Part shown: in pieces, positions 1-64,000 of the stretch | Layout of the letters: each line of letters starts with the position of its first letter | How positions within the stretch are numbered: the first letter of the stretch is position 1 | Source: Anthoceros angustus | Taxonomy: Eukaryota; Plantae; Anthocerotophyta | DNA: 64,000 nt | Assembly (NCBI GenBank): GCA_010909165.1 | Contig: VJWM01000011.1 | Location: forward strand, 558,001-622,000 | Direction: 5' to 3' | Made by a program: the position numbers and the translations under genes | The notes under the pieces: model-generated | Database searches by the model: none | Told to the model about the DNA's origin: nothing | What the model saw: only the letters and a program-made list of their open reading frames with translations

Positions 1-564
1 GCAGGCCAATGGGCGAGCCAGGCGGACGCCGGAAATCTTCGCAGCCAATGGCAGGCGGCGGCCAGTAATCTTGTGCCAGCTTCCGTGTGTGTCGAGGCAA
101 GGCGTGGGGCGGGCCCTGGCGGACAGATAATTTCGGCCTAGACAAAGATTTCGGTTTCGACACCATGTAAATTAGGGCATCCGGAAACGGATAGACTTGG
201 GCACGCTTTTGGGCTTTCTGTTGTTGTTCTACTGTAAGTAGATAAGCATGCATCCACAACCTTGGGATGGGCGTGCACGAGGAAGGTCTCTCAGGACTCC
301 AGGGACTGTGCACTGACCACTGTTTCCTTGTCTGGTAGGGGCCCAGGCTTGCTTGCAGAGCATGCCTCTTTGATGCCCTTCTAGAATATGGGGGAAAGAA
401 GACAAGACACATCTTGTGGTGGTTGTTTTCACTGCCGTCCACAAAGGCCGAGACAGCACAATAATATGTATGTCCGTATGTACATCCTGATGAGTGCGGA
501 CACTAGTATTTCTGGGTTCACTACCCAGGAGGCTGGTTGGGAGGGAGAGTGCTGCAGTACATGT

Positions 565-2571
565 CTAATTAGCTCGAATCTCTGGATGCGACCGCTCTCC
601 GACGGATAGAGCCAAGTCCGTGTCCACGTTGAGAGAGATGTCCAGGGCTTCTACCGAGTGTGTCAAAGCGCCGCTGACGACCACCGAGACAGTGAGGAGG
701 GTTAGTAGTGGGGATCCAAATGTACACGGAGGTGGGCTGTGAGAGCTTGGGAGGAGTACCTCGAAATGAATGTGACCCCGGTTGCTCCAATCTTGTGGAC
801 GGAAGACAAGGTCACGTTGCCAGAAGCCTGATGTTTTTTGGGGGCAATGTCACCTTTGTCAGCTGATGGTCGGCGTAGGGAGGAAGCTGTAACCGCAGAG
901 CAGTGGATGATGAGTTGTACCAACCTCAGTTTCAATCCGCCCGTTGATGAGTTGCAGAGCTTCCTCGAGCATGGATACATCTACATCTCCGTCCGGAAGT
1001 CGGACGACCATGTTGTCCAGCATAATTCGTGTTACTCTTCCTAGTCGCTTGTCTTGGCATTGTAGTACTTCTCTCACTTCATCTAGAGTCCGTGTTTCTA
1101 CCTGCAGGTAGTTAAAGCACGTGAAGAATGACCTGGATCTTCTTCGAGTAGAGATATTGCGTTCGTGCAGAAGCTGATAGACTAATCGCTAAAAATATAC
1201 TACAGCGAATACCTTGAAGTCAGAAGGCCAAAGAAAAGAAGCGGAGTAACTGGCTAGTACCTCGACGCCAATGTCGAGGTTATGTTCCTCGAGGTACTTT
1301 TCGACTGCGGAGATGGCTTGACTTATCCCACCAGCTACAGCAATATGGTTGTCCTTCACCATCACCATGTCAAAGAGGCCCATTCGGTGATTCTCTCCAC
1401 CACCTATCAATACCTGCACTACCTTTCTCAGCTATTCTGTGCTTACATGCTAGAAAGTTTGCACAGGGAGCGAAGTAATTCGTCTGACCGCCCACTTGTC
1501 GATTAGCCTCAAGCCCGGGACAGTCTTCCTCGTTTCCAGGATCCGGGCTGGTTTGGCGGCGTCTACCATCTTCTGCTTATCCACCAACATCAGCAGGACG
1601 CGGATTGAGGGCAGATTTTTGAACAAGGACAAGTGACGGTTTGGAGTACCCTTGTATTAGTGGCAATGCCGCTCATGCGCTGCATGAAGTTGAGCACGAC
1701 TCTCTCCGCCAGAAGAATGCTTCTTGCACTCCCTGCGCATGGCATGTTCTGAGTTCATGACCCAACTTCACCGTGCTCATCAGCACAAGAGCTGCGAGGA
1801 TACATCAACACACCCACCACGTACGACACCAAATTGCTGCCCCTTCCTTATCGAATCCCCATCCTGAGCAGTCCATTCAACCTGCCACTCAGCAAGTTCC
1901 AAATCTTTAGCTCCATGAAGTGACACAATTTGCAGGAAGCAAAGCTCAGTGACGGGCGGCATGTTTCACCTGCAGCTGCTGATCCACCTCCTGGAAAACA
2001 AGATTCGCCATGGCAATGCCAGCTATCACTCCATCAGCTTTAGCCAGGAACTGAGCCTCGGCTTCCACCTCTTGGGAGATGGTGGCCAAGCAGGTAACAT
2101 CACCTGCAGGCGGGAACTAGGTTAAGCAGAAATCATCGTCTTGCTCGGTTGCCACATCCTGAATCCAGAGCAACAGAAAAGGACCTTGATCTCCGGCATC
2201 CTCTGCAAGGGCCAGCTTGATCACATGTTGCAGATCGTACGTTGGGTGAGCAGGAAGAGGAATGGGGGACCTGGGATGCGATGTCTTGGCGCCAGCCTCT
2301 GCAACAATTGAAGCTGAACATCTGCTGCAAAACGCATGATTAGAGGGTAGAGTGCCGCCCCCAGACGGACGTACATCACCACATCGGCTTCCCACCTTAC
2401 AAATTGAGCACGGGATTGCACTTTCGCCGACCAAACCACACGTGGGATAGCAATCGCGTCTGCTCTCCAGTTCGGGAAGCTACCAGAATGCGTCAACAGT
2501 CCGGCCCATTCCTGTTGGTGGAAACCACACTGAGACGTGCACAAGCCTCTTCTCAGAGTCAGCGCCTCCAT
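565..2571 (-). CDS. QPT: Quinolinate phosphoribosyltransferase (nicotinate-nucleotide pyrophosphorylase), multi-exon, with transit-peptide-like N-terminus
   Basis: Exons encode [105 protein letters not shown]; GT-AG introns; stop at 565-567; start codon uncertain. Confidence 0.93.
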
Positions 2572-2979
2572 CCTCGTGCATGAATGCTTTCCGTCTGATT
2601 CCAAACCCCTAGTGCTCCAAAGGAAGGTTGTACAGCGGGCACCTAAAGCAAGGATTGCCCGGACAATATGTTGCATAAACTTCTTCCTCCTTCTTGCAAG
2701 GCTGTAAGCTTCTCGTCACGCAAGCCAAGAGCCAAACCTAGATGTCGCTGCTGGTTTGAGAAATTGCAGTCTCATGCTACACAGGTTTCACAAACGCATA
2801 TTGCAAGTAGCATGAAGTATAAAGCTCGCTCACAGCTAACAGCGGCAGCTACACCCTTGTAAGGCCGGATACCGATGTGTTTCGGCAGATGTGAAAATTC
2901 TCTCGAGGAGTGCATAACAAAACAGTATTCCACCAAAAGAAATGGAGAAACTTAAACAATCACTGGGAACATCGCTTCT

Positions 2980-5922
2980 TCACAATTTCAAAATGGCTGC
3001 ACCCCCGGAGGGTTTTGAAGCAAAGAGATACAGGTCGAGGTCTTCAGGTTTGATGGTTCCGTTTTGGATGAGGGGCTTGTAATACTTCTCCTGCAAAACC
3101 AAGGTTTCTCAGTTAGGAATCGTCTCATCTGCCAAGAGGTGATCCATTAGGTGGGTAAGCATGCCTTCAACGCAGTCTCGAAAGAAGGAACATCATTCTC
3201 CTTCACGAGCGCTACGACACAGCCTCCCCATCCTGCTCCGGTTAGTCTTGCACCCACTGCTCCACTGGCTCGGCAGACTCTCACAAGTTCCTCTAGCTCA
3301 GGACAGCTGACACAGGAACACCGGAAGGGGGTCAGAACCAGAGTCATTTTCATGCTCAAATGAGAGATGCTATAGAGAAAGAGCACCTGCACTCGTACAA
3401 CTGGCTGCAGCTCGTGTGGCTTTTGTTCATAAGGTCACCCAGCCTCTCCAGGATGTCATCCTCACTACGCAGAACCACATAAATGTGACTTGGCAATTTT
3501 AGATGCTTGTTCACACCATCAACTCTAACCAAGGATGACACGAAGCATACCCAGTTGATGCACAAGCAATGAATGTGGAAGCAATGTGATGCCGAGCACT
3601 ACCTGCTACTTAGCTGAACAGCTTTTCGGAACAGGTGGACGCGCTCGGCTTCACAATATACATGAGCTGCCCTCTTAAGTGTTGCCAGGACGATTGAACA
3701 AAAGTATCTTCCTCAGTCACCGCAAACCAGAGATAGCCAAGAGGTGAATTACACTCTGGGACAGGCAATATGTCAATGCTCACCTGGAAAAGCTTGAAGT
3801 CCTTTGCAGCTGAAAGAACTGCTAGAGAGCTTGGCGAAGATGACATGATTGAATCAAGACTTCTTCCCAGGATAGTTTCTAATTCTGCCCTGGTGTAAGG
3901 CTCCTCATGTAGGTTGTCCTGGTAGCAGTAGTAGAATATGAGGACTCCAACATTGTGAGGCAATAACAGATTGATCGTGGGTGGTAAAGACCTTCAAACC
4001 TCATGGAACAGCTGCTTACTTGAACTGCTAGAAGAGCACCTGCAGCACCCCGTGAAGCAGAATAGGACACACAAAGGCCCTCCACATTCGAGAGTGTTTC
4101 CACTGATTTTACTACATCTTCAGCAGACATGCCTAGCTTAACTCCTAGAACCATCTGATTCATCATAACCAGAAATTCAGTGATATCATCCAAAACTTCC
4201 ATACAGGGTGATCACAGCAGAAGTAATGTCGTCCAAAGAAGGATCCGACTTACAGCAGCTAGTCGACACTCGACAACCCGATTGTTATAATTGGTAGCTG
4301 CGGTCACAGCTTTTTTAGATTCTGTGAGAGAATTGGCAATAACAAACGTGCCACCAGATGGAAGCACTACGTCACTTGCATGAATCGGGTCAAAGTCAAT
4401 CAACTTCGCAACCCCACGTCTGGCCATAATGGAAATTGCCTGCGGCAAGGACATCCACACAGTCTGTTACAAAACCATCTGAGTGGTCGATGGAGTGCCT
4501 TGAGGATGCATCGCATCCCGTTCCTCCTCTTGCCACAAACACTCATAGAAATCCTCTGTTCCTGGTCCTTGACGGGTGCTGAAAGTTCAGAACAAGGAAC
4601 TGAAGTTACCTGATCCATGCCACCTGATTGGGTACCAACATGGCGTTCACATTTGCATGCGAATTCTGCAATCTCTTTCTGCCCAAGAACATCGTAACGA
4701 GCTGATCAGAATAAGGAGGGAGGACTTTGAGCGTTTCTTCGGTCCTCCTAATATCATAACGTGGTGGTACAAAACCTTGCTACCATCACATGCGCTAACA
4801 CGCCCCGACATCGTTGCTATCCGTCCTAGCATACCTTTGTAAAAACAAGACTGTGAACAGCTGATATCGAAACCACTGAAGCACAAACTAGCGAAGACGA
4901 ACTGGATAAGCCTGCTCCTGTGCATAAGCTGGCGTGAGGAGGAGATGTAAGAGAGTGCACCTTAGTGAAACTGAGACCTAGCGCTGCCATAATTGCAATT
5001 GCAGAGGAGCACACAATAGCTGCAGAGCTTGATAAACCAGCTCCTGCATGACTTAGATGCGCTATGGCTCAGCTCAAATGCGCACTCCAAAACCAAGAGC
5101 ACGAAACCCCAACAGCAGAAAAGACACAAACCTCGAGGAACAATGCCATCGACCAACAAGTTCAGTCCCTCATACGACCGCCCAAGATCTCTTAGGTGCT
5201 CAAACACACCTATGTACCTGCAGAAGAAAAAACGTCAGGATCACAGACTATCAACCTCTGCAAGCACTGAGACGAGCATTTCCAGAGGACAAGACCAGTC
5301 GCTTACCCACACAGTACATAGTTTGCCCAAACATGGTTCCCTCGATCCACCTCCTACAAACAGAAGGGCCAGCTGTAGACCGCTGTTATACCTCTCAATG
5401 CATGCCGTCCTGTCCCAATAATGCCAAGAAACAAGGAATTTTGCGACAGCAGGTGCCTGCAGACTACGAGAGACCCCCACCTGAAGAGGATCTGCAGGAA
5501 AGGAATAACTCTGGAAGTCGTCAGCCTCAATGTTGGCCACATGCAGCTGCGGGATGTCTTCGTCAGAATACCTGCGCCCGATGGCCACAATGGTGTCGTG
5601 ACGAATTGCCATGGGCAGCACCGAGTATCCCTCATAATCGATATGCTCTCCGATCAAATTCACCCGCCCTGAACTCATCATCACATCTCAGGAACCCTCA
5701 GACACGAACAGGAACATGTCAAAACAAGCATACGGCAGTGGTGGTGTGACAAGCAGCACCTGGCGCTCTTGCAAAAAGCTCAGGCTCCTCCCCGTACATC
5801 TCCTGGAAGCTCTTCTTGAGAATTGCGTACCGCTCCTGCGCGGCCTCCAGCTCGGGCCCTTCCCCGTACACATCCTCCAAGCGGGTGAGGACAGGCACGC
5901 TCTCATCCTCATCCGAAGCCAT
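2980..5922 (-). CDS. GALK: Galactokinase (GHMP kinase), multi-exon
   Basis: Motifs [75 protein letters not shown]-terminus [12 protein letters not shown]. Confidence 0.95.
4835..4917 (-). CDS. Duplicate (alternative) 83-nt GALK exon encoding [28 protein letters not shown]
   Basis: Same length and phase as exon 4961-5043 ([28 protein letters not shown]); flanked by CAG and GTATG; no stop codons. Confidence 0.8.
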
Positions 5923-6049
5923 GGCAGCGCAGAAAAACAAACGCCAAGATCACAGCCCCTCAGAGCACCCGAAGCCCGTGACAGCAGTCTCATAACCCGC
6001 GAACCCAACAACGCGAGGCCCAAAATGGAAGAACCCAACACGCCATTTC

Positions 6050-7335
6050 TGCCGGGTATTCGGAATCGATGGAATCGGATTGCGACGAACCCACGTCAGC
6101 CTTCGGGTAACAACCCACACGCCCGCCAGAGCCTTCCAGGCTACTTTTGTCAGAGGCAGCGCGAGCAGGAAATTTCTGACCTCCGCCATGTCACGTCAGC
6201 TGGAGGTTGAGGCGGCGGAGCAGCCTTTCACGTCCAGTTCAGTCTCTGGAGACTGGGGCGGCTGAAGCTCCCCGCTCCTAGTGCCGGAACAGCACGGGCA
6301 GGCAGAGGCAAGACTGAGGCATTGAGTGGAATCTGCCTACCTAGGACATCCATGATGTGCCTGCTGATGAAGGCATGTACTGGTCGAACAGACCCACCGT
6401 TCTGAAGCCCCGGATGGCTCTGCTCTCCGATTACTCGCAATACGTTGCTCCCTGCTAGCCAATTTCGGCACGCCTTGTCGAGCTTGGTTGAGCTCAATTT
6501 CCAGCCTCCGAGAGGTGGACCATCCAGCAAGTGGAGTCGTGATAGAGCAAGCATAGAGAGGATAATGGTAAGGAAGAGCATGATGGTGAGGAAGAGGATG
6601 ATGGTAAGGGAGAGCATGGACGTGCGGGACTTGCTTCCTGGGGAGGGGGTCCAATTCCGTTGCCGTTGCAAGCGAGGCAGGGTTTGTGAAGCCATCCCCG
6701 TCCCCTTCCAGCTGGAAACAGCAACTGGCTGTTCCTTCTCCATCGTTGTCTGCCTCACTGCTGGCATTGCAACGCACAGCTCCAGCAGAGCTCCAAAAGA
6801 GAGCAAAATCGATAATCGACAAACACTGTGAGGACGATTAGTGTGAGGTTGCTGAAGGCACTGGCCAGTAGGAACCATAGCAGCCGTTGCTCATGCTTCC
6901 CACCCTCTCAAACTTCAGGTTTCCGTCATAGCCATAGCAACCATTTCTCATGCTTCCCACCCTTTCAAGCTTCAGGCTTCCATCACACGACGAGCCGTAA
7001 AACGCTTTGCGGAAAAGGAAACTTCCCAACGATAAACCACAAGTTTCGAACGAACTGAACAGAGGGCAGTCCATACGGTACGCCGGAAGTGATTGATTTT
7101 CTGCCTGCACTGTGGGTTCCTCCTCCTTCTCTGGCCCCTCGACTTAACGGGTTGCAGTTTTCGAGTCTCAAGGTGTGCGATGTTCTTGTTCCCGAGTCGA
7201 AAATTCTGAACTGGAATTCTGTCAATTCTGAGCATAAGTTACCATGTGCTGGAAGACTTTGCAAGTCGGGAGAACTGTGAAACCTTAATTCGGAGGGTGG
7301 AGACTTCGGTGGACAACTTTGATCCCTCGACCACT
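6050..7335 (+). repeat. Diverged duplicate of 39610-40740 (upstream region plus 5' end of the PhyH gene)
   Basis: Colinear matches, e.g. ctccgccatgtcacgt, gagtggaatctgcctacctaggacatcc, gtgctggaagactttgcaagtcgggag. Confidence 0.9.
7112..7335 (+). pseudogene. 5' fragment (exon 1 and part of exon 2) of PhyH-type dioxygenase
   Basis: ATG changed to GTG, in-frame TAA in exon 1, acceptor altered; [29 protein letters not shown] matches the intact gene at 40645. Confidence 0.85.
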
Positions 7336-7803
7336 CGGACAGGACACAAGTGTCCACGAAGCTTTCTGTCTCTGTGACTGCTACCTGTTCGCGCCCTGCG
7401 AAGTCGTCCAACATGGTAGAACCTCCTTCTTCATCAGCTGACCTTAGCAGCCCGAAGTCAACCATGAGCATGCGTGGAAGAAGGTTGCAGGTGCCAATGC
7501 TACAATTCTCCGGTGCAGGTTCAGGTCCAGGTGCAAGTGTCAATGTCCGGGTGAGGTGCAGGTTCCAATACTGCTTTCTCCAGGTGCAGTCCAACCTTGC
7601 TATTCTCCAGCAATTTCCCAGGTCCTAGCACAGCTTCATTGCCCGCTGTCCACCAGCTTTGTAGGCACTGCCATTCACCGTCCAGGTCAGTCCACCAACC
7701 CTGGCCTGGCTGCTGTGGAGGCTGTGGGTTAGGGGGCGTAGCGAGGACGCCGTTGTGAGCGGCCTAGTCTTGTCCATGCCCCTCCGACAGCGGTCCCTGA
7801 ACG

Positions 7804-10800
7804 ATGGCCACAGCGAAGGCTGAAGCTTCTTTTCTTCTCCTTGCACGTCATTGGCTTTCAGGCGGGATCCAACAAATTGGTGTGTGTACAGGGATTCTAC
7901 GAGGAGCTCATGGTAACCTCATCCTAGTGACTCGACCCCTGGCAAGCAAAGCCTCCAGGTGCAGCAGTGTAAGGAGCCCAGCACTTCCAGTTCTGGAAAA
8001 GTGTGTGGGTAGGGACGTGTTTTCCAGCGATGGTCGTTGCCAGGAGCAGGAGCACTTGTGGCAACAATTCTTTCTGGACCCTACCATGTGGTGGGACAAC
8101 AGACGAGATAAGAAGAGCTCCCGTTCTCCTGACTTCCGGCGAAAGGGGTCCGAGGAGCTCCTGCTAACCTCATCTAGGAGTCGACCCCTGGCAAGCAAAG
8201 CCTCAGGTGCAGCAGTGTAAGGAGCCCAGCACTTCCACTTCTGGAAAAGTGTGGGTAGGGACGGTTTTCCAGCGATGGTCGTTGCCAGGAGCAGGAGCAC
8301 TTGTGGCAACAATTTTTCTGGACCCTACCATGTGGTGGGACAACAGACGAGATAAGAAGAGCTCCCGTTCTCGCCTGACTTCCGGCGAAAGGGGTCCGGA
8401 GGTGCTGTGCTTAAACAACATGTTCAAGCCAGCTTGGGTTGATGAGCAGCTCATTTCCTTGGATATGCAGATGGGCCATGGTGCCAGTGTAAGGAGCCCA
8501 GCACTTCCACATCCGATGCGTCATGGTGCCTCTCCTTCCAAGTCCAGGTCTCAGGGTAAGCCTGAACCTGGGAGGCGCTCAGGATCGGTAATGGGCGTCA
8601 TTACTGCTGTTACCGTGAGCACGTTATGCCAGCAGGGGAAGCTATCTGAGGCCGTTGGAGCCCTGGAATCTCTGGCGCACACAGACTCTCCCATTTCTCA
8701 GTCTCTGTTCTACACTGTGCTGAAACTGTGTACAGCCAAGAAGGATTTAGTTGTGGGGCGACGAGTTCATGATCTCATTGTCAAACTTGGGTACGAGTCG
8801 AGTGCATACTTGGGGAACCATATCCTGCGCATGTATGCATGTGGAGGTAGGCTACAGGAGGCTATGGATGTGCTCACCAGGGTCCGCAAACCAGATGCCT
8901 TCATGTGGTCCTCCATAATATCTGCATACGCTAAGCATGGGAGAGCTAAGGAAGCCGTACAACTGTACCATAAGATGCGTTGGTCAGGGGTGAAGGCGGA
9001 TGCTCACGTCTTTGTAGCTGCCCTTCAAGCTTGTGCATTTGCTGCCGACTTGGAATCTGGCAGAAAAGTGCACCATGATGTGGTGCGGAGTGGCATTCCT
9101 ACTAACTTGATTGTTGGCAACTGCTTGGTGGACATGTATGCAAAATGTGGCCAACTGAAAGATGCACGCCAGGTTTTTGACAGCATGGCCACCAAGGATG
9201 TGGTGACATGGACTGCCCTGATATCTGGGTATGCAAAATGTGGTGAACTGGAAGATGCACGCCAGGTTTTTGACAGCATGAACAGAAAGGATGTTGTGAC
9301 GTGGACTGCCCTGATATCTGGGTATGCGCAGCAAGGACGAAGAGGCGCTTGTGTGTATGGACAAATGGAGCAAGAGGGCCTGATTTTGGCTGACCGTTTT
9401 ACTTTTGCTTGTCTTTTGAAGGCCTGTGCAAGCACTGGTGCCTTACAGAAGGGCAGGCAGCTGCACTCACAGATTGTGAAAGAGGACTGCTGGATGACAT
9501 AGTGTGGCAACTGCCTGGTGGACATGTATGCAAAATGTGGTGAACTGGAAGATGCACGCCAGGTTTTTGACAGCATGACAAAGGATGTGGTGACATGGAA
9601 TGCCCTGATTGCTGCAGGGACTCGGCCAAGAGGCGCTTGTGTATGGACAGATGGAGGAGGCAGGCCTTATTTTGGCTAACCATGTTACTTTTGCTTGCCT
9701 TCTGAAGGCCTGTGCAAGCACTGGTGCCTTACAGAAGGGCAGGCAGCTGCACTCACAGATTGTCAAAAGAGGACTGCTGGATAATGTAGTGTTGGGCAAC
9801 TGCGTGGTGGACATGTATGCAAAATGTGGTGAACTGGAAGATGCACGCCAGGTTTTTGACAGCATGGCCGCAAAGGATGTGGTGACATGGAATGCCCTGT
9901 TAGCTGGATATGCACAGCAAGGACTCGGCCAAGAGGCGCTTGTTGTGTATGAACGAATGGAGCAGGAGGGCCTGATTGTGTCTGACCATGTTACTTTTGC
10001 TTGCCTTTTGAAGGCCTGTGGAAGCACTGGTGCCTTACAGAAGGGCAGGCAGCTGCACTCACAGATTGTGAAAGGACTGCTGGATAACGTGTTGGGCAAC
10101 TGCCTGGTGGACATGTATGCAAAATGTGGTGAACTGGAAGATGCACGCCAGGTTTTTGACAGCATGAACACAAAGGATGTGGTGACATGGAATGCCCTGA
10201 TATCTGGGTATGGTACTTGTGATGAAGGTCACAGGCACTAGCTTGTTTTGAGGAGATGTTAGGTTGCCGGTATTCAGCCTAATGATGTTACTTTTACTTG
10301 CCTTTTAGTAGCATGCAGTCATGGGGACTGGTCCACGAGGGTCGCAAGCACTTTGATTCCATGGCTGAACAGCATGGCATCAAACCTACTATTGAGCATT
10401 ATAATTGCATGATTGATCTTCTTGGGCGTGCAGGCCATTTAGATGAGGCAGAGAAGATGCTATTATCATGTGAGGGCCAAAGTAATGTTGTGGGCTTGAC
10501 GTCTTGTTGAATGCCTGCAAAAGTCACGGGATATAGAGAGGGCGATGTGGTGTTTTGAAAGCATTGTTAGGCTGGACCCCCAGCAGGCGTCTGCATATGT
10601 GCTCATGGCCAATGCCTATGCAGATGCAGGCAGGTGGACCGATGTAGACAGGATTGAAACACAGAGAAGGGCAGGCAGGAGCTTACAAGAAGCCTGCATT
10701 GGCGACCATTGAGGTGAATAAGCAGGTACATAGATTTATGGTGGGAGAAAGGAGAGAGGATATTGCGCTTAAGGTAGAGAGCACGAATGCACGTCTGAAG

Positions 10801-11088
10801 CAGGAAGGAGGCCACGTACCTCACACAAGTTGGTGTTGAAGCCACTGTGTGAGAAGGAAAAGGAAGATGCGCTTTGTGGGCATGCTGAGAAGCTAGCTCT
10901 GGCGTTTGGTCTCTTGAACACTGAGTGGGACACCTCTGGTGGTAACGAAGAATCTACGCATGTGCAGTGACTGCCACAGTTCCACGGAGATCATGTCAAG
11001 GCTTGAACAAAGAGACATTGTGGTAAGGGATGGGTACCGTGTGCATCGATTCGCAGCTGGTTGTTGCAGTTGTCAAGGTCGACCGTGA
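7804..11088 (+). CDS. PLS-class PPR protein with N-terminal PDF-like motif and DYW:KP (GRP-type) domain, copy 1; frameshifted as assembled
   Basis: Intronless P-L-S repeats (DVVTWNALLAGY / HVTFACLLKAC / GNCLVDMYAKCG), E1/E2 (HYNCMIDLLGRAG), KPALATIEV, HAEKLALAFGLL, CSDCH, CCSCQGRP*; several 1-2 nt indels (pseudogene or assembly error). Confidence 0.88.
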
Positions 11089-11596
11089 GAAAGATTGGAG
11101 GACTGCACCGAGCTCAAGTGTGTATGCCGAAGAATTTTGCATTTTCTTTCTAGGGTGTATGTGCTTGGTTATCTCCATCCCTGTCCAAACGGACTGTGAA
11201 AGACTGTTTTGAAAGAGGGATTGGACACAACACCTCAGACCCTCTAGCAGATAAGGATTTCAGCTACTTTCTTCGTATTGTTGAGGCTCCAAAAACTTCA
11301 GACTACAGCTTGTGACTTGGACAAGACTCTTAGGGCTTAACGGACACACCTTCGAAGCAACCAACTGCACACAATGACAGCCCACTGATCAGACGTTTGC
11401 CTTTGATGCGGGACAAGGAAAAATGAAGAGTTCCCTAGGTTCTCGGCCTGCGGGCAAAACCTCGGATCACTGTCAACACAACTTTCAGCATACAAGTACA
11501 CGATACACAATACAGATGAGGCCACTTCCCGTACACACACAACTGAGGCAGCATACAACTAGTCTCATGAACAGACGTTGCAGAAGGCCTGCCTTA

Positions 11597-11888
11597 AGCA
11601 GGAAGGAGGCCACGTACCTCACACAAAGTTGGTGTTGAAGCCACTGTGTGAGAAGGAAAAGGAAGATGCGCTTTGTGGGCATGCTGAGAAGCTAGCTCTG
11701 GCGTTTGGTCTCTTGAACACTGAGTGGGACACCTCTGGTGGTAACGAAGAATCTACGCATGTGCAGTGACTGCCACAGTTCCACGGAGATCATGTCAAGG
11801 CTTGAACAGAGAGACATTGTTGTAAGGGATGGGTACCGTGTGCATCGATTCGCAGCTGGTTGTTGCAGTTGTCAAGGTCGACCGTGAG
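11597..11888 (+). pseudogene. Tandem re-copy of DYW:KP 3' end (copy a)
   Basis: KQEGGHVPHTKLVLKP...HAEKLALAFGLLNT...GRP*, near-identical to 10797-11088. Confidence 0.85.
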
Positions 11889-12844
11889 AAAGATTGGAGG
11901 ACTGCACCGAGCTCAAGTGTGTATGCCGAAGAATTTTGCATTTTCTTTCTAGGGTGTATGTGCTTGGTTATCTCCATCCCTGTCCAAACGGACTGTGAAA
12001 GACTGTTTTGAAAGAGGGATTGGACACAACACCTCAGACCCTCTAGCAGATAAGGATTTCAGCTACTTTCGTATTGTTGAGGCTCCAAAACTTCAGACTA
12101 CAGCTTGTGACTTGGACAAGACTCTTAGGGCTTAACGGACACACCTTCGAAGCAACCAACTGCACACAATGACAGCCCACTGATCAGACGTTTGCCTTTG
12201 ATGCGGGACAAGGAAAAATGAAGAGTTCCCTAGGTTCTCGGCCTGCGGGCAAAACCTCGGATCACTGTCAACACAACTTTCAGCATACACGATACACAAT
12301 ACAGATGAGGCCACTTCCCGTACACACACAACTGAGGCAGCATACAACTAGTCTCATGAACAGACGTTGCAGAAGGCCTGCCTTAAGCAGAAACACTTGG
12401 CAACCTCAGGGAGTCTAAAGAGATGAAGTAGGAATCCAAACAATGCTTCCGGCCTAGCTTGGCAAGGGAACCCCCTTGCTCTTATACATCCTCCAGCCAG
12501 ACTTGGCTGATCCTCCAGCTTGGCGGAGGCATGCCTCCCCACACATTGCCCCCATCAAGCCGGACAGAGAGTGCGCGCACTTTTTTGTCCCAAACTTTCC
12601 ATATAACATATCCAATACGCCCTCATATAGTGGCATATGCTATGATACGCTTTTTCAAAAAACTTTCCATACAATATATTCAGTACGTTCTCATGTAGTT
12701 GCATATGCTATGATACGTCAGAACATTCCCTATATTCTTTCCCTCTATGTATATCTTTTTTTATTTAATAAGGGAAAAAATGATGGAAAGAAACCCATCC
12801 AGCAGGGAATAACCAAGGAGGAGTCCGAGGGTCAAGAGGCGATC

Positions 12845-13140
12845 TGAAGCAGGAAGGAGGCCACGTACCTCACACAAAGTTGGTGTTGAAGCCACTGTGT
12901 GAGAAGGAAAAGGAAGATGCGCTTTGTGGGCATGCTGAGAAGCTAGCTCTGGCGTTTGGTCTCTTGAACACTCCGAGTGGGACACCTCTGGTGGTAACGA
13001 AGAATCTACGCATGTGCAGTGACTGCCACAGTTCCACGGAGATCATGTCAAGGCTTGAACAAAGAGACATTGTTGTAAGGGATGGGTACCGTGTGCATCG
13101 ATTCGCAGCTGGTTGTTGCAGTTGTCAAGGTCGACCGTGA
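12845..13140 (+). pseudogene. Tandem re-copy of DYW:KP 3' end (copy b), in frame
   Basis: ORF 12880-13140 HAEKLALAFGLLNTPSGTPLVVTKNLRMCSDCH...GRP*. Confidence 0.85.
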
Positions 13141-14368
13141 GAAAGATTGGAGGACTGCACCGAGCTCAAGTGTGTATGCCGAAGAATTTTGCATTTTCTT
13201 TCTAGGGTGTATGTGGTTATCTCCATCCCTGTCCAAACGGACTGTGAAAGACTGTTTTGAAAGAGGGATTGGACACAACACCTCAGACCCTCTAGCAGAT
13301 AAGGATTTCAGCTACTTTCTTCGTATTGTTGAGGCTCCAAAACTTCAGACTACAGCTTGTGACTTGGACAAGACTCTTAGGGCTTAACGGACACACCTTC
13401 AGAAGCAACCAACTGCACACAATGACAGCCCACTGATCAGACGTTTGCCTTTGATGCGGGACAAGGAAAAATGAAGAGTTCCCTAGGTTCTCGGCCTGCG
13501 GGCAAAACCTCGGATCACTGTCAACACAACTTTCAGCATACAAGTACACGATACACAGATGAGGCCACTTCCCGTACACAACTGAGGCAGCATACAACTA
13601 GTCTCATGAACAGACGTTGCAGAAGGCCTGCCTTAAGCAGAAACACTTGGCAACCTCAGGGAGTCTAAAGAGATGAAGTAGGAATCCAAACAATGCTTCC
13701 GGCTTGGCAAGGAACCCCTTGTTTATACATCCTCCAGCCAGACTTGGCTGATCCTCCAGCTTGGCGGAGGCATGCCTCCCACACATTGCCCCATCAAGCC
13801 GGACAGAGAGTGCGCACTTTTTTATCCCAAACTTTCCATATAACATATCCAATACGCCCTCATATAGTGGCATATGCTATGATACGCTTTTTCAAAAACT
13901 TTCCATACAATATATTCAGTACGTTCTCATGTAGTTGCATGCTACGTCAGAACATTCCTATATTCTTTCCTCTATGTATATCTTTTTATTTAATAAGGGA
14001 AAAATGATGGAAAGAAACCCATCCAGAGGAATAACCAAGGAGGAGTCAGGGTCAAGACGACTGAACGCTAGCTCCCTACCTAAAGTAGATAACCAAGGAG
14101 GGTCCAGGGTCAAGATGATCTGAACTAAGCTCCCTACCTAAAAGCTATCTCGCCTTTGAAGGGCAATGGAGACCCATTATGCGAAGTGGTATGAAATAGG
14201 AAAAGGGACAGCCTCGCCATGCACCGTGGGCGTGGTAGAATTTGACACAAGACTTGAGAAATTTATTGAAATCCTTGGTTATTGCCCCATATGTCTCAAG
14301 TGCGAGCGGAATAAAGAGGTGGCCTGCTTGCATTCCGCTGTACTTCTGACCTAAAAGCCGTAGCTCTG

Positions 14369-14761
14369 GTGGCGACCATTGAGGTGAATAAGCAGGTACA
14401 TAGATTTCTGGTGGGAGAAAGGAGAGAGGATATTGCGCTTAAGGTAGAGAGCACGAATGCACGTCTGAAGCAGGAAGGAGGCCACGTACCTCACACAAAG
14501 TTGGTGTTGAAGCCACTGTGTGAGAAGGAAAAGGAAGATGCGCTTTGTGGGCATGCTGAGAAGCTAGCTCTGGCGTTTGGTCTCTTGAACACTCCGAGTG
14601 GGACACCTCTGGTGGTAACGAAGAATCTACGCATGTGCAGTGACTGCCACAGTTCCACGGAGATCATGTCAAGGCTTGAACAAAGAGACATTGTTGTAAG
14701 GGATGGGTACCGTGTGCATCGATTCGCAGCTGGTTGTTGCAGTTGTCAAGGTCGACCGTGA
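14369..14761 (+). pseudogene. Near-complete isolated DYW:KP domain (copy c)
   Basis: ORF ATIEVNKQVHRFLVGE...HAEKLA...CSDCH...GRP*; no ATG, joined upstream to a retroelement fragment. Confidence 0.85.
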
Positions 14762-15784
14762 GAAAGATTGGAGGACTGCACCGAGCTCAAGTGTGTATGC
14801 CGAAGAATTTTGCATTTTCTTTCTAGGGTGTATGTGGTTATCTCCATCCCTGTCCAAACGGACTGTGAAAGACTGTTTTGAAAGAGGGATTGGACACAAC
14901 ACCTCAGACCCTCTAGCAGATAAGGATTTCAGCTACTTTCTTCGTATTGTTGAGGCTCCAAAACTTCAGACTACAGCTTGTGACTTGGACAAGACTCTTA
15001 GGGCTTAACGGACACACCTTCAGAAGCAACCAACTGCACACAATGACAGCCCACTGATCAGACGTTTGCCTTTGATGCGGGACAAGGAAAAATGAAGAGT
15101 TCCCTAGGTTCTCGGCCTGCGGGCAAAACCTCGGATCACTGTCAACACAACTTTCAGCATACAAGTACACGATACACAGATGAGGCCACTTCCCGTACAC
15201 AACTGAGGCAGCATACAACTAGTCTCATGAACAGACGTTGCAGAAGGCCTGCCTTAAGCAGAAACACTTGGCAACCTCAGGGAGTCTAAAGAGATGAAGT
15301 AGGAATCCAAACAATGCTTCCGGCTTGGCAAGGAACCCCTTGTTTATACATCCTCCAGCCAGACTTGGCTGATCCTCCAGCTTGGCGGAGGCATGCCTCC
15401 CACACATTGCCCCATCAAGCCGGACAGAGAGTGCGCACTTTTTTATCCCAAACTTTCCATATAACATATCCAATACGCCCTCATATAGTGGCATATGCTA
15501 TGATACGCTTTTTCAAAAACTTTCCATACAATATATTCAGTACGTTCTCATGTAGTTGCATGCTACGTCAGAACATTCCCTATATTCTTTCCCTCTATGT
15601 ATATCTTTTTTTATTTAATAAGGGAAAAAATGATGGAAAGAAACCCATCCAGCAGGGAATAACCAAGGAGGAGTCCGAGGGTCAAGACGATACGGAGCAA
15701 CTAAGCTCCCTACCTAAAGTAGATAACCAAGGAGGAGTCCGAGGGTCAAGATGATACGGAGCAACTAAGCTCCCTACCTAAAAG

Positions 15785-16260
15785 CTATCTCGCCTTTGAA
15801 GGCAATGGAGACCCATTAGTAAGTAAGCCGTGAAATAGGAAAAGGGACAGCCTACCATGCGTAGTAGAATTTGACACAAGACTTGAGAAATTTATTGAAA
15901 TCCTTGGTTATTGCCCCATATGTCTCAAGTGCGAGCGGAATAAAGAGGTGGCCTGCTTGCATTCCGCTGTACTTCCTGACCTAAAGAGCCGTAGCTCTGG
16001 TGGCAGCCCAACTAGGATGGTGTTTCCGCTGTACTTCCTGACTTTGAGAGCCGCAGCTCCGGGGGCAGCCCAACCAGGACGGTGTTTCTGTTGTACTTCT
16101 TGACCTTGAGAGCCGCATCTCCGGTGGCAGCCCAACTAGGACGGTTTTTCCATTGTACTTCCTGACCCTGAGAGATGCAGCTCTGGTGGCAGCCCAACCA
16201 GGACGGTTAGTGATGACCTAAGCGGAGATGGTGTACACTGTTGATGGACACTTGTGCCAA
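15785..16260 (-). mobile_element. Fragment of RLE-type (CRE/R2-like) non-LTR retrotransposon with ~62-bp internal tandem repeats (partial copy at 14145-14365)
   Basis: RPGWAA..AAALKVRKY repeats, FIPLALETYGAITKDFNKFLK, VSIA.QR-like end; homologous to 51027-51450. Confidence 0.65.
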
Positions 16261-16385
16261 ACGAGACATTGCAAATCGATTGCGTTTGTTTTTTTGTTCA
16301 GTTGTATTTGTTTTGAATGCATTTGAGTTCATGATACTCAACCTCCACAAACCCTAACTCGGCCGGGTTTGTCTGACCAGGTCTG

Positions 16386-16491
16386 CCAATGGTTTAGGGC
16401 CAACCCTAAAACTCAGCCTCCACAAACCCTAACTCGGCCGGCCCCAGGGTTTGTGGAGGCTGAGTTTTAGGGTTGGCCCTAAACCATTGGC
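16386..16491. repeat. Perfect ~46-bp inverted repeat (hairpin) containing TTTAGGG/CCCTAAA motifs
   Basis: gccaatggtttagggccaaccctaaaactcagcctccacaaaccct / 15-nt loop / agggtttgtggaggctgagttttagggttggccctaaaccattggc. Confidence 0.9.
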
Positions 16492-17293
16492 GCACAGTCG
16501 ACAAACGTGCGTGGCGAGCCTGCACGGGAACCCCACACACTACCCAACCCGGTCAACCTGCTCCAACGTATCGGTTGAAGTTGTTGTTGCCACCCGCTCC
16601 AACCCGGGCTCCAAACCCTAAACCCTCGGAAGCTCAGAATCCAGGTTCTTGTGTAATCCAGGTTCTTGTGTGCCTTCACAATCAGCCGGGGCGAGGGAAT
16701 CTTCTTGTCGTTCTCACAATTCACAAGCCTTTTGGATCTGGAAACTTCAGCACAATATCTTCACACCCATAGAGACCTTGACCTGGAAGAAAAACTTGCG
16801 TTGAGATGGATCAGCCTTCAATGTGACGGTGGAATTCCTAAAAATCCATGACTATCTATCTTCTAAGCTCCAAGGTTACAACAAAACCAAAAAATGGCAC
16901 GAAATGTGCGCAAGGACCACTCTCCTCGCATCTACTTATTGCCTACAGCCCGCTCTAGGCACTCGATGTCACCAATCACCTAAACAAAAAACACCAACAC
17001 CAGGCAAACCTCTTGAACTCCGCACTGAACCCTCTCTACAAGCGTAGGTGCCATGAATGTTTGTAAGATATGGCAGAATAAATTGGCCTCCTGTCTGAGG
17101 CTCTCCTCTTTATCCAGTCGGTGACCCCATACTTAGCATGTGAGTCATACCCTTGATGGGGCATCCATGCACGAGCTCACCCGCCCTACTGCTCTATCTA
17201 CTGTATTTACCCATTTATCATGATACTATATTTATCATGACACTATATTTACCTATTTACTATGACACTATATTTACCTATTTACCATGATCC

Positions 17294-20200
17294 TCATGAC
17301 ACTCCTTTGGGGGCAGAAAAACTTCGTCCCAAAGTTGGAAGAGGTAAAGAGTGAACATGTGCATAGCGGGCAACAATGTCGGGGCAATGCGCAAGATGAG
17401 GTAGAGGCTCCCACGTAGCTTCAAAGGTAGGAAAGCCTTTCCATAAGACAAGAAATTGGAGGCAACGGCGAACAAGTCTATGGGCAATCATGTCCTCAAC
17501 CTCATCTTCAAGGGCATCATCGATGAGTGTGGGGGGTGGAGTGGTTAGGGCAGGACCGTGATAGGGTTTGAGAATGCTTGTGTGGAAGACATCATGAATA
17601 TGCCAGGTGGGAGGAAGTTGAAGACGGAACGCCGTAGGGCTGACTTGGGCCAGAATTTTGAAGGGTCCCACAAAACGGTGATTGAGCTTGCACGTTCCCA
17701 GGAGATGTAGATTCCGGGCTGAAGGGAGAACAAGTTGCTCTGTAGAAAAGGTTACATGTCGCTAATGGTGGTCAGCCGCTTGCTTCTGTTGATTTTGTGC
17801 ACGTTGTAAGCTGATCCTCGCATCCTGTATTACTTGAGTATGATCACGGATGACCTGGGTTGCTACTGGGTTGTGGAGAGCTGTAGACATCATGAGAGTA
17901 GTCCGCGGATAAAATGCATAAAGCATGTAGAATGGGGAGTAACCTATCGAGGCGTTCGTCATATTGTTACATGCGAACTCAACCAAGTACAGATACTTCT
18001 CCCATGAGGATTGATGGCGATCTATATAAGCTCGTAAGGTTGTTTCGACCGTTTGATTCATCCGCTCTACCATGCCATCTGTCTGCGGGTGAAAAGCAGA
18101 AGAAAAAGGATAATTTGGTCCCTAATCCACAGTGCAGATTTTGCCAAAACTTGCTCAAGAATCGAGGATCCCTGTCTAACATAATAGATTGAGGAAGACC
18201 ATGATGTCGGCCCGGCATGTCAGCAAAAGTTACAAAATTTGTATGTACTTGTGATGTATGTCAAAGAATCAAAGCTGCCACACAAAACCCAACGGGTATT
18301 CTTCAGCCTCTACCCATACCCCAACAACCATGGGAAGCCATTCACCTTGACTTTATTACAGGTCTTCCTTCTACCAATGCAGGAGGACATAATGCTATCT
18401 TGCTCTTCGTTGACCGGTTAACCAAGATGATACATCTAGCTCCCACTACTAACACCTGCTCAGCAACAAAAGCAGCAAATCTATACCTCCAGCATGTGTT
18501 AAATGTGCCTTTGCAACTGGTGTAATGTTTTACTTCTGCCCATGTGTCCTGCAGACAATGGACTATGCACTTCCTCAATGATGGATCCCCGGATTATGGG
18601 TAAAGCTGGGATGTAGAGCTTGGCTCGATGATACAACAATCCATTACTCCATACCCAGGTACCTGAAGTATCATTGATAATGGATTTGTGTTGAATGCCT
18701 GAAATTACTGTCGGAGGGCGCTTTTGATGGTGGTTCTCATCAGTCGATATCACATCAAGATGGCTAAGAGAATCTGCAACACGATTTTCCTGGCCGGTTC
18801 TATATTTCACCAGGAAGTTGAACTGCTGGAAGAATTCTAGCCAGCGTGCCTTTTTTCTGGAGAGATGGGGCTGAGTTTGTAAATAGAAGAGGGGGCTATG
18901 ATTCGTTTCCAATGTGAATTTGACTCCTTCTAAATAGCACCTCCACTGTCTTAGAGCAAGAACATGTGCTAAGGTCTCTTTCTCATAAACAGGGTAGTTA
19001 AGTTCGGCTGCCTTGAGCTTTTTACTGAAAAATGCTACTGGTTGCAGCCCTTTGCCTAGGTCCTATTGCAGCACAACACCCACTGCCTTATCTCAAGCAT
19101 TTGTGGCTACCACAAAAGGGCATGTGAAATCTGGATGAACCAAGACAGGTGCTGCTGATAATTATCGTTTCAAGTTTTCGAAGGCCTGTTGCTGATCCTG
19201 TGACCACTGCCATGGTATATTGCCCTTCAGCAAGTCCGTTAGAGGAGCCGAGAGATGCGCAAATTCACAAATAAAGCGTCGATAATAAGAGGCCAGGCCA
19301 AGGAAAGATTGAAGTTGCATTACATTGGTGGGTTGTGGCCATTGCTGAATCGCCTCAATATTCTTTGTATCCACTTGAACTCCCTGTGCTGTGACCACAT
19401 GTCCGAAGTATTCTACATTGCTAGACAGAAATGTGCACTTAGGGAGCTTAGCAGACAACTTCTGTCTCCTTAACCTGGTAAGAACCTCTCTGAGCAAGGT
19501 CATATGTTGCTCTTTTGAAGCGCTGTATATCAAGATGTCATCCATGTATACTAGGACACCATGTTCTAACAAATCTGCAAAGATCTCATTCATCAGAGTC
19601 TGGAAAGTTGCAGGAGCATTGGTCATCCCAAATGGCATTACCAGCCATTCAAAGTGGCCGTACCTGGTATTGAACGCTGTTTTTTCCATGTCAGACTCTT
19701 GTAGTCGAATTTGGTGATAACCAGAAGCAAGGTCCAACTGGAGAAGCATGTGGAACCAGCCAGTTTCTCCAACATTTCATCAATCCGTGGTAACGGAAAG
19801 CTGTTGCATTTTGTTATGTTGTTCAAAGCACGATAGTCAATGCACATTGTAAGGCCGCCATCTTTTTTTCTAGTAAACAGAATCGGTGCCCCATACGGGC
19901 TCTTTGGTGGACGAATATGTCCCTTACGTATCAGCTCCTCCACCTGTTTGCGTGACTCTCAATTTCCAAAGGGGACATTTTGAAAACGGGTCGACATGGG
20001 GGTTTATGTTGTCGTGGGATTAGGTCAACATGATGCTGTATTTGCTTGGTTGGAGGTAATCCTGCATGAATGTCTTGCACTAGAACATCTCGGAATTCCT
20101 GCAAAACTGTACACCCCTCCGAGTCACTTGACATTGAATCAACCGTTGTTATTTGCTTCTGTATAGGTCGAATGATACATAAGCACGTTTCTGTTCCTTC

Positions 20201-20896
20201 TTTTAGCAGTTCTAAATAAAGATTCTTTGCAGACAGCATCTTTACAGGTTTTCGTCTACCCTCCCTAGCCTGTACAAAAAAGGTTGTGCCTTTCAACTGA
20301 AAACCGAGTGTCTTTTGATGCCAATCTATGACCGGGCAGTGTTGCTCGAGCCATGGCATACCCAGAATGCCATCACATCCTAGGTGCAGCTCTGTAACTA
20401 CGAAAGGCCGTTGTTCCTCTTTACACCCTAGCTGACAGTACACTGGCTCAGTGATGCAAGAAATTTTAGTTGCTTGATTTCCGTCTGCGTAGTATATTGG
20501 CCCTTAGTCACTTGTCACAGGTACACAATTACGGGCCACAAACTTGTCATCCAAAAAATCTGCAGTAGATCTTGAGTCGACAAGGAAGCTAGCCGTCCTT
20601 CCATGGACCTTAGCTATTACTTTTAACAAGCTACCTGACATGAGGACACGAGGAGATGACAATTGGTAGCATTTTACGTATGTGCCCGGTAGCAATTTGA
20701 CCTCCTTAAATTGGGTGGAGAATTCTAGAGGTAATTCTTCCACGACTACTGCATTAGCTTGTTCACCCTCCTGTTGGAGTTGTCCGCGCCCTCTCCCTCT
20801 AGCACTTTTAGCTGCAGACCTGCATTCATTGGATTTGTGGCCAAACTGCCAGCAAAGAAAACACCGACCTTGAAAACGAGTGGCTCCTAACTCCAT
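17294..20896 (-). pseudogene. Gypsy gag-end/pol (protease, RT, RNase H, integrase, chromodomain), interrupted
   Basis: CFLCWQFGHKSNEC, FLVDSRST, LDLASGYHQIR, MPFGMTNAPATFQ, VYMDDILIYS, GPFKILAQV, FLVLWKGFPTFEATWEP. Confidence 0.92.
18207..18500 (+). other. Inverted segment of Gypsy integrase
   Basis: + strand reads PGMSAKVTKFVCTCDVCQRIK...WEAIHLDFITGLP...VDRLTKMIHL while flanking integrase is on the - strand. Confidence 0.9.
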
Positions 20897-21069
20897 GGGG
20901 ACAGCTTCCGATTGTGCCCAAACCCGCCATAAGCCAAACTTGCTGCACGTTGGACGATGTTACCTTAGCAAGTAACCATGATGCTCTATTGATAGAAGGT
21001 GAAGAGCACGATTTCGAATTTCAGAGCCCTCAAGAGAACACGAAGAAGCTTTAAGCTATCAGCATGGTA

Positions 21070-24000
21070 CCTAACAGAACATGATAATTTTTGAAGGGGG
21101 TGAATAATCTCGAAGGGGGTTTTCCGCAAATAATCTCTGAAGGGGGTTTTTGATGGGCCCTAAAAGCGTTTTGAAGGCATTCGAAAAACAACTCGAAAAA
21201 AGGTGTCACCGATAAAGTTACTACTTTCCATCCGGCAATGTTTGTGTCGAATGGTGGTCACAAACTCGAACCTCTGAGAATAATGCAAAGTAGGAGCGGT
21301 GAGGAAGGCCGTTCTGCCGGGAAGGGACGGTAAACTCGATTTTGGGAGGAAAATGTGGTTTTGTTATGACACCACAAAAGCCAGACGAGGTATTTCCTAA
21401 CACATAACATCGACACTTACAACATTAACTCGGGACCCGGGAAAAACGAGATTTCGCCACTCATCCCGAGTTCAATCCTTCGTCATCACTTGGTCGACTT
21501 CTCCTCCATTGTCATCATTATCTTCAGCACTTTGACTCGCAGTTGTATTAAGCCGCAACTCGCAGAGCTTATCCCTTATCGCTTTTGTCCACATACGGAT
21601 GTTTAGGGAGGAGTACCCTCTACACTGACCGACCAAATCTTGGCTCGATTTCGAGCATTTGCTTCTAAGGTTAGCCTTCATTCCAAGGTTGCTTCTAAGG
21701 TTAGCCCTGAATTTTCGATGGAAGTGCCACGTCGGTGCGTGGAAGGAGGGCCACAATGGGCACGGAGGCGGCGGCGGCGCCTCCCTCCACGCACCACCCG
21801 TCGGGCATAAAAGGTGGTGCGAGGAGGAGGCGCCGGCGGCGGCGCCCTCCCACCACCGGCCAGTCTCTGGTGGCAGCGTGGAGGAGGCGCGGCGGCGGCG
21901 CCCTCCCGCACCACCCGTCGGGGTTTCTGGTGGTGCGGAGGGATGGCGCCCGGCGGCGGCGCCCGCCCTCCACCACCACCGTATGCCCGATGGGTGGAGG
22001 CGCGAGGAGGCGCCGGCGGCGCGCCCTCCCACCACCACCATCGTAGGCCCACCGACGGTGGCGTGAGGAGGGCGCGCCGCCGGCGCCCCGCCAGGCGCGC
22101 ACCACCCGCTTGCCCACCCCACGGGAGCTCACAGAGGGAGGGCGCCGCCTCCTCCACACGCCACCATCGGTGGCCTACGGCGCAGAGGCGGCCGGCGGTG
22201 GTGCGTGGAGGAGGCGCCGCCGGCGCGCCCTCGCTAAGCGCGCACCACCGTTTGCCCACGGGTGGTTGGCGGCGTAGGGAGGCGCGGCGGCGCCTCCCTC
22301 CACCACCATCGGTGGCCACGGCTGCATAGAGGCGGCGCCCGGCGGTGCCCTCCTGCACCACCCGTCGGTGCGGTGGAGCTAGGGAGGCGCCGGCGGCGCC
22401 TCCCTCCACGCACCACCCATGGCGCCGGCCGGCCGGCGCCCACACCACATGCGCCGGCGGCGCGGCCGCCCTGCCACACCGCCACCCGCCATGGCGCCGG
22501 CCGGCGCCCTCCCTAACACACCACCGCCCATGGCGCCGGCGGCGCCCTCCCTAGCACACCGCCCATGGCGGCGGCGGCGCCCTCCCTAGCACCACCTGCC
22601 TCCCTTGGGCGCCGGCCGGCGCCCTCCCTGCCCCTGCCATGGCGCCGGCCGGCCGGCGCCCTCCTCCTCAGGTGTCTTTAAGAAAATCAATATGTAGCTC
22701 AATAGTTTGTAACTTGGGATTGTTGGTCTAGTGTTTGGGAAAAGGTTTAGTAATGAATAGGTTTGGGTTCAAAACCCATATCTTTTAATAACTCAACTTT
22801 GTTGATTTTAAGGATGCTTGCATGGGCGCATGGGCAACTAACTTTGTTCATTTTAAGGGCATTGCCATTGCCTTACAGCCCAAGTGGTTGCATTGAGTGC
22901 CAGAAGGTTGAAGACTACGACTGGCGACCTTTTGGATGAGGGTCAGCAAACCCTAGATGCTGTGTGGCAGTCCACACCGTCAGATGGTGGGCCCAGGAAT
23001 GATACTATTGAAGACGAGCAAGCAATGGAGGAGAACGATAACTTTGAGGCGGACGATATGGACCGCATCCGGAATATGGCGGTGGTTCTTGACTCAGTGT
23101 CGATGCAAGGCATGGATGAGTCGCCAGGCCGCACTCTTCAATGACTATTGTCGATGCCGATGACCACTCCCTCCTTTAGCAGATGTTTGTTGCAATGTTC
23201 TTACGACGATTAAAATGAGACTCCCTCTAGTACAGGATTGTTTTCATTGTGTTCCACCACTTCAAAGTAAAAGTTTTTTGTAATAAACATATAAAAATGG
23301 CAGCCCTCTAAACATTCTACAAAAGCAGACGGGCCCACACCCTCATGCTCCAGTTCTAGGGTGTTCACTTGAAAGTGCGTCTTTTATCAACATGACCTCG
23401 AGAAAGGTGTGTGCATTATCAAAGTAGGGCACATATCGCTTCTAGGTAAGGTGTTCTTCGTGACAAGGGGTCTTGTGATGGACCGAAGGGGTGATATCCC
23501 CTTCAAAAATTATCGTATTCTGACGGAGCGAGATCTGTGGACTAATTTTGTGAAGCATGTGAAGAGTGCAAAGAAGGAGCCTGAAACACTATACCCTCCT
23601 AAAGCCAGTAGGACACCCCTGCCTGCTGAAACAGATGTTGATCTTCAATCAGCTGAGGAGGACTTGGAGGGTGGCGAATAGGAGCAAGCAAACGTTGATA
23701 TTGCTCGAGGAGGCGACATCGACATCTTCCTCATGATCTTTGTGGTGAGGAAGATGTTGATATCATTCCTCCGGAATGTCGAGATTTGGACATAAAGTGC
23801 TTTAGGGGGCCCAAGAGGAAAAGGATACACGATGTCCAGCACGATATGCTTGCAGCCCATATCCATCCTTCAGGTAAACTGTCTTCAATGTTTGATAGTC
23901 ATTTATAGTTTCCAAGCCTGGAATTTTTAGCCATGGATATTCAGCATGAAATTCTGCAGGCCTAAAGGCTAAGGCCTTATTTCTAATGCACAGATATTGG

Positions 24001-25681
24001 GCACGAAGGATGGGCGATTTCTAATGCACGGATATTGGGCACGAAGGCTAAGATTCTACGCCTGATTTGGAGGCTATGTACTAATCATGCTGCTGTTATT
24101 GCGTTCAGGCTACATCTATCGTGACTGTCCCTCCTTTTTGCCCATGAAGGACATAGTGCATTTTGCAACCCGCTCCCTGTGCAATCCTCTCATACATCCA
24201 TTTTGGAATCAAACTGAAGTGTGTGTGCTTCATGTTGAGACATGTATCAGGCAGACTTTAAGTGGTCCATGGTCTTTTGACTGTATTGTATTGCAATTTT
24301 TGAACCCTAATTATCTAAAGTTTTGGAGGAACAATGTTAGGAAGACAGCCCGTTATTTCTCGCAAGGACAAAAAGTGCACCCCAAGTATGTCCCGAAGGA
24401 TGTGAAGTAGGAGTACTGGGAGGTCTTTTTGAAAGAGGAGCAAGACAAGATGGATGGAGTTGTTGCCCCGAGCCAGCAAAAACTAGCTGCCATGAGGAAG
24501 AGCAAGGAGGTGGGAAGCAATAGCTATGCATGCTTTGGTATGGAGAAGGGTTTACAGGGAGGTTTAGAGGGAAGTTTGAGAGGGACCCAACCATGGATGA
24601 AATCAATGCTGTTGGCACCAATCATGGGGCTTGGCTTACAAAGTTAGAGCTTTGGAGGCAGTCTCAAACTAGAACTCCAGCTTTGGGTCTGCAGGTGGAC
24701 TCAAAGAGGCAAAAGGATAAGGCGATTATTGTGTGGACCTTGTTGAAGGATGCAAGCTATTCCATCAAAGAGTGCGATGGGAAGGTCATGGAGGCCATCC
24801 TAAAGTAGAATGTCATAGATGACCGGTGGATGGTGGGGCATTATCTTCCCCGTAAAGTGGCAAGACATGCTAAGGATGCTTGAGCATGATTCTAGTTAGA
24901 TCGTTGTTCAAGACTATTGTGTCTATTTTGTGATAGCCTGAAATTCCGAGAGCTTGAAACTGATTTAAATAAGTTTGTGGGACTCTTTTTGCAGGTGGCA
25001 AGGACTTTGAGTTGAGGAGCTGGGTGGAGAAAATTCTTTGATGCCCCGTGTAGCATGTAGGGGAGCTGCGAGTCTAGTATATTGTAGGGTGTAGGTGCAA
25101 TCCCCAAATTCCCCACCCCATATCCCACACACCCACTCTAGCACTCCCTCCATTTTTACTACAACAGTATGCATTTTACAACAACAATATAAATCCGATT
25201 TCACTTTACTACGATTCTATTTACTCCAGGAGTTTTACTACGGGCCTTATTTTGCAGCTAGGTATTTTACAACAGCCCGTTATCATTACAGTTACCTGAT
25301 TAACTTAACCATGGTTACATAACTATGATTTATAAACTACAGTTATTTAACTTAGTTAATAAACTTGAGTTAATTAACATTGGTTACTTTACCATATTTT
25401 ATTAACCACGATTATTATTGTTGTAAATACCGTTGTAGATCTTTGTAGTAATTGTTGCTATAAAGTAAACTATAGTTAAACCCTAACTGATGTACGGTCA
25501 ACTTGGTAAAGTGCACCGTATATATATCACATATGAGTACGATATATAGCTATGGTATACGGTGTGAAGACATTACCACGGAAATTAACGCTATGTGGTT
25601 ACAACGGATAATTTACTATAGTAATTCTGTAGTAATATCCATAGTAAATTCCGTTGTAAAGGTGTTGTTTTCCTAGTAGTG
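21070..25681. mobile_element. CACTA (En/Spm)-like DNA transposon remnant inserted in the Gypsy gag region
   Basis: Right end TTTTCCTAGTAGTG (reverse complement CACTACTAGGAAAA) at 25668-25681; AT-rich subterminal repeats 25150-25670; degraded coding fragments 23400-24900; left terminus not found, so left boundary is uncertain. Confidence 0.6.
21760..22670. repeat. Very GC-rich degenerate repeat array (GGCGCCGGCGGCGCCCTCC units in both orientations)
   Basis: Direct observation; source of the spurious Gly/Ala/Arg/Pro-rich ORFs. Confidence 0.85.
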
Positions 25682-28600
25682 GTACCTGAGTGGTTGAGGC
25701 TCCTGGTGTTGAACTTCGAGGTTGCTCACCTGCCCTTCTCAGTGTCCAAGATGAGCTTGGATAGTTTTATGTCCTGTGGGCATCCATCCTCTCTGCTACC
25801 CTGATTACATCTTGTAAGGACGACATGTTCTAGTTTCTACCTCCAATGAGGCCTCTTCTCAGGCCGCGGACATACCTATCCACCATCTCTTCCTCCGTGA
25901 TGTTGGGAATAACTAATGCTATAGCCATAAATTCATCAGTATACGCTGTGACCGATCCCCACTGCACTACTCGGGCTAGCTATCTCTTGCAAGCCTTTAT
26001 GACTCTCTGGGAGGAAATTGTTGCCTCAGTTCTTGTGCCAGTTGAGCAAACGTGAAAATTTGAGGTGCGACTCCATCCCTTCTGAATTGCCTTTTTCTTT
26101 GCCACCGGAGTAACGCAGTCCCCTCTAGTTGGTAAACAACCACCATTGCTTGCATATGGGGCTGTACTAGTGTAAGCTCTAGGTACTCAGTCTGCTCCAT
26201 CTGGAAAATCCAACTTTCTCGAATCGCTGGATCGCGGAGACCCGCGTAGGGTTTAGGCTTGGTGGGCTTTGAGAGCCCCGTAGCTCTCAAAGTGTCCCTT
26301 GGGAGTGGTGGCCCTGGATGTGTTTGTAGCATCTGTACCATGTGAGATTCTGGCTATAATGCAGGGGTTAGCTTGTGCTGAAACCGTTGCCAACATCTCT
26401 CTTAATTCACTTCGCAGCTCATCCATTCTTCGTTGCTGCAAATCTTCCATACGTTGTTGCATCATCATAATCGTGTTCTGCAACATCTGTTCCATGGGGT
26501 TACCTTCAAAATGTTCCACATTGTTGTCGATGTGATCCGTGAAAATCCGACGGCTTCCACCTCCTCGGGTGTACCAAGTGCTCGAGTCTTACATGCGGCT
26601 GTAATTCTAATACTTGTGCCTGCCTTTTTCTTGCTCGCGTCTCCTCTGCCTCCTTCCGTGCGTGCTGTAAGGACTGATCTCGCAGTAATTGTCCTACTTT
26701 GCATACCAACTCGACCTCCTCAAGGCATCGTCCGGGGAATCGAGTCTCAGGATCAAATAGATAGAGTTCAGCGTCATGCTCCTCAAACAGCCTAACCACT
26801 GCTGGTGGGTGCCAGGTGCCAGGTGATTGAAACCAACACCCTACTCCACTCTAGTTGCCTTTTACACACTTACTAAGTTCACAAACTACAAATTTCCATG
26901 CTAACTGTTGGGCTACTATCCAAGGCGTGTATGGCTCAACCGACTTATGAAACAAAATTTATGTCAGGAGACCTCACCACAGCACCTGTTCAAAGGTCAG
27001 CAATAACTGTAACGCACGGTAGAGCTGCCTTCTCCCGGGCAATCTTTCTTGCAACTCTTTAACCTCAAGTTTTTCCAGATAATCCACAGCAATCTCGACA
27101 ACACACGATGCCCTGGCCTCTCTTCCTCTGTACGCAAGCGTTTCCACAACTGCCAGTGTCGATTAGTCACAGCAGATACATGATTGCAGTTTCTACTAAT
27201 GTGAGACTGGGGCGTTCACCCAACAACACTTCCCTTCACGTCTAACCTTCTGGCCGTCCAAAACAGCTAGCCAGAAGCTGCCTTTCTAGCTATCGGCCTT
27301 CTCTAGACCGAGAGCCAGTTGTCTGGAACATGAGGGAGGTGCCTGTGTTCACATAGCATTGAACTAGGCACTCTCACCTTCATTTTCCAGATGATAAACC
27401 TCGGTCAGCCAACAGTGCCAACCTGAGGCTCTAATACAAAATGTAAGATATAGCAGAATAAACTGGCCTCCTGTCTGAGGCTCTCCTCTTTATCCAAGCG
27501 GTGACCCTGTTAAAATCCTAGCAGTAGGATTGTGCATCCCTTGCATCTAGTCTAGCATGATTGAGATGCTACATTCTCGAAGATATTTTGTGGTATTCTC
27601 TCTATGTCAAAATGTATACAAAGTCGTCTTAAATAGTGTTTGTGGGTGTCTCTTCCGAAGAGGCACACCCGTTCGTAATTACTAATTACTCTTAGTTACG
27701 CTCTAAGGTTACTAGCTGGTCGATAGGGTTACGGACAGATTATCCATTTTTTAACACTCCCTCTTAAGCTGGACGTAACCTACAGTAATGGGAGCTATCT
27801 CCCATGGAGCGCGATGCTCCTCTTTGGTGCGCTCCCTCTGAAGGCTAAGGAAAGCTGCACAAGCCGCCTTGGGGTACAGATGCAATAGGCACAAGTCGGG
27901 ACTTGTGGTCTGGAAAAGTAGCATGACCCCTTGAAACAAGCATCTCAAGATCGCCTTGCTTGTGGTGAGTCATGGAGATCAAGTTCTTGCCCATTTATGG
28001 ACGAGGAGCACAGGCTCCAAGGTAAGCACCGAACCATCCTTGAGAGGAAATTCAAGTGCCTTGTCCCGCGATTGGCGCTAGATCTACTCAATTCATCACC
28101 GAGTAACACCCTTTCCTTGAGAGGATGAGTATTCACGGTGAGAGTACTATCACAGACACGGGGCGGTGGCTCCACCGCCCGATACCACCCCGCATCCTTA
28201 TGCAACTCGGTGTTGAGGCAAACCATAAGTATCTTTACGGTTTTCTCTCGGTCAAGGCCTTTAACTCAACGCTCACGCCCTGTCTCGGCCTCTTTCTTGC
28301 GGCACTCTCGTGCCCAATGGCCGGCACCCGATGGGCCACTACAAGGAGGGGCAGAGGTTGAGTCACCTTTAGGGGTGAAGTTCGCCTTGCCTCGACCTCC
28401 CGGCTTGAAGTGGGTGAAGCGCCTGCCTCGCATCGGGCTTGGACCCTCCCGCAGAGGGCGGCTCGCCTCACCGACACGGAGCACCAATAATATCTTCCAT
28501 CGTGAGGGTGGAGGTGTACCGACTTACCATGGGTCGATACCAACATCAGGTCACGGTTGTGGTAAGACGGTGGTAAGCTCATTAGCAGTGTGCGGTGACA

Positions 28601-29435
28601 TCGGTCTCCGACATGGTTGAGCCAAGGAGGCGAGTTGCCCTCGGTCGAACTTCGAGGTGTGGGCGTAAATCGCATCCTCTCCTTCATCCTCAAGGAGTTG
28701 AATTCCCGCATAATCGCATAAGGTTAGAACATTGTTAACATTGTAGGTGTTAGATAGCTGGTCCCAGATGGCAGAAGCCTCCTTGAGGAACTCCACGCTG
28801 GGCACCAGGCTTGAGTCGAGTCCGCTGATGAGGAGGGCAATTGCAATCCCATTCAAGTAGTCCCATCGTTCAATGTCAAGAATCGATGGGAGGTGGTCAA
28901 GAGTTAGGCTTCAAGGGTGCCAACAATCTTCCAAACACCTCGACCTATCAAGATGGACTTCATGCGAACTCGCCACATGTAGTGTTGGCCATTGAATCTA
29001 TCTTTCTTTTGATCTGGTCGGTGAAGACGGTACTACTCCACGGGGAGGAAGCATCACAGCCATGGGAGTGAGGCCGAGCGAAAGCGAGTTGAAGTGTTGT
29101 ATAAGTTGATTCACCACGTCTCTGTAAGTTGTGGTCATAAAACTTCAAGTTGAATCCTCGTCGCGGGTTGTTGGTGTGGCAGGTGAACAAAGGAATCTCT
29201 CCTCCACGAGTGCCGACAAAAGATCCTTGAAGAAAACAATATCCCCTCTTGCTTGCTTTTAACTGCTCTCCACTTTCTTCTCTCCCTTTGTTTTCTTTTT
29301 ATTTGTGTTCCACTGGGGCTTGCTTCCTTGCTCGCTTCTCTCTTTATTCTTCTCTTTATTTGGTGAGGGATTTGCCTTTATACTTCTGTCAGAATTATTT
29401 AAGTACACACGAAAACCATATACTTACAACCAAAG

Positions 29436-29505
29436 TGAGTTGGTATAGTGGCTGGTCGTTCCCCCTAGGGGCCTGCAGGTCGTGGGTTCGATCCCCGTTG
29501 GAGCG
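29436..29505 (+). promoter_or_regulatory. tRNA-like Pol III A/B-box motif inside the Copia leader, antisense to the element
   Basis: AGTTGGTATAGTGG (A box) ... GGGTTCGATCCCC (B box/T-loop); not a clean cloverleaf. Confidence 0.5.
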
Positions 29506-29544
29506 TCTGTTTGAGTTTCTTCTTTTGAGTCTGCTCTGATACCA

Positions 29545-31720
29545 TGTTAAAATCCTAGCAGTAGGATTGTGCATCCCTTGCATCTAGTCTAGCATGATTG
29601 AGATGCTACATTCTCGAAGATATTTTGTGGTATTCTCTCTATTTTTTTTTTTGCGAATAATAGAGGGCCCTTGGATTAATGTCCCCCTCCTTACCGAAAC
29701 GGCAACGGGGGCACCGATTCGGGACGGGCGCGCCGTGCATGGGGTGCGCCCGCCCGTGCATGGGGTGCGCCCGCCCGTGCATGGGGTGCGCCGCCCGTGC
29801 GCGCCGGCTTGGTTCGCTGGGCGATCCTCCTGCCGGGGTGCCACGCGAAGCGTTCGAGTCACGCCGCAATTCCATTGCGCCTTGGTGCTGGTCCGCCGGC
29901 TTCGAGATCGCGGTGCCTTTTGGGTGGAATCTTCACGCTGAGCCTCTGCGCGGCCTCCCGGATCCACCGAACGCTGCTGCTTGGATCGGCTGCGAGTCTG
30001 TGGAATTAGGCGTGCGGAACTAGATTGGTAGAGGAAGCGCGCTTCACCGCGGCCGCAGACGTCGGTGGAGATCGCTGCCCTCCGCCCCGAATTGGGGCAA
30101 GGAGCGCGGTGCGGCGCGCCTCGGGCGTCCCGGTGGGCGCCGTGCCTGTGATTGCCGATCATCTGTTTCAGGCTCGCCGACGCCGCCATGGCACACGGCG
30201 CGGAGCGTAAAATAGTGATGGGGAGGAGGGAGGCCCGTGCCTCTCCCTCGTGTTTTGGTTTGAAGCCATTCCACCCTATGACTATATTTTGTAGGGCGGG
30301 ACCGAATTAATAAGCCACACAGGTGATGGGTCAGACCGGATGCCATTGGAGCTCCGGGGTTAAGTGCCTTGTCGATCAAGATTAAGATGGGGCCAACCAG
30401 CCTCCCATTCTAGATTCATTTTGATCCGCTTTTTTTTTTTGCTCTCTATGCTAGCTTGGCTAGGATGAGAGTCATCTGCCCCCTATCTAAATTACGGGAA
30501 GAAAAGGCAACTAAAGAATAGTACTGTGCGTAAGTGTAAGCGAGGGCACTCGCGGATTTGACATCAGAGAGGAAGAAAAACTAGGCTCCCAAATGAGAGA
30601 CTAAGCTCGATACCATGTTAAAATCCTAGCGAGGATTGTGCATCCCTTGCATCTAGTCTAGCATGATTGAGATGCTACATTCTCGAAGATATTTTGTGGT
30701 ATTCTCTCTATTTTTTTTTTTTGCGAATAATAGAGGGCCTTGGATTAATGTCCCTCCTTACGAAGCGGCAGCGAGGCACCGATTCGGAGACGAGCGCCCG
30801 TCGCGTCGAGGCCCGCCCGTCCAGCGTCGGGGCGCGCCGTGCATGGGGTGCGCCCGGCTGGTGCTTGCGCGGTTGGGTGCTCGCCGGCGCGGATCCTCCT
30901 GCTGCGGTGCCGCGTGCCTGCAGTCACGTCAGCAATCTCCAGTTGCGCTCGAAGTCTTTGATGCAGGCGCGGTTAGGAGGCTGCGGTGCCTTTTGGGTGG
31001 AATCTTCCATGGCCTGCCTCGCTGGGCGCTCCCGGCCGGATCCACACGAGCTGCTTGGATCGGCTGCGAGTCAATTAGGCGTCATGCGGAACTAGATTGG
31101 TAGAGGAAGCGCCGCTTCACCATGTCCTGACGTCGGGTGGAGATCGCGTCCTCCGCCCGTGCTGAGTGGGGCAAGGGAAGGCGGTGCTGGTGGCGCCGCT
31201 CTGGGCGTCCTACGGTGGGCGCCGTGCCGGATTGCTGATCAATCTTGCTCTAGGCTCGCCGACGCCGCCATGGCACACGGCGCGGAGCGTAAAATAGCGA
31301 ATCTGAGGAGGAGGAGGCCCGTGCCTCTCCCTCGTGTTTTGGTTTGAAGCCATTCCACCCTATGACTATATTTGTAGGGCGGGACCACAGTTAACCATAC
31401 GTGTGATGGGCTGGAGACCGGATGCCATTGGAGCTCCGGGGTTAAGTGCCCCGGGGTCAGATCAGTACTAAGATGGGGGGCCAACCAGGCCTCCCCATTC
31501 TAGATTCATTTTGATCCGTTTTTTTTTTTTTGCTCTCTATGCTAGCTTGGCTAGGATGAGAGTCTGTCCCTGCCCCCCTATCTAAATTACGGGGAAGAAA
31601 AGGCAACTAACAGCAATAGTCGGTGTGTGCGGAGTGGCGGCGAGGGCACTCGCGGATTTGACATCGTCGGCGAGAGGAAGAAAAACTAGGCTCCGGTCGA
31701 GGAGACTAAGCTCGATACCA
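29545..31720 (-). repeat. Two ~1.1-kb tandem units, each made of partial LTR (~97 bp), a T-run, a GC-rich body and a PBS
   Basis: Units start tgttaaaatcctagc at 29545 and 30616, diverge from the LTR after attctctcta into a T-run, and end in ctcgatacca. Confidence 0.85.
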
Positions 31721-33398
31721 TGTTAAAATCCTAGCGAGGATTGTGCATCCCTTGCATCTAGTCTAGCATGATTGAGATGCTACATTCTCGAAGATATTTT
31801 GTGGTATTCTCTCTATGTCAAAAATGTATACAAAGTACGTCTTAAATAGTGTTTGTAGGTGTCTCTTCCGAAGAGGCACACCCGTTCGTAATTACTAATT
31901 ACTCTTAGTTACGCTCTAAGGTTACTAGCTGGTCGATAGGGTTACGGACAGATTATCCATTTCGTAACAGACCCCATACTTAGCATGTGAGTCATACCCC
32001 TGATGGGGCATCCATGCACGGGCTCACCCGCCCTACTGCTCTATCTGCTGTATTTACCTATTACCATGATACTATATTTACTATGATACTATATTTACCT
32101 ATTTACCATGATCCCCATGACAATGTTGCCTGCTGGTACTCCACTGCCACTAGATGCTGCAAACTGCACAAGGAAACTTATATCAGTGCGTCTTCCCCTA
32201 CATGCTGCAGACTGAGGAAACACATAGCAATGCGTCTGCCCTGCTAGCACGCCGTGAAATTCCCTTCCCCCATCATGTGACATGATACTACTATGCTATC
32301 CAAAGCCTCCTGCAAATTGTATTCTACCTCATTATTCACTTTAAAAACTATATGTAGGATTATTTTGAGATTATTTATATGGAATATGATCATTAGAAAG
32401 GATGTTGTATGTAAGTATATATGCTGAAAAGTTAGATGCTGAAAAGTTCCATGCTGAAAAGTTTGATGCTAAAAAAAGTTCTAAGAATAAAAATGTAGAG
32501 GAAAATGTACCCTGAAAGTTTCACCTTGAGCATATTGGACAATGTGGGCCTAAAAAAAGGTCGGATATACATTCAAAGTTTCTAAAAAACAGTCCAATAT
32601 GTTATGTCCTTTTGATATAGCATATTGGTACACATTTATGTAAAATGTGAAGAACTAGAAGATGCAAGAGGGTTTTTTATAACTTTGCCACAAACAGTAA
32701 AGCCTTGGACATAGGTATAGGTCTTGAGAAGCCTTGTAATGCGTTATGTAATGCGGTGAGTGAATGAGTGAGAGACTGAGTGAGTGACAATATGAAACTC
32801 TCAGATCAATTGGCTGGTTAGGGCTGCAGTTGTAGTCCAGGTCCCACCCTAACATCCTCTGGAAAGCGAGGGAGTTCATCGCCACGCCTGGACATATCAC
32901 CTGCGGCAAAAAATCCCAACGGAAGATGCTGAGACAAGCTCATGTTTGGGAAATCTTCGGACGAAGCTTTCTGTGTTTGTGACTGCCACCTGTTCGCGAC
33001 CTGCGAAGTCGTCCAACTTGGTTCCTCATCAGCTGACCTTAGCGGCTCGAAATCAACCATGAGCATGCGTGGAAGAAGGTTGCAGGTGCCAATGCTACAA
33101 TTCTCCGGTGCAGGTTCAGGTCCAGGTGCAGGTGTCAATGTCCAGGTGAGGTGCAGGAGCCAATATTACTTTCTCCAGGTGCAGTCCAGCCTTGTTATTC
33201 TGCAGCAATTTCCCAGGTCCTAGCACAGCTTCATTGCCCGCTGTTCAGCAGCTTTGTAGGCACTGCCATTCACCGTCCAGGTCAATCCACCCACCCTGGC
33301 CTGGCTGCTGTGGACGCTGTGGGTTAGTGTGCGTAGCGAGGACGCGGTTGTGAGCGGCCTAGTCTTGTCCATGCCCCTCCGACAGCAGTCCCTGAACG

Positions 33399-36300
33399 AT
33401 GGCCACATCGAAGGCCGAAGCTTCTTTTCTTCTCTTTGCACGTCATTGGCTTTCAGGGGGGACCCAACAAATTGGTGTGTGTACACGGATTCTACGAGGA
33501 GCTCATGGTAACCTCATCCTAGGGACTCGACCCCTGGCAAGCAAAGCCTCCAGGTGCAGCAGTGTAAGGAGCCCAGCACTTCCAGTTCTGGAAAATTATG
33601 TGGGTAGGGACGGGTTTTCCAGCGATGGTCGTTGCCAGGAGCAGGAGCACTTGTGGCAACAATTCTTTCTGGACCCTACCATGTGGTGGGACAACAGACG
33701 AGATAAGAAGAGCTCCCGTTCTCCTGACTTCCGGCGAAAGGGGTCCGGCGAGGAGCTGTGCTTAAACAACATGTTCAAGCCAGCTTGGGTTGATGAGCAG
33801 CTCATTTCCTTCGATGTGCAGATGGGGTGCCATGGTGCTGTCCGATCCAGTAGCCCAGCACTTCCACATCCGATGGGCCATGGTGCCTCTCCCTCCGAGT
33901 CCAGGTCTCAGGACAAGCCTGAACCTGGGAGGCGTTCAGGATCGGTAATGGGCGTCGTTACTGCTGCTACCGTGAGCACGTTATGTCAGCAGGGGAAGCT
34001 TTCTGAGGCCGTTGGAGCCCTGGAATCTCTGGCGCACACAGACTCTCCCATTTCTCAGTTTCTATTCTACACTGTGCTGAAACTGTGTACAGCCAAGAAG
34101 GATTTGGTTGTGGGGCGACGAGTTCATGATCTCATTGTCAAACTTGGATACGAGTCGAGTGCATACTTGGGGAACCATATCTTGCGCATGTATGCAGGTG
34201 GAGGTAGGCTAGAGGAGGCCATGGATGTGCTCACCAGGGTGGGCAAACCAGATGCCTTCATGTGGTCTTCCATAATATCCGCATACGCTAAGCAAGGGAA
34301 ACCTAATGAGGCCATACAACTGTATCATGAGATGCGTAGGTCAGGAGTTAAGGCGGATGCTCACGTCTTTGTAGCTGCCCTTCAGGCTTGTGCATTTGCT
34401 GCCGACTTGGAATCTGGCAGAAAAGTGCACTGATGTGGTGCAGTGGCATTCCTACTAACTTGTTTGTTGGCAACTGCCTGGTGGACATGTATGCAAAATG
34501 TGGAACTGAAAGATGCACGCCAGGTTTTTGACAGCATGGCCACAAGGATGTGGTGAATGCCCTGATATCTGGGTATGCAAAATGTGGTGAACTGAAGATG
34601 CACGCCAGGTTTTTGACAGCATGAACAGAAAGGATGTGTGACATGGAATGCCCTGATATCTGAGGACTTGAGGCTTGTGTATGGACAAATGGAGGAGGGC
34701 CTGATTTTGGCTGACCATGTTACTTTTGCTTGCCTTCTGAAGGCCTGTGCAAGCACTGGTGCCTTACAGAAGGGCAGGCAGCTGCACTCACAGATGGAAA
34801 GAGGACTGCTGGATAACGTAGTGTTGGGCAACTGCCTGGTGGACATGTATGCAAAATGTGGTGAACTGAAGATGCACGCCAGGTTTTTGACAGCATGCCA
34901 CAAAGGATGTGGTGACATGGACATGGACTGCCCTGATTGCTGGACAGCAAGGACTCGGCCAAGAGGCGCTTGTGTATGGACAAATGGAGGAGGGGCCTTA
35001 TTTTGGCATGTTACTTTTGCTTGCCTTCTGAAGGCCTGTGCAAGCACTGGTGCCTTACAGAAGGGCAGGCACTCAGATTGTCAAGAGGACTGCTGGATAA
35101 TGTAGTGTTGGGCAACTGCCTGGTGGACATGTATGCAAAATGTGGTGAACTGGAAGATGCACGCCAGGTTTTTGACAGCTTGGCCACAAAGGATGTGGTG
35201 ACATGGAATGCCCTGTTAGCTGGATATGCACAGCAAGGACTCGGCCAAGAGGCGCTTGTTGTGTATGGACAAATGGAGGAGGGCCTGATGTCTGACCATG
35301 TTACTTTTGCTTGCCTTCTGAAGGCCTGTGGAAGCACTGGTGCATTACAGAAGGGCAGGCAGCTGCACTCACAGGTTGTGGAAAAAGGACTGCTGGATAA
35401 CGTAGTGTTAGGCAACTGCCTGGTTGACATGTATGCCAAATGTGGTGAACTGGAAGGTGCACGCCAGGCTTTTGATAGCATGAACACAAAGGATGTGGTC
35501 ACATGGAATGCCCTGATATCTGGGTATGGTACTTGTGATGATGGTCACACAGCACTATCTTGTTTTGAGGAGATGTTAGGTGCCGGTATTCAGCCAAATG
35601 ATGTTACTTTTACTTGCCTTTTAGTAGCATGCAGTCATGGGGGACTGGTCCCTGAGGGTCGCAAGCACTTTAATTCCATGGCAGAACAGTATGGCATCAA
35701 ACCTAGTATTGAGCATTGCAATTGCATGATTGATCTTCTTGGGCGTGCAGGCCATTTAGATGAGGCAGAGAAGATGCTATCATGTGAGGCCAAAGTAATG
35801 TTGTGGGCTTGACGTCTTTGTTGAATGCCTGCAAAAGTCACGGGGATATAGAGAGGGCGTGTGGTGTTTTGAAAGCATTGTTAGGCTGGACCCCAGGAGG
35901 CGCCTGCCTATGTGCTCATGGCCAATGCCTATGCAGATGCAGGTAGGTGGACCGATGTAGACAGGATTGAAACACAGAGAAGGGTAGCAGGAGCTTACAA
36001 GAAGCCTGCATTGGCGACCATTGAGGTGAATAAGCAGGTACATAAATTTATGGTGGGAGAAAGGAGAGAGGATATTGCGCTTAAGGTAGAGAGCACGAAT
36101 GCACGTCTGAAGCAGGAAGGAGGCCACGTACCTCACACAAAGTTGGTGTTGAAGCCACTGTTTGAGAAGGAAAAGGAAGATGCGCTTTGTGGGCATGCTG
36201 AGAAGCTAGCTCTGGCGTTTGGTCTCTTGAACACTCCGAGTGGGACACCTCTGGTGGTAACGAAGAATCTACGCATGTGCAGTGACTGCCACAGTTCCAC

Positions 36301-36403
36301 GGAGATCATGTCAAGGCTTGAACAAAGAGACATTGTTGTAAGGGATGGGTACCGTGTGCATCGATTCGCAGCTGGTTGTTGCAGTTGTCAAGGTCGACCG
36401 TGA
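33399..36403 (+). CDS. PLS-class PPR protein with N-terminal PDF-like motif and DYW:KP (GRP-type) domain, copy 2; frameshifted as assembled
   Basis: ORFs 33399-34433, 34937-35812, 35912-36403: LWQQFFLDPTMWWDNRRDKKSSRSPDFRRK, PLS repeats, KKPALATIEV, HAEKLA, CSDCH, GRP*; homology to copy 1 starts near 32960 (matching 7355). Confidence 0.88.
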
Positions 36404-36814
36404 GAAAGATTGGAGGACTGCACTGAGCTCAAGTGTGTACGCCGAAGAATCTTGCATTTTCTTTCTAGAGTTACAACAGTGTACACCATCCCGTGTCATC
36501 ACTAACCGTCCTGGTTGGGCTGCCATCGGAGCTGCGGTTCTCATGATCAGGAAGTACAGCGGCAAAATCGACCTGGTTGGGATTGGTTAACTCCATACCT
36601 GTCCAAATGGACCCATGACCTTGGCATCCCTCCGGTGAAATGTTGTATAGACCGATTTATTTGGGGGATTGTACGGACTGTGCAAAATCTTTAACCAGAG
36701 CCAGCAAACACACCAGTCTCTATCCCGAGCTTCGCAACCATAAAGTCTGTGTTCTTTGTTCTACGTACCAAAGAAAAAACCGTTTGCGTAGTCCGAAAGC
36801 ACTGGTGCCTTAGA

Positions 36815-37105
36815 GGAGGGCAGGTCATTGCAAATCCTGATAGCCACCGGACTCGAGATCTTGACCAATGGAGAGAATGCCGGACTCGAGAGCTTGACCA
36901 ATGGAGAGAATGCCGGACTCGAGAGCTTGACCAATGGAAAGAAGGAGGGCAGGTCATTGCAACTCCTGATAGCCGGACTCGAGAGCTTGACCAATGGAGA
37001 GAAGGAGGGCAGGTCATTTCAACTCCTGACAGCCGGACTCGAGAGCTTGACCAATGGAGAGAAGGAGGGCAGGTCATTGCAACTTCTGATAGCCGGACTC
37101 GAGAG
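36815..37105. repeat. 30/60-bp tandem repeat array (ccggactcgagagcttgaccaatggagaga...)
   Basis: Direct observation; repeated peptide units in the overlapping ORFs. Confidence 0.9.
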
Positions 37106-37198
37106 GAGTAAAGTACTTTAGGGAAAGTTAATATCTCATCGTTTGGTAAAATGAGTCCTCGATGGCACAATGGGGCTGGCAACCTCGCTCTGGTACCA

Positions 37199-38535
37199 TA
37201 TAGGAAATTAGGCAAAAAAGATCTGATGTGAGGGTTAGAGGAGCAAGAAAAATTGTTATCTAGGAGTGAGCACTCAATCGGTCTTATGTTGTATGCTACC
37301 TCTTGGTGAAGAGCTGTCAGTCTCCTCCAAACCGTGTGTGTCCCTAACTACCATGCTGGCTAACAGCTCTACTGCCAAGATCTAATATCAACAGGCTCAG
37401 CAACCGAGCGGGCCTTCGTGGCCCTGATCACAAAGTCGAAAAGCTGTGCCGTGAAAGTGCTCATGGGACTACATCAACAAGCTCAGCAACCGATCGGGCC
37501 TTCGCGGCCCCCGACCACGAACTCCCGGTCACCTGTCGAGGTGGCGCTCCAGGTGGCTCGTACGCCACGTTGGAGTTGTAAGTGGGTGGACACAGCCACT
37601 TGGCATGTTAAGGGGCTGAAACTTCGGGAAACTTGAGGATGTCCCAAACAACATGCCATAGAATTGATAGAATTTTTTCATATTTCATGTCGAAACACAC
37701 GTCGAAACCGGAGTGCGTGTTTCAATTCACCATATTTTGCATACCCAGCAATCAAGGCATTCCGTGTCACCACATCCTTTGTGACCAAGTTGTCAAAAGC
37801 CCGCCGTACAGCGAGCAGCTATAAATGTGCACAAGGCAGGCAACCACATGTATGTCATCCAGCGGTTCATAAATGTGCACAAGGCAAGCAACCACTTCGG
37901 ACCAGTGTAGCATCTTCGATTCCTCTCACCACCTTCTTGCCACCTGTCCTCAGTTCGGTCGGCTCTTTGTCATAGCTTCTGCTCTTATTTCCCATGCCAT
38001 CATCAACCCCTCCCTTTTCCGAGTTGTCTGGTGGCCCCCTCGTCCATTCCCGCCTTCGATTGGCTCCCCTTCGCAGGAAGCCTCTGTAGTCGGCGCTTGG
38101 GGGGAGGTAGCACGGGAGCAAGCACCTCTGCAAGTGAAGTGGCCACAGCTCGCCGTCCATGTGAACCTCTTCATCCTGGCCATCGATATGAGGGGGAGCC
38201 ACCCACTCGAGAAGAATCGACATTATGATTATGCGAAGACCGAGAGTCTACGGCGCGCTCAAGATTTTGATCAGGACTTTGCGTCCTGAGCTACCAGGAA
38301 GGAGACTGATGCCCATTTTGGTAACATGTTGCATCTGAGAAGGAGTATTAGAATATGCAAACATCTCTTGTTAGCAGAGCTGTTAGCCAGCATGGCAATT
38401 GGGGACACACACTGTTTGGAGGAGACTCACACCAAGAGGCAACATGCACCATAAGAGCAATTGAGTGCTCACTCTTGGATAACAATTCTTCCTTCTCCTC
38501 TAACCCTCACATCAGATCCTGCCTAATTTCCTATA
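37199..38535. mobile_element. ~170-bp inverted repeats (37199-37380 / 38376-38535) enclosing captured fragments including a PPR piece
   Basis: tataggaaattaggca..gatctgatgtgagggttagag versus its reverse complement; inner 37715-37800 (-) encodes RAFDNLVTKDVVTRNALIAGYAKYGELK; no TSD found. Confidence 0.6.
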
Positions 38536-38626
38536 GTTGATGTAGTCCCATGAGCATCTACTTCAAGCAAAACAAGTCCGTTGTTGGCCAGCTTGCTGGT
38601 GTCCTTCTCCGCCAAGGTGTAGGTGT

Positions 38627-38803
38627 GGAAGCCGTGCCTCCCTCGTACGCTTGGAAAGATCTTGTCATTAGGATGCTCATTGGTGGAAGTCGTGCCTCAC
38701 TCGTACGCGTGGAAAGATCTTGTCATTAGGATGCTCATTGGTGGAAGCCGTGCCTCCCTCGTGCGCTTGGAAAGATCTTGTCATTAGGATGCTCATTGGT
38801 GGA
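38627..38803. repeat. 58-bp tandem repeat x3
   Basis: ggaagccgtgcctccctcgtacgcttggaaagatcttgtcattaggatgctcattggt at 38627, 38685, 38743. Confidence 0.95.
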
Positions 38804-40495
38804 AAGTCAAGCCCTTTGTTGAAGTCGGTATGACACTCTGCCAGAGGGGATCAGTATAGTTAGACTGATGAGCACCCTCATTGTCGAAGGCATTGTAGGA
38901 GTGCTTATAGTGGTGATGGCTGAATTACCCGTTGGTGGCTGTGAAGGCGAGTCCGTGCCATCGGGCTCCAGAAGTTCTATGGTGGTCTCCAGGAACTCAA
39001 CGAAGTGTTCCTAGAGGATGCAACGCAGCCGGATGGTAGCTGCAGATCGTATCCCGAGTCGAAGGGCTGCGAACCCGAGCTGACATTGCCGTTGTCGGTC
39101 GTCATGCATGCAAATTGAGCAGCGTCATAGCAAGCTCCAGCTCCAAATGGCTTAGATCAAATGGTCACACATTTATAAGAACGCCGTAATTAAGCTCCAA
39201 AGACCAAATGGTCACACATGTACAAAAACACTGTAATTAAGCATCTTAGATGGGGTGCCTAAAGGGAGTGGATGCCCTTGGTGCAAGTAGCTTAGGCACA
39301 CCACGGTACAAGTTGTTGAGTACTAAGTCCCATGACGAAAATCCGTCCTTAGTGGACTTAAATAAAATTCTTCTTCTTCTTCCTCCTCCTCCCGGTTGCG
39401 CGGCCCGATCACCTTGCCGAGCTGGCACGTTAGGTGGCTGCGTCCGCCACGCTGGAGTTTTAAAAGTAGGTGGACAAAATAGGTTGCAGTGTGAAGGAGG
39501 GACATTATTAAAAAAAAAAGGTGAAACTTCTGACTGTCCCAAACGGCATGCCGTACAATTCGACATATTCTATATTTCATGTTGAAGCACACTCTCCTTC
39601 CTCTCTTCCCCTCTCTTGGAATCAACAGAATCGGATTGCGATGAACCCAGGTCAGCTTTTGGGGCCTCGGTTTTGTGAGAGGAATCGAGCAGGAAATTTG
39701 TGGCCTCGTCTCCGCCATGTCACGTGAGCTGGAGGTTGAGGCGGCGGAGCAGCCTCTCACGCGTAGTCTCTGGAGACTGGGGCGGCTCAGGTTCCCTCGC
39801 TCCCAGTGCTGGAACAGCACGGGCATGCAGCGGCAAGACCATGGCGTTGAGTGGAATCTGCCTACCTAGGACATCCTTGATGTGCCTGCTGGTGAAGGCA
39901 TGTACTGGTCGAACAGACCCACGGTTCTAAAGCCCCGGAAGCCTATGCTCTCCGATTACTTGGAGTACGTCGCTCTTTGGTAGCCAATTTCGGCATGCGT
40001 CGTCGAGCTTGGTTGAGCCCAACTTCCAGCTTCCCAGAGGTGGACATTGGGGCCTGCAATAGACTGAAATCCAGAAATTGGAGTCGTGACAGAGCAAGTG
40101 TAGAGAAAAAAAATGGTAAGGAAGAGCAGGGACGTACGGGACTTGCTTGTTGGGGAGGAGGGCCAATTCCGTTGCCGATGTGAGGCAGGGTTGTGAAGCC
40201 CATCCTCGTCCTTCAAACGCACAGCTCCAGCAGGGTTCCACAAGAGAGCAAATTCGATAGCCGAGAAACACTGCCAGGACGATTAGTGTTTGGTTGTTGG
40301 AGGGACTGGCCAATACGAACCATAGCAACCATTTCTCGTGCTTCCCACCCTCTCAAGCTTCAGGCCTCTATCTCACGACGAGCTGTAAACCGCTTTGCAA
40401 AAAAGGAAAGACCCCAACGATAAACCACAAGTTTCGAACCGAACAGAAGGCAGTACATACGGTACGCCGAAAGTGATTGATTTTGTGCCTGCGCT

Positions 40496-42084
40496 ATGGG
40501 TGCCTCCTCCTTCTCTGGCCTCTCTCCCCAACAAGTTGCCTTCTTCGACTCTCAAGGTGTGTGATGTTCCTGTGCCCGAGTCCAAACTTCTGAGCTGAAA
40601 CTCTGTCAATTCTGGGCGTAAATTTCCGGTGCCCCTGAGGAGTAGGTTACCTTGTGCTGGAAGACTTTGCAAGTCGGGAGGAATGTGAAACCTTAATTCG
40701 GAGGATGGAGACTTTGGTGGACAACTTTGATCCCTCCACCATATCCATCTTCACTTCAGACGACAAGGTTCGGGTTCACTTCCTTCGCTTGCTGGATATC
40801 ATGCACAGGTTGTGCGGTCTGAGCGAGTCTGGTGTCTTTTGTGCAGAAGAGCAGTCTGGACTCTTACTTTTGGGACAGTGCCAACAACATCTCCTTCTTC
40901 TTCGAGGGTGAGGACCAGATTCTGAACTCGTTCCGGGAGCTTACACCGGGGGTAACCTGAATTGGGTTTATGTGCTTCTGCAGAAAAGGCGTTTGATGAA
41001 CAGGGTGTTCTGAAGCAGCCTAAGGTGCTGTCAATCAATAAAGTTGGTCACGGTAAGCTGTGTGGATGCCTGGCAACTCGCTCTTCGTCCTGGGCCGGTA
41101 TCATTTCGTACGTTATGCACTCCGGTGGCCTTGACAACCCATGGCTTTGCTTGCTGCGTGACCGACCGTAGCTCTCCACGACCTTGATCCAGTGTTCCAC
41201 AAATACAGCTACTCTGATGCTGTTAAAGCTCTGCTAGTATCGTTGAGATACAGGAAGCCAGGACTAATCCAGTCCATGTACATATTCAAGGTGAGGGAGT
41301 TGCCGGCAAACGCAAGTGTATCCATGAAGTGGCAGTTTGACTCACTCGATGTAATGTCCAGCAACCTGGCATAGGCGGGGAGGTTGTTCCTCATCAAGAC
41401 AGCACGTTTTTGTACACCAACCCGTCTTCGTGCATAGGATTGTGGCAGGCTTTGGAAGATGCCAACGTGGACAATGGCTGTCTGTATGTCCTGCCGCAAT
41501 CACACAAAGGTTACTCAAGTACTGGCCTTGCTCCTGCACATCCCTTGCCTTTCCCTTCTCTTGGGCTCTAAAACGTTCCTTTCTTCTGAATCATACTCTT
41601 GGTTGCTGCAGATGGGCTTTCCAGAAGGTTTATCAGAGACAGTCAAGGACAAAGGTTTGATAAGGAGTCCTCCGCGTATGACAGCTCAAAGTTTATTCCC
41701 CTTGAGGTCAAGGCAGGCTCCTTAGTACTACTGCACGGAGAGCTTGTACATAGAAGGTGCATAAAAGTGGCTTTGCCCCAGAACACCATGGCGTCTTGCA
41801 GTATGTGGCAGAAAATAACCCTTGTGTACTCTTGCAGTTCAGAGAACAAATCCGCTAAATCCAGACACGCTTACAGTGTTCATGCGGTGGAGATGGATCG
41901 CTGCACGTGGGCTGAGGATAACTGGTGAGTTAATCTAGAGCCAACATGGGATGCTTTGTTCGTCCAAGAATATTGACGGGCTTCATCTGTGGGCCAGCAG
42001 ATCCTGACCTTACCTTACGCATACAGGCTGCAGAGGAGCTCGGACTTCCCCCCACAACCCATCAACTTAAACACGTCTGGCTAA
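40496..42084 (+). CDS. Phytanoyl-CoA dioxygenase family (PhyH/PHYHD1-like) 2OG-Fe(II) enzyme, multi-exon
   Basis: [20 protein letters not shown]|[15 protein letters not shown]|ALHDLDP, QSMYIFK|[36 protein letters not shown]. Confidence 0.92.
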
Positions 42085-42822
42085 AGTTCAGCTCGTCTTG
42101 CATTCTGAAACATCCTGATGAGATACAATTTAAGGAGCTCTTGTACAGATGGCAAGGAACGTAACTGGGGAAAGGAAGTTTTTATGGAAGGAAGAGGCCC
42201 CGGAAGACATTGATGCAAGCATGAGATTTTTGCAGAGAGGACATGAAGAAGAAGAAGAATTTTAAGTCTGTATTTAAGTCCACTAAGGACGGATTTCCGT
42301 CATACTTGCACCAAGGGCATCCACTCCCTTTAAGCACCCCATCTAAGTACCGATTCAAGCTCAGGATGCTTAATCACGGCGTTCTTATAAATGTGTGTCC
42401 ATTAGGCCAAATGAATCGATGGAGGGGAGCATCCTGCCAATGTCAGGCTCAGCACTCCTCCAATTAAATTTTCTGGATTTCATTATTATTCATTTTGAAA
42501 ACGATATATCGCGGAAAAGGATGAAAATACGCTTCGGCCTTCTAGGGTTAACACAAGAATGCCCCAGCGGTGTGCCAAGTGTGATGCCCTGCCCGCGGTG
42601 TAGGGAGGCCGCGTGGCGGTGAAAGGGTCATTTGCAACAGAGCTTGGCTCCTGGAGGCTTGTACCGTCTCCATTCACACCACCCGTTAACTGAGAAGGGC
42701 GGCTTCCCCTTGTTAAGGCAACACTCCCGGGACATCCCAAGACTTGCGCTGGTACGAGGAACCAGCTCAGGCAGCAGAATTCCGGTGACTCAATTACGTT
42801 GGAAGATCTGGCGTTGAGAGCG

Positions 42823-46707
<3,885 letters not shown>

Positions 46708-47319
46708 ATTTTCGATGCACTTTCTGGTTAAATGCACCTTGAAGGTTGATCGTTTACAAGCAAACCTCGAAGCTTTTGCCGCACGCTCAAGGAAAGTGCC
46801 ACTAGGTCAGGTGGATGTATTTCGGACAAAGATAAAGTTGCCGAAAGGAATACGGAAATTGCACGTAATCGATACATGGACACATATCCTCGAATTTTGG
46901 CGCTTTATACATTAAATCGCCACCAGTATTCGTATGTGAGCGCCACAGCCAAGTTCCATGAGTGGCACTGGTAGACTGCCTAGAGGTGTTCTACGACCGC
47001 AACAATCCGGTACTGCCAAAACGGTTGGCCATGCGATGCGAGAAACAGGAAGAGCGAGAGCGGCTGGGGAATAAAATTCACCACTTCCAGCAAATCCGCC
47101 ACTGTCTGCGTTTCGACGATTTTTGCTACCAGGGAGCGGCGGGTCAGCGAGCCTTCGTGAATCCTGGCTTCGTGTTACAGAGACCCCTTGCCTCGTTGAG
47201 TCCTTGTCGATGCTCTGCAAGAGCAAACACAGGCGTGCACCGGAGAGGCCGCATGACTAGGAAGGTGGCAGTACAGTATATATACAGATACACATGACCC
47301 CGCAGACATTCAAACAGCC

Positions 47320-49124
47320 TTATGTGTAGCCTCCATGAGTGCCCTTATATTTTCCCATAAGGTACTCCACAAAAATAACAGGAGGATACCTGTACACAAA
47401 TCCGACAAAACATTGATTCTAATAACCACCAGGCATATCTACACCTCTGACGAGGGGAGAAGTGAATAACACGTTGCAGGCACATGACTTTGCAAGCATA
47501 TCAGGCGTCGAGTAAGTGCAAGAATACTTGGGAGGGTTCGATTGACAGGTTGGCAGACACTTCACCACGCAATTGTAATTGGGCTCCACAAAGAAAGCAG
47601 CCTGTGGCGCACAATCCGAAGGAACAAGAAAGTGTTAGATATCTGCCAGCAACGGTCAAAAGCTACTTCTCTGAATTTCTGAGTCTGTCGGAACAAGTAC
47701 CCACGGAGTAACGAACGAAGCCAGGATTCACAACTCGATGTAAAGTTGATCTACAAAAATTCAAAAGACAAAACTCAGACAGTGAGAGCAAATGAGCACT
47801 TTTGTTCTACCCGAAAACTAGCAGATACCTGAAAATATTGTTGCTCCAGCGTTCCACTGCATCTCCGAGGTTCACAATAAAGCCCCTGATATTACCAACT
47901 CAGTAGCAAAACAGAATTCAACCCTGCGTTATATCCAACCATGGTGACCAATGTCAAAAGATCTTGTATGTTGTTGTTACCCTTCAATTGGCGGCACTTC
48001 TGTCCAAACTTGTGGTCTGGCATCCTTATCCATGCAAATCTGTCGTTCAACCAGGCAGTACCTGAAGTCCTGGAACCTTGTCGGTCGCAAGAATGGTAAG
48101 AACGCCCCAATCCGAGTGAGGCCCTGCTCCAATGAGGCCTTCGTCTGGAGCTGATTTTTCAGCTGGTCGCATCACCAGCATGTATTTACCTTGTCAGCCA
48201 TTCCGACTTCTTTTCAACACGCTTGAGGAATGCAGCACAAGAAAATGGCAGTCACCTGTGTATCTCAGCAAACGGAGCACACACATTGGATTGTCAACTT
48301 TCGTAGGCTTGTCAAAGTAGCCGGCATCCAGTCGTAAAGCTAGAGCTATCAACCTCAAAAGCCGCTTTGTCAGCTTCCTGCACATCACACACAAGGTTAC
48401 TAACCGCATGAAGGGCAGAGAAACAAAAACTGTAGAAACTACAACTTACACCATCTGTTCACGATAGTTTTCCATAGTTGGCCGCCACTCCGGCAACAGA
48501 TCTGTCGAATGGTTAGAAGCTGGAGCAGGCAAGGTAATCCAATCCCGACCGCAAACTCTACCTGAAGATGGCCAAACATCAGGGCCATGGAACGGGATTC
48601 GTGCCCGCACATCCTCGTTTGGAATCTCCTCCCCTATGTAGTAACCCTCTTTCAAGTCCCCTGATGGTGGGCATCACAACACTTGTTACGTCAGTCCTTC
48701 CCACATGATTCCACAAACACTCCCCATTGTGCACCACAAGCAACCATTACCTTTAACCTGATTTTCACCGAGCTTCTGGTCCAGGTAAGGTGTGTATCCT
48801 CTGTAATTTCTGTTGTGCATAGACTTCATCTTGTCTTCCAACGGGAGAGTAAAAAATTCCCGCGACTGCTCGAAAAGCTTACAGACCAGCTCCTGATCAA
48901 CTCCATGATTGACTACATAAAAAAACCCGACATCCACACAAGCCTGCAGATCAGGCGAAAGCAAGCGATTTCAGACTCATTTCCCTCAAAAGATTTGAGA
49001 GACAATATTATCTCCTGTTACGAGGAGCACTTGCCTGTCTTACAAGTTCGGCCAAGGCGGCATCGTCAGAACTGGACAAATCGATGCGCTCCACGGCAGC
49101 TGTTGCCGGTAAGAGAGGTTCCAT
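47320..49124 (-). CDS. 2-oxoglutarate/Fe(II)-dependent oxygenase (DIOX_N + 2OG-FeII_Oxy), multi-exon
   Basis: IDLS, ACVDVGFFYVVNHGV, RGYTPY, LRLLRY, GAGPHSDWGVLTIL, FIVNLGD..ERWSN, STLHRVV..RYS; first intron has a GC donor. Confidence 0.92.
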
Positions 49125-49585
49125 CCTTGCAGGCTGACAGCACGCAGTCTGCCAACAGTGTCTTGCTTCCGCTTCTTATTCCAACATTCCAAGCGTGCGG
49201 TCCACTGTCAGTATGTACATATGTACGACTTCCAGGTCTGGAAGAAAGGGAACACGGCAGCAAACAGGATTCCATCCAGTGGGCCTGCACATCGATACCC
49301 GAAGGCCATTAAGACCAAGAGTACGGCCCGTAAGACCACGTCTTAACGGAAACGAACGTCCTCCGGTTTTGGATGTTACATCCCATTCTCATGCCTTATG
49401 CCCAACTGCGCGCCTGCGCCTTACTCACTGTGGGGCACCAGTCCCATCGCCTGCGATAATACTGAACACGGAAGACAGGAGTTCTTTACTCTCCCGCTGG
49501 AAGACAAGATGAAGTTTGGCGCGTGAGCTGTGGGTTAGATTTGTCTTCGTTCTCCCATTAACGCGCCACGGAGATCTGCCTTTCA

Positions 49586-49615
49586 GGCGATGGCGATGGC
49601 GATGGCGATGGCGAT
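49586..49615. repeat. (GGCGAT)5 microsatellite
   Basis: Direct observation. Confidence 0.9.
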
Positions 49616-50969
49616 TGTCATATATCTCGATTCACTGGAATGCTTCGGCTCGCGTCGCCAACTGCATAACAACAAATATTTTTTGTTAGTCCTTTCTGTG
49701 TCGTTCATGCCTTCATGCTTGGGGGTTATGAGAAGGAAATCGGGGCATGGGCTAAGAGGGCATGAACACCAGGACTCGATAGTGGCATCAAGGATTTTAC
49801 CACATTGCGCAAGAGAGACCACAGTGCCTTTTACCGATGGTTCTTGCATGAAGCTAAGAATGGTGGAGAAGTGATGGACTGCTTAATGAAAATTGGTGAA
49901 AGATTTTAACTTGAAAGCCGTCTAGGTATTGATGTCTTAATTAACGTAGGACATCTTGTATCATAATTTGATGATTTTGAGGTGGGTGTACACCAACGCA
50001 ATCCTGAAGACACCCTCTAACCAACATAGATTTTGACACTTGTAACTAATACAGATGTTGACAGCTTGCAACCAATACAAATCTTAATATGGCATCCTAG
50101 ATCACAAATGTTTTTGGAAAAGTTAGCTGATAAAGGCTCTCTTTTGCCACTCTTTTATAAGGGCAAACTCCTTATGTTCATAAAGGTGGCAGTGGCCTTC
50201 CATAGAGCTCGGACTGCTGCAATATCTGTGCCAAACGACACCTGTTTTATGTCCCCAAACTGCGCATAAGGGCCACTAATGGCTTGCAAGCAACTAGTGA
50301 TAAAAGGTGAAATTAAAGTTATGCTAATAAGATTCTTATAAAAAAGCACTCTCTTGCGATAGCTCCACACATCAATCCAATCTTGTTATTATGAGCATTC
50401 AATAACGTCATCGTCCATCCAGTCTACCTTTCTATCGTTAGTGTCTGACATTTCATAATCACTATCTAATAACCTGCTTCTTGTCAGGTTTGTGGGTTTG
50501 GCTGTGGCTTGCCAGTGCATGGAGCCATGTTTTGTTAGAGCTTATCCTACAACGAATTGTGGGAGCGACTTGCATGATACGCTGCTATGGTAGACTGCTG
50601 CTTTATTCTTTGTGCATGAATGGGATGTGCTTTTTATTTCTTCCTTTGCTTTTCTTCTCATCTGATGCTTGATTGACTACTACGGCATGCTTTCGACCCT
50701 ATGTAACATAAATTATTCAAGCTGAATTACTATGCACAAACTGTTCAAGCTGAACCCATGTCAATAATAGCAAGGCTAAGGCATATGATGGATCTCTCGC
50801 ACGGTGACAGTCTAAGGGATAGGAGACCTACGTTTGAGCGTATGAAAACCCTCACATGAGATTCTGTACTCATTATCTTTTTTGAACAGCAGCTAAGCTT
50901 GAAATGACCTGGCTATGTCAGGTAGCTTGCAGTTATGCGATGTAATATAGCAAATCTATCTATCTAAGG

Positions 50970-51680
50970 TCTCGTTGTCCCGCGGGTGGGCAGTGTATCA
51001 TTACGCATGACGCCGTTCGGGACGTCATGTTCTCTATTGCTAGGGAAGGCGGGTTCCTTCCATTTAGGGAGTGCCTTTACTCCCTGCTCAATGAGATTTC
51101 GCTTAGGGCTGATCTATTTTTGACCCGAGGGGATCGGGTTTCGGTAGCTGATGTGGTTGTAACCGATCCCACCCAGGACAGTGTCTGCAAACATGTTATT
51201 CTTAACCCTCCAGGTTGGGCGGCGGAGGGATGTGCGACGGCTAAGGTCCACAAGTACTCTTCTGTGCAGGCAGCCACGCCTTTGTCCCCCTTGCCATCGA
51301 GGCTCACGGAGCCATGGGCAAGGATTTCTCTCGGTTCGTCAAGGTCTGCGCCAAGGCTTATCATAGCCGCAAGAATGGGATTGGCCTCCCCCTTTCTTGT
51401 ATTGTTGCTTTCTTCCGTCATCGGGTTTCCATCGCTCTGCAGAGGGCGTTAACGTTGGCCAACACATAATACAGAACGACAGCGAGCGCGGGAGATGCAG
51501 TTTCTTTGACACCGATGGTAAGTAGACCTTTTCACGTCCCTGACCACGAAGTTCTTCGGCCGGTTGGTAGTTTTGAAATGCGTGATCGTGGGGGCTAGTC
51601 CCCCTGGCATGATGCCCTTCGTTGGGTTTTTCCCCCCTTGTTTTTGGGGTGGATGGGTTTTTCCCATCTCTTTTTTATAA
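50970..51680 (+). mobile_element. 3' fragment of RLE-type (CRE/R2-like) non-LTR retrotransposon
   Basis: C..GGQCIITHDAVRD, RADLFL, ADVVVTDP, AKVHKY, (frameshift) PLAIEAHGAMG, RVSIALQRA: restriction-like endonuclease signature. Confidence 0.75.
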
Positions 51681-52448
51681 TAAGGTCTTCTTTTCCCCTC
51701 TATCTAAGGTCTTAGTCCTTTAGTCTAACTTCACTATTCAACTATTTCTTTTAATTATTCATTTACAATACTCTTTTGATATTGAGCTTCAACTATATAG
51801 GCTATTTTCTAATGGCTATGTGTTTTTCACTTTCAAGTGTGTGATATTTCATGTTTGACACATAATTATCTAGGGACTTGTAATTTTGGTTTTCTAGTAA
51901 ATGGTCCATTAATTAGACCGCATCTTACATCTGGATGTGTGATATAATACTAACCAACTGATGTCACCCATAGGTAAGAGAACTTAATTGGATCATTTTG
52001 AAGCCGGTAAGTGTCCATTCTTTTAGTACTTGAAAAGTACCCTAAACTATTTTTAATATATGAAAACCGGGAATAAGGCAGCAAATGCGACTCTGGCAAA
52101 TAAGGATCTGGCAAATAAGGATTGCAGTGCAGGACTACAATGTATACTTTGAAATATCTATGAACTCCAAATTCATTAAAAAAAATTTCGACTAGTACTT
52201 TATTGCAAAAGAAAAGGGAGATTATAGGAGAGTGCCACACCTCAACGTACCTCGTTATTGGGTAAAGTCAGGGGTTTATTCACATAAATTATAGGAGAGT
52301 GCCACACTTCAACGCGCCTCGTTATTGGGTCAAGTCTGGGGTTCATTTTGACCGGCTACTCTTTTGGTTCCGGGGACCAGCATTTTCCACCTACTCTCGA
52401 TCTTTCACCGGATAGGGGCCGACACTTTTCAGGACTCTTGGTCTGATT

Positions 52449-53411
52449 CCCTACTAGAAATGGCAGCCCATGTTACACTTTATGTTAAGATTTGGATCCC
52501 TGGATGTAACACTTATGTTGCAATTTTGGGGTCATGTAACACTTTTTGGGCCTCTTGTTACACTTTGGGTTGGAAACCAAACCGGAGAGTTTGTTGCAAC
52601 GATGTTGCAATGGTGTTGCAATTATGTTGAGATGAAGTGAGAGGTGCTTTTGTCCTCTCTCAAGATTGCAACAAGATAGCAACATATAAAGTGTTACAAG
52701 AAAAGTCTTGTAACACTTTTGGAGGCTTGGTACCGAACCTCCTCCCCATCTACCTTCCTCCTTTTACTACTGTTACCCTATGGAATACCTAGTTTTACTT
52801 AGTAGTTCCCACAATTATCGTATAGTATATATCGCCATAAATAATACACATATTTTACTAAGAATGTATTCGAATATGTATTTATGTATATGTGTATTCA
52901 TACGAATATGATATACGGTCATATTTCATTTTGTATAAAATAAGCATATACGTCACACGAATAACATACATACTTTGTACACGTCCATGATACGTTTATC
53001 AATTTGTCCTTGAGCACTCAGTGCCTTTTGTGCCTACGAGTTTGTGCTACGCGAACCCATGTTTGCTATGCGCCGGCGTGGGGTTGTTTGGCTCCAAGTC
53101 CTCCCTCCTTCTCTCTCCCCCTAGACAACTGCCTCATGTGGAAAGTGTTACATGAAATTGTAACAAAGGACTGTAACATAAGCAGGTTTTCATAGTACAT
53201 GTTTGAAATCACAAACAATGCTTGTGAGAGAGAGGGTGTACTTAGGAGGGTGAGGTGATGAGAGAGAGCCACGTTCGTGTTAAGATGGTGACAAGCATGA
53301 GAAGGGAATAGTGTCAAACTTAATACCAAGCCTACATAGCACATTGCAATATGGAAGTGTAACATAAAATTGCAACAACGACTGTAACATAGGCTGCCTA
53401 TTCTAGTATGG
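52449..53411. mobile_element. Non-autonomous CACTA-like element (CCCTA/CCATA termini)
   Basis: TIRs CCCTACTAGAAATGGCAGCCCATGTTACA / reverse complement CCATACTAGAATAGGCAGCCTATGTTACA; 3-bp TSD ATT; TGTTACA/TGTAACA subterminal repeats. Confidence 0.75.
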
Positions 53412-53884
53412 ATTTTCCACCCACTCTTGGTTTTTCACCGGATGGGGATCCACACTTTTTGGGACTCTGGGTATCAGTAACCCTAGTAAGTGGGACTATC
53501 GTGGGGCTCGTCATCGAAAATCACATTCGAGCCGACACAGCAATGTATGATAGTCCTTATTTTCGGGCAAAGGTAATAGTGGGGAGTTTTAGTGGGTGAG
53601 AGAGTTTTTTCCATGTATGACAAGCCCTTATTTTCGGGCAAAGGTAATGGTGGGGAGTTTTAGTGGGTGTGAGAGTTTTTCCCAAGTCCCACATAACCTG
53701 CCATGATATCTAGGCACGTATTCATATGACCTTGGGAAGAGTATAGTCCCTTTGTGTTTCAATAATAAGATGTGTAACGCAAGGGAATCTATGTAATGAA
53801 GATTTCTCCCCCGGGTTTGTTTTGATTTATTTTTAAAATACCAAATTAAAAAAAAAATCGAAAATCACAGTCTCAACATCAAAA

Positions 53885-54185
53885 GTTGATGGCTGTCTTG
53901 ACATCTGCCACCTTTCCCGACCCTATGCATGTCTTCGGGCTGGGATGCTACAACCTGGATGGAATTTTAGGGCAAAGCATGTTCGAGGCAGCAAGAAACA
54001 TCCTCACCTCCCTAAGCTTGGAAAACGACCGCACCTACCTCTGGTATGTGGAGCAAAGTACAACAACCCCAGCAGTGTCAGCCAACTGGGCCAGCTCCGC
54101 AAGAGATTCTGTTATGGAGAACACGGAATTGGTGCCATCCTTCCCCTCAATTCCAACCAAATACGCCCTCTCCTCATAAATCTGC
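53885..54185 (-). pseudogene. Two-exon fragment of plastid HflX-type GTPase
   Basis: EERAYLVGIE...ESLAELAQLADTAGVVVLCSTYQR | intron | L*HPSPKTCIGSGKVADVKTAI; in-frame stop; rest of gene absent. Confidence 0.8.
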
Positions 54186-54199
54186 AGTGAGCTGATGGC

Positions 54200-55560
54200 A
54201 CCCCACACCCAGTCTCCAAGGTGCAGAGGCAAATCAGAAGCCCACTGCATTATAGCAAGTCCTGCATCCTGACCTCCCGGCCATTTCTAACCCGAAACCT
54301 TCCGGGTCAAACCCAGACGATCGTGCAGCGCTCCACTGCTTTCCTGCAGAGGTTACTCACCCGCTTCACAAACTGTCCTGTGAAGAAGTTGGGGATGCTC
54401 GCTCTCGTGTGGTTCGTCTTCTTTGGCAATCAAGCACTTCGCGACCGAGGTAGCATTTCTGGCCAGGTTACATTTGTTGTCCATTTTTTTGCGAGCCACG
54501 ATCATCCCGGAGCCTCCTGTTGGACGTGGGGGTACGACCCACTCTTTGTATCCAGAGCAGCCACATGCGAGGATCCCTTCCTCCAGCAGCTGTTATCCCA
54601 CAAATCTTTATGTGCTGGGTCCAGACACTCTGTTGCCCTGCGTGCGGGGCCGCCATGCTTCCCAGGAGCATACGATGAGCCTATGGCGCCTGCCTGAACC
54701 CAGATGGACTAATTACACCGCTGATGGTGCCCATATCTGCAACCCTATCGCAGGCATCTCACATGTGCCTGCACCTCGCCAGCACATCCGTTCAATCTAT
54801 GATGGGATACCCGTTTCTGCGATTCCGCACAGGATGCATCAGGCACATGTTGTTGAGCATGATGAATGAACATCCGAACTGTCGACAATCAGGATGTAGC
54901 AGCGCCTTCTGGTGCCATCATGGAGGGCCATGATGGGCCGCTTCATAGGTGGCGCTACACAGCAAAGAGGTCTTGGAGACACTGTTGTATCGTGGATTTG
55001 GGGTGTTCTGATACTCGTGGTAACCTGGCTCTCCATGCTTGCTGCTTGGTGGTGGTCACAACGCCATGGATACATTCGGGATGGCAAGTTCAGTCTGAAG
55101 CAATGTAAAGTTGCTGAACGGCGGTGTGGGCGACGCGATACACATATTTCTACGAGGTATAAGACCGTTAGCGTCGGATTGAGGGTCGCAAACCTGAGGC
55201 CACGGAGGTCTATTCATCAGGGGGTCAGGTGTGATCAAAGATGTGTTAGCCACACTCGTAGGAATGGTGCCTGTCACAAGATTGTCATAGAGGAACAGGT
55301 CTTGGAGAGAGGAGGTAGCCCAGACACTGAGGAATGTCTCGACTGAGATAGTTCTGGGTCAAGTCCATCGAGGTCAGAAGATAGCCATATCCAGGAATTG
55401 TCGCGTGCAGTAAAGACCTGAACAGGACCTTCACTGCCGTCTCAAGCGTGTCGCACTTGGCGCACCTATAGAGAACGGACAAGAGGTCTAGGGCTTGTAC
55501 CAAAACACTGGACCTCTGGACATCTAGACCGTGTAGGCTGTACCTTGAGAGAGCAGGGAT
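54200..55560 (-). mobile_element. Degenerate L1-like LINE remnant
   Basis: Cys/Trp pattern CIRCG..ET..(H)RL..C...WEAWRPR resembling the L1 C-terminal zinc finger; many stops. Confidence 0.4.
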
Positions 55561-55833
55561 GTCCTCGTTGTCGCCTCAAGGCTCCCAAGATCGCGTAAGC
55601 ATTGTACAGAGTGACAATCAGTTAACTATATATACCTATCTGGGATGTCTAGAATGTTAGCTCCTTCACTCCATCTGCCAACCTTGCAATATCCAAATCA
55701 ATTTGCCAGCCTTGCTTTTCTGGACGATTAGCCGTCACCTACTGAAAACGCCACTCAAAAATGGGCGCCATTCTCACGCTTGAAAAGCCGGCAACCCTAC
55801 TGATTCTGGCCGGCGGTAACGCAGCTGATGATT

Positions 55834-56795
55834 CTAAGGGAAGAAGGGCTGCTGGGTGAAAGTAGATTGGACCTGCTGGGAGAAGGCTCCAGCAGGGGCC
55901 TGCTGCTGAGAAAAGGCACCTGAAGCTTGCTGTGAGAATGCAGCCGGAGTCTGCTGAGGGAAAGAGGCAGGAGCCTGCTGCAGGAAAGTGGGAGTAGCAG
56001 TTGGAATAGATGCACCCGGAGAGTTGAAAACAATAGGAAACTTGGTAACCCGAGGCTTGTCTGCCAAGATGTTGCGCTGGACCTTGTCAATCTGAACCTT
56101 TGCAGGTGGATCCTCTCGCAGTTGCTCATCAACGTAGTCAATGTTAACGTAGTATCCAACCTTCAGGAACTCCTGCCCAAGATAAGAACATGTTAACAGC
56201 AAGACTGTAACACCGAGAATGTCTTCCTCTGGAATTTTGTCATGTTGAGGGGGATCTGCCTGCATTATTACAAAAGAGCCATAAGCGGCATGGACACAAG
56301 ACCGACCACCATACCAGAAATCTCTGATTAACCCTATTCTCAAAAACCAAAGTCCTTGTGACTGCTGGCTGCGGAAATAAAGAACCACAGCAGGCAGAGA
56401 AATACCTGGAACACAAAACGGTAATTACCGATGTTGAGCGGACCAACCAGAACACTCTCCAACACCTGGTCATACTTCTCATCCTCGGCTGAGCCTACAT
56501 AGATAAGCTTCCACTCCAAGTCTACAATGCATACAGCAAAGGAATGGGCATGAGACCCCACCAATTCTCCATCACAACAGAAAATATCCTCCACGCCCCA
56601 CAAAACGCCCTCAACAATTTGACCTAAACAATTGCCGTGAATGCCACCAACTCAGCCGAAGGAAAAAGCAAGACACGAACACTCACCATCTTCCAGAGGC
56701 ACGAGACACTCGTATGATATCTCAAACTGGAAAGGATTCTGGAACATCGAAGGGTTGTCCAGCACAGCGACATTGGTGACATTGATAGCACTCAT
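55834..56795 (-). CDS. ASF1: Histone H3/H4 chaperone ASF1, 3 coding exons
   Basis: MSAINVTNVAVLDNP..FQFEISYECL, DLEWKLIYVGSAEDEKYDQVLESVLVGP, GVTVLLLTCSYLGQEF.VGYYVN, RNILADKPRVTKFPI. Confidence 0.96.
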
Positions 56796-58030
56796 CTTGC
56801 CCTCCCAAACAAACCTACTCTACGTAGCGGAAACCAGCTGCGAGTGTCAGGAGAATATGACACCGCTTTGAGTGTTTTAAAGTTAAACACGAAGAGCTCT
56901 TCTGCTGCTGGAGTCGGGATTTGGTATGCTGTTACGAGTCCCGCCACCGCATCCTGCCGTTGAGGCTGTAGCTCCGCTTCTGCCGATGCTGCTGGCCTGC
57001 CCACGCCACTCGCCTCTCAAAAGCCTGCTCGATTTATACGTCCAGTATACAGTATGATGTACTCCTCTCGAGGCTGTGTTGTGCATAGGAATACATATAC
57101 ATAAAGGTGTAGAAATTAGGTCTTTCCGGACAGACTACATCACGGCCAACTGATGAGGAACAGCTCGGAACTGGTTCGTATGGTGCTGGGAACAACAAAG
57201 GGCTCGGTTCCTCGCTCCTCGCATCGGCCTTTTGCGCTTCCGACTTTCCGAATTCTTGGGAAAGCCGGCTGCCGGAAGCACCACTGTCTGCTGTTCGCCT
57301 TGTTCAACTTTCCATCGCTGTGCAGGCGACTCGCTTGTTAGGAGTATCGTTGTTAGGTCTACGGATCCTAAAATGCTTTATTTCTGTTGTCATGTTGTCA
57401 GCAAGAACTCATGAAAACAAGACCAAGATGGGGGTGACTGAGATGAAGTGAAGACTGTGGGGTGACAATTCTAGATTTGAGGTGAAACGCAAAACGTGGC
57501 GGGGCAGGTGTAGAACTTCTTTCAGTTGAACGTTCTGGAACCTGCAGGCTCAACTGCCCAAGAATATCCCGTGCGATTTGCATCCGCTAACCGAGGGTTT
57601 CTATTGAACATCGTAGATGCCTGTCTCCGCTGTTGGTACGAGTGACGAGTCTCGCTGTCGCATCCAGCCATTAAAGGCTGCGCTCTCCATCAGCCATTTT
57701 GCCGATGCTGCTGGAGGCACCCGGCTCACTATTACGTTCGAATATGCAGCTTACAACAGCTTACAACCCGTGTTAGGTGCGCCAGGGAGTGCAACACTCG
57801 TTGAATAAAGTTGGACATGAATGAAGTTGTTGAAGCTCCAAAGGCTAACTGGACGCGCGTCCTTGATGACGTGCATGTAGCTGAGCAAGCAGTGACGGCA
57901 CTGGGTTCCGCAGGGAAAGGGAAATGTGCTTGAATTTGAGAACTGTACACAGTGCCTTCGAATGTCCCGAGTGACAGATCCATTGGACATACACCTAAGC
58001 ATATACGCTCCGCAAGGCGTGCATTCTGGT

Positions 58031-60913
58031 TCAGCCTTGCTTCTCATCCCCAACCAGAAAGCTATGCACCAGACCATTGTTATCCGTCCACCAACTCTGA
58101 CCAGGCTGCTTGACTGCCCTGATTCTTGTCCTCCTCGCCTGAATCTCCTCTGCCTGCTCCCACATCTGGGCACCAATATATATGTTGGACATCAAAATAT
58201 GTGCTGCAACGTCTTCCTCTTCTAGCTTCACTGCTTCACTGAAGGCAGTGCATCCCACCTCCACGTTGCTCCACTTCTGACAAGCACCCAACAAGGTATG
58301 CCAAACTGGAGCATCGGGCAACATAGGCATTGATCTTACCAAAGCTAGGGCTTCATCCAGCTGTCCTGCTCGCCCCAGAAGATCCACCATGCATGTGTAG
58401 TGCTCCTCCGTAGGACTGATGCCATACTCTCTGCTCATAGCCTTAAAGTCCTCCCATCCCCTCTCCACTAGACCCACATGACTGCATACTGTGAGTACAC
58501 TAAGGAATGTGACGCCATCTGGCTGCATGCCATCCTCTTTCATGTTGTGGACCAAGTCGAAGACCACGTCAGTCTCTCCTTGACAACTGTAGCCTGCGAT
58601 CAGCGCATTCCAGGTGACGAGGTTTCTTTCAGGAAGCGCATCAAACACCTGCTGCGCATCAACCATGCTTCCAGACTTTCCGTACATGTTAATTAAACTG
58701 CCAGCCACGAACAGATTGGCTTGAAGGCCTTGTTCTACAATCTGTGCATGTAGTTGCTTTCCCAAACACAAAGCTGCCACATTTGCACATGCCTGCAGGA
58801 GACACACAAACGTCATGGAATCAGGTACAGCCATGCCTTCTTCAAGCATAGCACTGTATACACGAAGGGCTTCCTGACCCATGCCCTGCTTCGAATATCC
58901 TGCTATTAGGGCAGTCCACGTTACAAGATCCTTGTGTAGAAGTTTATCAAACACCATCCGAGCATCTTCCATGCTGCCGCACTTCGCATACATATTCACC
59001 AAACTGCTGGCCACAAACACATCAGCTTCATGCTCTCCTTCTCTTATCTGTGTGTGAAGCTGCTTCCCAAACTCCAGAGCTGAGGTGCCCACGCTTGCAC
59101 ATGCCTGTAGGACGGACACAAATGTAACTCCATTGGGTACAGCGATGTCCTGTTCTCGCATAGCACTGTAGAGACAGAGGGCTTCCTGCCCCATGCCCTG
59201 CTGGGAATACCCTGCTATCATGGCGTTCCACGTCACCACATGTTTTTGACCAAGGCCATCGAACACCCTCTGAGCATCCTCCAAGCTGCCGCACTTTGCG
59301 TACATGTTCACCAAACTGCTAGCTACAAACACATCAGCTTCAAGTCCCTGTTCTCCAATCTGTGCATGAAGCTGCTTTCCCTTCTCCAAGGCCAGGGCCC
59401 CAACACCTGCACATGCCTGTAGGAGGCACACCAACGCCGTGGAATCCAGTACAACAATGCCTTCCTTTTGCATGGCACTGTGAAGACGAAGGGCTTCCTG
59501 CCCCTTGCCTTGCTGAGAATACCCAGCAATCAAGGCAGTCCAAGTCACCACATCTTTTTGACCAAGTTTATCAAAAACTCTCTGAGCGTCTTCCAAGCTG
59601 CCACACTGTGCATACATGTTCACCAAACTGTTGGCTACAAAACCATGGGCTTCACATCCTAGTTCTCTGATGTGTGCATGAAGCAGCTTCCCCTTCTCCA
59701 AAGCTGGAGTGCCCACACTTGCACATGCCTGTAGGAGACACACAAATGTCACAGAATCAGGTTCATGGATGCCTTCTTCAAGCATGGCACTGTAGAGACG
59801 AAGGGCTTCCTTGCCCATGCCCTGCTGGGAATACCCGGCTATCATGGTGGTCCACGTGATCACATCTTTGTGACCAAGCCCGTCAAAGACTCTCTGAGCC
59901 TCTTCCAAGCTGCCACACTTTGCATACATGTCCACCAAGCAGCTGCAAACGAACAAATTAGGCTGAACGCCACTGGCTAACACATCAGCATGCACTTGCT
60001 GCCCAGTTTTCAAGTCTGATCGCCTTGCACAAGCCTGAAGGGCTGCTACGAACACATATCCATCTGGCTTCACACCTGACCTGCGCATCCTATGATACAA
60101 TGCTATCGCCTGCTTGTCTTGTCCATGTTTAATATGCGCAGAGATGACGCCAGACCACGTGAAAGAATCCGGTTCGGCAATGGCTTCAAACGCATCCATC
60201 GCGTCTTGCAACCTTCCATGAGATGCATACATTCGCAGAATGTGGAAGCCCAGGAACGTATCTGACTGGTAGCCCTTTGCCACCGTGCAAGCGTGGACAC
60301 GGCGACCCAGAACAAGATCCTTTTTGACCACACATTTCTTCAGGACATTATACAAGAGAGATTTGGAGATGGAACGGTATGTCTGCACCAGAACCTCCAA
60401 GGCCTCAACAGCCTCAGTGAGACGGCCCTCGTGACACAGCTTGCTCACTTTTTCCGCCGTCACGCCACTATTGTCACCTGCAGGCCTGCGAGAGTCAGGA
60501 TCATCCGGTGACCTCCGGTCGGAGGCACACCCACCCATCCCCATATCCTGATCAGCAAACTGCACATCCATCCAACCCGGCTTGTAGAAGTCGTTCAACC
60601 AGAGGACCTCCTGGGACTGCTTGTGCCGGAAATCAGGCAAACGCACACTCTTCTTCTTACTTTGCCTGTTCCCACGCCCAAATGTTAGGTCCCCAACAAC
60701 TTGTCGCCCACCACCCTCGCTGGTCGCTGTCTCTCCAGCCAAACGAGCTATTGGCTGTCTTGCAATGGTGCCGCATCTCCCGACTTGGTTGTGCGCCAAC
60801 GGTTGGTTCTTCCAAGCCTGCCGAGCTGTAGCTCTTCCTAGAACACTCGTTACCCCAGCAGCCATAGCTCGCAGGAGCGCGTGCGGAGATATGGCAAATT
60901 GCATGAATTTCAA
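58031..60913 (-). CDS. Intact PLS-class PPR protein, E1-E2 plus truncated DYW:WW (E+) C-terminus, with N-terminal degenerate PDF-like motif
   Basis: 960-aa intronless ORF; PLS triplets; HYTCMVDLLGRAG; ends KQPGQSWWTDNNGLVHSFLVGDEKQG*; no HxE/CxxC. Confidence 0.95.
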   Translation of the reverse strand: MKFMQFAISPHALLRAMAAGVTSVLGRATARQAWKNQPLAHNQVGRCGTIARQPIARLAGETATSEGGGRQVVGDLTFGRGNRQSKKKSVRLPDFRHKQSQEVLWLNDFYKPGWMDVQFADQDMGMGGCASDRRSPDDPDSRRPAGDNSGVTAEKVSKLCHEGRLTEAVEALEVLVQTYRSISKSLLYNVLKKCVVKKDLVLGRRVHACTVAKGYQSDTFLGFHILRMYASHGRLQDAMDAFEAIAEPDSFTWSGVISAHIKHGQDKQAIALYHRMRRSGVKPDGYVFVAALQACARRSDLKTGQQVHADVLASGVQPNLFVCSCLVDMYAKCGSLEEAQRVFDGLGHKDVITWTTMIAGYSQQGMGKEALRLYSAMLEEGIHEPDSVTFVCLLQACASVGTPALEKGKLLHAHIRELGCEAHGFVANSLVNMYAQCGSLEDAQRVFDKLGQKDVVTWTALIAGYSQQGKGQEALRLHSAMQKEGIVVLDSTALVCLLQACAGVGALALEKGKQLHAQIGEQGLEADVFVASSLVNMYAKCGSLEDAQRVFDGLGQKHVVTWNAMIAGYSQQGMGQEALCLYSAMREQDIAVPNGVTFVSVLQACASVGTSALEFGKQLHTQIREGEHEADVFVASSLVNMYAKCGSMEDARMVFDKLLHKDLVTWTALIAGYSKQGMGQEALRVYSAMLEEGMAVPDSMTFVCLLQACANVAALCLGKQLHAQIVEQGLQANLFVAGSLINMYGKSGSMVDAQQVFDALPERNLVTWNALIAGYSCQGETDVVFDLVHNMKEDGMQPDGVTFLSVLTVCSHVGLVERGWEDFKAMSREYGISPTEEHYTCMVDLLGRAGQLDEALALVRSMPMLPDAPVWHTLLGACQKWSNVEVGCTAFSEAVKLEEEDVAAHILMSNIYIGAQMWEQAEEIQARRTRIRAVKQPGQSWWTDNNGLVHSFLVGDEKQG

Positions 60914-61231
60914 TCAGCCTCATCAGCGGACATTCAATATCTGTGGAATACATCGACAACCGTGTCACAACACGCATTGTGCTGTAGTTGTGACTTCCAG
61001 CTCCTCCAAAAAAGACGGCTGTATAAGATGGTTGTGGGAGAAGAAGCTGGACTGAAGCATCAGCATCAGATCGTGTGTAGGCGCTTCCTTACCTTTTCCC
61101 ACGCAAGAACTCTAATATAGTTGAACGTGGCCAGTACATATGCATGTATGTACATACATATCTAGCTGCCCAACTCAACTACAGGTCGAGTTAACTAACC
61201 AGCATCCAGGGTAAAAGAGGGGACAGGGTTT

Positions 61232-63216
61232 ATGTCTATGGCAAGGACGAGCACGACAGCAGCAGCAGCGATGGCGTCGCTCGCCTCCTGCTCATCCTTA
61301 TCTGCAACATCCCTAGGGTGAGCAAATGCAGTACCTAGTTGCCGGGCCAATTTTTGTTTCCTTCTGGAATGTGGGTCCAGGGGCTTACAGAATCCGGCTA
61401 CTCTGCATTTCAGTCGTGTCTCAGGGTCCAGAGAGAACGTGGAGACCGGCCGACCTTGGGGGTCAAGGTTCTGTGGGGCGAAGCTTCGTTCCAGACCTGC
61501 ATTTTTCTGTCAGGCATGCCATGGCTTTGACGATGAAGGAAAGCAGACTACACAGAGATGGGCAACTGAGTGGCCGCGCAGACAAGTTATTTTCGGAGGG
61601 GCTTCAGCCTTCCTGGCTCTTGCCAATGTCACAGATTCGGCATCAGCCGAAACTTCAGATGGTCAGTAAGCTTTTGTTCGTTGCACCGGTGGTGTCTGGG
61701 TAATGTGGACTCAGCATGTCTGACGCATTTGATATGCAATGCACGCTGGTTTCTGATCCTTGATCCTCGAACTTATGCTAGGATCTTTGTGGACCTTTCA
61801 GGACCTGTAACTGTGGAACCATCACTTGCTTTGCAGGTTGACGAGCTAAATGCTTGCTCCTATGTGTACCCAACAAGGTCACCTCGGGGCTCTCTGAAAC
61901 TGAACTGGTATACCTCTTTCCGGAACACCATGGGATTGTGCTGTCTATCTCGGAATCCCCCCTTTCTGATGTGAATCTGTTGGATCTCAGGGTTGAATCA
62001 AGAAAGCCAGAGCGATACTCTTCTGCTGCACCCCTGACACGTGAGTTTTGGCTTCACCGCTGGTCTCTCTTCCAGTGGGCTCCGTCTTATGCTGTTTGCG
62101 TGCTGTGGCAATAGCGGATGCTCGTCAACGCATTGTCTCCGAGCGATTTGATTACAAAAACAACGTTGTCATATCTGTTGCGGTGAGTAGGCAGTCCTGC
62201 TGCTGGTGGCGAAATGTTTGGCACCTAAGGTTAGGCAATTTTGTATCTGTCTGATTCCTGTTGCACTGTATTCTGGATTAGGTTGGCCCCCCAAACTTTA
62301 CATTCTTGAAGTCGAAAGACTCGAGCACCTGGGATGCCAAAGATGTTGCTCGTTCGGTTCTCTCTGACAAATCTACTTCGGTATACATGCCTCGTACTCT
62401 CCTCCTGCGTGGCTTTATTTTACAAGGTGGGCTTCAACTAACGCGCCGTTCCACTGTGGCTACAGAGAATGACAAGTGGTCAACGAGTGGTTGAAGTGGC
62501 GATTCTGGATGCACACAGCCAAGTGGTAATCACACTAGACTATTGCCTTCCCTCTGTTGCTATGGTGCTAGGAATTCTATCTTGCTTCACTGCATTGGAA
62601 GCAGGCAGTCCCCTTCTCCTCTCTTTCCCTTTCCGGACCACAGGTTCTATCAGCTCACTAAGGCTGATGTTTCCTCAGATTGATGGCGTGACGTATTGGT
62701 ACTACGAATATCTGACGCAGAAGTCGCCTACAACTGCTGTAAGCTCTGTGGTGGGAAGGAACACTTCGCAACTACTGTGGGCCTGTGTCATTACTTCTTC
62801 CACCTCACCAGAACAATTGTATCTTTGGCAGGTGTACTCTGCAGATGTATACCGGCATTCCCTAGCTGCCAGCGCCGAGAGGGAAGGTCAGCGAAAGTGT
62901 GAACCTAAAGCTGCGAGTTCCGGTTCCTTGTCGCATCAGATTTGCTGATGACTTGTTGGGTGGTATTTGGGTCCAGGCTACTTGTACTCTATAAACGCTT
63001 CCGCCCTTGATACACGATGGAACACAGTACGCTACATTAATCCTTCTACTGCTGAAGTGGGTTCCTGAGTCAGGTGTTTGTGACATGGTCTTGACTGCGT
63101 GATCTCCCCTCTTGCAGATGGGACCTCTGCTGAATCCGTGCGTGGCGTCATTCCGTTTAACGCCCCCGACAGAAGAATATGTCCCACCCTACAAAGACCC
63201 ATGGCGATTTTGGTGA
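61232..63216 (+). CDS. PPD5: PsbP domain-containing protein 5 (thylakoid lumen), multi-exon
   Basis: Twin-Arg RRQVIF signal, WVESRKPERYSSAAPL, DARQRIVSER, AKDVARSVLSDKS, YWYYEYLTQKSPT, C-terminus YVPPYKDPWRFW*. Confidence 0.9.
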
Positions 63217-64000
63217 CACATAGCTAACTTCCTTCACGACCGTCTTCATGAGAAACAGCAATTTTCTTAGAGCAGGTAGTCACCAGCTCATCCATCTAAG
63301 AATTGACCCATCCAACACCATGGAGCTGTGACCTCATGCGTCTCTCGTCATGCGCATCTTCTCTTCGGAGCTAGTTACATGATGCTACTCAGAATCTAGG
63401 AGTTCCTTATCAGCAGGTTGGGTGGTTGTTGGGCCTTGTATTGTCTTAGATGCAAAGGTGTAAGTGACGAAGGTGTAGAAGGCCAGGTTGATGGTACTCA
63501 GCACTACCAGCATCTAGTAGAACCGCAGCAGTGGCAGGTTGACTGTATGCTCAGCCCTTCCAGCATCCAGTAGAACCGCAGGAGAGCAGGACGACGATCC
63601 AGACACTTCGATTGGGTATAGCGAGACAGTTTGCTTCAAGGAATATGAAAAGAAGCATCTGGTTAAAGAAGATCCACGTATGTTCTCAGACGTCCTCTTA
63701 CCTCCCCACCCGGTACGTTGTGACCGGCACGACTCATCTCACCCCTTATAGCCGGTCCCGTCGACACGCTCGGCCTCGTCACCCCCCATCCCTTAAATGG
63801 AAGGCCCAATCTTGGTCCCGGTCCGCAACGCCGTGATCCATGCCTTATGAGTACATTTAGCAGCACCGTGACCGATGTATTATGTAGGGTTCACAAGGGC
63901 TACCAGGGCCGCGGGTCCGTCCGGCGTGTCTGGGCGTCTACCCACGGCTCCGTCGGGCGAATTCGATGTCGAATACGAAACGATGTTTTTCTGAAGTAAG

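What the first reader, a model, noticed from the sequence alone, without database searches (positions are those of the whole stretch)
4835..5043. Candidate mutually exclusive exons for the ATP-binding loop of galactokinase
Seen: two tandem 83-nt exons with identical phase and canonical CAG/GT ends: A (4961-5043) [28 protein letters not shown] and B (4835-4917) [28 protein letters not shown]. They are strongly diverged at silent sites yet stop-free, and separated by only 43 nt. Splicing in both would frameshift; retaining the 43-nt intron keeps frame (83+43=126). Established: GxGLSSSA is GHMP motif II, very short intervening introns sterically enforce mutual exclusion, and such exons are rare in plants. 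Inference: two isoforms with different kinetics or substrates; from memory, B's SSSSxLVC resembles GalNAc kinase (GALK2) and A resembles plant GALK.
Basis: partly seen in the sequence, partly recalled or inferred. Interest (0 to 1): 0.8.

Follow-up and report, generated by a model that had tools for sequence, protein, structure and literature searches.

The report
Ancient either-or exon pair in galactokinase
This plant's galactokinase gene carries two old, diverged copies of the exon for its ATP-binding loop, only one of which fits in a message. Mosses and a green alga keep the same pair and a moss makes both forms, but here only the first copy was seen in RNA.

Summary
On the minus strand, a 13-exon galactokinase gene (CDS 5922..2983) has two 83-nt exons in the same phase, A at 4961-5043 and B at 4835-4917. 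Both have AG/GT ends and they lie 43 nt apart. Both encode GHMP motif II plus the helix after it.

A and B are 57% identical in DNA, with 22 of the 36 differences at third codon positions. Random change gives this much protein identity with P about 5e-5.

The same A/B pair, 48-85 nt apart, is present in Ceratodon, Sphagnum, another moss and the alga Klebsormidium. Hornwort B groups with moss B (support 93/97.5). In Ceratodon purpureus one locus is annotated with both forms, in two isolates, and the proteins differ only inside this exon. Nine distinct angiosperm-type loci checked (Primulina and eight metagenome loci) have A only. Marchantia has two intronless genes.

The main gap is in this genome. 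Transcript contigs from four runs (this species and three relatives) all join A to exon 6, and none covers B.

B's likeness to GALK2 is two residues; A matches GALK2 equally well. No paper describing this pair was found. The scan noted other old exon pairs in this genome, but none in galactokinase.

The parts
2983..5922 (-). Galactokinase coding region. It has 13 exons: 5760-5922, 5481-5668, 5307-5353, 5132-5217, A 4961-5043, 4610-4678, 4254-4439, 4020-4154, 3784-3918, 3603-3673, 3387-3464, 3165-3306 and 2983-3090.
   Evidence: All 12 junctions are present in the transcript contigs of 4 runs. Pfam hits are GalKase_gal_bdg 2.7e-15 on exon 2, GHMP_kinases_N on exons 5A, 5B and 6, and GHMP_kinases_C 4.3e-12 on exon 12.
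5132..5217 (-). Exon 4. It ends in phase 1 and supplies the first G of the Gly codon that either exon A or exon B completes.
5044..5131 (-). Intron 4 (88 nt, GT..AG), removed when exon A is chosen.
   Evidence: The junction 5042/5131 is in all four runs.
4961..5043 (-). Exon 5A (83 nt). It encodes GHMP motif II (the phosphate-binding loop) and the helix after it, and is the form seen in RNA.
   Evidence: The A-type signature [11 protein letters not shown] is shared with mosses, Klebsormidium and angiosperms.
4918..4960 (-). The 43-nt spacer intron between A and B (GTGCAC..GCACAG). It is pyrimidine-rich and has yUnAy branch-point candidates 13 and 26 nt from A's donor site.
   Evidence: The shortest of the 12 confirmed introns in this gene is 74 nt.
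4835..4917 (-). Exon 5B (83 nt), the alternative copy. It is intact, in the same phase, and has AG/GT ends. It carries the B-type signature S8, L10, V15 and an aromatic residue at position 22. It was not covered by any transcript contig laid.
4679..4834 (-). Intron between exon B and exon 6 (156 nt, GTATGC..GGGCAG). When A is used, the whole of 4679-4960 (282 nt) is removed as one intron.
   Evidence: The junction 4678/4961 is in all four runs.
4610..4678 (-). Exon 6 ([23 protein letters not shown]). It starts in phase 0 and so accepts either A or B.

Best explanation
Exons 5A and 5B are an ancient tandem duplicate of the galactokinase exon that encodes the phosphate-binding loop (GHMP motif II) and the helix that follows it, and they are kept as a mutually exclusive pair. 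Each message can carry only one copy, for two reasons. First, each exon is 83 nt, so including both or neither shifts the reading frame. Second, the 43-nt spacer puts B's branch point only about 13-26 nt from A's donor site, which is too close for A to be spliced to B. The result is two enzymes identical except for up to 13 of 28 residues in that loop and helix. A is the default form in this organism. B is inferred to be a minor or condition-specific form here, because it has stayed intact and under protein-level selection since before hornworts and mosses split, and because a moss makes both forms. What is shown: the anatomy, the selection, the orthology, A usage here, and A and B transcripts in Ceratodon. 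What is inferred: B usage in this organism, steric exclusion, and any functional difference between the two enzymes.
For: Anatomy and frame are established. Silent sites between A and B are saturated while the protein is kept: pS 0.91 against pN 0.24, codon-position differences 9/5/22, and simulation P = 5e-5. Orthologous pairs with AG/GT ends lie at the same gene position in Ceratodon L007 (48-nt spacer), moss L003 (51), Sphagnum L005 and L012-L016 (76), Klebsormidium L010 (85) and the unidentified L001. B orthologs are constrained, with pN 0.21-0.26 against pS 0.66-0.86. Hornwort B groups with the three moss B exons, with support 93/97.5. In Ceratodon, locus KC19_10G123600 gives KAG0559692 (B) and KAG0559691 (A), and locus M758_10G119200 gives KAG0603766 (B) and KAG0603768 (A). 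All are 498 aa and differ only at residues 170-188. Alternative transcripts in that annotation were added by PASA from RNA-seq assemblies (PMC8245031). Sphagnum models use B in some species and A in others. AlphaFold models of the two Ceratodon isoforms are equally confident (pLDDT 90.5 and 89.1) and have the same loop and helix 168-183. In Sphagnum the introns around A and B survive while neighbouring introns were lost.
Against: In this genome and three close relatives, each transcript contig joins 4678 to 4961 (A to exon 6), and contig depth on exon B is zero. Contigs drop minor variants, so this does not prove absence, but there is no direct evidence here that B is used. No raw-read junction counts were available. 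Word searches found no B-type protein from a hornwort. The Klebsormidium B exon is not resolved as an ortholog of land-plant B, so the age beyond bryophytes is uncertain. Steric exclusion is inferred from lengths and from knowledge of other systems; it was not tested.
Confidence: 0.75

Rival explanations
1. Exon B was a working alternative exon in the ancestor and still is in mosses, but in this hornwort lineage it has recently fallen silent and is an intact but unused relic.
For: Only A-containing contigs were found in four runs from four related organisms, with zero depth on B. No hornwort B-type protein was found by the word searches.
Against: B has no stop, no indel, and intact AG and GT sites. 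It is no further from the moss B exons (18-19/28 identical) than Sphagnum B is from Ceratodon B (18/28), so no relaxation of constraint is visible. Contigs cannot show rare isoforms.
Confidence: 0.17
2. B acts as a regulatory (poison) exon. Its inclusion together with A shifts the frame and sends the message to decay, tuning galactokinase level rather than making a second enzyme.
For: A plus B is 166 nt and shifts the frame. Some spacers, at 76-85 nt in Sphagnum and Klebsormidium, may be long enough to be spliced.
Against: A poison exon needs no protein conservation, yet B keeps motif II and its own class-specific residues while silent sites are saturated. The Ceratodon B transcripts are full-length, in frame, and carry B instead of A. 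The 43-nt spacer here is far below the gene's shortest intron of 74 nt.
Confidence: 0.05
3. The similarity is a chance or decaying pseudo-exon with no function anywhere.
For: None beyond the lack of B reads here.
Against: The simulation gives P = 5e-5. The pair is conserved in at least five other taxa with intact splice sites. B-type isoforms are annotated in mosses.
Confidence: 0.01

Closest known systems
Mutually exclusive tandem-duplicated exons enforced by a short intervening intron (the classic case is alpha-tropomyosin exons 2/3; cited from my own knowledge)
   Same: The exons are adjacent, homologous, and of the same length and phase. The length is not a multiple of three. The spacer leaves the downstream branch point too close to the upstream donor site. 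The isoforms differ only in one homologous segment.
   Different: This is a plant or streptophyte case, in a metabolic enzyme's nucleotide-binding loop. No usage of the second exon has been shown in this species, and no regulator or tissue pattern is known. Tests for competing RNA pairing were negative.
Ceratodon purpureus galactokinase locus KC19_10G123600 / M758_10G119200 (GenBank KAG0559691/2 and KAG0603766/8)
   Same: It is the orthologous gene with an orthologous A/B pair (L007: A 1673-1756, B 1804-1887, 48-nt spacer). Both isoforms are annotated and differ only at residues 170-188.
   Different: There, both forms are in the annotation. Here only A is seen. The moss has exons 6 and 7 fused.
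Human N-acetylgalactosamine kinase GALK2 (PDB 2A2C/2A2D)
   Same: It is the closest solved structure to the plant enzyme (TM 0.92 on the target, 41% identity), with the same motif II loop and helix. B shares S8 and L10 with it.
   Different: A and B each match it at 10 of 26 aligned positions (hand count on the alignment), so B is not specifically GALK2-like. The S8/A9/L10 state is also found in the chlorophytes Bathycoccus and Chloropicon, so it is probably the ancestral state. No substrate inference follows from it.
Marchantia polymorpha galactokinase genes (P0212, P0235)
   Same: They are the same enzyme family. One copy has SSSAAIVC and the other SSSSALVC at the start of the helix.
   Different: They are two separate intronless genes (L008/L009 and L011), not one gene with an exon pair. 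Apart from positions 8 and 10, both are A-like, and the tree does not place either with B.

Membership tests
Galactokinase (GHMP kinase superfamily, eukaryotic GALK2-like branch) | N-terminal galactose-binding signature | tested here: met
   Exon 2 hits PF10509 at 2.7e-15, 56.1 bits against a cut-off of 23.1, and TIGR00131 gal_kin at 3.8e-12.
Galactokinase (GHMP kinase superfamily, eukaryotic GALK2-like branch) | GHMP motif II (PxGxGLSSS phosphate-binding loop) | tested here: met
   Exons A and B both match PF00288 from position 29 (17.5 and 16.6 bits; 23.0 bits together). The single-exon scores lie below the whole-protein cut-off because each exon is only 28 aa.
Galactokinase (GHMP kinase superfamily, eukaryotic GALK2-like branch) | GHMP C-terminal domain (motif III) | tested here: met
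   Exon 12 hits PF08544 at 4.3e-12 and gal_kin at 9.6e-13.
Galactokinase (GHMP kinase superfamily, eukaryotic GALK2-like branch) | Whole-protein score above the curated cut-off | not tested
The orthologous full-length proteins (for example P0157 and P0155) carry all three Pfam domains.
Galactokinase (GHMP kinase superfamily, eukaryotic GALK2-like branch) | Phosphorylates galactose at C1 | not testable with these tools
   This needs an enzyme assay.
Mutually exclusive exon pair from tandem exon duplication | Adjacent homologous exons of the same length and phase with their own splice sites | tested here: met
Mutually exclusive exon pair from tandem exon duplication | Including both or neither destroys the reading frame | tested here: met
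   Each exon is 83 nt.
Mutually exclusive exon pair from tandem exon duplication | Both copies kept by selection at the protein level | tested here: met
Mutually exclusive exon pair from tandem exon duplication | Transcripts exist with one copy or the other, never both, in this organism | tested here: inconclusive
   Only A is seen in contigs of 4 runs, with no contig on B, and contigs hide minor forms. The feature is met in the ortholog of Ceratodon.
Mutually exclusive exon pair from tandem exon duplication | A mechanism that enforces exclusivity | tested here: inconclusive
   The 43-nt spacer compares with a minimum of 74 nt among this gene's 12 introns, and spacers are 48-85 nt in the other taxa. 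Steric block is inferred. No competing RNA structure was found.
   phmmer against PDB finds GALK2 with A (E = 1.6) and finds nothing with B. A and B each match GALK2 at 10/26 positions by hand count on the alignment.

The most novel reading that the evidence does not exclude
The A/B switch is a streptophyte-old isozyme device. The B form keeps the ancestral S-[SA]-L start of the P-loop helix and the A form is a streptophyte novelty, and the two enzymes differ in nucleotide handling, sugar range or regulation. The switch was lost in the line leading to angiosperms and was replaced in liverworts by two intronless genes. This gene would then be one of a set of ancient either-or exon pairs that bryophytes kept and flowering plants lost.
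Probability: 0.35. Interest if true: 0.7.

Novelty: new member of a known kind. Interest (0 to 1): 0.6.

Why it matters
Mutually exclusive exons are rarely documented in plants, and deeply conserved ones are rarer still. This pair swaps the ATP-phosphate-binding loop and helix of a core sugar-salvage enzyme. It has been kept since at least the common ancestor of hornworts and mosses, and probably since streptophyte algae, yet it was absent from the flowering plants sampled here. That offers a clean natural experiment: two enzyme forms that differ in up to 13-15 residues at the active site. It also suggests that bryophyte gene models choosing A or B arbitrarily, as the Sphagnum annotations do, hide a real isoform pair. 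Together with the other old exon pairs noted in this genome, which I did not check, it points to a class of ancient splicing switches lost in angiosperms.

Tried and rejected
(1) RNA structure as the selector. The MFE fold of 4780-5090 has z = -1.7. Duplex energies between intron 4 and the spacer in four taxa have z from -0.47 to +1.29. A first, larger duplex script timed out. No support was found.

(2) Word search with the B-type region of Sphagnum P0155 (residues 161-200), meant to find B-type full-length proteins from transcript assemblies. It gave only 14 candidates, and the single extra hit, P0294, is a non-plant GALK2-like protein. This is uninformative, because isoforms that are 97% identical are hidden inside the 90% clusters.

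(3) phmmer of exon B against PDB gave nothing at E <= 10.

(4) Look-ups of genomic loci for Spirogloea, Closterium, Selaginella and Diphasiastrum found no record, so lycophytes, ferns, gymnosperms and Zygnematophyceae remain unsampled at the DNA level.

(5) Literature searches for galactokinase with mutually exclusive or duplicated exons, in mosses and in hornworts, found nothing relevant.

(6) The idea that Marchantia's two intronless genes are retrocopies of the A and B messages was rejected. Both are A-like outside positions 8 and 10, and the tree leaves them unresolved.

(7) The organism behind L001 (Logan SRR31114908) could not be identified. It is 45-65% identical to the plant proteins held, and nothing is close to it.

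Full report
**Observation.** Exon A (4961-5043) and exon B (4835-4917) are each 83 nt. Each is preceded by CAG and followed by GT. They are separated by a 43-nt GT..AG spacer (4918-4960). Translating A + spacer + B straight through gives 70 open codons. The DNA is 47/83 identical. Sixteen of the 28 codons encode the same residue, counting the Gly codon that the previous exon completes, and 13 of those 16 use a different codon.

**Gene and RNA evidence.** The surrounding gene is a 13-exon galactokinase on the minus strand (ATG at 5922, stop at 2985-2983).
- Twelve introns of 74-282 nt are confirmed by transcript-like contigs of four public runs. One run is 100% identical to the window (same species). 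The other three are about 95% identical and are labelled as three other organisms.
- All introns are GT-AG except the last, which is GC-AG (3091-3164).
- Exon-by-exon Pfam and NCBIfam scans give the galactose-binding signature, GHMP_kinases_N and GHMP_kinases_C. A and B hit the same profile positions with nearly equal scores.
The joined spliced protein was never built for, or sent to, a search tool.
- In all four runs the contig joins 4678 to 4961, that is exon A to exon 6. Contig depth over exon B is zero: the bin 4772-4875 is 0, and the depth in bin 4876-4979 is exactly the 19 bases of exon A.
- So A is the form in the dominant message. Contigs cannot exclude a minor B form, and no raw-read run was offered. 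The caps for the run search and for laying reads are now used.

**Selection.** The differences between A and B fall 9/5/22 on codon positions 1/2/3, with pS 0.91 against pN 0.24. With 36 random substitutions, only 5e-5 of 200,000 trials kept at least 16/28 identical residues. Both copies have therefore been under protein-level selection for long enough to saturate the silent sites.

**Relatives.** A word search with the 70-residue read-through returned three short ORFs whose contigs turned out to be galactokinase loci of other organisms. Each one has an A-type exon followed closely by a B-type exon. More loci came from proteins found through a representative search with exon 7 and a word search with the Spirogloea protein, and from a metagenome scan.
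- The pair, always with AG/GT ends, is present in five further taxa:

| Taxon and locus | Spacer |
|---|---|
| Ceratodon purpureus (L007) | 48 nt |
| A related moss (L002-L004) | 51 nt |
| Sphagnum (L005, L012, L013, L015, L016) | 76 nt |
| Klebsormidium nitens (L010) | 85 nt |
| Unidentified GC-rich green-lineage organism (L001, about 65% identical at best to the plant proteins held) | about 70 nt |

- A-type exons share SSSAAIVC[SA]SA. B-type exons share SSSS[SA][LFC]VC[VA]SV.
- Identities are 22-26/28 among land-plant A exons, 18-25/28 among land-plant B exons, and 12-18/28 between the classes.
- B orthologs have pN 0.21-0.26 against pS 0.66-0.86.
- A maximum-likelihood tree of the 84-nt exons puts hornwort B with the three moss B exons on one side of a branch (93/97.5). 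It puts all land-plant A exons, including angiosperm ones, on the other side. Klebsormidium A and B are unresolved.
- The duplication therefore predates the hornwort-moss split. Because angiosperm A groups with bryophyte A (82/99), it probably predates land plants, but the tree has only 84 columns.

**Is B ever used?** Yes, in mosses, according to the public annotations.
- The Sphagnum jensenii, S. troendelagicum, S. balticum and S. magellanicum models carry exon B. The S. fallax and S. compactum models carry A.
- Ceratodon purpureus locus KC19_10G123600 is more telling. It gives KAG0559692 (B) and KAG0559691 (A), and locus M758_10G119200 in the second isolate gives KAG0603766 (B) and KAG0603768 (A). 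Each is 498 residues, and they differ only at residues 170-188.
- The genome paper states that alternative transcripts were added by PASA from RNA-seq assemblies (PMC8245031). This is annotation-level evidence; I did not see the reads myself.
- A Logan transcript of the L003 moss (P0156) uses A.

**Distribution.**
- Primulina huaijiensis (L006) and eight further distinct angiosperm-type loci from metagenomes were checked with tblastn. Each has a single A-type exon and no detectable B remnant. The motif scan of the remaining angiosperm-type loci also found a single exon in each.
- Marchantia polymorpha has two intronless galactokinase genes.
- Annotated proteins of Spirogloea, Closterium, Selaginella, Diphasiastrum and the conifers are A-type, but their genomic DNA could not be fetched.
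- The chlorophytes Bathycoccus and Chloropicon, and human GALK2, have S-A-L at positions 8-10. B therefore keeps the older state there, and A's A-A-I looks like a streptophyte novelty.

**How it most likely works.** At the RNA level, an 83-nt exon means that including both or neither shifts the frame. The only yUnAy branch-point candidates for B's acceptor lie 13 and 26 nt from A's donor site, inside a 43-nt spacer. That spacer is far shorter than any confirmed intron of this gene (minimum 74 nt). From established knowledge of short-intron exclusion, with alpha-tropomyosin exons 2/3 as the classic case (my knowledge, not checked here), A cannot be spliced to B. The choice is therefore between exon4-A then A-exon6, and exon4-B then B-exon6. 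I found no support for competing RNA pairings.

At the protein level, AlphaFold models of the two Ceratodon isoforms are equally confident (pLDDT 90.5 and 89.1). In both, the exon forms the loop 163-167 and the helix 168-183. The nearest solved structure is human GALK2. In GHMP kinases this loop, at the N-terminus of that helix, holds the ATP phosphates (established knowledge). The class-specific differences lie at the first helix turn (positions 8-10) and along one helix (positions 13, 15 and 22). A difference in nucleotide handling, catalysis or stability is therefore plausible, but it is untested.

It holds only for S8 and L10. A and B each match GALK2 at 10 of 26 aligned positions (hand count on the alignment), and phmmer links A, not B, to GALK2.

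**Novelty and context.** Seven literature searches found no description of this pair (one search was for annotation methods). The isoforms already sit in GenBank for Ceratodon without comment. The scan's notes list other old either-or exon pairs in this same genome, in MATE, IREG3, CASTOR/POLLUX, STR14, a splicing factor, NAT, HDA9 and AGPase. I did not check them.

**Limits.** That the organism is a hornwort is the readers' view; I did not verify it. The main open point is whether B is used in this organism.

Noticed in passing
window 580-2400, minus strand (e.g. exon 1261-1413): The gene just downstream of galactokinase on the same strand is a quinolinate phosphoribosyltransferase. One exon hits Pfam QRPTase_C at 3.1e-15.
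   Followed up: partly
L005 3-260 and 1488-1997 (Sphagnum contig): The Sphagnum ortholog has lost the introns between exons 2/3/4 and between exons 6/7/8/9, but keeps the introns flanking and separating the A and B exons. This fits a splicing role for the pair.
   Followed up: partly
L008/L009 501-2000 and L011 501-2015 (Marchantia polymorpha): Marchantia has two intronless galactokinase genes on one chromosome. One has SSSAAIVC and the other SSSSALVC at the start of the P-loop helix. This may be a gene-level replacement of the exon switch, but the tree does not resolve it.
   Followed up: partly
L010 6175-6279, 6370-6462, 6546-6677 (Klebsormidium nitens): Two partial tandem copies of the 5' part of exon 9, each with an acceptor-like cag, lie upstream of the complete exon 9. 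The copies stop at ...SLAVLA and lack the 3' part and a donor site.
   Followed up: partly
L006 242-1112 (Primulina huaijiensis): A partial second copy of galactokinase exons 4, 5A, 6 and part of 7 lies about 2.5 kb upstream of the complete gene.
   Followed up: no
window 3091-3164, minus strand: The last intron of the galactokinase gene is GC-AG, not GT-AG, and is confirmed by contigs of all four runs.
   Followed up: yes
window about 7960-8440: Repeated blocks of about 170 nt (...gctcctcggacccctttcgccggaagtcagg...) lie upstream of the gene. I saw them only when reading the sequence.
   Followed up: no
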